Source: Pristiophorus japonicus
Taxonomy: Eukaryota
NCBI RefSeq assembly: GCF_044704955.1
Contig: NC_091994.1
Location: 88,288,001 to 88,352,000, forward strand
Length of the DNA stretch: 64,000 bases
Direction: 5' to 3'
The notes under the pieces were generated by a model, which worked only from the letters and a program-made list of their open reading frames with translations, had not been told where the DNA came from and did not search any database. This document shows positions 1 through 64,000 of this stretch, in pieces. A program made the translations under genes and the position numbers. The first letter of the stretch is position 1. Each line of letters opens with the position of its first letter.

Positions 1-304
1 GAGTGTTGCCCCACACACCTCACAGTAAAAGTCTGATAGATCTCATTGTAACACTTTCTGGCATACCCCACACAACTCAAAGTATGTCAGAAAGTGTAAC
101 AATGAGTTATATCATTGTGTTACATTGAGGGGTGTGGGGTATGTCAGAGAGTATTACAATGAGAGCTTATCAGGGATTGTGAGGTATATTGCGAAGGGTT
201 ATAGCAAGGGTGTGAGTGTATTAAAGAGTGTTACAGCCAGGGTTATAGTGTTTTAACAGCTATATTAACATAGGAAACATTCCCATAAGATATTGTTTAA
301 ATGT

Positions 305-762
305 TGGCACAGCATTTGTTGCCAAAATAACGGCGATTATGAAGGCATGGCAGTTATTCATGTGTACAGCATCCAGCAACTTGTGGCGAGGAAGAGATGC
401 TCCATGAATTGCGATACGCCACAAGATGCTGATCGATTTGCGCTGTTCCGCCATCAGCCTTGTGTGAGCAGCAGCTCGCCTGCAAACTCCCCGGGATTTT
501 TTTAGAACTTGCTAGATTTGCACATTAAACTCTAATTAAACTCGCTGCAAAAAGTTAGAGCTGGTATTAACTATTTAAAGTGTCCTTTTAACAACGGGTT
601 AATGTAATGTCAAACTACCTCTCCGGCTCAGAAAGGGAACTATTTAAACTGGTGCCAGGTATCAGCTCGCACTTCCAGCAACTTACAGGGCAAAACATTA
701 TTGAGCTGAGTCAAACTAACGGGGCATGCCACGAGATACCCAGCTCCAGCAAAATCTGGCCC
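305..762. mobile_element. Degraded non-autonomous DNA transposon (possibly PIF/Harbinger-like)
   Basis: Right end CAGCAAAATCTGGCCC is an imperfect inverted repeat of left GGCACAGCATTTGTTG; no coding capacity; TSD not convincing. Confidence 0.35.
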
Positions 763-790
763 ATAGATACCTTACAGCACATCGGTCTAT

Positions 791-1015
791 GCCCCCCCAT
801 GAACACCATCCTGTGCCCCCCCCATGAACACCATCCTGTGCCCCCCCCATGAACACCATCCTGTGCCCCCCCCCATGAACACCATCCTGTGCCCCCCCCA
901 TGAACACCATCCTGTGCCCCCCCCCATGAACACCATCCTGTGCCCCCCCCCATGAAGACCATTCTGTGCACCCCCCCCCCCCCCCATGAACACCATCCTG
1001 TGCCCCCCCATGAAA
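791..1015. repeat. Minisatellite, ~25-bp unit GCCCCCCC(C)ATGAACACCATCCTGT, about 8-9 copies
   Basis: Directly visible head-to-tail repeats with variable C-run length. Confidence 0.95.
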
Positions 1016-1260
1016 CCACCACAAGAACATGAGGGATTGGACACCACCCCACCAGGAGGCGGCACACACACCAATGATTGGATAAAAACCTATAGAGTCC
1101 CCAGGGAAAACCTAACAAAATATGGAGATGAGCTCAGGAGATTAAACAAAAACTTACTTCAAATACTGGATGTGGAGGTGGATCCGTAGCAAATGATTGA
1201 GAATGGAGACAGCACAAGCCGCGGTCACACCTGAGGGGAGAAAGAGAACAATGTTTAAAA

Positions 1261-1442
1261 CCAGCCCGGGCTCCCCCGCACCGCCTCCCCCAGCCCGGGC
1301 TCCCCCGCACCGCCTCTCCCAGCCCGGGCTCCCTCAACCCGCCTCTCCCAGCCCAGGCTCCCCCGCACCGCCTCCCCCAGCCCAGGCTCCCTCAACCCGC
1401 CTCTCCCAGCCCGGGCTCCCCCGCACCCCGGGCTCCCTCACC
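1261..1442. repeat. Minisatellite, ~29-bp unit CCAGCCCGGGCTCCCCCGCACCGCCTCYC, about 6 copies
   Basis: Directly visible tandem repeats. Confidence 0.9.
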
Positions 1443-2149
1443 CTGCAGCAGGCTGTCGATGGGATTCGAACTCAGGGAAATCCACCCAAAGTTTGGGAGG
1501 AACCTTCGGAAAAAGCCCCACATTTCCCGGCTCAGTCCCGTTCTGTTAATCTTGGTTTCAGGATCAAAGTCTGACCCGTGTCAGACTTGCCCTGAATGGT
1601 TAATCCAGCTCCGCCCGGCGGTAGCTCCAGAGAAATGTTGGAGCCAGACATTGAACCCCGCAAATATCCCCCAAAATCTGTAACCCCAACCCGCAAGTAA
1701 CTGCAAAACGCCTCACAAGCCTGCAACGAGCACTAAACCACAAATAACCCAGCAACTACCACTCAAACTTGAAAGTATTCCCAGACATTGCAAATACACA
1801 CTAAGCAGTGCAAATAATTTCTTAATCCTGTAAATAACCACTAACTCACAAATACTCCCAAACACTGCTCATATCCCTACCTTTGTTAATATCCCCAACA
1901 TCCACCAGTATCTTCTAAATGCATTAATACATCCAAGCCCTGCTAATATTGCCCAACAACCCCAGCCATCATTACCTCAAACTGATCCCATCCAACTGTC
2001 CACAAATTCCCATTCATACCAATAAACCACCCCAACTCCCAACGTCACCCACAATAACCCTCCAACTCCCTGATATCACCACCCAATCACCCCAAAAACT
2101 CATTATCCCTGCCCAAAACACCTCAACCAATATGGATGCATGTTCTGGG

Positions 2150-2311
2150 TACATTCATTCATAGGAGTGGAAGATGCCTGTGTGTGAGTTCTTTTAACAT
2201 GGGGTGGCCGTTGCACACCGGCCACCACACGGGCTTAGCAGAGCAAGGTCTTGGTCCAGTGGCAAGGGGGTCCAAGGTGACTGGAGACCAGGCACTGCTG
2301 TATGAGCTTAG
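2150..2311 (-). mobile_element. Partial copy of RTE-dependent non-autonomous retroposon
   Basis: Reverse complement matches the bodies of the copies at 18034-18358 and 31290-31522. Confidence 0.7.
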
Positions 2312-2799
2312 TTGCCTACGGCGAGATGTTGGCTGCAAGCTCGGCGCTGAGTAGCGCCCTTGATGGTGGGTGGTCCGAGGCTTGGTTGGGGCCAGGCATT
2401 GTGAGGGTCAGTGGCCCACTGGAGTTAAGAGTGGAAGGCCACAGCCATGATGCTCACCAGTCAGAATAGACCAGGTCACCAGTGGGGTATAGGCAAATGG
2501 TTGGACAGCCAGCCGACAATCATTTTCTAAGCTCCCACATAATCATTGGGCAAGGTACTGTGGGGCACCCATGAGACCATACTCAAGCAAAAATCACTGC
2601 ATTTAGGACAGGAGGGAAGAAAACTCTCCTGCTGTAGATTCGTATGGGTAGAGATTAAACTCAGCGTTGCGCGAACAGAGTGCCCAAAGCAGAAAGACTC
2701 AAGGCCATCCTGAAATTGGGTCATGGGCCCCATTCATATCTTCAGGGTGAGCTGTTGGCACTTGCAGCGCCTCATGAGAAAAAAGACAAAGGGTGGTTG

Positions 2800-2872
2800 T
2801 AAATGGAGCTTTATCAATGTGCCAAGGGGATTACTAACAGGGTGCCACAGGGATCAGGTGCTGGGGCCATTG
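2800..2872 (+). mobile_element. Old CR1 LINE RT fragment, left part
   Basis: Encodes degenerate GVPQGSVLGP; the expected continuation LFTIYI.D resumes at ~9135. Confidence 0.6.
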
Positions 2873-3035
2873 TGAAAGAAGACTTGCATTTTTGTAAAGC
2901 CCCTTTCATGACCTCAGGATGCCCCAATGCGCTTCACAGCCAATGCAGTTCTTTTTGAAGTGTGGTCACTGTTATAATGTAGGAAACACATCAGCCAGTT
3001 TGCTCGCCACAAGGTCCCACAAACAGCAATGAGAT
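2873..3035 (-). mobile_element. Deu-domain tRNA-derived SINE (SacSINE1-like), 3' part
   Basis: Reverse complement matches the 3' half of the SINEs at 33912-34350 and 46150-46604; the element continues at 8800 after the Tx1 insertion. Confidence 0.8.
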
Positions 3036-3530
3036 TTTTTTTCCAAAAATATACTTTATTCATATAAAATTTTCACAACACACTGGAAAATACCTCAGTA
3101 CCTTGCGGTCAGCAATTCCATACAATTCGTTTGGATGCTGACAGCAGTTCCATACAATGCACTAGGTTGCATTTCATTTCAAGGTGCAGTTTAGTACAAT
3201 CCGTAAATCACATTACATGTAGTACTGTGCAAATGAGGGTATTACATGGAGCAGATGAGAACAGGTTTACATTAGATTCCAGGATACACTTCAATACCGA
3301 TCACGAATCACGTTACACGTAGCACTATACAGATGAATGCAGTACACGGACCGGATGGGGATATATTTACATTTCTTTACAAGTTACTAAACAGTGCAGA
3401 GACTTTCATTCTACATGGCACAACACAGGTGTTTTTCAGTATATGGTGCTCTATGTATACAAGCAGATTAACAAGTACAGCCCGAGGGGTGTCTGATTCC
3501 ATCCCCTGGGTTTACCGTGGCGGAAGGGCC

Positions 3531-4970
3531 TTAAACTGTGGCTCTTCCCCATCGTGCCTTTGCAATGACTGCACCAACCTTCAGTGTGTCCCTCAGCACG
3601 TACTCCTGGACCTTGGATTGCACCAGTCTGCAACACTCGGCCGTGGATATCTCCTTGCTCTGGAAGATCAGCAAGTTTCGGGAAGACCAAAGTGAGTCTT
3701 TCACCGAGTTGATTGTTCTCCAGCAGCAGATGATGTCTGTCTCGGTGTGCGTCCCTGGGAACAGTCCGTAGAGCACAGAGTCCTGTGTTACAGAGCTGCT
3801 TGGGATGAACCTCGACAGCAACCACTGCATCGCCTTCCAGACCTGCCTTGCAAAGAGGCAGTCTCAAAGGAGATGGATGACAGTCTCGTCCGCACCACAG
3901 CCAACTCGGGGGCAGAGTGCTGTGTCTCTGAGATCCCGGCTGTGCATTAAGGATCTGACAGGTAGGGCCCTTCTCACCGCCAACCAAGCTACGTCTTGGT
4001 GCTTGTGTGAAAGCTCTGGCGATGAGACATTCTGCCAAATGAGTTCGACAGTCTGCTCGGGGAACCGTCCAACAGGATCCATCATCTCCTTCTTTTGTAG
4101 GGCGTCCAGGACCTTACGTTCTGACCGCTGCTTTATGGCCGTGTGGTCAAAGGTGTTTTTCTTGAAAAACTTTTCCATGAAGGACAGGTGTTGAGGCATG
4201 GTCCAACTGATTGGAATGTTCCACGGCACCCTGGCCAGACCCATCCTTCGCAACACCAGGGACAGATAGAATCTCAGCACGTACTGACATTTGGTGTTTG
4301 CGTATGAAGGGTCTATGCACAGCTTGATGCAGCCGCACACAAAGGTGGCCGTCAGGATGAGGGCCACGTTCGGAACGTCCTTTCCCCCCTTGTCCACAGA
4401 TTTGTACATCGTGTCTCTGCGGACACGGTTCATTTTCGATCTCCAGACAAAGTGGAAGATGGCCCGGGTGACTGCCTTAGCACAGGAGTGGGGTATGGGC
4501 CAGACCTGCGCCACGTACAACAACACCGAGAGCACCTCACTCCTGATGACCAGGTTCTTTCCTGCAATGGAGAATGAGCGCAGCTTCCACCATCCCAGTT
4601 TATGTTTCGCTTTAGCGATACGCTCCTTCCAGTTTTTGACGCCTGCCCTGTCCGCTCCGAACCATATTCCCAAAACCTTCAGGTAATCTGACTTCACGCT
4701 GAAGGGAATAAAGGATCGGTCGGACCAGCTTCCAAAGAACATGGCCTTGCTTTTGCTGCGATTTATCTTCGCCCCCGAGGCCAGTTCAAACTGGTCACAG
4801 ATTGTGAGCAATCCGCGGACCGACTGCGGATCCGAGCAAAAGACGGTGACGTCGTCCATGTACAGGGAGGTCTTGACCTGAGCGCCTCTGCTGCCTGGGA
4901 TTGTCACCCCCCTAATGCCCGCATCCGTCCTAATGGACTCGGCAAAGGGCTCGATACAGCACACAAACAA
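3531..4970 (-). pseudogene. Tx1 ORF2 C-terminal part (RT YMDD motif, C-terminal Cys/His domain), disrupted
   Basis: LYMDDVTV, YLKVLGIWFG and CPRVGCGADETVIHLL motifs; stop near 3864. Confidence 0.88.
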
Positions 4971-5315
4971 GAAAAGGGAGTGCTGAGTGTTTCGAAGTGT
5001 TGCTGCTCAATGGCACTCTCTGCTGGTGAGTCTACAGGGCTGTAGTAATACCTGCCCTCCTGTATCGCTTCCCGGTCTTTTGGCTAAGATCAAGTGTTGA
5101 TTGGCATTCATATGCTAATTGACGAATCGTCTTTCCAGTTTGGCTGGGTCTGGCCCTTTGGCTCGGGCCAAGCATCGATTGGAGAGAAGAAGAAATCTGC
5201 ATGTCGACCAACCATTGGGCGGACCAGGAGGTCCGCCAAGGTGCCAGACTGGCACCACAAAAGATTGAAGGCTTTGGCCAAAACACAAGCCGAAAGGAGG
5301 AATCTGCAAACCGGA

Positions 5316-6565
5316 TGGTGGCCAACCGAGTGGCGAACCATGGTGTCCGAAACACCATCCGAGTGACTGCAAAGAAAGTGGAAGGACAGACGATGATGCA
5401 CCGGGACATCTTTGTGAAGAAAATTCTGCTTGAAATCTGTGGCATGAAAATCACGGATGTCTTCGCCTTGCAGGACATCCCTAAGTGAGGTTACTTTGAT
5501 GTAACCTTCAGAAACGTCACCCATTGCCTGAAATTCCTGAAAGGATTGAAGGAGGTGAGTGAACCACTGCGGTCAATGCTGACTTTGGAACCACTGTTCA
5601 CCCTCCCATCGCAGAGGAAGAGCACTATCACAGTACACATGTACAACCCCCACATACCAGTCATTGATGTGCTGACATTCCTCGCCAGGCAGGAAACAGC
5701 ATGGACCTGAAGGATTTCCATGGGATTTAGACCAGCAAGCGCCAGATCCAGGTCACCTTGAAAGTGGACCCCAGCGGAACCATCCTGCACTCCCCCCTCC
5801 AGCTTCGCCATCGGAGGAAGTCGGGGCTACATGGTGTACGCCGGACAACCCAATGTGTGCCAAACCTGCGGGAAAGCAGGTCACTTGGCAGCAAGCTGCA
5901 AAGCAATCATTTGCCGCAACTGCAAGCAGGAAGGACACCAGACAAAGGACTGCAAAGAGAGCAAGTGCTGCAACCTTTGTGGTCAGGCTGGACATCTGCA
6001 CAAGGCCTGCCCCAAGCGCAATTTCAGCTATGCGCAGGCGGCAAAGAATATGGTGATGTGAGGAGAAAGCTGAGGAGTGCAACGCCCCAGAGGAGACCAA
6101 CACCTCCCTCCCCTCCAAGACACCGTGCGAACAAACCACCGACCTAATCGACACTGACCGAGAGGAGGAAGGGAAGTCTGCCACAGCAAGCCGCCAGACA
6201 CTAACACCCAGCAGTGAAACTCCCCCCGAGACACCGAGTCCATGGAAGAGGAGGGAGCAGAAGCAGAAGAGCAACAGGAATGGCAACGTGTCACCAAGAA
6301 GAAGAAGGCCCGCAAGTCAAAGGAAAAGAGGCCTCCTGCAGAAATGAGAGGCAAAAGACGGCTACCGTCAACGACGGACAGCAGTGTTTGCAGCTCTTCT
6401 GATGACAAAGGGCGAGGCAAAAGCCCCAACTACAACCAGCAGAAGAAGAAGCAAAATGCCAATGCGACCAGCCCAGTCCAACCCCGGGACCTCAGGAGCA
6501 GTGATGTCACCGATGCACCCCCGCTCCGGATCTCCAGGAGCGACGAAGCGACAGATGCACCCTAA
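5316..6565 (+). pseudogene. Tx1 ORF1 (gag-like, three CCHC zinc knuckles), disrupted
   Basis: CQTCGKAGHLAASC, CRNCKQEGHQTKDC and CNLCGQAGHLHKAC; stops and frameshifts present. Confidence 0.85.
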
Positions 6566-6836
6566 TCCAAAACGCTGTGAGTGACGACACCACAGGGGAT
6601 GCACACAAGGAACAACCAACACCAGGCGAGGGCAGTCCAATTGACATGGAGGACCCCCCGTCCACACTGCTGGCGTCCCCTGATCGAAGTATCCCCAAGG
6701 CAGAGGACAACCCATACCTCAGCCAAGGTGCAGTAGAAGAGTTTAAAGCTAACCTATGTATACTGGAACAGGCCACAGGGCCAAAGGACTGCATGTTCGA
6801 AATGTAATGTTTGGATTGTAATCACCAATTTAAAAA

Positions 6837-8799
6837 TGGGTTTAAAGATTAACATGCGTAGCATTAAGTCGTCTACGTGATGTGCTTCACCTTGGGGTAC
6901 CTCGCCAAGGTGAAGGCAGACCTGCTATTCTTGCAAGAGTGCCGCACTTCAGCAGTTACTGGCAGTGGTCGCAATGGTGGTCCCACGGACCATCCGTCTG
7001 GTCAGGAGGCAACGATTGCCGTTCCTCTGGCCTGGGCATTCTGCTGCGGGGAGGCCACTTCACCATCACCGAAGTTAAGGAGGTGGTGGGCGGCCGCCTC
7101 CTCGTAGCAGATGTATTGTATAAAAATGTTCCTCGAAGGCTAATTAACGTGTATGCCTCGCCTCTCAGAAGCGAGCGGCTGGCCCTCCTCCAGCAGCTCC
7201 CACTGCTGCTGGCGACATCCAGACCGGTCGTTCTGGGCGGTGATTTCAACTGCATCATCAATGCGGCTGGACGATCCAGCAGAGCCGACAGCAAACTGGA
7301 CACCACATCCAAACTTCTGATGGACGTGGTAAAAGATGCCAAGCTGTGCGACGTCTTCAGCAACCCTGCAGATGGAGCACCGCGCAGATACACCTGGTCG
7401 AGACCAGACGGGTCCATCCGTTCCAGAATAGACTTCCTGTTTGTGTCCCACACGCTCAAGGTCAGATCCACCGACGTCACGCCGGTGTTCTTCTCTGACC
7501 ACTGCCTCCTGCTGGCTGACTGCCTCCCACAGGAAGACCTGAAAGTTGGTAGGGGGATATGGAAGCTCAAGGTGAAACTGTTGACCCCGGAAAACGTTGA
7601 GGAACTCGAAGAGGGATTACAAAGGTTGGAGAACCATAAAACCCCTCTGTGATTCCCCGATGTACTGGTGGGAAACAATCAAGACAAACATCAAGAGGTT
7701 CTTCATCCTCAAAGGTGTTCAGGAGGTGAGAAGGAGACAGAATGAATTGTCCCAACTCCAGAAGAGTATGCAAAACCTGCTCCTGCTGCAGTCGATGGGG
7801 GTCGATGTCGCGGAGGAACTCCAAGAGGTGAAGGACCAGCAAGCCTCGCTCTTTGCCTCCAAAATCATCTTCCGCTCCAGAGTCCGCTCCATCAAGCAGG
7901 TTGAGACATGCTCGCGTTTCTTCTTCAAAAAGGTACACAGGGGGAGCTCTGTGATCACTAGCCTAAAGGATGAAGATGATTCTGTGACGTCTTCGCAGCC
8001 CGACATGCTGAGGATCAGCAAATCCTTCTATGCTGGGCTGTATGACGTCAAGCCCACAGATCGCGCGGCCTTCCTGTCTTTCCTGTCGTCTATCTCAGAG
8101 GTCTTAGACAACAGCGAGTGGGAAAGTCTGGACCACCCGCTAACTCTGGACGAGCTGACAAAGGCCGTCCGTTCCCTCGCGACGAGTAAAACTCCCGGAA
8201 GCGACGGCTTACCGGTCGAGTTGTATTTGGCTCTGTGGGACTGGATGGGCCCAGACCTGCTGGAAGTGTACGGGGGTATGCTTCTGGCCGGCAGCATGTC
8301 AGAATCAATGAGGAAAGGCATCATCACCCTCATCTACAAGCAGAAGGGGGAGAAAGAGGAAATCAAAAACTGGCAGCCCAGTTCGCTGCTCAATGTGAAC
8401 TACAAGATCATGTCGAAGGTCATCGCAAATGGGGTCAAGTCTGCTCTGGAGCTGGTGATCCACCTGGACCAGACCTGCGCTGTCCCCGGCAGGAAGATCT
8501 CTGATAGCCTCACACTACTCAGGGATGCGATTGCCTACGTGCGGGACAGGAGGGTGGACACCTGTTTAATCAGCTTGGACCAGGAGAAGGCCTTTGACAG
8601 GATATCGCACACGTACCTGATGGACATGCTCCCCAAGATGGGGTTTGGGGAGGGTATCCGCAATTGGATCCAGCTGCTCTACACAGACATCAGTAGCACA
8701 GTTCTAATCAACGGGTGGGAAACTGAAAGCTTTCCGATCAGGTCTGGAGTCAGGCAAGGCTGTCCCCTCTCCTCTGCCTTGTTTGTGTGCTGTATCGAG
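6837..8799 (+). pseudogene. Tx1 ORF2 N-terminal part (APE endonuclease + RT N-half), frameshifted
   Basis: FLQE, GGDFN, SRID, SDH, PGSDGLP, LDQEKAFD and GVRQGCPLS motifs. Confidence 0.9.
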
Positions 8800-9130
8800 C
8801 ACAAACAGCAATGAGATAATCACCAGATGAGCTGTTTCAGTGATGTTGGCTGAGGGATAAATATTTGCAAGTACACCGGGGAGGACTCCCCTGCTCTTCT
8901 TTGATATAGTGCCATGCAATGTTCAGTTTCATTTTTTTTTGGCCTATTCAAATTTCTGCACATGTGCGGTTTTCCCCACTTAAAAGCCGCTGAGCGTCCT
9001 GCATGGGACCTCCAGACCGCTGTGCGACTACGCAGTTTAATGGGAACATTGGTCCCATGGGATCTTTTACACTCACCTGAACGGACAGACACGCGCTGGG
9101 TTAACATCTCATTCAAAGGAGTTTGTTGGA
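8800..9130 (-). mobile_element. Deu-domain SINE, continuation (interrupted by a MITE)
   Basis: Matches the SINE middle region (GTGCCATG/GGATCTTTTAC...TTAACATCTCAT). Confidence 0.75.
8917..9051. mobile_element. 135-bp hAT-type MITE
   Basis: TIR CAATGTTC...GAACATTG; 8-bp TSD GTGCCATG (8909-8916) / GTCCCATG (9052-9059). Confidence 0.75.
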
Positions 9131-9134
9131 GACA

Positions 9135-10530
9135 CTGTTTACAATCTACATAATGATGTGGTGCTGTGGACCAGAAACAAGCCTAAGTTTGCAGTTGATA
9201 CCAAATTGGGGTGGGGTGGTTTCAAACAAAGGGAACAGAAAAAACAGATAGAAAAGGATTTGATAGGTTGAGAAGGTGGGCTAGTGAATGTCATATTACA
9301 TTTAATATGGAAAAATGCAAGGTCATAGGACTAGTGAAAGGCAATTAACGGTGGGAATATAAATGAAATGGCTCTAGGCTATGGAACAGGTGCAGACCGT
9401 CCGCTTTGTACTGGTCCCACCTCCCCCAGAACCGGTTCCAATGCCCCACGAATTTAAATACCTCCCTGCTGCACCACTGTTCAAGCCATGTATTCATCTG
9501 CGCTATCCTGCGATTCCTACTCTGACTAGCACGTGGCACTGGTAGCAATCCAGAGATTACCACTTTTGACGTCCTACTTTTTAATTTAGCTCCTAGCTCC
9601 TTAAATTCGTTTCGTAGGACCTCATCCCTTTTTTTACCTATGTCGTTGGTACCAATGTGCACCACGACAACTGGCTGTTCTCCCTCCCTTTTTAGAATGT
9701 CCTGCACCCGCTCAGAGACATCCTTGACCCTTGCACCAGGGAGGCAACATACCATCCTGGAGTCTCGGTTGCGGCTGCAGAAACGCCTATCTATTCCCCT
9801 TACAATTGAATCCCCTATCACTATCGCTCTCCCACTCTTTTTCCTGCCCTCCTGTGCAACAGAGCCAGCCATGGTGCCATGAACTTGGCTGCTGCTGCCC
9901 TCCCCTAATGAGTCATCCCCCTCAACAGTACTCAAAGCAGTGTATCTGTTTTGCAGGGGGATGACCACAGGGGACCCCTGCACTACCTTCCTTGCACTGC
10001 TCTTTTTGCTGGTCTTCCATTCCCTATCTGGCCTGTGGATCCTTCACCTGCGGTGAGACCAGGAGAGGGAACTGAGGGTTTTGGTCGATGGATCACTGAA
10101 ACCAGCAGAACAACAGAGATAAGTATAGCTAACTGGACCTTCGGACATATAGGTAAAAGAATAGAGTACAAATCCCAGGTGATCATGCAAAAGGTACAGG
10201 TACTGGTGAAACCATCCCTAGAGCACTGTGCCGGACTACAGTAAGGATATCCAGGCATTTGAGGCAATGTAGAAAAATACAACAAAACTGATACCTGGCT
10301 TAAGGCATCTGGGTTATGGGGAGAAGATGAAGAACCTGGGAATGTTTGTTGGGAGAAGAGAAGGCTGAAGAGAGATATTCAAAATCCTTAAGGAAATGGA
10401 CAAATTGCTCAGGATTGTCACAAATTCACGCAGATAGGTTAAATGTCACTACTTTATGAAAAGATTGCTGAATATCTGGAATGGACCGTCCAGGGAGACA
10501 TGGAGAAGTTGGTACATATTTGAAGGAGTG
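9135..10530 (+). mobile_element. Old, highly degenerate CR1 RT and 3' region (interrupted at 9386-10055)
   Basis: Remnants of KFA.DTKLG, FN.EKCKV, RELRVL, LVKPSLEHC and WNG motifs. Confidence 0.7.
9386..10055 (-). mobile_element. Isolated internal CR1 ORF1 fragment (SGNH/GDSL esterase)
   Basis: VIGDSIVRG, CLPGARV, HIGTND and DGLHL motifs; near-identical to 37927-38595. Confidence 0.9.
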
Positions 10531-10651
10531 GAGGGGTACTAGTTTGTGGGAACAGTTAACTGGAGTTTTCCTGGTCCTGCGCTTTGCTACATTTCTATAT
10601 TTTGTGTCATTTAATTGGAAATAAACTTAATTGGATATTTAGTCTGTTTAG

Positions 10652-13600
10652 TGTCACGTATGTACTTTTGGGATCACTAGCCACTAGATGGTGTCGCTGT
10701 TGGAGGCCATTGGGCCCAAGCATAAAAGGCCAGACATTTTGTATAGTTGTCACTTTGGGCCTTAATAAAGCAGAGACAAGGTCATACCTCTTGGAGTTAA
10801 ATAGTACTCAGTCTAACAGTTATTACATACACAACATTTGGCGACGAGACAACAAGAACCTTTGCATGCAAAAATGAGCACATTTGGATTGTTGGAGCGA
10901 TTTGTGGAAGGTGAAGATTGGGCAGACTGTGTGAGCCATTTGAGCCAGTTCTTCATGGCCAACAAAATGGAGGAGATCGGTGAAGCAGATCAACGCCGGG
11001 CGGTGTTTCTCACGGTTTGCGGTCCAAAAATTTATGGTCTGATAAAGAATCTACTCCTGCCTGTAGGTCCAACAGAGAAGACATATGAAGAATTGTGTGC
11101 ACTGGTACAGGACCACCTTAAGCCAGACGAAGGCATCACCATCTCGAGATACAGATTTTACACACACGTTCGCTCAGAGGGCCAGAATGCGGCAGAATTC
11201 ATTGCTGACTTGAGATGTCTAGCGGGACCATGTAAGTTCGGGGCTGTGTTGGCAGACATGCTGCGGGACTTCTTTGTAATCGGCATCAATCACGAGGTCA
11301 TCCTGCGTAAACTACTGGTGGTGGAGACGTTGGACTTGAACAAGGCCATCACGATCGCTCAGTCATGCATGACGACGGATAGAAGTCTAAAGCAGATATT
11401 AGTGAAAAATTGAAACTCAGCAAGTGTAAATATGATTGATTCAGCATAGCGGCATATGACAGGGCCTACTCGACTGAGTACGTTAAACCTGTGGCTGCCC
11501 AAAGTCTGCCAGCGGGAATGCATCCGATTTCTCCGTGTTGGCATTGTGGGGGAAATCACCGGCACCAGCAATGCCGATTTAAGCAATATAGTTGCAAAGG
11601 CTGTGGGGCATCTCCTGCGCAAGTGTCCGCAGATGAGCAAGCGTGCTGCGACACACCACGTGAAGGATGATGGGTCAGACTAGCGCGGATCTGGATACGC
11701 AATACGAGATACCAGAGGAGGAAGTGTATGGGCTGTACTTGTTCCTAACCAAGAGCAAACCGATAATGATGAACGTGTAATTTAATGAGGTGCCGGTATC
11801 GATAGAACTGGACACGGGGGCGAGTCAATCAATAATGAGCCAGAGGGCATTCGACAAGCTGGGGGATACTAAGACTGTGAGGCCCAGGCTGAGTCCAGTC
11901 AATGCCAAGTTGCACACGTACACCAAAGAACTCATAACGGTGATTAAAGTGTCGTATGATGTTGCGGTTCATGAGTTACTGCTATGGATTGTCCCAGGCA
12001 ATGGCCCAATGCTGTTTGGCAGGAACTGGCTTGTAAAAATCAGATGTGATTGGAACGACATCAAAGTGTTATCGTTGGAGAAAGATACATGTGCCCAAGT
12101 ACTGAGCAAGTTCCCCTCGCTGTTTGAACCAGGCATCGGCAACTTCACAGGAGCCAAGGTGCAGATCCACGTGGACTCGGATGCAAGACCTGTCCATCAT
12201 AAAACTCGGGCAGTTCCGTAGATGATGAGGGAGAAGGTTGAAATCAAACTGGACAGACTCCAGCGTGAAGGGATCATATCACCGGTCGAATTTAATGAAT
12301 GGGCCAGCTCCATTGTTCCTGTGCTGAAAAGTGATGGCACAATCAGAATCTGTGGAGACTACAAGGCTACGATCAACAGCGTTTCGAAACAGGATCAATA
12401 CCCGTTACTGAAGGCTGATGACTTGTTTGCAATGCTAGCTGGGTGGAAGTCGTTCACCAAACTGGACTTGACGTTGGCCTGCATGACACAGGAGCTGGTC
12501 AAGACATTGAAGAGACTTACATACATTAACACGCATAAAGGACTGTTTATTTATCACAGGTGCCCTTTTGGAATTCACTCGGCTGCAGCAATATTTCAGA
12601 CGAACATGGAGAGTCTACTGAAGTCCGTTTCCAGAACCGTCGTGTTCCAAGATGAATTCCTGATCACAGGTCGTGACTCCGAGGAACATCTGAACAACCT
12701 GGAAGAGGTTCTACATGATTTGGACAAAGTGGGACTCAGATTGAAACGCTCAAAGTGCGTCTTCATGGCACCAGAGGTCGAATTCCTGGGGAGGAAAATT
12801 GCTGCTGACAACATCAGGCCCACGGATGCGAAAACCAAGGCCATCAAGAATGCACCCAAGCTGCAGAATGTGACGGAGCTGCGTTCGTTCCTGGGTCTAC
12901 TCAACTACTTCGGTAACTTCCTACCTAAATTGAGCACCTTATTAGAACCAGTGCACATGCTGCTAAGAAAAGGTGACAACTGGTTGTTGGGTGCGTCTCG
13001 ACAGAGCTTTTGAGAAAGCCACTAATCTGCTTTGTTGTAACAATCTGCTGGTACATTATGACCCATGTAAACGTTTAGAATTGGCCTGTGATGCTTCATC
13101 ATATGGAATTGTTTGCGTACTCCAACAAGGTAATGAGTCGGGTAACCAGTTGCATATGCTTCAAAAAGTTTGTCTAAAGCGGAAAGAGCCTACAGCATGA
13201 TAGAGAAAGAAGCACTAGCCTGTGTGTATGGGGTTAAAAAGATGCATCAGTACCTGTTTGGTCTTCGGTATGAACTGAAGACAGATCACAAGCCGTTCAT
13301 TTCACTGTTCTCTGAAAACAAAGATATCAATACCAATGCTTCATCCCGCATCCAGAGGTGGGCGCTGGCATTATCCACTTATGATTATGACATTCGCCAT
13401 AGACCTGACACCGAGAATTGTGCTGATGCTTTGAGCCGTCTGTCATTGCCCACACCGGAGGTGGAAACGCCACAACCGGTGGACCTATTGTTAGTTATGG
13501 ATGCTATTGAGAGTGAAGGAACCCCTATCGTGGCTCAACAAGCTAAGACCTGGACCAGCCAGGACCCGATTTTATCGGTGGTGAAGAGTTGCATCCTCAA

Positions 13601-14210
13601 AGTTGATTGACCTGCCATACTCAAGCAAATGTACGAGGAGACCAAACCCTACATTCGTCACAAAGACGAACTGTCTATTCAGTTGGATTGTACACTGTGA
13701 GGCAATCGTGTTGTTATGCCCAAGAAAGGGAGAGAGAAATTTGTACATGAGCTACATAGCACACATCCCGGCATTGTAATGATGTAAGCCATCGCCAGGT
13801 CTCATGTATGGTGGCCGGGAATTGACGCTGAGCTGGAATCATGTGTGCATCAGTGCAACACTTGCATGCAGCTTAGCAAAGCACCAGCGGAATCGCTGCT
13901 GAGTCTGTGGTCGTGGCCATCCAAACCATGGTCCAGGATCCACATAGATTTTACAGGTCCCTTCCTGGGGAAGATGTTTTTAGTTGTGGTGGATGCATAT
14001 TTGAAGTGGATAGAGTGTATAATCATGTCATCCAGCACATCCACAGCTACCATTGAGAATCTCAGTGTCATATTCGCGACACATGGTCTGCCTGACATTG
14101 TTGTTAGCGACAACGGCTCATGCTTCACCAGTCAGGAGTTTCAAGAGTTCATGAAACTCAATGGTATCAAACATGTAAGGTCAGCACTGTTCAAACCTGC
14201 ATCCAATGGG
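10652..14210 (+). mobile_element. Ty3/Gypsy LTR retrotransposon, 3'-truncated within integrase
   Basis: 5' LTR TGTCACG...CAACA 10652-10836; PBS TGGCGACGAG 10839-10848; gag, protease LDTGAS, RT, RNase H and integrase (HCC, D..D, SDNG) with many stops; no 3' LTR. Confidence 0.92.
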
Positions 14211-14379
14211 CTGTGTAAATGTACTCTTAAAGTTGCATACTCTGTTTTTTGTATCCTTTTGCAATAAAACAAAATGGAGTCCCGGTCCTGCCAGAAGTTT
14301 CTGCAGCAAACAGTCTGTTTGCATAAACATGCTAACCTTGACTGAAAGTGCTGACAGCTGATTAATAGCCACCAGACAA

Positions 14380-17264
14380 TGCGAGGAGTATTCAGAATAA
14401 GGTGGATGAATTAACTGCGCAGATAGCAGTTAACGGATATGATGTGATTGGCATCACGGAGACATGGCTCCAGGGTGACCAAGGCTGGGAACTCAACAGC
14501 CAAGGGTATTCAGCATTTAGGAAGGATAGACAGAAAGGAAAAGGAGGCCGGGTGGCGTTGCTGGTTAAAGAGGAAATTAATGCAATTGTAAGGAAGGACA
14601 TTAGCTTGGATGATGTGGAATCGGTATGGGTAGAGCTATGGAATACCAAAGGGCAGAAAACGCTAGTGGAAGTTGTGTATAGATCACCAAATGGTAGTCG
14701 TGAGGTTGGGGACAGCATCAAACAAGAAATAAGGGATGTGTGCAATAAAGGTACAGCAGTAATCATGGGCGACTTTAATCTACATATTGATTGGACTAAC
14801 CAAACTGGTAGCAATGCGGTGGAGGAGGATTTCCTGGAGTGTATTAGGGATGGTTTTATGGACCAATATGTCGAGGAACCAACCAGAGAGCTGTCCATCC
14901 TAGACTGGGTGATGTGTAATGAGAAGGGACTAATTAGCAATCTTGTTGTGCGAGGCCCCTTGGGGAAGAGTGACCATAATATGGTAGAATTCTTTATTAA
15001 GATGGAGAGTGACAAAGTTAATTCAGAAACTAGGGTCCCGAACTTAAGGAAAGGTGACTTTGATGGTATGAGGCGCGAATTGGTTAGATTAGACTGGCAA
15101 ATGATACTTAAAAGGTTGATGGTGGATAGGCAATGGCAAACCTTTAAAGATCATATGGATGAACTTCAACAATTGTACATCCCTGTCTGGAGTAAAAATA
15201 AAACGGGGAACGTGGCTCAACCGTGGCTAACAAGGGAAATTAAGGATAGTGTTAAATCCAAGGAAGAGGCATACAAATTAGCCAGAAAAAGTAGCAAGCC
15301 GGAGGACTGGGAGAAATATAGAATACAACAGAGGAGGACAAAGGGTTTAATTAGGAGGGGGAAAATAGAGTACGAGAGGAAGCTTGCCGGAAACATAAAA
15401 AATGACTGCAAAAGCTTCTATAGATATGTGAAGAGAAAAAGATTAATGAAGACAAACGTAGGTCCCTTGCAGTTGGATTTGGGTGAATTTATAATGGGGA
15501 GCAAAGAAATGGCAGACCAATTGAACAAGTACTTTGGTTCTGTCTTCACAAAGGAAGACACAAATAACCTTCCTGATGTACTAGGGGTCCGAAGGTCCAG
15601 TGAGAAGGAGGAACTGAAGGATATCCTTATTAGGTGGGAAATTGTGTTAGGGAAATTGACGGGATTGAAGGCCGATAAATCCCCGGGGCCTGATAGTCTG
15701 CATCCCAGAGTACGTAAGGAAGTGGCCCTAGAAATAGTGGATGCATTGTGATCATTTGCCAATAGTGTATCGACTCTGGATCAGTTCCTACGGACTGGAG
15801 GGTAGCTAATGTAACACCACTTTTTAAAAAGGGAGGGAGAGAGAAAACGGGTAATTATAGACCAGTTAGCCTGACATCAGTAGTGGGGAAAATGTTGGAA
15901 TCAATTATTAAGGATGAAATAGCAGCGCATTTGTAAAGCAGTGACAGGATCGGACCAAGTCAGCATGGATTTATGAAGGGGAAATCATGCTTGACAAATC
16001 TTCAGGAATTTTTGAGGATGTAACTAGTAGAGTGGACAAGAGAGAACCAGTGGATATGGTGTATTTGGACTTTGAAAAGGCTTTTGACAAGGTCCCACAC
16101 AAGAGATTGGTGTGCAAAATCAAAGCACATGGTATTGGGGGTAATGTACTGGCATGGATAGAGAACTGCTTGGCAGACAGGAAGCAGAGAGTCGGGATAA
16201 ACGGGTCCTTTTCAGAATGGCAGGCAGTGACTAGTGGAGTGCCGCAGGGCTGTGCTGGGACCCCAGCTCTTTACACTATACATCAATGACTTGGATGAAG
16301 GAATTGAGTGTAATATCTCCAAGTTTGCAGATGACACTAAACTGGGTGGCAGTGTGAGCTGTGAGGTGGACGCGAGGAGGCTGCAAGGTGACTTGGACAG
16401 GTTATGTGAATGGGCAAATGCATGGCAGATGCAGTATAATGTGAATAAATGTGAGGTTATCCACTTTGGGGGCAAAAACGCGAAGACAGAATAGTATCTG
16501 AATTGCGGCAGATTAGGAAAAGGGGAGGTGCAACGAGACCTGGGTGTCATGGTTCATTAGTCATTGAAAGTTGGCATACAGGTACAGCAGGCGGTGAAGA
16601 AGGCAAATGGTATGTTGGCCTTCATAGCTGTGGGATTTGAGTATAGGAGCAGGGAGGTCTTTATTTCAGTTGTACAGGGCCTTGTTGAGGCCTCACCTGA
16701 AATATTGTGTTCAGTTTTGGTATCCTAATCTGAGGAAGGACGTTCTTGCTATTGATGGTGCAGCGAAGGTTCATCAGACTGATTCCCAGGATGGCAGGAC
16801 TGACATATGAGGAGAGACTGGATCAACTGGGCCTTTATACATTGGAGTTTAGAAGGATGAGAGGGGATCTCATAGAAACATCTAAGATTCTGACGGGACG
16901 GGACAGGTTAGATGCGGGTAGAATGTTCCCGATGTTGGGGAAGTCCAGAACCAGGGGACACAATCTTAGGATAAGGGGTAGGCCATTTAGGACTGAGATG
17001 AGGAAAAACTTCTTTACTCAGAGAGTTGTTAACATGTGGAATTCCCTGCCGCAGAGAGTTGTTGATGCCAGTTCATTGGATATATTCAAGAGGGAGTTAG
17101 ATATGGCCCTTACAGCTAAGTGGATCAAGGGGTATAGAGGGAAAGCAGGAAAGGGGTACTGAGGGAATGATCAGCCATGATCTTATTGAATGGTGGTGCA
17201 GGTTCAAAGGGCCGAATGGCCTTCTCCTGCACCTATTTTTCTATGTTTCTTTCTATGTTTCTAT
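14380..17264 (+). mobile_element. CR1 LINE, 5'-truncated (ORF2 APE-RT, disrupted)
   Basis: GITETW, MGDFN, SDHN, SPGPD and FADD motifs; 3' hairpin and (TTTCTATG)n tail. Confidence 0.95.
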
Positions 17265-18033
17265 CTGCTTCGTGCTTTTCTGTGTGGACATGCAAGCTTG
17301 GGCGATGGTGATGCCCTTGCTGAGGTCCGACGTCTCCGCAGCCAGCAGCTTACTTAAGATCGCTTCATGGTTGACCACGATCACGAAAAGGTCACGCAGT
17401 ATGTCTTCCAATGCAGGCCCAAATTTGCAAGGCCCTGCAAGATGTCTCAGGTCAGCAACAAATGCTGCTACGTCCTGGCTTCAGAACAAACGTGCGTAGA
17501 GAAGCGATATCTGGATATGAGTATTACTTCAGTGGGATTAAGGTATTCCCGAACTAGAGCACACAGTTCTTTGTAATCCTTTTCTGTAGGAAGAGTGGGT
17601 GAGAGCAGATTCTTAATGAGTGCATAGATCGTGGTGAGAAGAACTGCCCTGCGCTTCTCTGCATCCTCGTCTTTGTTTAGGGCATTTGCCACGAAATACT
17701 GGCCAAGACGATCCGTGAAATCTCCTCAATCCTCTCCCTCATTGAATCTCTCAAGAATTCCAACAATACTCGATCATGCTGTGCTTGCCATACTTTTGCG
17801 TGGGTTTGTATTTGCCTTGTCGCCAGTTGTAGTGTATGAAATTATACAGTGAACTCCGTACTGTGAGCCAGTGACTAGGTGTAACCTGGTCAGTCTTTAA
17901 TGGCTTGCAGAAGTGAATATACAAAGGTGAAGTTCAGGTTATATACTGGGCCCAGCACGAGTGTACCTATGACCTTGGACCTCCGACGGTAGTGCCCCCT
18001 GGTGGTGGGCAGACCTTATGTACATACATTACA
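17265..18033 (-). mobile_element. Gypsy 5' LTR + PBS + gag fragment
   Basis: LTR 17828-18033 (TGTA...TACA); PBS TGGCGACAAG; gag similar to 10854-11413. Confidence 0.85.
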
Positions 18034-18358
18034 CCCAGGAGAGGCATGAGTTCAGGGACAGGGGCCCAGGAGCAGCACGGACCAGCCCACACAGCGATAT
18101 GTGTGCGCACTAGGTCCTTGCAGCAGAACAGGTCTCCAGTCGTCTTGGATAACCCTTGCTACTGGACCAAGACCTAGCTCTGTCAAGCTCGTGTGGTGGT
18201 TGGTGTGCAATGGCCACCACACATTAAAAAAATCCATGCACAGGCATCTTGCACCCTTCAGGATGTAGTTCGGGTCCTTCATTGAAACACCTGTGAACTC
18301 ATCCTTTTTTGGCGTGGAAGCAAGTCATCCTCATTTCGAGGGACTGCCTATGATGATG
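18034..18358 (+). mobile_element. Non-autonomous retroposon with RTE 3' tail
   Basis: Ends GGAAGCAAGTCATCCTC..GAGGGACTGCCTATGATGATG, matching the 3' end of the RTE at 59619-60444. Confidence 0.8.
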
Positions 18359-18964
18359 GTAATACATTCCCAGAGTGCAAAGGTGCAGGAACAGCTCCCT
18401 GGATTTATTTTGCTGGCACAGGTGCCCTTAACCCGACAGCAAATTCCTAAGCTGCTCTTATATTCTGTTTGTGCTGTGCTAGTGCCCTTGGCTTTTACTG
18501 TGTGGTTGGTGGTATAGCCAGCGACAACCTAAAGTAAACCTGTCAGATTCGCTAAGATCAACTGTGGGGAAGATGTGACAAAAAAATATCAGAGTGAGAA
18601 AAGTGGTTTTGCCATCAGTTGCACTCCTGTAACGTAAAACGGCCGCAAATATTATTAAACATACCCACGCTGCATTTTGTTCCTGAATAATTCAAAAGGG
18701 GCTCCCCGAGTTAAAACCCTATACTAATCACCAATGTATCTATCTTTCTCTCCTATTAATATACATTGTGTAACACTATTAATTACAAACATGGCCCTAT
18801 GTTTGGTTGAACCAGTCCCTTGATTCCTTGTGAGCCTCATCGATTTGGCTCAATTTAAAATTTGCTGATAATGATTTTAAAAATTAAGATAATTCAACTC
18901 TGCTCACAATGTTTATTTTATTTAATTTTTTTTTGCAGTGTTACAGAAACACAATGAAAGGCAC

Positions 18965-19208
18965 ACAGGGTTAGATTGATCCACAGGCACTCAGTGATCT
19001 ACAGGGCACAGTGACCCACTGTTTAGGCAGGGTTAGTGATCCACAGTGTACGGAGTGATCCACAGTGCAGGCAGTGATCCATAGGATACACAGAGACCCA
19101 CAGTGTAGGCAGGGTTAGTGATTCACAGTGTAGGCAGGGTTAGAGTGATCCTCTAGGCCAGTTCAGCCTGTCCAGGTGTGACAAGATTCAGTGTTGAGAC
19201 ACTGGGAT
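18965..19208. repeat. Degenerate minisatellite (GTGATCCACAGTGTAGGCAGGGTTA-like) flanked by 15-bp direct repeats
   Basis: CACAATGAAAGGCAC at 18950-18964 and 19209-19223. Confidence 0.7.
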
Positions 19209-19523
19209 CACAATGAAAGGCACTTTCACCAGGACATCAAATGATCTAGATGCTAGCACACAATTCAAATCAACTATCTATGCATGGTTTGGAACAGGAG
19301 ACTCGGGAGCATTGTACTTGTATTATAGATTCCATTCCATGGTTTGGATTGATACAGTCTTGGTCAAACTCATTGATTTCCATTATTGAGAGTCAGGAGC
19401 CCATGCTCTAACATTGCAGCTGTGAAGTATTCATCACTTGACTTCAGCAAGCAACCGACACTTTAACTCAAAGATTGTTAATGGATAAATGTGCAAAGCC
19501 ATTGCTATACAGCTCTTTCTAAT

Positions 19524-22500
19524 GGTATACTGCTTTGAGTACTGTTGAGGGGGATGACTCATCAGGGGAGGGCAGCAGCAACCAAGTTCATGGCACCATG
19601 GCTGACTCTGTTGCACAGGAGGGCAGGAAAAAGAGTGGGAGAGCGATAGTGATAGGGGATTCAATCGTAAGGGGAATAGATAGGCGTTTCTGCGGCCGCA
19701 ACCGAGACTCCAGGATGGTATATTGCCTCCCTGGTGCAAGGGTCAAGGATGACTCTGAGCGGGTGCAGGACATTCTAAAAAGGGAGGGAGAACAGCCAGT
19801 GTCGTGGTGCACATTGGTACCAACGACATAGGTAAAAAAAGGGATGAGGTCCTACGAAACGAATTTAAGGAGCTAGGAGCTAAATTAAAAAGTAGGACCT
19901 CAAAAGTAGTAATCTCGGGATTGCTACCAGTGCCACGTGCTAGTCAGAGTAGGAATCGCAGGATAGCGCAGATGAATACGTGGCTTGAACAGTGATGCAT
20001 CAGGGAGGGATTCAAATTCGTGGGGCATTGGACCGGTTCTGGGGGAGGTGGGACCAGTACAAAGCGGACGGTCTGCACCTGGGCAGGACTGGAACCAATG
20101 TCCTAGGGGGAGTGTTTGCTAGTGCTGTTGGGGAGGAGTTAAACTAATATGGCAGGAGGATGGGAACCAATGCAGGGAGACAGGGGGAAACAAAAAGGAG
20201 ACAAAAGCAAAAGACAGAAAGGAGATGAGGAAAAGTGGAGGGCAGAGAAACCCAAGACAAAAAACAAAAAGGGCCACTGTACAGCAAAATTCTAAAAGGA
20301 CAAAGGGTGTTAAAAAAACAAGCCTGAAGGCTTTGTGTCTTAATGCAAGGAGTATCCGTAATAAGGTGGATGACAGATGTGCAATAGATGTTAACAAATA
20401 TGATGTGATTGGGATTACGGAGACGTGGCTCCAGGATGATCAGGGCTGGGAACTCACCATCCTGGAGTATTCAACATTCAGGAAGGATAGAATAAAAGGA
20501 AAAGGAGGTGAGGTAGCATTGCTGGTTAAAGAGGAGATTAATGCTATAGTTAGAATGGACATTAGCTTGGATTATGTGGAATCTATATGGGTAGAGCTAC
20601 AGAACACCAAAGGGCAAAAAACGTTAATGGTAGTTGTGTACAGACCTCCAAACAGTAGTAGTGATGTTGGGGAGGGCATCAAACATGAAATTAGGGGTGC
20701 ATGCAATAAGGGTACAGCAGTTATAATGGGTGACTTTAATATGCACATAGATTGGGCTAACCAAACTGGAAACAATACGGTGGAGGAGGATTTCCTGGAG
20801 TGCATAAGGGATGGTTTTCTAGACCAATATGTCGAGGAACCAACTAGGGGGGAGGCCATCTTGGACTGGGTGTTGTGTAATGAGAGAGGATTAACCATGG
20901 TCCAGAACTTAAAGAAGGGTAACTTTGAAGGTATGAGGCATGAATTGGCTAGGATTGATTGGCGAATGATACTTAAGGGGTTGACTGTGGATGGGCAATG
21001 GCAGACATTTAGAGACCGCATGGATGAACTACAACAATTGTACATTCCTATCTGTCGTAAAAATAAAAAAGGGAAGGTGGCTCGACCGTGGCTATCAAGG
21101 GAAATCAGGGATAGTATTAAAGCCGAGGAAGTGGCATACAAATTGGGCAGAAATAGCAGTGAACCCGGAGACTGGGAGAAATTTAGAACTCAGCAGAGGG
21201 TTTGATTAGGGCAGGGAAAATGGAGTACGAGAAGAAGCTTGCAGGGAACATTAAGATGGATTGCAAAAGTTTCTATAGATATGTAAAGAGAAAAAGGTTA
21301 GTAAAGACAAATGTAGGTCCCCTGCAGTCAGAATCAGGGGAAGTCATAATGGGGAACAAAGAAATGGCGGACCAATTGAACAAGTACTTTGGTTCGGTAT
21401 TTACTAAGGAGGACACTAACAACCTTCCGGATATAAGAGGGGTCAGAGGGTCTAGTAAGGAGAAGGAACTGAGGGAAATCCTTATTAGTCGGGAAATTGT
21501 GTTGGGGAAATTAATGGGATTGAAGGCCGATAAATCCCCAGGGCCTGATGGATTGCATCCCAGAGTACTTAAGGAGGTGGCCTTGGAAATAGCGGATGCA
21601 TTGACAGTCATTTTCCAACATTCCATTGACTCTGGATCAGTTCCTATCGAGTGGAGGGTAGCCAATGCAAGCCCACTTTTTAAAAAAGGAGGGAGAGAGA
21701 AAACAGGGAATTATAGACCGGTCAGCCTGACATCGGTAGTGGATAAGATGATGGAATCAATTATTAAGGATGTCATAGCAGTGCATTTGGAAAGAGGTGA
21801 TATGATAGGTCCAAGTCAGCATGGATTTGTGAAAGGTAAATCATACTTGACAAATCTTTTGGAATTTTTTGAGAATGTTTCCAGTAGAGTGGACAAGGGA
21901 GAACCAGTTGATGTTGTATATTTGGACTTTCAGAAGGCTTTCGACAAGGTCCCACACAAGAGATTAATGTGCAAAGTTAAAGCACATGGGATTGGGGGTA
22001 GTGTGCTGACATGGATTGAGAACTGGTTGTTAGACAGGAAGCAAAGAGTAGGAGTAAATGGGTACTTTTCAGAATGGCAGGCGGTGACTAGTGGGGTACC
22101 GCAAGGTTCTGTGCTGGGGCCCCAGCTGTTTACATTGTACATTAATGATTTAGACGAGGGGATTAAATGTAGTATCTCCAAATTTGCGGATGACACTAAG
22201 TTGGGTGGCAGTGTGAGCTGCGAGGAGGATGCTATGAGGCTGCAGAGCGACTTGGATAGGTTAGGTGAGTGGGCAAATGCATGGCAGATGAAGTATAATG
22301 TGGATAAATGTGAGGTTATCCACTTTGGTGGTAAAAACGGAGAGACAGACTATTATCTGAATGGTGACAGATTAGGAAAAAGGGAGGTGCAATGAGACCT
22401 GGGTGTCATGGTACATCATTGAAGGTTGGCATGCAGCTACAGCAGGCGGTTAAGAAAGCAAATGGCATGTTAGCCTTCATAGCGAGGGGATTTGAGTACA

Positions 22501-23118
22501 GGGGCAGGGAGGTGTTGCTACAGTTGTACAGGGCATTGGTGAGGCCACACCTGGAGTATTGTGTACAGTTTTGGTCTCCTAACCTGAGGAAGGACATTCT
22601 TGCTATTGAGGGAGTGCAGCGAAGGTTCACCAGGCTGATTCCCGGGATGGTGGGACTGACCTATCAAGAAAGACTGGATCAACTGGGCTTGTATTCACTG
22701 GAGTTCAGAAGAATGAGAGGGGACTTAATAGAAACGTTTAAAATTCTGATGGGTTCAGACAGGTTAGATGAAGGAAGAATGTTCCCAATGTTGGGGAAGT
22801 CCAGAACCAGGGGTCACAGTCTAAGGATAAGGGGTAAGCCATTTAGGACCGAGATGAGGAGAAACTTCTTCACCCAGAGAGTGGTGAACCTGTGGAATTC
22901 TCTACCACAGAAAGTTGTTGAGGCCAATTCACTAAATATATTCAAAAATGAGTTAGATGTAGTCCTTACTACTAGGGGGATCAAGGGGTATGGTGAGAAA
23001 GCAGGAGTGGGGTACTGAGGTTGCATGTTCAGTCATGAACTCATTGAATGGCGGTGCAGGCTAGAAGGGCCGAATGGCCTACTCCTGCACCTATTTTCTA
23101 TGTTTCTATGTTTCTATA
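19524..23118 (+). mobile_element. CR1 LINE, truncated within ORF1; ORF2 with internal deletions and frameshifts
   Basis: Esterase ORF1 remnant, APE and RT (FADD); (TTTCTATG)n tail; deletion near 20894 relative to the 34785-39121 copy. Confidence 0.95.
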
Positions 23119-23234
23119 TTTGAGTCAGTGCATGAGGACCCTTCACAGGCAGGTGCAGATCCTATTCTGTGAGCACAGCCACAACGTAATTTAACCACAG
23201 AACACTCGGGAGTCTGATTTTAATCCATTTCCAC

Positions 23235-23625
23235 TAATTTTTCCCCCATCTCCCCAGAAGGTGCCAACTCGCTGTGATGATGGTTCCACAGGTGCCAGTC
23301 ACCCTCCAGGACCACACCCAAGTGACCATTCTTCATGCAGGAAGCTAGACAGTTGATATCAGTATTCAATTGTGGGGAGTATTACAACCAAGCTTAATTC
23401 TGTCGTCACCCAATGTGCACACACCAGTACTTTCCATCAAGAGTCACTGAATACTAATCAGGAGTGGGAACCTGGGCAGATATTTCCTCCCCTCCCTAAC
23501 CCAGGGGTACTGAGGCTAACTGTAGTACCCAACTGCTAACCCAAAGTAAATCAGCTGTCTCAACACAGACAGGGAATTGAACCAGAGACCTTCTGGTCTG
23601 TAAGACTAGTATCACACTGGGCAGG
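23235..23625 (-). mobile_element. Old tRNA-derived SINE, family B (unassigned)
   Basis: B-box-like GGTTCAATTCC on the minus strand; body similar to four other loci in this window. Confidence 0.6.
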
Positions 23626-23774
23626 GAGTCTGACCCATTAATACAACAAAATAGTGATGAAGGAAAATCAACACATGTGGGTGACACATGCTGCTGGTAC
23701 TGTGTCTGAACAGGAGAATCACATCACATCCATCCTGAGCAGACTCTTCAATAACTGACCAACAACAACTTTCA

Positions 23775-24194
23775 GCGAGTGATTCTGTGCTGAAAGGGTT
23801 AAATTACGTGAACAGGTTGCATGGACTAGGCTTGTATTCCCTTGAGTATAGAAGATTGAGGGGTGATCTAATTAAAGGAGTTGACAAGGTAGATAGAGAG
23901 AAACTATTTCCTCTTGTGGGAGAGTCCAACAAAAGGTGGCATAAACTTAAAATTAGAGCTAGGCCGTTCAGGGGTGATGTCAGGAAGCACTTCTTCACTC
24001 AAAGGGAAATCTGGAACTCTCTCCCTCAAAAAGCTGTGAGGCTGGGAGCCAATTGAAAATGTCAAAACTGAGATTGATATGTTTTTGTTCGGTATGGATA
24101 TTGAGGGATATGGAGTTAAGGCACAAATCAGCCATGATCTAATTAAATGGCGGGACAGGCTCGAGGGGCTGAATGGCCTACTCCTGTTCCTATG
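23775..24194 (+). mobile_element. CR1 3' fragment
   Basis: LGLYSLE.RRLRGDLI and WNSLP motifs; 3' hairpin GGGCTGAATGGCCT. Confidence 0.85.
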
Positions 24195-25139
24195 ATTCTC
24201 AATATGCTCCTACAACTTTCCCAATACCTGGAGTACTGGCGGTCACTGTTTTAATTTAGCAGTTGCCCCGAGTTATTCAAATGTTTCACAATACAGACAG
24301 CATCTTTTCACAAGTGTTACCACTGACTGACCCTCTTGGTTGTAGCTGATTAAAACTTGGTTGGGGGAAGCTGCAATCATGGCCCTGTATGAAATTAGTG
24401 AAAGGTAATGATGTGCAGGCTCTGAGGATATGAGTGCACTGCATTTATCTTTAGGGAGCAGAGGTTTAATAGTGGTACAATCAGCTGGACTCCACAGGCT
24501 CCACCAGTGTCCCAGCCATCAGAAATGGTGGGCTGGCTGTGCTGTTTTACTCGCTGGTGGAGTAACATTAGATGGGCTGGCCACAGATAGGATTGCTCCT
24601 GTATTCTGCACCTCCAGCACTTTAAAAAAAAGATTAACAGCAACATTTAAAAAAATCCAAAAGGAATCAAAAACCAGAAGTTACCACAGCTTCAGATCCC
24701 CGGTCGGTGCAGAGCTCACCAGATGCTGAGGGCCGCATAATTTATATATTCTTCCTCGCTCATTCATAAATCTTTGTACTTTTACCCTCAAACTGAATTT
24801 TATTTCATTACAGTAAGCGTTGAATGTGGAAACAATCGCTATACAAAACTTGATTTATGATTTCTGTTTGAGGTCCCACCCGTGCAACATGCATTGAGGG
24901 TGCTGTTCACCATGCAAATAATATTGTTTCCATTCATATCCAGTCCGAGACTGCTAGTTACATGGGGTCCTACAGGAAATGAGATCCAGTCCTTGATGAG
25001 TTTGGCCTACAGAACAAAACCGCCTCTAGTTCAGCACTTAATTGGCAATCCCATTCAGACAGGGCACAGGAGGAGAGTGTAAGAAATGTGTAAATATCAC
25101 ACTAGTGCTCTTCTGAATTTGTAACAGAGACAAATTGTT

Positions 25140-25290
25140 GGGATGTGTAAAGCGGCTTTACTCTACATTTAACCTGTGCTGCTAATGTTTTACAGAGGGC
25201 TTTACTCTGCACCTAATCTGCACTCTCGATAACCTGGCAATGTTTGATGGGACAGTGTAGAGAGATCGGACCCAGGAGTGCTTGATGTGG
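25140..25290. repeat. Degenerate remnant of a ~60-bp satellite-like repeat
   Basis: Repeated GCTTTACTCT(A/G)CA..TAA.CTG and TGTTTGATGGGACAGTGTAGAG-like words. Confidence 0.4.
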
Positions 25291-25669
25291 ATACTGGGTG
25301 CTTGCAATGAAAATTGTTCCATTCCTCAGTCACTAACATCCCTCAAATTGATGAATACAAACAAATTAAAACATTTTTTAAAAGCTAGACAGCTAAGGAG
25401 TGAGCTGAGGGGCAGTGAAAAGCTCCAGGGTGGGTTGTGTATTCACAGCTATATAAGGTCAGCAACAATTGCATTATTTTTTACATTGGAATTATAAAAT
25501 GTGTAATCCGAGGCGGCACAGTTAGAGTCAGAGAGGCTTGGACCCTGCAGCAGGCAGGAGGTAGACAAGATGGCCACAGCGAGGCCTCAACATGGACCTG
25601 AATGGCGGAGACAGTGAGGTTCAGATCTACGAATAAACACAGGCTGATGCTTTACGATTTAGTCCCTAA

Positions 25670-25675
25670 TTTATT
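25670..25675 (-). terminator. Candidate polyadenylation signal of SLC25A34
   Basis: AATAAA on the minus strand about 445 nt downstream of the stop codon; another candidate near 24800. Confidence 0.3.
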
Positions 25676-26118
25676 TCTGATGTTGTCCCAGACCAGTGTA
25701 TGGACTAGTCTAGCCACGTAATAATGCTCTTCCAATTGGCTCAGTGTTGCTGTTGTCGTAGCTTCCTTATTACCACAGGATGAAAATGGTGCACAGGCCT
25801 GGGGCCATCGCTGAGTTTCAGAACTGTCTGTAGCAATCACTCACTCCACCAAATTGTTGCTGAGGCAGTTGAAGTGAGAGGACCATCAGTAGAATGGAGT
25901 GGAGCTATACTCAGGCTGTTCCAGTGTAGTTTGAGGAATAACAGACTCTTCTATTAACCTGAGGGATTGGAACACCCTCTTCTTGGTCACCATCAGAGAC
26001 CCAACAGGCAGGTTTAGCAACTCCTTTGGCTCAAAGTTGATGGAGACCAACTACTTGCTCTGTTTCTACTGGAGGTTTCACCCCAGTACGTAAACACTCA
26101 GTACTGTAGCGGGGTGAC

Positions 26119-26301
<183 letters not shown>

Positions 26302-26413
26302 CTACAAGGAATGAAAGTGTTTAAAATCAGACAGATCCTTCTTAATGAGACACTGCACTCACTATAGCAACACATGCATTCGTGCTCACTGACCAGCATC
26401 ACTTAAATAAAAT

Positions 26414-26888
26414 GGGGTAGATAATGACCTTTGGGCAATGCTCTGATTGGCCGCCCGTTCCAGTGGCGGAGACCCACGTCATTTTGAGGCTCCAGCCTCA
26501 TTTAAATTCAGCAAGTGAACCACCAGGGCACCAAAGAGGCGTTCCAATGCAGCTCACTGGATTGAAGCCGCCAACACGATAAATTGCAGAGGGGGGATCC
26601 ACAAAAATAATTGAAGACTGACTTTAGAGGGTCCCTTCTCTTCCATGGTATGCACCGTGCAGGCTCCGACCAGTTCCCACCTGAAATGGCAATCGGGGTC
26701 CTATTTAGGTAATAGGACCCCAATTTACAAATTAAAAGGGGCTGATCCCTGAAGCAGGCGGGCCTTTGGACACCTGGTGGTATCCCCCTTTTAAAATGGA
26801 GCCAGCCGCATTAGCAGTGGCTACCGATCCCATTTTGAGGCCATTCTCGTGCTGTTAATGCCAGGCAAGGGCACTTAAAATCGACCCC
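26414..26888. mobile_element. PIF/Harbinger-like MITE
   Basis: Imperfect TIR GGGGTAGATAAT / AAAATCGACCCC; 3-bp flanking duplication AAT. Confidence 0.55.
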
Positions 26889-27034
26889 AATATCTCCTAC
26901 CAGTATAGGGGGAGGGTTGTTTGGCACACAGGAGAAGAATCAACTGCATATTTTAAAAACTAGTTGAATTTGACACTGAGAATGGCTGGAGGTTAGGGTA
27001 ATGTTGTGTAAACTGTTTAGCCAGACTAGGGGTA

Positions 27035-27369
27035 TGGTTTCATAGGCACCAGCCAGTCTCTGCTACCTTGCCCAAGTAACCATTCATCGTGGATCAACTA
27101 ACCAGCGAATGCCAGTAGACTATTTGACTGTGGATAGAGCCAAGCCCCGTCCTACCTTCACCTGAGATTCATACCCAGACACTTAGCAGCGAGGGCACTG
27201 GACAGCGATTAAAAGTTGGAACGCAGGCTGAATTTATTCTCCTCCCTAGCCCAGGCTAAATGTAACTCTCTTATTGCAATCAGCTAACTCAGCAGAGACT
27301 AGGGATTAGACCTGGGACTGTGCTAGTCTGTTCCCACTGGGAGCATACTCACCAACTGAGCCATCAGGG
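27035..27369 (-). mobile_element. tRNA-derived SINE, family B
   Basis: A-box-like TGGCTCAGTTGG head on the minus strand; similar to 23235-23625. Confidence 0.6.
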
Positions 27370-27729
27370 CAGAGGAATGGCTAAATATTATCAAAGTGTC
27401 TTAAGCTGTTCATAGTGTGTATGGACAAACTACTTAGTTAGCCTCTCCACCCCTTCAGCGACAATACTGAGACAGATTTTCAGTTTCCCATCCTCCTTTG
27501 GTTCCACTGGGAGAGGCAGGACTGCTGCTCAACACTCCCTCCGTTTGCCGTGGGAATCTGGTTTGCTTCACCTTCGCACCCTATTCTCCACCTGCCACAC
27601 CACCGCCCCCCCCAACCCCCAACCTCCCATAAATCAAGCAAGAGGCCACCTTACCACATCTAGTTCAGCAAGAGCAAATCTACGTGCTACCACTCACTGG
27701 CTCCCAACATTCACAGTGAACACTGCCCC

Positions 27730-28098
27730 TAGCGTTGTCAACCCTCCTGGATTGTCCTGGAATCTCCAGGAATTGAAGATTAATATCCAGGACTCTGCTG
27801 TGAGCAAAACCCGGGAGAAAAATCATAGGGGGAATAAAAAAAAGTTTTTTTTTCATTTTCATTGAAGATTTTAATTTATTAATTATAAAAAGATTGGAGC
27901 TGGTGGGTGGGGGGGGAAGGGACGTTTGACCGATAGTCGAGAATCATCCAATCATGATCGCTTTCCAATTGGCATGAGAAGGCAGTGCACCCCGAGGATG
28001 GAGGTGTTGGGTAAGGGGGCAGGTAGAGGTCATGTGATGAAACCTCCAGGAATACACCCAACCAGAGTTGGCAACCCCAACCAGAGTTGGCAACCCCA
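27730..28098. mobile_element. hAT-type MITE with a duplicated right terminus
   Basis: TIR TAGCGTTGTCAAC / GTTGGCAACCCCA; TSD ACTGCCCC (27722-27729) / ACTGCCCT (28099-28106). Confidence 0.75.
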
Positions 28099-28291
28099 AC
28101 TGCCCTGTATAGTCACAGCTAAACAAAGAGATTTAAACACTCCCTCTGCTCTACTCGATGTTGCAATTATGAGTTGAATTTCACCAAGTTTGGTTTTACT
28201 GGGTAAGTGGATTTAGAGATACCACTGGAATTCTGGCTGGTCCAGCTCTCCCTATAAGCAGTTCTGATGCCGGAAAGAATTATGAATTCTA

Positions 28292-28522
<231 letters not shown>

Positions 28523-28819
28523 TTAATTTTCTTTTATTTAATTTGATTCTCAAATGGACACCACAGAAACCTGAGCTGTGACACCCGATGTTCCATGAGG
28601 GAAGTAAAAGAGTTAGGATTCAGCATCATAGGATCCAACATTACTGACCTCGCTTTAACCCAGGCCCACACCATCCTGGCTGCCCCCTGGAACAATAGTG
28701 ATGTCTTGGAACAGAACTAAAGTTAGGACAATGCCAAGCCTGCTGGCTGAAGAGTCTGAACAGTTGGGGCCAAATTAAAACTCTCCATATGGTTCTAGGT
28801 TTAGATTATCGCCGTAACT

Positions 28820-29121
28820 TTCATCAACCCTCCGAGATCTGGTCTCTGGTGCATGCCCCACTCCCTTCACCACACATCTGGCAGCCGTGCCTTCAACTGT
28901 CTTGGCCCTAAACACTGGAATTCCCTCCCTAACCACACTGCCTTTCCCTCTCTCTCTCCTTTGATCCTCCTTAAAACCCTCCTCCTTGACCAAGCTTTTA
29001 GTCAACCCTCCAAGTATTTCCTTCTTTGGCTCGGCAATGATTTTTGTCAGATTAGTGTTGTTGAAGCATTTTGGGACATTTTTCTCTGCTATAAGCATTT
29101 TGTAAGTGCAAGTTATTGTTG
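28820..29121 (+). mobile_element. L2 LINE 3' fragment
   Basis: RAF..LGP..WNSLP, LKT.L motifs; tail similar to 44990-45513. Confidence 0.7.
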
Positions 29122-29304
29122 ATTTTCTAATTAGATTCATTCTAAAATATAATCGTCACCAAGAATGTAAGCAGCAAATCTGAGGTTACATACTTCTTCC
29201 AAATGCTGCACCAATCCAACTTGCAGTGACAACCATCTCCCCATTCAGCCAAAGGATCCAATTAATGCTGGCCCTGGCTCCTACCAGTCCCGGCTCCAAT
29301 CTTT

Positions 29305-29610
29305 CAGTGAGTAATGCTGTCGCCTCTGAATCAGTAGGATGTGGGCTCAAGTCCCACTCCAGAGACTTGAACACATAATCCAGGCTGACACTCCAGTGCA
29401 GTACTGAGGGAGTGCTGCACTGTCGGAGGTGCCCACCTTCAGATGAGGCGTTAAATCAAGGCCCCATCTGTCCTCACAGGTGGACTTAAAAGATCCCATG
29501 GCACTATTTCGAAGAAGAGCAGGGGGGTTCTAGCCAACATTTATCTCTCAACCAACATGGGACGTCCTGAGGTCGTGAAAGGCAATATATAAATGCAAAA
29601 TCTTTCTTTA
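29305..29610 (+). mobile_element. Deu-domain SINE, internally deleted
   Basis: tRNA-like head, GGAGGTGCC..GATGAG..GTTAAA..GATCCCATGGCAC core, L2-like tail. Confidence 0.8.
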
Positions 29611-29874
29611 ATTCCTACTGGTCCTGGCTGCATTATCCAGGAGGAGTTGATGAGTGAGCTGTGCTTGGTGTGGGATAGGATGCGAGCAACAGAGTTTTGT
29701 ATGAGTTGAAGTTTAGGAAGAGTGAAAGATTGAGGCCAGCTAGGAGAGCATTAGAATAATCAAGTTTGGAGGTAACAAAGACATATACAAGGGCTTCAGT
29801 AGCAGATGAGCACAGGTGGGATGGAGGCAGGAATGTTATGTAGGCTGCCTTTATGATGGTGAGAATGTGGAGTT

Positions 29875-30702
29875 ACATAAGAACATAAGAAATAGGAGCA
29901 GGAGTAGGCCATACGGCCCCTCGAGCCTGCTCCACCATTTAATAAGATCATGGCTGATCTGATCACGGACTCAGCTCCACTTCCCCGCCTGCTCCCCATA
30001 ACCCCTTATCCCCTTATTGTTTAAGAAACTGTCTATTTCTGTCTTAAATTTATTTAATGTCCCAGCTTCCACAGCTCTCTGAGGCAGCGAATTCCACAGA
30101 TTTACAATCCTCTGAGAGAAGAAATTTCTCCTCATTTGAGTTTTAAATGGGCGATCCCTTATTCTAAGATCATATCCTCTAGTTCTAGTCTCCCCCATCA
30201 GTGGAAACATCCTCTCTGCATCCACTTTGTCAAGCCCCCTCATAATCTTATACGTTTCGATAAAATCACCTCTCATTCTTCTGAATTCCAATGATTAGAG
30301 GCCCGACCTACTCAACCTTTCCTCATAAGTCAACCTCCTCATCCCCAGAATCAACCTAGTGAACCTTCTCTGAACTGCCTCCAAAGCAAGTATATCCTTT
30401 TGTAAATATGGAAACCAAAAGTGCACGCAGTATTCCTGGTGTAGCCTCACCAATATCTTATATAGCTGTAGCAAGACTTCCCTGCTTTTATACTCCATCC
30501 TCTTTGCAATAAAGGTCAAGATACCATTGGCCTTCCTGATCACTTGCTGTACCTACATACTATCCTTCTGTGTTTCATGCACAAGTACTCCCAGGTCCCA
30601 CTCTACTGCAGTATTTTGCAATCTTTTTCCATTTAAATAATAACTTGCTCTTTGATTTTTTCTGCCAAAGTGCATGACCTCACACTTTCCAACATTATAC
30701 TC
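29875..30702 (-). mobile_element. CR1 3' fragment (second subfamily, TTCTTATG tail), inserted in an old L2-like relic
   Basis: RT C-terminal ORF remnants; ACATAAGAACATAAGAA tail. Confidence 0.9.
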
Positions 30703-30904
30703 ACCTCAAGGTTGAACAGGAAGCAGAGGTCACAAATAGTCTAGTTCAGTCCTCATAATTTTAAAACTCTCTATTAAATCCCTTCTTGGCCTTCTCTGCT
30801 CCAGTGGAAATAGTCCTAATATCTTCTCACAAGTATGGTTTCTCATCCCTGGTATCATCCTGGCGAACGTCTATGGCTTGTAACGTCCATTCTATAATAG
30901 GGCT

Positions 30905-31085
30905 GATGTCCACACATGCACATTTTGGAACAGGGGTCAGGAGCAGGATCCTTGGCAGATTTTCCCTCCCTAGCCCAGGTCACTGAGCCTCTGCTGCCAC
31001 CTCAACTGAAATCAGTTAACTCAGCTCAGGCTGGGAACCAAGCCTAAGAGTTTCTGGATAAACTCATTAAGCCATTGGGGAGAGG
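30905..31085 (-). mobile_element. tRNA-derived SINE, family B, partial
   Basis: Shared CAGGAGC.GGA.CC.TGGC.GATTTT.CCTCCCTAGCCCAGG block. Confidence 0.55.
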
Positions 31086-31289
31086 GGGAAAGAACCTGGA
31101 TCATGAAATATTGAACAAGCAAAGTCACTGAGCCCTCCGCCTCCAACAGCCAATGAGAGGTCTGTATCATCAGGGAGGCTATGAGATCGTGAGGCTCACA
31201 TTGCGTACTATGAATTCCATGTAGGGAGAGGTCCTGTGGGAAGGAGGAAGGAAGGAGGACAGTAGGAGTATGTTTGAGTTTGTGTGTAT

Positions 31290-31522
31290 GTATTGGCACA
31301 TGTGGCAGAGCCTGGTCTCCAGTCATCTTGGATCCCCTTGCCACTGGACCAGGACCTTGCTCCGTCAAGCCTGTGGGGTGGCTGGTGTGCAACGGCCACC
31401 CCACGTTAAAAGAATTCACGCAAGGGCATCTTCCCCCGTTTAAAATGAGTTCATCAGTCACCTGAGTACTCATTTTTAGTGTGGAAGCAAGTCATCCTCG
31501 AGCCTGAGGGACTGCCTATGAT
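31290..31522 (+). mobile_element. Non-autonomous retroposon with RTE 3' tail
   Basis: Same body as 18034-18358; ends GAGGGACTGCCTATGATG. Confidence 0.75.
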
Positions 31523-31656
31523 GGCGATCATCATCAGGGACACTCCTGAGGTCTGATGAGTTGCTGCACTGTGATCCTGTCAACTTGCTACCAAATCAAC
31601 AAAACTGGAATTGTAACCAGATTGTACAGAATCTGAATGAAAGACTGAAGTTGTTA

Positions 31657-31935
<279 letters not shown>

Positions 31936-31974
31936 TCACACAAGGATAGGTTCATGGACTGGAATGTATAGTAC

Positions 31975-32335
31975 CAACAACCTGCATTTATATAGCACTC
32001 TCATGTAGGGGAATATGAGGACGCCAAGCAAGGGACAGGAAAGATTACGGGTGAGTGGGGCTGACAGTACAGTTGAAGAGATGTTTTGAATAAAGGGGGA
32101 GAGGTAACAAGGTAAAGTGTTTTAAGGAGAGAAGTTCAAAGAGCTGGAGCACACTGAGCCTCTGATAGTGGAGCAGAGGGTGAGGGGAGCAATGATCCCA
32201 GAGTCAGAGTGTGGAGAGTCTGTGCGAGGAACAGTGAAGGTTGTTGCGGCCATCAGTGAGATAATGAGGAATGAGATTGTGAAGGGATTGGAACACAAGA
32301 TAAAGAACTTGAAGTCAATGCACTAGGAAGTCAGT
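31975..32335 (-). mobile_element. Degenerate L2 3' fragment
   Basis: CAACAACCTGCATTTATATAGCAC tail. Confidence 0.55.
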
Positions 32336-32350
32336 CACATGGGGGATATA

Positions 32351-33336
32351 TGTGAGGAAGACATTAGGTGTTCACACTAGCCCGTCACTGGTCTGTTGTA
32401 GTTTAACTCAATAGCATTAATCTCCAGCAAACCGGGACTGCTTTTGCACAGCTCCCAGAGGCTGATTCCAGAGTGGCGTAAACCAGTGTCCAACTCTCCT
32501 GCTTGTTCCCTAGGTCAGAGAACGACTGGCAAGGAAAACAAGTTGAAATAGTTAGCCAGGGTGATGCGATTAAGCTTCAGAATGGAAAATGTAAATTGTG
32601 GTCCCATGGGGTTAACCCAGCTCTGGCTACCCCTCCCTCAAATCACTAAAACCTTTACTGATATAGAGACACTGGCAGCTTCAGCTTCAGTTAATAACTG
32701 ACTGTATCAGGATTGCAGCATCATTAGTGACCTTTACTGCAGTGAAACACTGGCCAACTCTTAACAGAACAACAAGCTATCGGTGACAGCAGGAACACAG
32801 AGTCAGCGCATTAACCTCACTTAACACCAATTACTGCATTAACACAAGGGACTTTCAGAGATCCAGACGGTGCCTGATTCTGTCAAAATCTGTCCTGTTG
32901 GTATTATTCCAATCTCTTTAGATTCTCTCATTTCATTCAGGCAGTGAGCATCTGGACCACAAGGTCTGGGCAGTGCCGATCTCTGCGATCCTGGCAGTCT
33001 GGGGTGCCCCTGGGCTTGGAGGAGAATACGAATCCTCCAGGCTTCTTAAATCTGATTACTATCCAGCCACTCATGCTGAAAAATGCATATGTGCGGATGA
33101 GAGTAGGAATGGGCCTGTCTGTGATGTCTCGTTTGGGTGGAATATGTGTGAGGAAGGCATTAGGTGTTAACACTAGCCCGTCGTCACTGGTCTGTTGTAG
33201 TTTAACCTAATAGCATTAACCTCCAGTAAACCGGGACTGCTGTTGCACAGCTCCAGAGTGATTCCAGAGTGGCGTAAACCGGTGTCCAACTCCCCTGCTT
33301 GTTCCTTCGGTCAGACAACGACTGGCAAGGAAAACA
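32351..33336 (+). repeat. Pair of ~190-bp LTR-like direct repeats (32351-32540 and 33147-33336)
   Basis: Both copies start TGTGAGG and end AAAACA and are clearly alignable; each is preceded by a purine-rich tract. Confidence 0.7.
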
Positions 33337-33529
33337 AACTTACTGTCTGGGATGCAACCAGGAGTCAGTACCTTCAGAGAGGAGGGGACTGGTGAGAAAT
33401 AAAAAGATTTCTCCCCCAGGTTCAGGTTCACTCAATGCTGAACAATCTCTGTCAACGGGTCCCAATTTTATACGATTTAACCTGCATTCCATATACATTG
33501 TCCCCTGAAGGTAATGACTCTAGCTGGGG

Positions 33530-33730
33530 TATTGCCCCCTGGCTGCTCTCCAGTACCTTCCTCGATGGATCAGGGGGCAGGCATCCTGGCTGATTTTGCC
33601 CTCCCGAAGCTGGGATCAGAGAGGCCCATTGACGCACTCCCACTGCTGTTCCAGCTGAGACTGACTGATTCAGGGATAGAATCTGCTTCCCGGTCTGTGT
33701 GACTCAGTACTTCACTAGGCCACCGTGGGA
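33530..33730 (-). mobile_element. tRNA-derived SINE, family B, degraded
   Basis: Similarity to 23440-23625. Confidence 0.45.
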
Positions 33731-33911
33731 TGCTGTTCTTTGTCATTAAAATATATTTCACTGGATTTATAAATACAGCTGCACCTCGCCCAGAGTAAAC
33801 CCGAAGAGGATGGCAGTTGTGTTTGCAGCTCCTCAATGAAAAAGTGATCTGCAGAAAGACCAAAGCAATGGGGAGGGGTTGAAGAAAGGTGCTGTGCAAG
33901 TCTCAGATTTG

Positions 33912-34350
33912 GTGTCAGCTGTGGCTCAGTGGGTAGCATAATTGCCTATGAGTCAGACGGGTGTGGGTTCAAGTCCCACTCTAAGGACCTGAGCACAAGA
34001 ATCTAGGCTGACACTCCAGTGGAGTGCTCAGGGAGTGCTGAACTGTTGGAGGTGTCGTCTTTCTGATGAGATGTTAAACTGAGGCCCCATCTGCTCTCTC
34101 AGGTGGATGTAAAAGATACCATGACACTATTCCAAAGAAGAGCAGAGGGGTTATCCACGGTGTCCTGGCCAATATTTATCCCTCAATCAACATCACTAAA
34201 ACTGATTATCCAGTCATTATCACATTGCTGCTTATGGGACCTTGATGTGTGCAAATTGGCCGTGTTTCCTAAATTGCAACAATGACTACACTCCAAAAAG
34301 TTGGCTGTAAAGTGCTTTGGGGTGTCCGGTGGTCGTGAAAGATGCTTTTA
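33912..34350 (+). mobile_element. Full-length Deu-domain tRNA-derived SINE (SacSINE1-like)
   Basis: A box TGGCTCAGTGG, B box GGTTCAAGTCC, Deu-like core, 3' tail AAATGCAAGTCTTTCTTTCTT. Confidence 0.85.
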
Positions 34351-34379
34351 AATGCAAGTCTTTCTTTCTTGCAAAAAGT

Positions 34380-34690
34380 GTCAAATAAGACTTTAAACTG
34401 AGAGCCCGCCTGCCTGTTTCAATGGTTTAGGTGATCTCATGGCAGTATATGAAATACGGCACAACGTTCACCCACTGTCCTGGCCAACATTCCTCCCTCA
34501 CCCAACAAGACCAAAAAGAGATTGATTCGTCTTTCAGCTCATTGCTGTTTGTGGGATCTCACCGTGTGCATAGTTACTGCCATGTTTGCCCAATACAACA
34601 ATGACTACTGCACTTCAAAGTCATTTATGTTGTTTGAAATTATTTTTGAGAGATCTGATAAGATGTTGTATAAATGTAAGCCTTTCTTTC
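34380..34690 (+). mobile_element. Older partial copy of the same SINE
   Basis: TGTCCTGGCCAACATT...CATTGCTGTTTGTGGGA...ATAAATGTAAGCCTTTCTTT. Confidence 0.65.
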
Positions 34691-34883
34691 CAAATAGTTT
34701 GTGTTATGTATGTAAACATTGTAACTGTGTAAAACTTGCCACCAGAGGGCGCAACTGTTGGAGGCTCAAGGGTAACCTGCACACATAGAAATATAGAAAC
34801 ATAGAAAATAGGTGCAGGAGTAGGCCATTCGGCCCTTCTAGCCTGCACCGCCATTCAATGAGTTCATGGCTGAACATGCAACT

Positions 34884-37790
34884 TCAGTACTCCATTCCTG
34901 CTTTCTCACCATACCCCTTGATTCCCCTAGTAGTAAGGACTTCATCTAACTCCTTTTTGAATATATTCAGTGAACTGGCCTCAACAACTTTCTGTGGTAG
35001 AGAATTCCACAGGTTCACCACTCTCTGGGTGAAGAAATTCCTCCTCATCTCAGTCCTAAATGGCTTACCCCTTATCCTTAGACTGTGTCCCCTGGTTCTG
35101 GACTTCACCAACATTGGGAACATTCTTCCTGCATCTAACCTGTCTAACCCCATCAGAATTTTAAATGTTTCTATGAGGTCCCCTCTCATTCTTCTGAACT
35201 CCAGTGAATACAAGCCCAGTTGATCCAGTCTTTCTTGATATGTCAGTCCCGCCATCCCGGGAATCAGTCTGGTGAACCTTCGCTGCACTCCCTCAATAGC
35301 AAGAATGTCCTTCCTCAGGTTAGGAGATCAAAACTGTACACAATACTCCAGGTGTGGCCTCACCAAGGCCCTGTACAACTGTAGCAACACCTCCCTGCCC
35401 CTGTACTCAAATCCCCTCGCTATGAAGGCCAACATGCCATTTGCTTTCTTAACCGCCTGCTGTACCTGCATGCCAACCTTCAATGACTGATGTACCATGA
35501 CACCCAGGTCTCTTTGCACCTCCCCTTTTCCTAATCTGTCACCATTCAGATAATAGTCTGTTTCTCTGTTTTTACCACCAAAGTGGATAACCTCACATTT
35601 ATCCACATTATACTTCATCTGCCATGCATTTGCCCACTCACCTAACCTATCCAAGTCGCTCTGCAGCCTCATAGCATCCTCCTCGCAGCTCACACTGCCA
35701 CCCAACTTAGTGTCATCCGCAAATTTGGAGATACTACATTTAATCCCCTCGTCTAAATCATTAATATACAGTGTAAACAGCTGGGGCCCCAGCACAGAAC
35801 CTTGCGGTACCCCACTAGTCACTGCCTGCCATTCTAAAAAGTCCCCATTTACTCCTACTCTTTGCTTCCTGTCTGACAACCAGTTCTCAATCCATGTCAG
35901 CACACTACCCCCAATCCCATGTGCTTTAACTTTGCACATTAATCTCTTGTGTGGGACCTTGTCGAAAGCCTTCTGAAAGTCCAAATATACCACATCAACT
36001 GGTTCTCCCTTGTCCACTCTACTGGAAACATCCTCAAAAAATTCCAGAAGATTTGTCAAGCATGATTTCCCTTTCACAAATCCATGCTGACTTGGACCTT
36101 TCATATCACCTCTTTCCAAATGCACTGCTATGACATCCTTAATAATTGATTCCATCATTTTACCCACTACCGATGTCAGGCTGACCGGTCTATAATTCCC
36201 TGTTTTCTCTCTCCCTCCTTTTTTAAAAAGTGGGGTTACATTGGCTACCCTCCACTCCATAGGAACTGATCCAGAGTCAATGGAATGTTGGAAAATGACT
36301 GTCAATGCATCCACTATTTCCAAGGCCACTTCCTTAAGTACTCTGGGATGCAGTCCATCAGGCCCTGGGGATTTATCGGCCTTCAATCCCATCAGTTTCC
36401 CCAACACAATTTCCCGACTAATAAGGATTTCCCTCAGTTCCTTCTCCTTACTAGACCCTCCAACCCCTTTTATATCCGGAAGGTTGTTTGTGTCCTCCTC
36501 AGTGAATACCGAACCAAAGTACTTGTTCAATTGGTCCGCCATTTCTTTGTTCCCCGTTATAACTTCCCCTGATTCTGACTGCAGGGGACCTACGTTTGTC
36601 TTTGCTAACCTTTTTCTCTTTACATATCTATAGAAACTTTTGCAATCCGTCTTAATGTTCCCTGCAAGCTTCTTCTCGTACTCCATTTTCCCTGCCCTAA
36701 TCAAACCCTTTGTCCTCCTCTGCTGAGTTCTAAATTTCTCCCAGTCCCCGGGTTCGCTGCTATTTCTGGCCAATTTGTATGCCACTTCCTTGGCTTTAAT
36801 ACTATCCCTGATTTCCCTTGATAGCCACGGTTGAGCCACCTTCCCTTTTTTATTTTTACGCCAGACAGGAATGTACAATTGTTGTAGTTCATCCATGCTG
36901 TCTCTAAATGTCTGCCATTGCCCATCCACAGTCAACCCCTTCAGTATCATTTGCCAATCTATCCTAGCCAATTCACGCCTCATACCTTCAAAGTTACCCT
37001 TCTTTAAGTTCTGGACCATGGTCTCTGAATTAACTGTTTCATTCTCCATCCTAATGCAGAATTCCACCATATTATGGTCACTCTTCCCCAAGGGGCCTCG
37101 CACAACGAGATTGCCAATTAATCCTCTCTCATTACACAACACCCAGTCTAAGATGGCCTCCCCCCTAGTTGGTTCCTCGACATATTGGTCTAGAAAACCA
37201 TCCCTTATGCACTCCAGGAAATCCTCCTCCACCGTATTGCTTCCAGTTTGGTTAACCCAATCTATGTGCATATTAAAGTCACCCATGATAACTGCTGCAC
37301 CTTTATTGCACGCACCCCTAATTTCATGTTTGATGCCCTCCCCAACATCACTACTACTGTTTGGAGGTCTGTACACAACTCCCACTAACGTTTTTTGCCC
37401 TTTTGTATTCTGCAGCTCTACCCATATAGATTCCACATCGTCCAAGCTAATGTCCTTCTGAACTATTGCCTTAATTTCCTCCTTAACCAGCAATGCCACC
37501 TCCTTTTCCTTTTATTCTATCTTTCCTGAATGTTGAATACCCCGGATGTTGAGTTCCCAGCCCTGATCATCCTGGAGCCACGTCTCCGTAATCCCAATCA
37601 CATCATATTTGTTAACATCTATTTGCACAGTTAATTCATCCACCTTATTGCGGATACTCCTTGCATTAAGACACAAAGCCTTCAGGCTTGTTTTTTTAAC
37701 ACCCTTTGTCCTTTTAGAATTTTGCTGTACAGTGGCCCTTTTTGTTCTTTGCCTTGGGTTTCTCTGCCCTCCACTTTTCCTCATCTCCTT
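34884..37790 (-). pseudogene. CR1 ORF2 (APE endonuclease + reverse transcriptase), few lesions
   Basis: 723-aa open segment 35328-37499; frameshifts near 37500-37545; one TGA at 35328. Confidence 0.92.
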
Positions 37791-37864
37791 TCTGTCTTTT
37801 GCTTTTGCCTCCTTTTTGTTTCCCTCTGTCTCCCTGCCTTGGTACCCATCCCCCTGCCATATTA

Positions 37865-38809
37865 GTTTAAATCCTCCCCAACAGCACTAGCAAACACTCC
37901 CCCTAGGACATTGGTTCCGGTCCTGCCCAGGTGCAGACCGTCCGGTTTGTACTGGTCCCCCAGAACCGGTACCAATGCCCCAGGAATTTGAATCCCTCCC
38001 TGCTGCACCACTGCTCAAGCCACGTATTCATCTGCGCTATCCTGCGATTCCTACTCTGACTAGCAACTAGCACGTGGCACTGGTAGCAATCCCGAGATTA
38101 CTACTTTTGAGGTCCTACTTTTTAATTTAGCTCCTAGCTCCTTAAATTCGTTTCGTAGGACCTTGTCCCTTTTTTTACCTATGTCGTTGGTACCAATGTG
38201 CACCACGACAACTGGCTGATCTCCCTCCCTTTTTAGAATGTCCTGCACCCGCTCCGAGACATCCTTGACCCTTGCACCAGGGAGGCAACATACCATCCTG
38301 GAGTCTCGGTTGCGGCCGCAGAAACGCCTATCTATTCGCTTTACAATTGAATCCCCTATCACTACCGCTCTCCCACTCTTTTTTCTGCCCTCCTGTGCAA
38401 CAGAGTCAGCCATGGTGCCATGAACTTGGCTGCTGCTGCCCTCCCCTGATGAGTCATCCCCCTCAACAGTACCCAAAGCAGTGTATCTGTGTTGCAGGGG
38501 GATGACCACAGGGGACTCCTGCACTACCTTCCTTGCACTGCTCTTCCTGTTGGTCTTCCATTCCCTATCTGGCTGTGGACCCTTTCCCTGCGGTACGACC
38601 AACTCGCTACACGTGATACTCACGTCATTCTCAGCATCGTGGATGCTCCAGAGTGAATCCACCCTCAGCTCCAACTCCGCAACGCGGACCGTCAGGAGCT
38701 GGAGGTGGATACACTTCCTGCACACATAGTCGACAGGGACACTGGAATCATCCCCGAGTTCCCACATGGTACAGGAGGAGCATAACACCCGACCGAGCTC
38801 TCCTGCCAT
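37865..38809 (-). pseudogene. CR1 ORF1 (Cys-rich zinc finger, coiled coil, SGNH esterase)
   Basis: CSSC..CRKC, VAELELRVDSL, IGDS and HIGTND motifs; disrupted at ~38060. Confidence 0.9.
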
Positions 38810-39275
38810 GACTTAACCCTTAGATACACTTAAATTGGCAACAACAATGTTAAAAGTTACTCACTGATATAGAAGAGAAAAAAGAAAAACTACTCATCAA
38901 TCACCAGCCAATCACTTACCCTCTTGGCTGTGACGTCACCTTTTGATTTCTTTCTACTTCTTTTTGCCTTCTCCCTGTAGCTGCACAAGTACGCCTTTTA
39001 TAGGCCTCACCAACGGACCTCCTCGACGCTGCACCCAACTGCCGCTGACGCTGGGCCCCAGACTCCCTGCTGTGCCTTTTATAGGCCTCACCAACGGACC
39101 TCCGATGCTGCTCCCGACTGCCACCTCGTGCAGGAGAGTATAAAAGGTTGCCTGCCATGCTGTTTAGGCACTCTGGAGTTGTATTAAAGAGACTAAGATC
39201 ACATCAGTTTTCGCTCACAGTATTCAGTCTTGTGGAGTTCTTCCATACTTAACAATTGGCGATGAGTAACAGATT

Positions 39276-42200
39276 ATGAACTTTCACATGGTCATGGCTG
39301 CCGTTGGTATTTTAGAGAGATTAGTAGAGTGTGATGATTGGGAAGCCTTCGTTGAGCGTCTCGACCAGTGCTTCATGGCCAACGAGCTGGATAGGGATGA
39401 TAAAGCGATCAAGCGCAGGGTGATTCTCCTCACCATGTGTGGGTCCACATATGCGGCCTCATCAAGAATCTGCTAGCACCGGAGAAACCATTGGAGAAGA
39501 TATATACAGAGTTGTGTACGCTGGTTCTGAACCACCTCAAGCCGAAGGAGAGAGTCTTAATGACCAGGTATCGCTTCTACACGCACCACCGCTCCGAGGG
39601 CCAGGACGTGGCGAGTTATGTCACCGACCTGAGATGCCTTGTGGGAACTTGTGAATTTGCTGGATTTTTGGGGGAAATGCTGCGGGACTTTTTTGTGCTT
39701 GGCATCGGCCACGAGGTCATCCTTCGATGTCCGCCTAATCCCTAGACCCGAGTGTGCCATCATGATAGCCCAGGCATTCATATCCACGAGCGATAATACC
39801 AGACAGATATCTTCCTAGCATCGAAGCTCACCGGCAAGTACTGTGCATAAAATAACGTCGCTAGCAGGCAGAACTTCATATGGCAGGTTCTACACATCTG
39901 CAGCTGCAAGACCTAGGATGACTCAGAGTTCACTATCGGGCGTGAATGCAAATCCATTAGCACCATGTTGGTGCTGCGGGGGTAATCATCGAACCCATCA
40001 ATGTCGATTCAAGCACTACGTGTGCAAAGGCTGTGAAACAATGGGGCACCTCCAGCGAATGTGCAAGAGTGCTGCGACTCACCAAGTGGCAGAGTCGGCA
40101 GAGGATGATTGATCCGGCGCGGATCACGCAGAACAAACAAGAGAGGCAACTTAACCCGCGGAAGAGGTGTATGGGGTACACACCTTCACCACCAAGAGCC
40201 CTCCTATTATGCTGAAAGTCAAATTGAACGGTATTCCGGTATCAATGGAGTTGGACACGGGGGGAGTCAGTCAATTATGAGTCAGAAGGCTTTTGAGAAA
40301 CTGTGGGGCAACAAGGCACAAAGGTCCAAACTGAGCCCAATTCAGACAAAGCTGCGCACCTACACCAAAGAGCTCATACCACTCATTGGCAGTGCGGCAG
40401 TTAAGGTATCGTACAATGGAGCTGTGCATGATTTATCACTGTGGATTGTACCAGACGATGGCCCAACGCTATTCAGCAGAAGCTGGCTGAGAAAGATTCG
40501 ATGGAACTGGGACGACATCAAAGCACTTTCTTCAATGGATGATGCTCCGTGTGCCCAAGTGCTGAGCAAGTTTCCGTTGCTATTTGAACCAGGCATCAGC
40601 AACTTAACAGGCGCCAAGGTGCAGATCTATCTAGTCCCCGATGGAAGGCCCATTCATCACAAGGCTCAAGCGGTTCCATATATGATGAGGGAGAAAGTCG
40701 AGATCGAACTGGACAAGACTTCAATGAGAGGGAATTATATCGCCAGTCGAGTTCAACGAGTGGGCCAGTTCAATTGTTCCGGTGTTGAAAAGCGATGGCA
40801 CAATCAGAATCTGCCGAGACTACAAGGTAACGATCAACAGAGTCTCGTTACAGGACCAGTACCCGCTACCCAAGGCGGATGACCTGTTCGCAACGTTAGC
40901 AGGAGGGAAGTCGTTAAACAAGTTGGACCTAACCTCCGCTTACATGACACAGGAGTTGGCTGAATCTTCGAAAAGATTGACGTGCATCAACACGCGCAAA
41001 GGACTGTTTATATACCACAGGTGCCCTTTTGGGATTCGCTTGGCTGCTGCCATCTTCCAGAGGAACATGGAGAGTCTGCTGAAATCGGTTCCGTGCACCG
41101 TTGTGTTTCAAGATGACATCCTGATCACCGGTCGTGACACCACCGAACACCTGCACAACCTGGAAGAGGTTCTAAGTTGACTAGACAGAGTGGGACTCAG
41201 GCTGAAACACTCCAAGTGTGTTTTCCTGGTGTCAGAGGTCGAATTTTTGGGGAGAAAGATTGCAGCAGACAATATTAAACACACGGACTCAAAGACAGAG
41301 CCCATTAAGAATGCACCCAGACCACAGAATGTGACGGAACTGCATTCATTCCTGGGACTCCTCAACTATTTTGGTAACTTTCTACCTGGGTTAAGCACTT
41401 TGCTGGAACCATTGCATATGTTGCTACGTAAGGGTGATGACTGGGTTTGGGGTAAATCTCAAGAGACAGCCTTTGAGAAGGCCAGAAACCTACTTTGTTC
41501 TAATAAGTTACTTGTACTGTATGACCCATGTAAATGATTAGTGCTAGCTTGTGTTGCATCTTCGTACGGGGTCGGCTGTGTGTTACAGCAAACCAATGTA
41601 TCGGGCAAACTTCAACCGGTTGCATATGCGTCTAGAAGTCTGTCTAAGGCTGAAAGAATCTACAGTATGGTCGAGAAAGAGGCGTTAGCATGTATATATG
41701 GGGTTAAGAAAATGCACCAAAAACTTTTGGACTTCGGTTTGAGCTTGAAACCGACCACAAACTGCTCATTTCGCTGTTTTCAGAAAGCAAAGGTATAAAC
41801 ACCAATGCTTAGTCCCGTATCCAAAGATGGGCACTAACATTGTCCGCCTATGACTATGTTATCCGCCACAGACCAGGCACGGAGAACTGTGCTGATGGCT
41901 ACTATTGCCCATTACCGGGGGTGGAAATGGCGCAGCCTGCATACTTGCTTCTGGTCATGGATGCTTTTGAGAGCGTGGGGTCACCTGTCACTGCTCGCCA
42001 GATCAGGACCTGGACCAGCCAGGATCTTGTGCTATCGCTTGTAAAATGTTGCGTCCTCAATGGGAGCTGGTTGGCCATTCCCGGGGAGATGCAAGATGAA
42101 ATTAAGCCGTTTCACCGACGCAAAGATGAAATGTCCATCTAGTCGGATTGTCTCTTATAGGGTAATTGCGTGGTTTTGCCAAAAAAAGGCAGGAAAACGT

Positions 42201-43310
42201 TTATATGTGACCTACACAGTACCCACTCAGGCATAGTCATGATGAAGGTTATAGTCAGGTCGCATGTTTGGTTGTCCGGCATCAACTCGGACTTAGAGTC
42301 ATGTGTACACCAGTGCAACACGTGTTCACAACTGAGCAATGCACCAAGGGAGGCTCCATTGAGTCTGTGGTCATGGCCCTCCAAACCGTGGTCCAGGATC
42401 CACGTAGATTTTGCTGGCCCCTTTCTCGGAAAGATGTTTTTAGTTGTAGTAGACGCTTACTCTAAATGGATTGAATGCGTAATCATGTCATCCAGCACAT
42501 CCACAGCCACCATTGAAAGCCTCCGGGCTATGTTTGCCACCCATGGCTTGCCCGACGTCCTTGTCAGTGACAATGGACCATGTTTCACCAGCTCGGAATT
42601 CAACGAGTTTATGACCTGCAATGGCATCAAGCATGTCAGGTCTGCCCCGTTTAAGCACATATCCAACGGTCAAGCAGAATGGGCAGTCCAAACTATCAAG
42701 CAGAGCTTGAAACGCGTGACTGAAGGCTCCTTGCAGACCCGCTTATCTTGGGTTCTGCTCTGCTCACTCGCTCACTGGGGTTCCCCCCTGCAGAATTGCT
42801 AATGAAGAGAGCACTCAAAACCAGGCTCTCCCTAGTCCACCTGGATCTAAATGATCATGTGGAAACCCGACGTCACCGGCAAAACATGTACCACGATCGT
42901 GCGGCTGTATCGCGTGACATTGATGTTAACGACCCTGTGTCTGTCCTGAATTATGGTCATGGTCCTAAATGGGTTGCTGGCACTGTCTTCGCCAAGGAGG
43001 GGAATAGAGTGTTTATAGGCAAACTACTGAATGGACAAACCTACAGAAAGCATTTGGATCAGACCAAACTGCGGTTCACCGACAACCAGGAACAAATGAA
43101 GAGGACATCACCATCATCGATCCACCAATACACAACCAACCAGCAATCAACCTCGCTGTCAATCAAGAGGATGAACCCACCATTCCCAACAGTCCTGTCA
43201 GACCAGCCGCGCCGCAGTGCAGCAATGGTCCGACCAACTCACCCATGCTAGAGTTTGAACTCAGACGATCAACCAGGGAGCGTAGGGCCCCGGATTGTCT
43301 CAACTTGTAA
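39276..43310 (+). pseudogene. Gypsy gag-pol (gag, CCHC, protease, RT FQDD, RNase H, integrase), disrupted
   Basis: ORF fragments with canonical motifs in Gypsy order PR-RT-RH-IN. Confidence 0.9.
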
Positions 43311-43567
43311 ATAATTTGTATCAAAGACTTTTGGGGGGGGGAGTGATGTTATGTATGTAAACATTGTGACTGTGTAAGACTTGCCACCAGAGGGCACAAT
43401 TGTTGGAGGCTCAAGGGTCACCTGCACACCTTGTGCAGGAGAGTATAAAAGGTTGTCTGCCATGCTGCTTAGGCACTCTGGAGTTGTATTAAAGAGACTA
43501 AGGTCACATCAATTTTAGCTCACAGTACTCAGTCTTGTGGCGTTCTTCCATACTTAACAATTTGTAC

Positions 43568-43633
43568 CTGATGATTATGCTGGTGTCCCACGGCGATGAC
43601 AGCTGCAGACTGGGCCTGTAGATGAGTCTTTAC
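43568..43633 (-). CDS. SLC25A34: SLC25A34 coding exon 2
   Basis: TAG acceptor and GTACAA donor; 66 nt; VKTHLQAQSAAVIAVGHQHNHQ. Confidence 0.92.
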
Positions 43634-44014
43634 CTATGAGGAAGCAAAGCACAAAACAGTCACAAGTGGTTTATGGACTATGCAGAAGAGGATTCAGGCA
43701 CCAGCTGGGAAGTTACAAAATCAGTAAACAAACTCTCAATAAAGTTAAAATAATTGCTGAAATCTTGATATTCTGCAACATTTCTAAGTTCGGATTTATT
43801 AAAACCATGAGTTTTAAAGTGATTGGTGAATGACTAATGCTGTCTGACCAAAGGATTGTTTGACTGCTGCATCATCTGCTCAGTTTAAATGATCTAGATG
43901 AGCATTTGATTGCATTCTATTATTTCACAACTAACATTAAGAAAATTACAATATAATTCCTTACCAATTAGATCATCAGACACCATAGAGCCCAGTCTCA
44001 TACGCAGTGAGTGG

Positions 44015-44582
44015 TTTCTTTATTCATACACGGGATGTGGGCGTCGCTAGCAAGGCCAACATTTATTGTCCATTCCTAATTGCCCTTGAGAAGATGGTGG
44101 GTGGTGAGCCACCTTCTTGAACCGCTGCAATCCGAGTGGTGAAGGTACTCCCACAGTGCTGTTAGATAGGGAGTTCCAGGATTTTGACCCAGCGACATTG
44201 AAGGAACAACGATATATTTCCAAATCAGAGTGGTGTGGGACTTGAGGGGAACTTGGAGGTGGTGTTCCCATGTGCTTGCTGCCCTTGACCTTCTAGTTGG
44301 TAGAGGTCACGGGTTTGGGTGGTTCTGTCGAAGAAACCTTGGCGAGTTGCTGCAGTACATCTTGTAGATGGCACACACTGCAACCATGGTGTGCCTACTC
44401 CTGCTCCTATTTCTTATGTTCTTATCACACTCCTGACTTGTGCCTTGTAGATGGTGAAAAGGCTTTGGGGAGTCAGGAGGTGAATCACTCGCCACAGAAT
44501 ACCCAGCCTCTGACCTGCTCTTGTAGCCACAGTATTTATGTGGCTGGTTCAGTTAAGTTTCTGATCAATGGTGACCCCCAGG
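44015..44582 (-). mobile_element. CR1-group LINE 3' fragment (different family)
   Basis: SF.VAGSKSWNSL remnant and GGGCAATTAGG.ATGG.CAATAAATG 3' end; short CR1 tail inserted at ~44392-44425. Confidence 0.65.
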
Positions 44583-44725
44583 ATTTTTGGATACCAAGGG
44601 AATCAAATGATATGGGGATAGTGCAGGAAAGTGGAGTTATGGTAGAAGATCAGTCATGATCTTACTGAATGGCAGAGCAGGCTCGAAGGGCCGAAAGGCC
44701 GATTCTTCTCCTGTTTCTTATGTTT
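44583..44725 (+). mobile_element. Short CR1 3' end
   Basis: GATCAGTCATGATC...GGCTCGAAGGGCCGAAAGGCC...TTCTTATG. Confidence 0.7.
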
Positions 44726-44989
44726 TAAACATTAAATGCTACATATAGGAAGGCAACATGCATATTCAATGAATAATCTTAAAATAACTAAAGGTGAAAC
44801 TGAAAGATCGCGCCCAGAAGCTACACAATGAGCCGCAAATACATAATAAGCCAACGCCGAGCAAGCCAGCCACAGCTCCTGATTTGAAGAGCAGCAGCTG
44901 TTGTTTTCCTCTGCTTCATAAATGTGCAAATTCATTGGAACAGATTCAGCTGTCCATGTGACCCGAGGACTATTTAAATCTCAGCCGTA

Positions 44990-45513
44990 TGGACGTAAAC
45001 TAGAGGTGATCCAAAACTCAGCTGCCCGTGTCCTAACTCGCACCAAGTCTGGCTCATCCATCACCCCTGTGCTCGCTGACCTACATTGGCTCCCGGTTAA
45101 GCAACGCCTCGATTTCAAAATTCTCATCCTTATTTTTAAATCCCTTCATGGCTTTGCCCTCCCTACCTCTGCATTGTCCTCCAGCCCCACAACCCCTTGA
45201 AATGTCTACGCTCCTCTAATTCTGCCCTCTTGAGCATCCCTGATTATAATCGCTCAACCATTAGTGGCTGTGCCTTCTGTTGCCTTGGCCCCAAGCTCTG
45301 GAACTCCCTGCCTAAATCGCTCCACCTCTCTATCCCTCTTTTCTCCTTTAAGACACTCCTTAAAATCTACCTCTTTGACCAAGCTTTTGGTTACCTGCGC
45401 TAATTTCTACTTATGTGGCTCGGTGTCAAATTTTTAAAATCTCTTAATACTCCTGTGAAGCGCCTTGGGACGTTTCACTATGTTCTAGGTGCTATATAAA
45501 TACAAGTTGTTGT
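44990..45513 (+). mobile_element. L2 LINE 3' fragment
   Basis: IQNSAARVL, ITPVLADLHWLPV.QR.DFKIL and LWNSLP motifs; tail GCTATATAAATACAAGTTGTTGTT. Confidence 0.9.
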
Positions 45514-46149
45514 TTCTATTTAAATAGGGTGCTAAGAACTTGCACACAGGGGCTACAGGAACAATTGCCACGGCTATGTTTATATAGCATGAAAACGGGG
45601 TCACTGCACCTTCCCTGTCTAGTTCATCCGTGACCAGTGGACAGAACAAAAGGGAGTTTTACAGGGCACATGTGGACTGTTACTTTAAATTACTCTGCAT
45701 TGAAACCATCTACCTCAAACTGATTAGCAAAACCATTTTGAACACAATTTCACCAAAATTTCAGATAATTGACATCAGTGAATCACGCACACGAGGTCTG
45801 ACAGCATCATCAACCGCAAACAACCAAGTGCAAAACAACCTGACACCACGCTTTAAAACAGCAGCAAAAGGCGGAACTGTGCTGCTGGCATTCAGTCCAA
45901 GGTTAGACTGAGGCACTGAATCCCATGGATATTAATGCAGTCAAGATGCCCATGGGCTTCTCCTATAAACAATGGCACTGGAGCAACTTAAGTAGAAACC
46001 TGCGTGGACAGGGGTTCCTCCAACATCTCCCACCCACCCACCCAAATTTGTTCCACCCTCTCTTTGAAGTGTTGACATCTTGTTCCACTGGCGCAGACCA
46101 CCCTCTGCTATCTCACCCAAGGGACCGCTCTTCTTGCGTGGTCCTAGTG

Positions 46150-46604
46150 ATCAGCCATGCCTCAGTGGGTAGCACTCTCGCCTCTGAGTCAAAAGGTTGT
46201 GGGTCCAAATCCCACTCAAGATTTGAGCACAAAGTCAAGGCTGGCACTTTGGTGCACGACTGAGTGAGTGCTGCACTGTCGGAGGTGCCGTCTCTTGGAT
46301 GAGATTTTAAACCGAGGCCCAATCTGCCCTTTCAGGTGGATGCAAAAGATACTATGGCACCATTTTGAAGAAGAGCAGGGCAATTCAACATGGTCAATAC
46401 TAATCCCTCAACCAACATCACTAAAACAAATTATCTGGTCATTATCACATTGCTGTTTGTGGGTCCTTTCTCTGCACAAATTGGCTGCCATGATTCATAC
46501 ATTACAACAGTGACTATACTTCAAAAAGTAGTTCAGTGGCTGTAGAGAGCTTTGGGACATCCTGAGGTCCGGAAAGGCATATATAAATGCGTTTCTTCTT
46601 TCTT
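46150..46604 (+). mobile_element. Full-length Deu-domain SINE
   Basis: Colinear with 33912-34350. Confidence 0.85.
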
Positions 46605-46643
46605 TGGAACATCAGTTTTCTGACACAGTGCAAGCTGCACCTT

Positions 46644-49550
46644 CATAGAAATATAGAAAATAGGCGCAGGAGCAGGCCATTTGGCCCTTCGAGCCTGCAC
46701 CGCCATTCAATATGATCATGGCTGATCATTCAACCTCAGTACCCCACCCCAGCCATCTCTCCATACTCCCTGATCCCTTTAGCCTTAAGGGCCACATCTA
46801 ACTCCCTTTTGAATATGTCCAACGAACTGGACTCAACAACTTTCTGAGGCAGAGAATTCCATAGGTTCACAACTCTTTGGGTGAAAAAGTTTCTCCTCAT
46901 CTCGGTCCTATATGGCTTACTCCTTATCCTTAGACTGTCTCCCCTGGTTCTGGACTTCCCCAACATCAGGAACATTCTTCCTGCATCTAACCTGTCCAGT
47001 CCTGTCAAAATTTTATACGCTTCTATGAGATCCCCTCTCATTCTTCTAAATTCCAGTGAGTATAAGCCTAGCCGATCCAGTCTTTCCTCATATGTCAATC
47101 CTGCCATCCCGGGAATCAGTCTGGTGAACCTTCGCTGCACTCCCTCAATAGCAAGCACGTCCTTCCTCAGATTAGGAGACCAAAACTGCACACAATACTC
47201 AAGGTGTGGTCTCACCAAGGACCTGCAGCAAGACCTCCCTGCTCCTATACTCAAATCCCCTCGCTATGAAGGCCAACGTGGCATTTGCTTTCTTTACTGC
47301 CTGCTGTACCTGCATGCCTACCTTCAACGACTGATGTACCATGACACCCAGGTCTCGTTGCACTTCCCCTTTTACTAATCTGTCACCATTCAGATAATAA
47401 TCTACCTTCCTGTTTTTGCCACCAAAGTGGATAACCTCACATTTATCCACATTATACTGCATCTGCCATGCATTTGCCCATTCACCTAACCTGTCCAAGT
47501 CCCCCTGCAGCCTCTTAGCATCCTCCTCACAGCTCACACTGCCACCCAGCTTAGTGTCATCTGCAAACTTGGAGATATTACATTCAATTCCTTCGTCTAA
47601 ATCATTAATGTATATTGTAAATAGCTAGGGGCCCAGCACTGAATCCTGCGATGTCCCACTAGTCGCTGACTGCTATTCTGAAAATACCTGTTTATTCCCA
47701 CTCTTTGCTTCCTGTCTGCCAACCATTTCTCTATCCACGTCAATACATTACCCCCAATACCATGTGCCTTAATTTTGCGCACTAATCTCTTGTGTGGGAC
47801 CTTGTCAAAAGCCTTTTGACAGTCCAAAAACACCACATCTACTGGTTCTCCCTTATCCACTCTACTAGTTACATCCTCAAAAAAATCTAGAAGATTTGTC
47901 AAGCAGGTTTCTCTTTCATAAATCCATGCTGACTTGGACCGATCCTGTCACTGCTTTCCAAATGCGCTGCTATTACATCTTTAATAATTGACTCCAGCAT
48001 TTTCCCCACCACTGATGTCAGGCCGACCGGTCTATAATTCCCTGTTTTCTCTCTCTCACCTTTTTTAAAAAGTGGGGTTACATTAGCTACCCTCCAATCC
48101 ATAGGAACTGATCCAGAGTCCATGGAATGTTGGAAAATGACCACCAATGCATCCACTATTTCTAGGGCCACTTCCTTAAGTACTCTGGGATGCAGACTAT
48201 CAGGCCCTGGGGATTTATCGGCCTTCAGTCCCTTCAATTTCCCTAACGCAATTTCCTGACTAATAAGGATTTCCCTTCTCGCTAGACCCTCGGTCCCCTA
48301 TTATTTTCGGAAGGTTATTCGTGTATTCCTTAGTGAAGACAGAACCAAAGTATTTGTTCAATTGGTCTGCCATTTCCTTGTTCCCCATTATGAATTCACC
48401 TGATTCTGACTGCAAGGGACCTGCATTAGTCTTTACTAATCTTTTTCTGTACACATATCTATAGAAGCTTTTACAGTCAGTTTTTATGTTCCCTGCAAGT
48501 TTACTCTCATACTCTATTTTTCCCCTCCTAATTAAACTCTTAGTCCTCCTCTGCTGAATTCTAAATTTCTCCCAGTCCTCAGGTTTGCTGCTTTTTCTGG
48601 GAATTTATATGCCTCTTTCTTATATTTAACACTTTCCCTAATTTCCCTTGTTAGCCACGGTTGAGCCACCTTCCCTTTTTTATTTTTACGCCACACAGGG
48701 ATGTACAATTGTTGTAGTTCATCCATGTGATCTTTAAATGTCTGCCATTGCCTATCCACCGTCAACCCTTTAAGTATCATTCGCCAGTCTATCCTAGCCA
48801 ATTCATGTCTCATACCGTCGAAGTTTCCTTGCTTTAAGTTCAGGACCTTAGTCTCTGAATTAACTGTGTCACTCTCCATCTTAATGAAGAATTCTACCAT
48901 ATTATGGTCACTCTTCCCCAAGGGGCCTCGCACGACCAGATTGCTAATTAATCCTCTCTCGTTACACAAGACATTGTCTAGGATGGCTTGCTGTCTAGTT
49001 AATTCCTCGACATATTGGTCTAGAAAACCATCCCTTATGCACTTCAGGAACTCCTCCTCCACAGTATTGCTACCAGTTTGGTTGGCCCAATAAATATGTA
49101 GATTAAAGTCACCCATGATAACTGCTGTACCCTTATTGCACGCATCCCTAATTTCCTGTTTGATGCCGTCCCCAACCTCCCTACTACTGTTTGGTGGTCT
49201 GTACACAACTCCCGCTAACGTTTTCTGCTCTTTGGTGTTTCGAAGCTCTACCCATATAGATTCCACATCATCCACACTAATGTCCTTCCTTACTATTGCG
49301 TTAATCTCCTCTTTAACCATCCCCACCTCCTTTGCCTTTCTGTCTATCCTTCCTGAATATTGAATACCCCTGGATGTTGAGTTCCCAGCCTTGGTTACCC
49401 TGGAGCCATGTCTCCGTAATCCCAATTACATCATATGCGTTAACAGCTATCTGCGCAGTTAATTCATCCACCTTATTACGAATGCTCCTCGCATTGAGAC
49501 TCAGAGCCTTCCGGCTTGTATTTTTTAACACTCTTTGTCCTTTTAGAATT
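46644..49550 (-). mobile_element. CR1 LINE, 5'-truncated, ORF2 disrupted
   Basis: APE and RT motifs in minus-strand ORFs; CATAGAAA tail. Confidence 0.94.
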
Positions 49551-50015
49551 CCTTCCAATCATGCTTAAAGAAAATATAAAAAACTTACATATCTCACAAT
49601 AACATGATTACTGATATCATTTTTTGTGTCTTTGACTACCTTCATGAACATTTGACACAGAGGCCTCAGCCTCTCAAAATCCTAGCGTTAGGGTTGAAAT
49701 TCTCTCAGAACTTTCATTGTCAGCTGAAGAGCTGTAACAATTACAGCTGTGTTTGCATTTCCCAGAATATTAGTGTGAGCATGTGAGGATCTCTCATTCT
49801 CTCACTGCAACAACTCAAAGCATGTATTTCCTCAGACGACAGCAATATTTATGAGTTTGTTTTCCCAAATGAACTGAGAGAGATAGACAGAGGAAGATGA
49901 TACCACCTACTTTTGTTGTTCATACTGAGAATTTGAAAACATTGTTCACCAAGATTTAATTATGCAGCTGTAGAACACATTTAATTATCTAGCTGCAATG
50001 GGTAAGGAAAATATT

Positions 50016-50878
50016 GTGCTTGAAATTGAGGTCGGAGACTTCCTTCGTACGAATGCCTCTGACCTGAAAAAATTCTACGCATCTACGTGTTGGTCTTGGA
50101 GAAACGTAAGATCCTGGTCAGAGGCCTAGATTTGCTGCGCAGCGCATGGAGACCTGTCTTCGAGGTACGCAAGTCCAAGCTGGAGTCACGTGAGCCTGGA
50201 CAACCAATCACGGTGCAGTATTATTATTGATAATAATGGGAACTCCGTTTGTATGAGTTCCCATTATTATAGAAACATAGAAAATAGATGCAGGAGTAGG
50301 CCATTCGGCCCTTCGAGCCTACACCACCATTCAATAAGGTCATGGCTGATCATTCCCTCAGTACCCCTTTGTCATTGATAATGAGAAAACCCTCTAAAAC
50401 ACCCAAATACAGCATATTGAATAATAAATAAAAAACCTCACATATTTGAAATTAAATGTAATTAAATGTTTTAGAAAAAATATATATTGGAGGATTTTTT
50501 TTAAATGTGTTTTAATAGTGTTAAAAATAAACTTAGTTTAATGGACAGGGTTTTTAAACCATAAAAATGTGTATTTAAATTTAATTTTTATATGTTTTAA
50601 AACTGCTAAGCTGGTAAAAGTAAGCTATGCGCCTGCTTTCACCAGGCGCAAAAGTTTGAAGGACATTCGTTGGGCATGAGTTGGGCAAATAGCCCAATCT
50701 CTTCCGCGCAGATGTCCTTCTCCCAGGGATACGGAGGATCTGTCAAGAGAAATCTTGACAGACTGGAAAAAACGCTTTTTGGCGCACGCGCACCGCGCCC
50801 CGAAAACTGGATTTTGCGAGGCCTCACCGGGTCCGTGTGCACTTCTTATGGACGTGGTGAGGCCGGAATTTTAGCCCC
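50016..50878. mobile_element. Probable PIF/Harbinger-like non-autonomous element with a short CR1 tail inserted (~50268-50370)
   Basis: Imperfect TIR GTGCTTGAAATT / AATTTTAGCCCC; ATT on both flanks; AT-rich centre. Confidence 0.5.
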
Positions 50879-51429
50879 ATTAAATTATTTACTTTCCAAG
50901 TACCGATCAAAAAAATATTTCTTTCATTGACTCTGGGCAGATTTCTGAGAACATTTATTTCAAATTCTCTCATTCGAGATGTGCAACCCTTCACCACCCC
51001 CACCATCCTACAGCCTGAAATTGTCAAGCAATCAGCAAAAGTTCTTGACTAAACAACAATGTAACTCTGAGTGACCTGAGCTCATTTTTACTCATCAGCA
51101 ATCTGACATGGTGGACCTTAAGGGACACTACTGCACCATGGAAGAATGATACATTGTGCATTATATGCTATAATACTCTTGTCATTCTAAAAAGGTGCAT
51201 CATCCAACTTAGCATGAACAAAGTCATGGTTGAGCGACAATATTTTTATATATTAAAAAACCATGTGCATGCTATGATAAAAATAGCTCCAAGAAAGAAA
51301 GCCAGTCACTTCCAATTCACAGACAAACGGCTCCACACACAGAAATACCTTCCAATTGACTTCAGGAGCCACACTTTAAGTCAGTGGTTCTCAAATTTTT
51401 TTGGGTGCAGGGCCCCTTTTCAAATGAAT

Positions 51430-54400
51430 CAACAACAACAACTTGTATTTGTTATGTATTGAATAAAGTGTCTGACCAGATACTGTGAGCTCAAAGTAAC
51501 ATGTGACCGTAGTCCTTTAATACAGGTCTCCAGAATGCCTCTCCAGCCTGTGAGGCCTCCTTATGTACAGGTGCTCCCAAAGGATTGTGGGATCCCTTGG
51601 GACTCCAGGGGATGAGCCCTCTGGTGGTTAAACAGGTATTTACAGGTTTACATATATAACAACACTCCCCCCCCCCCCCTCAAAGTCAGTAGTGTAACTA
51701 TTTACAATGTGAGTCGATCTGGGGCCTTCCTTTCCCTGGTTGATCATCTCGGTGCAAATGCTGGTTTTGGTGAGTCGTTTGTTGGGTCCTCGCTGGGCTG
51801 TTGTGCAGCTGGCCTTGCTGGGCTGCCTGCGTAGTGAGTTCTGCTGGGCTGCTGTGGGTGATGGGTTCTGCTTCGTGGTCAACCGCTGGGTCGGTTGCCA
51901 CTGGTGTGTGTGTTGGAGGGTCAAAAAAGGTAGAGTCTATTGTGGGTTGCTCTGGATAGTCCGTAAATCTGAGTTTGGTTTGGTCCAAGTGTTTCCTGCA
52001 GGTGAGTCCATTTGAAAGTTTGACCAGAAACACCCTACTCCCTTCTTTGGCCATGACAGTGCCGGGAAGCCACTTGGGACTTTGTCCATAGTTCAACACA
52101 AATACAGGATCATTAATCTCAATTTCGCGTGACACATTTGCGCGATCATGATATGCACTTTGTTGGAGCTGCCTGCTCTCTACCTGTTCATGTAGATCAG
52201 GGTAGACTAAAGTGAGCCTTGTCTTAAGTGCCCTTTTCATGAACAGTTCAGCAGGGGGAACCCCTGTGATCGAGTGGGGTCTTGTGCGGTAGCTAAGCAT
52301 GACTCGGGATAGGCGAATCTGCAGTGAGCCTTCAGTTATCCTCTTCAAGCTCTGCTTGATTGTTTGCACTGCTCTCTCTGCCTGACTATTGGATGCTGGT
52401 TTAAACGGGGCAGATGTGACATGTTTGATCCCATTACGGGTCATGAACTCTTTGAACTCGGCACTGGTGAAGCACGGCCCATTGTCACTCACAAGGACAT
52501 CAGGCAGGCCATGCGTGGCGAACATGGCCCTCAGGCTTTTAGTGGTGGCAGTGGGCGTGCTTGCCGACATTATCTCAAATTCAATCCTTTTGGAGTACGC
52601 ATCTATAACCACTAGGAACATTTTTCCCAAGAATGGGCCTGCATAGTTGGCATGGACCCTAGACCACGGTTTGGAGGGCCAAGACCATAAACTTAGTGGC
52701 ACCTCCCTGGGTGCATTGCTTAACTGTGAACATGTATTACATTTGTGCACGCAGGACTCTAAGTCTGCATCGATTCCGGGCCACCACACGTGGGATCTGG
52801 CTATCGCTTTCATCATTACAATGCCTGGGTGGGTACTGTGGAGATCACTAATGAAAGTGTCCCTGCCCTTTTTGGATACCACTACCCGATTACCCCATAG
52901 GAGGCAGTCTGCCTGTATAGACATTTCATCTTTGCGCCGCTGGTACGGCTTTATTTCTTCCTGTATTTCTAACGTGACACTGGTCCAGCTCCCGTGAAGC
53001 ATACAGTTTTTACTAAGGACAGTAAGGGGTCCTGGCTCATCCAGGTTCTAATCTGTCGGGCGGTAACAGGTGATTGCTCACTCTCGAATGCTTCCATTAC
53101 TATGACTAAATCTGCGGGCTGTGCCATCTACACCCCTGTGGTGGGCAATCGCAGCCTACTGAGAGCATCGGCGCAGTTTTCTGTGCCTGGCCTGTGGCGG
53201 ATGGCGTAGTTGTATGCGAACAACGTGGGCGCCCATCTCTGGATGTGGGCTGATGCATTCGTATTTATCCTCTTACTTTCAGAAAAAAGGGCCATCAGTG
53301 GCTTATGGTTGGTTTCCAATTCAAATTTGAGCCCAAACAGATATTGATGCATTTTCTTTACCCCATAAACACACGCTAACATTTCTTTTTCGATCATACT
53401 GTAGGCCTTCTCAGCCTTAGACAGACTTCTGGATGCATAAGCAACCGGTTGCAATTTCCCCGATTCATTAGCTTGTTGCAATACACATCCGACCCCGTAT
53501 GACGACGCATCACATGCTAGTACCAAACGTTTACATGGATCATACAACACAAGCAATTTGTTTGAGCATAACAGTTTTCTAGCTTTTACAAAGGCATTTT
53601 CTTGGCTGTTACCCCATACCCATTCGTCTCCCTTATGCAGTAAAGCGTGTAGTGGTTCTAACAGTGTGCTAAGACCGGTAAGAAGTTACCAAAGTAGTTC
53701 AGGAGTCCCAGAAACAACCCCAGCTCCGTCATGTTCTGTGGTCTCAGTGCGTTTTCGATTCTCTCCGTCTTCGAATCGGTGGGCCTGATGCCGTCCGGCG
53801 TGATTCTTCTCACCAAGAACTCCACTTCATGCGCCAGGAAAATGCATTTTGTGCGTTTTAACCTGAGCCCCACGTGATTAAGCCAACTAAGAACCTCCTC
53901 CAAGTTCTGCAGGTGCTCGACGGTGTCCCGACCTGTAACCAAGGTATTGTCCTGGAAGACCACGGTGAGCGGGATCGATTTCAGTAAAGTTTCCATGTTT
54001 CTCTGGAATATCACCGCAGCTGATCAAATCCCAAACGGGCATCTGTTGTAAATGAAGAGACCTTTGTGCGTGTTGATGCAGGTGAGGCCCTTCGATGATT
54101 CCGCCAGCTCCTGCGTCATGTAGGCTGAGGTCAAGTCCAGCTTCGTGAACGTTTTTCCTCCCGCCAGCGTTGCAAATAGGTCATCTGCCTTTGGTAGCGG
54201 GTATTGATCCTGCAGGGAGAAACGATTGATAGTTACTTTGTAATCACCACAGATTCTGACGGTGCCGTCTCCCTTGAGGACTGGAACAATCGAATTGGCC
54301 CACTCGTTGAATTCGATCGGCGAAATGATGCCCTCTCGTTGCAGTCAGTCCAGCTCGATCTCCACCCTCTCTCTCATCATGTACGGTACCGCTCTCGCCT

Positions 54401-56390
54401 TGTGATGGATGGGTCGCGCCCCCGGAATCAGGTGGGTCTGCATTTTTGCTCCTTGGAACTTCCCGATGCCTGGTTCGGACAGCGAGGGGAACTTGTTTAG
54501 GACCTGGGCACATGAAGTGTCGTCGACGAACAAGAGCGCTCCGACGTCATCCCAGTTCCAGCATATGTTCCCCAGCCAGCTCCTGTTGAGCAGCATGGGG
54601 CCATCGCCCGGTACCACCCAGAGTGGTAACTTATGCACCACTCCATTGTAGGAGACTTTTATGGTAGCACTGCCGATTATGGGAATCAGTTCCTTTGTGT
54701 AAGTTCTCAGTTTCATGCGAATGGGAGTCAGGACTGGCCTTGAAGCCTTGCTGCACCACAATTTATCGAAAGTCTTTTTTCTCATAATGGACTGGCTCGC
54801 GCCCGTGTCCAGCTCCATTGACACCGGGAGTCCATTTAATTCAACCTTCAGTATTATTGGGGGACACTTTGTGGTAAATGTGTGCACCCCATATACCTCT
54901 GCCTCCTCGGTCTGAGGCTCTGGTTCATCGTGATCCACCGTGGATCTGTCCTCCTCTGCAACATGGTGGTTTGCAGGATTAGCAGGGTTTGTAGCTCGTC
55001 TGCACATACATTGGAGATGTCCCATTGTTGCACAGCCCTTGCAAACGTATCCTTTGAAGCGGCATGAATGGAAATGATGATCACCTCCGCAGCGCCAACA
55101 AGGTGTTAATGGCCTTGCATTCACACCCTTGATGGTGGATTCTGAGACAACTGCGGACGTGCAGCTGCAGGCATGTGAGGCCTGCCCTGTACATTACGAT
55201 TCAAAAACAACATTACTTTGTTCACAATACTTGTAGCAGCACTTGTGTGCTGAGAGATTTGTTTGGTATTGTCACTGGTGGCAATGAACGCCTGGGCTAT
55301 CGCTATGGCTTTACTCAAGATTGGGGTCTCTACAGTCCAAAGTTTGCGAAGTATTACATCATGGCCAACGCCAAGTACAAAGAAGTCCCTGAGCATGTGC
55401 TCCAAGTGCCCTTCAAATTTGCAATGTCCTGCAAGGCGTCTTAGCTCGGCAATGTAGCTCGCCACTTCCTGGCCTTCAGACCTCTTGCACGTGTAGAACC
55501 GGTACCGCGCCATCAGAACGCTTTCCTTCGGGATTAGATGCTCCTGGACCAGTGTACACAAATCATCAACGATTTCCCTGTGGGTTTCACTGGAGCAAGC
55601 AGATTTTTCATGAGGCCATACGTTGGTACCTCGCAAACAGCGAGGAGAATCGGCCTTCGTTTGGCAGCGTTCGCTTCTCCTTCCAGCTCGTTGGCTATGA
55701 AGTATTGGTCGAGTCGCCCCACGAAGGTTTCCCAATCATCTCCCTCGGAAAATTTCTCCAGGATGCCCACTGTTCTCTGCATCGTTGCGGTGGAGTTCGT
55801 CATCTGTATCTCGTCACCAGTTATTATGTATTGAATAAAGAGTCTGACCAGATATTGTGAGCTCAAAGTAGTCCTTTATTACAGGTCTCCAGAGTGCCTC
55901 TCCAGCCTATGAGGCCTCCTTATGTACAGGTGCTCCCAAGGAATTGTGGGATCCCTTGGTACTCCAGGGGATGAGCCCTCTGGTGGTAAAACAAGATATT
56001 TACAGGTTTACATATATAACAGTATTTATATAGCGCCTTTAACGTAGTGAAACGTCCCAAGACGCTTCGCAGGAGTATTATGCAATAAAAAATTTAACAC
56101 CGAGTCGCATAAGTGGAAATTAGCACAGGTAAGATGTATGTTTTAAGGAGTGTCTTGAAGGAGGAAAGAGAGGTAAAAAGGTGGTTTAGGTAGGGAGCTC
56201 CAGAACTTGGGGCCTAGGCAACAGAAGGCATGGTCACCAATGGGTGAGCAATTATAATCAGGGATGCTCAGGAGGACAGAATTAGAGGAGTGCAGGCATC
56301 TGGGGGGGTTGTTGGACTGGAGGAGATTACAGTGATAGGGAGGGGCAAGGCCATTGAGAGATTTGAAAATAAGGATGAGAATTTTGAAAT
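51430..56390 (-). mobile_element. L2 3' fragment split by a Gypsy insertion (51430-51449 and 56022-56390)
   Basis: CAACAACAACAACTTGTATT|TATATAGCGCCTTT tail rejoins after the Gypsy is removed. Confidence 0.8.
51450..56021 (-). mobile_element. Full-length Ty3/Gypsy LTR retrotransposon, decayed
   Basis: LTRs 55822-56021 and 51450-51661; PBS TGGTGACGAG; G-rich PPT; perfect 5-bp TSD GTATT; gag-PR-RT-RH-IN with a 434-aa integrase ORF at 51698-53002. Confidence 0.95.
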
Positions 56391-57103
56391 GTCATGCCCT
56401 CCCCATCTAAATTATAATGCTATAAACTCCTTGCACATTTACATTTCTGAATGTAAAGTTCATCAGTGTCCTGTTAAAAGGACTTGCATGAGATTTTGCT
56501 CGCGCTGTCCGATATAACGCACATTGATGTGATTGGTGATGTGAAAACGTTTATCTTCCCTTCAGCTGAAAGGTAACCCACAGAACCAGCAACATGCCCG
56601 TTGAATACTTCACTGCATGAGAGCTCCCTGCTCTTCCTGGAGTGGCATTAGACTCGATGCCTCCTGTTGGAAATATTGGCACCGTTTCAGGTGTAACCCT
56701 CCACCGCCCACCTTCTCACTGCACCGCTGCGGAGTGTTTCAGCGCTTTTTTTCCCGGCCCCTTTGCTATTTTCTGGCCTGTTGGCATTGGAATATCGCTG
56801 AGTCACTGCCTGGTGTGCAGCATTTCTGCCATCGGGACCCCTGGCAGTAACTGGGACTGGGGCTTTAGTCCGGGTCCACTCGCAGGCCCAGCTGCTGTAC
56901 TCGGTGAATGAAGCTCGGCTTGATCGTCATTCCAGGCCCTTGGACAAGGCTGGCATGGCAGCTCCTTCCCACCTCTGCGAATCCATTCCCGGGGTCCCTG
57001 GGGCCTCTCGGGATTCTCAGTCAGTCCGAGACCCCGCTAATCCGGCCAAGTATCCATTTCCAGAGCTGCCTCGGCCCCGGTGCCCGCACCGGTGATCGCT
57101 TAC

Positions 57104-57240
57104 CAGTGCACCCGGGGCCTGAGGTCAACATCCCCGGGGCGCGAGCTCTCGGCTGTGCCGCTCGAGCGGATGAAGCAAATCAAAATAACGGCCAATAGCG
57201 CCCGCGCCCGACCCGCGCCATCGTAGCAACGGCTTCCCAT
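57104..57240 (-). other. Candidate captured first coding exon encoding a signal-peptide-like sequence
   Basis: ATG at 57240; MGSRCYDGAGRARALLAVILICFIRSSGTAESSRPGDVDLRPRVH; followed by a TG|GTAAGC donor; CpG-rich. Confidence 0.4.
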
Positions 57241-57356
57241 TCACACCTCCCCCCCGCCCCACCCCGACTCCCAGATGTCCGCGGACACCAGTTTGAGAAC
57301 CACTGCTGTAAGTGTTTTTTTTAAGCCAAGTGACCTCGAAGGCTGTACCTTCCTCG

Positions 57357-58946
57357 CAGTGGCGTAACTAGAGGATGTGGGCCCCAATGCAAACATAGAT
57401 TTAAAAAATCACAGGACGACAGGGAAAAGTGCAGCCAGCCAGGGAAGCCCCCGCGCAGCCGCCCCTTGAGTGAGGGGGTCCGGAGGGCCGAAGAGGGAGT
57501 TTGGGGTCTGGGGAGCTGGTGTGAGAGGGTGGATTTACGGGGTGGGAGATTACCGCGGAGTCCGGGAGCGGAGCTGAGCCGGCTGCGGATGGCGGGTCGA
57601 TGGCGCTCCAGGCTCGGCCTCTGTAGGATTTCCAGAGCGAGAATGTGGGCGAGATCTCGGTGCGGGAGGACGAGGTGCTGACCGTGTAAAGCGAGCACGA
57701 CATCGAGGGCTGGCTGGAGGGGGCCAACAGCCGCGGCCAGAGGGGCCTCTTCCTGGCCTCGTACATGCAGCTCCTGCGGGCTGGGAGCGGGAGCGACGCT
57801 GTGCCCGGTGCCGGTGCTGCCGAGCCTCCCGCTATGCCAATGTGCCATCTGGCGGCTACGACAGCCCGGCTCAGCCTCAGCCCCCCAGCGGTTTCCCCCT
57901 GCCGGCCTGCCCCGCCGCCAGCACCTTTTGTCCCCCGCGCCTTTCCCAAACAGGCGGCAGTGGCGGCGGCCTCGGGGGGCTGGTTCTGGCGGGGCTGCAG
58001 CACCAGGCATCGGGCAACGACGACGACTCGATGGTGGCGGACAAGCGCTGTCCGGGGGTGGCGAGAGCGGGTGAGGCGGTGGCAGCGGGTTCTCGGATTT
58101 CGACGGAACGGGCCGCTAGCCGGAATGTCCGGGGGGTCGGTGTCCTCTTCCTCCTTGGCCGCCGCCTCCTCCTCCAAGAGCACGGCCTCAGTCAGCGGGA
58201 ATCTCAACCGCTTCTCCACCTTCATCAAGTCGGGCGGCGAGGCGTTCATCCTGGGCAAGGCGGCCGGCTTCGCCAAGGCCGGCGACAAGATCTGCGTGGC
58301 GGGCGGCCTGCATGGCCCCGAGTGGCAGGAGAACTCTTACCTGTTTGCCTGCTCCATCAACGAGCCCACCAAGCAGACCGAGTTCGAGGGCATCCAGAGC
58401 TACATCTCGTACCACCTGGTGCCCAGCCACAGCCAGTGCCCGGTCAACCGGTGCTACAAGCACTTCGACAGGCTGTACGGCCGGCTGGTGGAGAAGTTCC
58501 CCATCATCTTGGTGCCCCACATCCCCGAGAAGCAAGTCACCGGCCACTTCGAGGAGCACTTCCATCGCCAAGCGGAAGAAAGGGCTGACCCTGTGGATGC
58601 ACCACATGACGAGCCGCCCGGCGCTGGCCTGCTGCGACGCCTTCTAGCACTTCCTCACCAGCAACGACGAGGAGGCTTGGAAGCAGGGCAAGAGGAAAGC
58701 TGAGAAGGACGACATGGTGGGGGGCAAATTCTGCCTGACGCTCAGCACCCTGCAGAGCCCCCTCGACCTGCAGGAGATGGAGAGTAGGGTCGACAGGTTC
58801 AAAACTTTCACCAAGAGGATGGACGAAAGCGTTTTCCAGCTGAGCCACACCGCCAACAAGTTCGCGAGGAAGCAGGTGGTGGGCCCCCCTTCAGGCGAGG
58901 GCCTCAGTGCCACTGCATTGGCTGCACTGGCAGAGTTACGCCACTG
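57357..58946. mobile_element. Pack-hAT: non-autonomous hAT element carrying an SNX18 gene fragment
   Basis: Perfect 13-bp TIR CAGTGGCGTAACT / AGTTACGCCACTG; perfect 8-bp TSD CTTCCTCG at 57349-57356 and 58947-58954. Confidence 0.92.
57600..58884 (+). pseudogene. SNX18: SNX18 pseudogene fragment (SH3, low-complexity region, PX, start of BAR), 3'-truncated
   Basis: MALQARPL*DFQSENVGEISVRE..DIEGWLEGANSRGQRGLF; NLNRFSTFIKSGGEAFILG; YKHFDRLYGRLVEKFP; in-frame stops and frameshifts; ends at RKQVVG. Confidence 0.9.
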
Positions 58947-58984
58947 CTTCCTCGTATTAACCCAGGAAGGTACAGCAACTCTTG

Positions 58985-59120
58985 AACTATCGGGGAGTCA
59001 AGGGTTATGGGGAACAGGCAGGAAAGTGGAGTTGAGGCCAAGATCAGAGCAGCCATTACTGAACGGCGGAGAAGGCTTGAGGGGCCATATGGCCAATCCT
59101 GCTCCTATTTCTTATGTTCT
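58985..59120 (+). mobile_element. Short CR1 3' end
   Basis: TCAAGGGTTATGGG...GATCAG...CCTGCTCCTATTTCTTATGTTCTT. Confidence 0.75.
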
Positions 59121-59259
59121 TAACTACACCTCATAGGCTTAAAGGGATGCATTAAGTTGCACACCGCAGCACTTTATCAGCAGATTAATAGTTTGTGCAA
59201 ACACATTTTTTTAAAGTTCAAATCTGTGTTATATTAAAAACCTGTGTCATATTTTACCC

Positions 59260-59618
59260 AGTTTTCTCCTCTCCTGAAGGCACTGATTCTTGCTGCGACA
59301 CATGTCTGAGTGCCTGCCACTCCCAGCATCTCAATCCGGTCATTCTTCATATGTAAACCCAGCCAGTGATTGCTATCATGCAGTTATCCAGCTGAGGGCA
59401 TCACAGCTGAGCCTGATCCTGGCCTCCCCTCATACATGTACTTTTCAGCAGGGGTAGTTGGATAGCGATCAGAAGCAGGAACCCTGGCTGATTTCCTGCT
59501 CCCCAACCCAGGGCACTGAACCCAATTATTAGGGCCCCTACTGCCATTCCAGGGCAGATGGTCTATCTCAGTACACTCTGTAACTTCCCTAGTCTGTACG
59601 ACTGAGTACTACACTAGT
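59260..59618 (-). mobile_element. tRNA-derived SINE, family B (head interrupted by RTE)
   Basis: Similar to 23235-23625. Confidence 0.6.
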
Positions 59619-60444
59619 GGAATCTACGGCGCGGCCTCGGACAACGTGGATCACTTTCCACACCTCGGGAGCCTACTATCAGCAAGGGCAGACATTGACG
59701 ATGAGGTTCAACACCAGTGCAGCAGTGCAGCCTTCGGTCGTCTGAGGAAGAGAGTGTTCGAAGGCCAGGACCTCAAATCTGGCACCAAGCTTAGGGTCTA
59801 CAAGGCTGTAATGATATCCGCCCTCCAATATGGCTGAGGGACGTGGACCATATACAGTAAACACCTCAAATCGCTGGAGAAATACCACCAACGCTGTTTC
59901 CACAAGATCCTACAAATCCTCTGGGAGGATAGACGCACCAACACCAGTGTTCTTCATCAGGCCAGCATCCCCAGCATCGAAGCACTGACCACACTTGACC
60001 TGCTCTATTGGGTGGGCCACATTGTTCGCATGCCCGACACAAGACTCCCAAAGCAAGCGTTCTACTTGGAACTCCTACACGGCAAGTGATCCCCAGGTGG
60101 GCAGAGGAAACATTTCCAGGACGCCCTCAAAGTCTCCTTGATAAAGTGCAACATCCCCACCGACACCTGGGAGTCCCTGACCAAAGACCGCCCTAAGTGG
60201 AGGAAGAGCATCCGGGAGGGCGCTGAGCACCTCGAGTCTCATCGCCGAGAGCATGCAGAAAACAAGCGCAGGTAGCGGAAGGAGCGTGCGGCAAACCAGA
60301 CTCCCCACCCACCCTTCAACGACTATGTGTTTCACCTGTGACAGAGACTGTAATTCTCGTATTGCACTGTACGGTCACCTGAGAACTCACTTTGAGTTGA
60401 AGCACGTCTTCCTCGATTTTGAGGAACTGCCTATGATGATGATG
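59619..60444 (+). mobile_element. RTE-clade LINE, 5'-truncated
   Basis: F.HLGS, AFGRLRKRVF and WVGHIVRMPD.RLPK motifs; (ATG)n tail; 11-bp TSD ACTACACTAGT at 59608-59618 and 60445-60455. Confidence 0.92.
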
Positions 60445-60992
60445 ACTACACTAGTTGCAATGCGATTGGCACTTGGCTGTCTTACTTTTTACCAAGTGAT
60501 CCATTGAGAGAGTTCAGTGTATTTAACTTGAATCTACAGAATTGTAATCCTTTTACCGGCTGAGGTTCTGGAAAATCTATTTGAATCCACAGTAGGAATG
60601 TGTGGCGAGCAGGCTAAGGCTCAACAGCTTGGAGTTATTTTTTACCACATATCAAAATTCTGCTCTATTACCGGACCAACAACTCTCCACGTCATCTGAC
60701 AAGGAATTCCCTAGCCCTATCAGTCAGGTGCCAACACAGAACCAAACAACAAGATTTTGGAGAGATGAAAACAAATATTCTGATCACGTTACAGATGGAC
60801 TTTGTTATCAGATGTTTTTAACCTTGACACTTGGGGGAAGTAGAAATGGTGTAGGATGAATTTTGCAGCCACGTTTATTTAAATTTATACAGAATTAAGG
60901 ACTCAGCTTTTTTATTTAGTCAGCCGGGTTTATGACAGATGCATAAATCCATCTCCAATGTTTGAGTCACAAAACCAAAAGACTGAGAATCC

Positions 60993-62182
60993 TGTTATGT
61001 CTTTAGATGTCCTGATAATGACTCTATGAGGCAAAGTATTGCACTTGAACTATAGTGACCTTAGTCCATTTAATATAACTCCAGAGTGAGGATACCACAC
61101 GGTGGACTCCCTTTTATACCTGGGTACCTGTGGTGTACAGGTGACCCCTGGGCCTCCAGCAGTTGCACCCTTTGGTGCCAGCATAATGTATACAGTGTGA
61201 ACCTTGTTGATGGTACCTCCGGTAAACAAGTCTCCATCTTATGCAACCGTGCAGTGACTACACAGAGAGTATATCTATAGTGAACATATATCACATCACT
61301 ACCCCCCCCCCCCCCAAGTCTTTTGTGCCAATACTTTTGCACTATGTGCTCTGGCTTGGCTCTCCCCAGACTTAAGTGCCAATAGCCCTTGCACCTTGGC
61401 TGTGCTTTGGCTTGGCTCTCTCCCTGTTAACCCCCAAGTCCTTATTGCCACAACGTTGGGTAGTGGTTACCAGTTGGGATGGTTCGATGATGCATGGGAC
61501 TTCAGTGGGCTCTGGGTGTGATCCATGTGTATGCTCATGGCTACATACATTCATTTTCCCCCCCCCCACATGTAGATCATGCCGGTGGCTCATCACATTC
61601 ATATACATTCAAGTCCAGAAAAGGAAATTTGCATTTACATCATTGCATTTGTGGTACAGTTGTGAAGCAAATACAGTGACTGGTGAGATACATTTCTGGT
61701 ACATCTTTGGGATCAGTGCTGGGGTCAGCACCGGTGCGTGAGGACAAGCTAGTTCCAGAGCTGCTGGATGGTGTCCAGGCAGCCTGGTGGCAGCGCGTTG
61801 CCCGGTACTGGCAGTGGGAACCCGGTTGGCTCGAGTTGCCTCTCTCGGGGCCTTTGCCGTTGCTCCTAGCGTTGGGCAGGTTCACAGATGCCTGTGACTT
61901 CCCTGTCCTCCTTGCGTCCTGGGTCACTGCTGCTCCCAGAGGAGCAGTCGTCTAGCAGTGCACAGGGAACTGCTAACTCGCTTGCCTGGCCGTTATTTGG
62001 TTTGGGATCCTGGCTGGTCCCAGTCCCAATTGGCAGAACCGCTGTGGGTGATCACTCGTTCCCGGCCGTAGCCTTGACGACGATGGGGTCTGGGGGCTGC
62101 GCCTTAGTGCAATTTGCTCTTTCAGGCTAGTAGTGCCATTGGGTGCCTGAGAGGTGAAGCCGATCAGGGGCAGGGTATCGAT
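60993..62182 (-). mobile_element. Gypsy-type 3' LTR (60993-61295), PPT and adjoining internal sequence
   Basis: TGTTATG...TCACA termini; C-run (PPT on the minus strand) at ~61302-61315; LTR layout like the other Gypsy LTRs. Confidence 0.7.
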
Positions 62183-64000
62183 ACATAGAAACATAGAAAA
62201 TAGGTGCAGGAGTAGGCCATTCGGCCCTTCTAGCCTGCACCACCATTCAATGAGTTCATGGCTGAACATGTAACTTCAGTACCCCATTCCTGCTTTCTTG
62301 CCATACCCCTTGATCCCCCTAGTAGTAAGGACTACATCTAACTCCTTTTTGAATATATTTAGTGAATTGGCCTCAACAACTTTCTGTGGTAGAGAATTCC
62401 ACAGGTTCACCACTCTCTGGGTGAAGAAGTTTCTCCTCATCTCGGTCCTAAATGGCTTACCCCTTATCCTTAGACTGTGACCCCTGGTTCTGGACTTCCC
62501 CAACATTGGGAACATTCTTCCTGCATCTAACCTGTCTAAACCCATCAGAATTTTAAACGTTTCTATAAGGTCCCCTCTCATTCTTCTGAACTCCAGTGAA
62601 TATAAGCCCAGTTGATTTAGTCTTTCTTGAAAGGTCAGTCCCGCCATCCCGGGAATCAGTCTGGTGAACCTTCGCTGCACTCCCTCAATAGCAAGAATGT
62701 CCTTCCTCAGGTTAGGAGACCAAAACTGTACACAATACTCCAGGTGTGGCCTCACCAAGGCCCTGTACAACTGTAGCAACACCTCCCTGCCCCTGTACTC
62801 AAATCCCCTCGCTATGAAGGCCAACATGCCATTTGCTTTCTTAACCGCCTGCTGTACCTGCATGCCAACCTTCAATGACTGATGTACCATGACACCCAGG
62901 TCTCGTTGCACCTCCCCTTTTCCTAATCTGTCACCATTCAGATAATAGTCTGTCTCTCTGTTTTTACCACCAAAGTGGACAACCTCACATTTATCCACAT
63001 TATACTTCATCTGCCATGCATTTGCCCACTCACCTAACCTATCCAAGTCGCTCTGCAGCCTCATAGCATCCTCCTCGCAGCTCACACTGCCACCTAACTT
63101 AGTGTCATCCGCAATTTGGAGATACTACATTTAATCCCCTCGTCTAAATCATTAATATACAGTGTAAACAGCTGGGGCCCCAGCACAGAACCTTGCGGTA
63201 CCCCACTACTCACCGCCTGCCATTCTGGAAAGTACCCATTTACTCCTACTCTTTGCTTCCTGTCTGACAACCATTTCTCAATCCATGTCAGCACACTACC
63301 CCCAATCCCATGTGCTTTAACTTTGCACATTAATCTCTTGTGTGGAACCTTGTCGAAAGCCTTCTGAAAGTCCAAATATACCACATCAAATGGTTCTCCC
63401 TTGTCCACTCTACTGGAAACATCCTCAAAAAATTCCAGAAGATTTATCAAGCAAGATTTCCCTTTCACAAATCCATGCTGACTTGGACCTATCATGTCAC
63501 CTCTTTCCAAATGCGCTGCTATGACATCCTTAATAATTGATTCCATCATCTTACCCACTACCGATGTCAGGCTGACCGGTCTATAATTCCCTGCTTTCTC
63601 TCTCCCTCCTTTTTTAAAAAGTGGGGTTACATTGGCTACCCTCCACTCGATAGGAACTGATCCAGAGTCAATGGAATGTTGAAAAATGACTCTCAATGCA
63701 TCCGCTATTTCCAAGGCCACCTCCTTAAGTACTCTGGGATGCAGTCAATCAGGCCCTGGAGATTTATCGGCCTTCAATCCCATCAATTTCCCCAACACAA
63801 TTTCCCGACTAATAAGGATTTCCCTCAGTTCCTTCTCCTTACTAGACCCTCTGACCCTTCTTATATCCGGAATATTGTTAGTGTCCTCCTTAGTGAATAC
63901 CGAAACAAAGTACTTGTTCAATTGGTCCGCCATTTCTTTGTTCCCCGTTATGACTTCCCCTGATTCTGACTGACATTTGTCTTTACTAACCTTTTTCTCT
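62183..64000 (-). mobile_element. CR1 LINE (RT and 3' end), continues beyond the window
   Basis: Nearly identical to 34785-36610; ACATAGAA tail. Confidence 0.95.

Follow-up and report, generated by a model that had tools for sequence, protein, structure and literature searches.

An ancient Pack-hAT family carrying part of SNX18 exon 1 in more than 100 copies in the shark Pristiophorus japonicus

The window analyzed here is a 64,000-nucleotide stretch of Pristiophorus japonicus DNA (assembly GCF_044704955.1, contig NC_091994.1, positions 88,288,001 to 88,352,000, forward strand), and within it lies a 1,590-bp element (57357-58946) with a 13-bp terminal inverted repeat (TIR) and an 8-bp target site duplication (TSD) (Table 1). 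The TIR, CAGTGGCGTAACT, is perfect at 57357-57369 and 58934-58946. When one mismatch was allowed, it matched the 64-kb window twice, once at each element end; shuffled sequences averaged 0.02 matches, and 0 of 100 shuffles reached two. The perfect TIR and the perfect TSD (CTTCCTCG) that an initial annotation had claimed are real. The family TIR is 14 bp long, and the 14th pair has been lost from the window copy. Comparison with family members that carry no cargo assigned 44 bp at the left and 66 bp at the right to the transposon, which corrects the annotated estimate of ~55 to 65 bp per end. Cargo-free copies diverge from the window copy after base 44 of the left end, and over 45 bp that end matches the end of a near-full hAT copy (L137) at 97.8% identity. 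Between the two ends, the transposon interior has given way to ~1.5 kb from SNX18 exon 1, antisense to the transposase. The T/A run at the left junction and its neighbors form a short palindrome in the majority sequence of the family.

Table 1. Parts of the SNX18-carrying element and its flanking duplications, in window positions
Feature	Position	Strand	Remark
Left TSD copy, CTTCCTCG, 8 bp	57349-57356	+	TSD matching in 53/60 complete family copies
Transposon end (3' relative to transposase), TIR and subterminal, 44 bp	57357-57400	-	
T/A-run junction linker	57400-57408	+	Length varies among copies
GC-rich SNX18 leader	57405-57599	+	Patchy match to parent upstream sequence
Captured SNX18 coding sequence, exon 1 only	57600-58880	+	86% identity to parent
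ATG of captured SNX18	57600	+	
SH3	~57612-57773	+	Pfam on parent exon-1 protein, mapped to window
Low-complexity linker	Between SH3 and PX, within 57600-58880	+	
PX	~58422-58659	+	Pfam on parent exon-1 protein, mapped to window
BAR, first ~70 residues	~58663-58880	+	Pfam on parent exon-1 protein, mapped to window
Transposon end (5' relative to transposase), subterminal and TIR, 66 bp	58881-58946	-	
Right TSD copy, CTTCCTCG, 8 bp	58947-58954	+	

The reading of the cargo as the SNX18 start codon followed by SH3, a low-complexity region, PX, and the start of BAR agrees with the Pfam domains of the parental protein. Four in-frame stops (57624, 57687, 58072, and 58645) and five frameshifts interrupt the window copy, in line with the stops and frameshifts annotated. 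The annotated loss of the WDD motif is also present, but it is private to the window copy, as the Trp is kept in 43 of the 45 copies that cover the site. We note that the element sits in the loop between the two arms of a 13-bp perfect inverted repeat (57342-57354 and 58964-58976), and a genome-wide search with the flank pattern for a second, empty copy of that hairpin gave 0 matches and was uninformative. The end of another DNA transposon, which we take to be a Charlie/MER-type hAT end, lies 50 bp to the left of the element at 57291-57305, and its partner end was not found.

The parent of the cargo is one intact SNX18 gene (G000:C2:114731872-114733205, locus L015) on a different contig from the window element. 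SNX18 is described as a PX-BAR membrane remodeler, and exon 1 of the parent encodes SH3, PX, and BAR; residues 1 to 260 are 100% identical to a UniRef entry labeled sorting nexin-18a of Pristiophorus japonicus. The cargo corresponds to the first three-quarters of SNX18, lies entirely inside exon 1, and crosses no intron. It breaks off at RKQVV(G), position 2834 of L015 and ~250 bp short of the exon 1 splice donor, and the window copy has no poly(A) at the cargo 3' end; the annotated breakpoint, 3' truncation, and missing poly(A) were therefore correct. A processed pseudogene was rejected because the poly(A) tail and the intact 3' end are both absent. No family TIR or other family end was found within 10 kb on either side of the parent. 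Upstream of the ATG, the leader is ~200 bp in the element versus ~75 bp in the parent, and one leader gap of 24 bp sits between 7-bp direct repeats, an arrangement that would fit a deletion in the parent. The patchy leader match may also reflect a second donor or later insertions. The majority cargo sequence and the parent differ by eight in-frame indels, and the founder was without one of the parent's two WDD units. A second intact gene at G000:C21:63538640-63539836, probably SNX33 (a name we infer), is a paralogue with 54 to 59% identity and lies outside the SNX18-cargo family.

The ends of the element belong to the hAT superfamily, and the Pack element is a non-autonomous member of that family. 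Cargo-free members carry an AT-rich transposon interior, some hold transposase pieces, and 12 of 13 complete cargo-free copies have an 8-bp TSD. Dimer_Tnp_hAT (PF05699), the dimerization domain to which the C-terminal transposase part corresponds, scored above the cutoff in L107 and L108, and the ~3.8-kb copy L137 on C9 tiles residues 90 to 850 of an 853-residue hAT transposase (P0151; PF14291 and PF05699). L137 is decayed, with stops, frameshifts, and one TIR missing, and no intact autonomous copy was seen. Cargo-free forms often break 34 to 89 bp from the same end, and internal deletion therefore appears routine in the family. Eight cargo-free copies (L129 to L136) lie ~60 kb apart at G000:C4:132.27-132.71 Mb, probably carried there by tandem segmental duplication. 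Among the closest transposase relatives, DUF4371 was the only domain found; it is associated with the Tip100-like subgroup of hAT elements, where the family may belong. The N-terminal part of the transposase (L031/L061, L137, and L138) shares 64 to 73% identity with a DUF4371 protein from a wasp, Venturia canescens, a resemblance that suggests horizontal transfer between insects and sharks.

If the transposon itself moved between species, the Pack element might likewise have formed in another shark lineage and entered together with its hAT relatives. The wasp-like transposase, whose closest named relative is from a parasitoid, hints that the hAT moved, and the eight in-frame indels between cargo and parent could be read the same way. 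Cargo and parent, however, have in common 20 aligned positions that are absent from 17 other cartilaginous-fish proteins (a set with no other squalomorph), with Q47, R185, C298, and T348 as examples and about half of the 20 in indel regions. Moreover, at four of the differences between cargo and parent, the cargo has the residue common in outgroups, and thus it was the parent that changed after capture at these sites. We consider horizontal entry of the Pack element very unlikely and regard capture of the resident gene as the origin of the cargo.

The window element is one of many. Searching the genome at the DNA level yielded 219 candidates, and the 40 that were scored comprised 39 cargo copies on many contigs and the one parent. 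Searches with the exact end sequences found 46 matches for the left end and 51 for the right, at 85 distinct places, and reversed controls gave 0. Further cargo copies came from a protein search, and when these were added to the DNA and end-pattern searches, SNX18 cargo was found at at least 103 distinct places on 23 contigs of the 5.9-Gb genome. Mark-recapture on the cargo ends (33 left, 38 right, and 8 shared) put the total at ~146 copies if the two ends are detected independently. By type, SNX18 followed the end in 33 left and 38 right matches and transposon interior in 13 left and 13 right matches. Cargo-free elements with the same ends, which the initial annotation had suggested looking for, exist, and cargo copies make up about three-quarters of the family, outnumbering them ~3:1. 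Other cargos, for which a search had also been suggested, were not found: none of the 85 distinct end matches led into a cargo other than SNX18.

Copies with the same TIR-cargo junctions and different TSDs had been named as the mark of mobilization after capture, and such copies abound. Among 99 loci that were fetched, the left junction was present in 83 and the right in 84, and both TIRs were readable in 60. TSDs with at most two mismatches flank 53 of these 60 complete copies, all 53 are different (mismatched pairs of flanks gave 0.8%), and a matching TSD is absent from the other 7. Flanks vary from copy to copy, and for 13 of 43 copies checked, the window copy not among them, we found a paralogous empty site with one copy of the target, in register, in another repeat. 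Target choice shows a weak palindromic preference: of 106 strand-symmetrized sites from the 53 cargo copies, 55 have T at position 3 and A at position 6. Two deletion subfamilies, lacking 378 bp in 17 copies and 394 bp in 9, mostly have TSDs of their own, and both jumped again after arising. Filling of a gap at the window site, independent of transposition, is the usual origin of animal Pack-TIRs as reported (PMC8277862) and was one of two mechanisms that the annotation offered. The shared junctions and the separate TSDs in 53 of 60 copies exclude it, and we give next to no chance to single-copy gap filling or segmental duplication, as one junction pair recurs on 23 contigs amid differing flanks and 53 different TSDs. 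Transposition after capture, the other mechanism offered, is what the copies record. Host sequence that is not itself transposon lies inside the ends of one TIR element, its parent is identified, and its copies occupy distant sites. We conclude that the window element is a multicopy Pack-hAT of the Pack-TIR kind that stands out for its many copies, its large cargo, and the degree to which cargo copies dominate the family, and the annotated capture of an SNX18 fragment by a hAT element stands on ends that belong to a family with hAT transposase and on a parent gene without those ends.

The copies likely trace to one capture followed by one short, ancient burst of transposition. Cargo copies differ from their majority sequence by 5.6 to 9.5% (24 long copies) or by 2.5 to 5.9% outside CpG (47 copies), and cargo-free copies differ from their own majority by 3.7% outside CpG (16 copies). 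The parent and the cargo majority are separated by 0.049 synonymous changes per site, a distance that matches the divergences of the copies, and thus the capture is of about the same age as the burst. Phylogenetic analysis of 57 copies plus the parent gave a star tree in which 4 of 55 inner branches were supported. The deletion groups do not form clades in it (seven and six changes, and shuffles do as well), which would follow from an origin within a brief burst, and the argument for a single origin of each is its shared breakpoints only. Two copies on C13, L005 (35.54 Mb) and L099 (39.02 Mb), share 34 changes along the whole element, versus a mean of 6.4, and have different TSDs, reflecting either a later local jump or conversion of the whole element. 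A divergence of 0.04 over the epaulette shark mutation rate of 7e-10 per generation (as given in PMC10587355) would place the burst at ~6e7 generations, which is probably an overshoot, and we describe the family simply as ancient.

How the founder arose is read from its junctions. Very probably, the window element belongs to a set of more than 100 copies of a non-autonomous hAT element in which the 5' portion of SNX18 exon 1 has replaced the interior. A template switch in the course of repair likely produced the founder in a single event, and transposition in trans likely spread it in one ancient burst. A broken or excised hAT element under repair would have retained 44 and 66 bp copied from its two ends, the gap would have been filled from the SNX18 CpG island when repair synthesis switched templates, and transposase of the family would then have moved the founder in trans. 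The capture step, a template switch onto either DNA or RNA, is deduced from the product. At the right junction, microhomology is 3 to 4 bp at best, a figure that varies with the Val codon assumed for the ancestor: the parent today has GTA GGC and the copies have GTG GGC, such that the GGGC microhomology is not certain. The left junction has the T/A linker rather than microhomology. Capture between two whole elements was set aside as unlikely because both junctions lie inside the transposon and not at its tips.

Two other routes to the founder deserve consideration. Perhaps a replication fork stalled and switched templates between SNX18 and a nearby family element (FoSTeST; Tan et al. 2021), with transposition following, and we take this possibility seriously without favoring it. 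FoSTeST has been proposed for all multicopy Pack-TIRs, and the type case described combines filler on one side with microhomology on the other (PMC8277862), a pattern that the T/A linker and the putative 3- to 4-bp microhomology here may repeat. The cargo is GC-rich, as the model expects. No family remnant lies within 10 kb of the parent, however, and every known family copy on C2 lies more than 50 Mb away, but the missing remnant is a weak counterargument because an excised donor leaves almost nothing. The choice between FoSTeST and gap repair alters only how the founder arose. Alternatively, the filler may have been copied from SNX18 RNA or cDNA, by RNA-templated repair or as a truncated retrocopy, before transposition began. 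A cargo that stops ~250 bp before the splice donor and crosses no intron would suit an RNA template, and a contig of the parent from a run of unknown kind reaches 255 bases or more beyond the ATG on its upstream side, past the 5' breakpoint. SNX18 exon 1 is large, however, and thus exon-only cargo is expected from a DNA template too. Moreover, poly(A) and an inner TSD are absent, the truncation is 3' rather than 5', and the event that brought in the cargo also removed the interior of the transposon. We therefore think an RNA template unlikely.

What the founder encoded can be read from the majority sequence, in which an open frame of 462 codons comprises the SNX18 ATG, SH3, linker, PX, ~70 BAR residues, and then 17 codons supplied by the right transposon end, with the stop codon inside the TIR. 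The founder likely had this open SH3-linker-PX-partial-BAR frame of 462 codons. Since then, the cargo copies have decayed almost neutrally. Pooled over 47 copies, dN/dS is 0.90 after correction for sequence context (1,925 nonsynonymous changes observed versus 2,135 expected), and nonsense changes occurred at about the neutral rate. A raw pN/pS of 0.58 was rejected as an artifact of CpG sites and transitions that also included misaligned flanks. Changes per opportunity at synonymous and nonsynonymous sites were 0.151 and 0.139 for CpG transitions, 0.032 and 0.025 for other transitions, and 0.008 and 0.008 for transversions. The observed/expected CpG ratio is 0.91 to 0.92 in the parent and the majority sequence versus 0.73 in the copies; together with CpG transitions at ~14 to 15% versus ~3% for other transitions, the drop makes methylation after insertion likely.

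The copies are now most likely inert for the most part and without present function. One or more of them might nevertheless act, as a truncated protein that has been domesticated or through a regulatory RNA, with selection having helped to keep the family. The majority frame is open up to the TIR stop, and one copy among 47, L082 (G000:C5:118231404-118232670), is open from the ATG to that stop. Its dN/dS is 0.79 and its divergence is like that of other copies, however, and it has lost 5 residues of SH3 and 126 codons by deletion, with damage in SH3 and PX. Moreover, 1 open copy in 47 is the tail of a spread of 0 to 11 frameshifts, and the pooled decay is near neutral. L082 has five coding indels, all in frame, and its flanks look Harbinger transposase-like by eye. 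A second candidate, L094, is recognized in each of three small runs of unknown kind (X5 to X7), at a depth of 63.5 versus 72.3 for the parent in X7, and it is transcribed if those runs are RNA. L094 has three stops and nine frameshifts. A present function is, in our estimation, highly improbable.

We note that L094, also recorded as L155 (G000:C9:118396395-118397576), is a 378-bp-deletion copy between long, inverted, MITE-like flanks, and the open reading frames in the 10 kb on each side of it are mostly LINE-like by eye. We speculate, and consider it unlikely, that the CpG-island exon drove the ~3:1 out-replication of cargo-free forms, that the burst seeded the germ line with more than 100 BAR-truncated and potentially dominant-negative SNX18 templates, and that L094, perhaps transcribed near the parental level, makes this a pseudogene family that acts on its parent through RNA. 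That truncated SNX18 could have a dominant-negative effect is something we infer.

Capture of gene fragments by TIR elements is common in plants, whereas reports from vertebrates are far fewer. Plant Pack-MULE families hold many cargos, often chimeric. The shark family resembles Pack-MULEs and Pack-TYPE elements as described in being a non-autonomous TIR element with a GC-rich 5' gene fragment in multiple copies, as is often the case there, and differs in its single cargo among 85 distinct end matches. For animals, Tan et al. 2021 (PMC8277862) surveyed 100 genomes and reported four multicopy vertebrate Pack-TIR families, with described cases of 3 copies and 5 transposition events, a median cargo of 224 bp, and 0 Pack-TIRs in elephant shark; SNX18 is absent from the 12 supplements of that paper examined. 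Like Pack-hAT-N8_XT of Xenopus tropicalis, which carries the CAPSL 5' untranslated region, the shark family has a chimeric structure of hAT ends around host sequence, GC-rich cargo, and copies that lie at a distance from the parent, each with a separate TSD (PMC8277862). Unlike the vertebrate cases described there, it has at least 103 copies, ~1.5 kb of cargo with 445 codons, an interior that is nearly all replaced, and a cargo form that outnumbers the cargo-free form.

Two cases outside vertebrates come close in other respects. Ssk-FB4 of Drosophila melanogaster likewise carries protein-coding cargo and has transposed repeatedly, and its junctions pair microhomology on one side (in the shark element, 3 to 4 bp at best) with filler on the other, but it is young, MULE-like (FB4), and in 4 copies, and its near-complete gene is translated and under selection, whereas the shark element is old, 3' truncated, and decaying (PMC8277862). 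Histone H3 in a hAT element of the fungus Pseudocercospora fijiensis is also a housekeeping gene in hundreds of copies that are dead except for the original, but there the carrier is a complete hAT and the copies were killed by RIP (Dhillon et al. 2019, PMC6710886), whereas the shark element is non-autonomous, resides in a vertebrate, and decays through ordinary mutation and the loss of CpG. In the literature searched, a scope apart from the repeat libraries Repbase and Dfam, subscription journals, and bioRxiv supplements, we found no earlier description of an SNX18-carrying shark family.

In a vertebrate, a cut-and-paste transposon has amplified coding sequence en masse in the style of Pack-MULEs, to a copy number 20 to 30 times that of the cases described in the animal-wide survey (PMC8277862). 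As described, that survey matched insertions to transposon consensus sequences, and families with many copies may therefore have been absorbed into a consensus and escaped notice. More such families may exist in large shark genomes. The family is also a warning that intronless pseudogene families can be products of DNA transposons and not retrocopies. With ~100 neutral copies of a coding CpG island, all of the same age, it offers a natural experiment for the mutation spectrum. Ultimately, the copies are a record of ancestral SNX18 and a set of presence/absence markers for squalomorph phylogeny.
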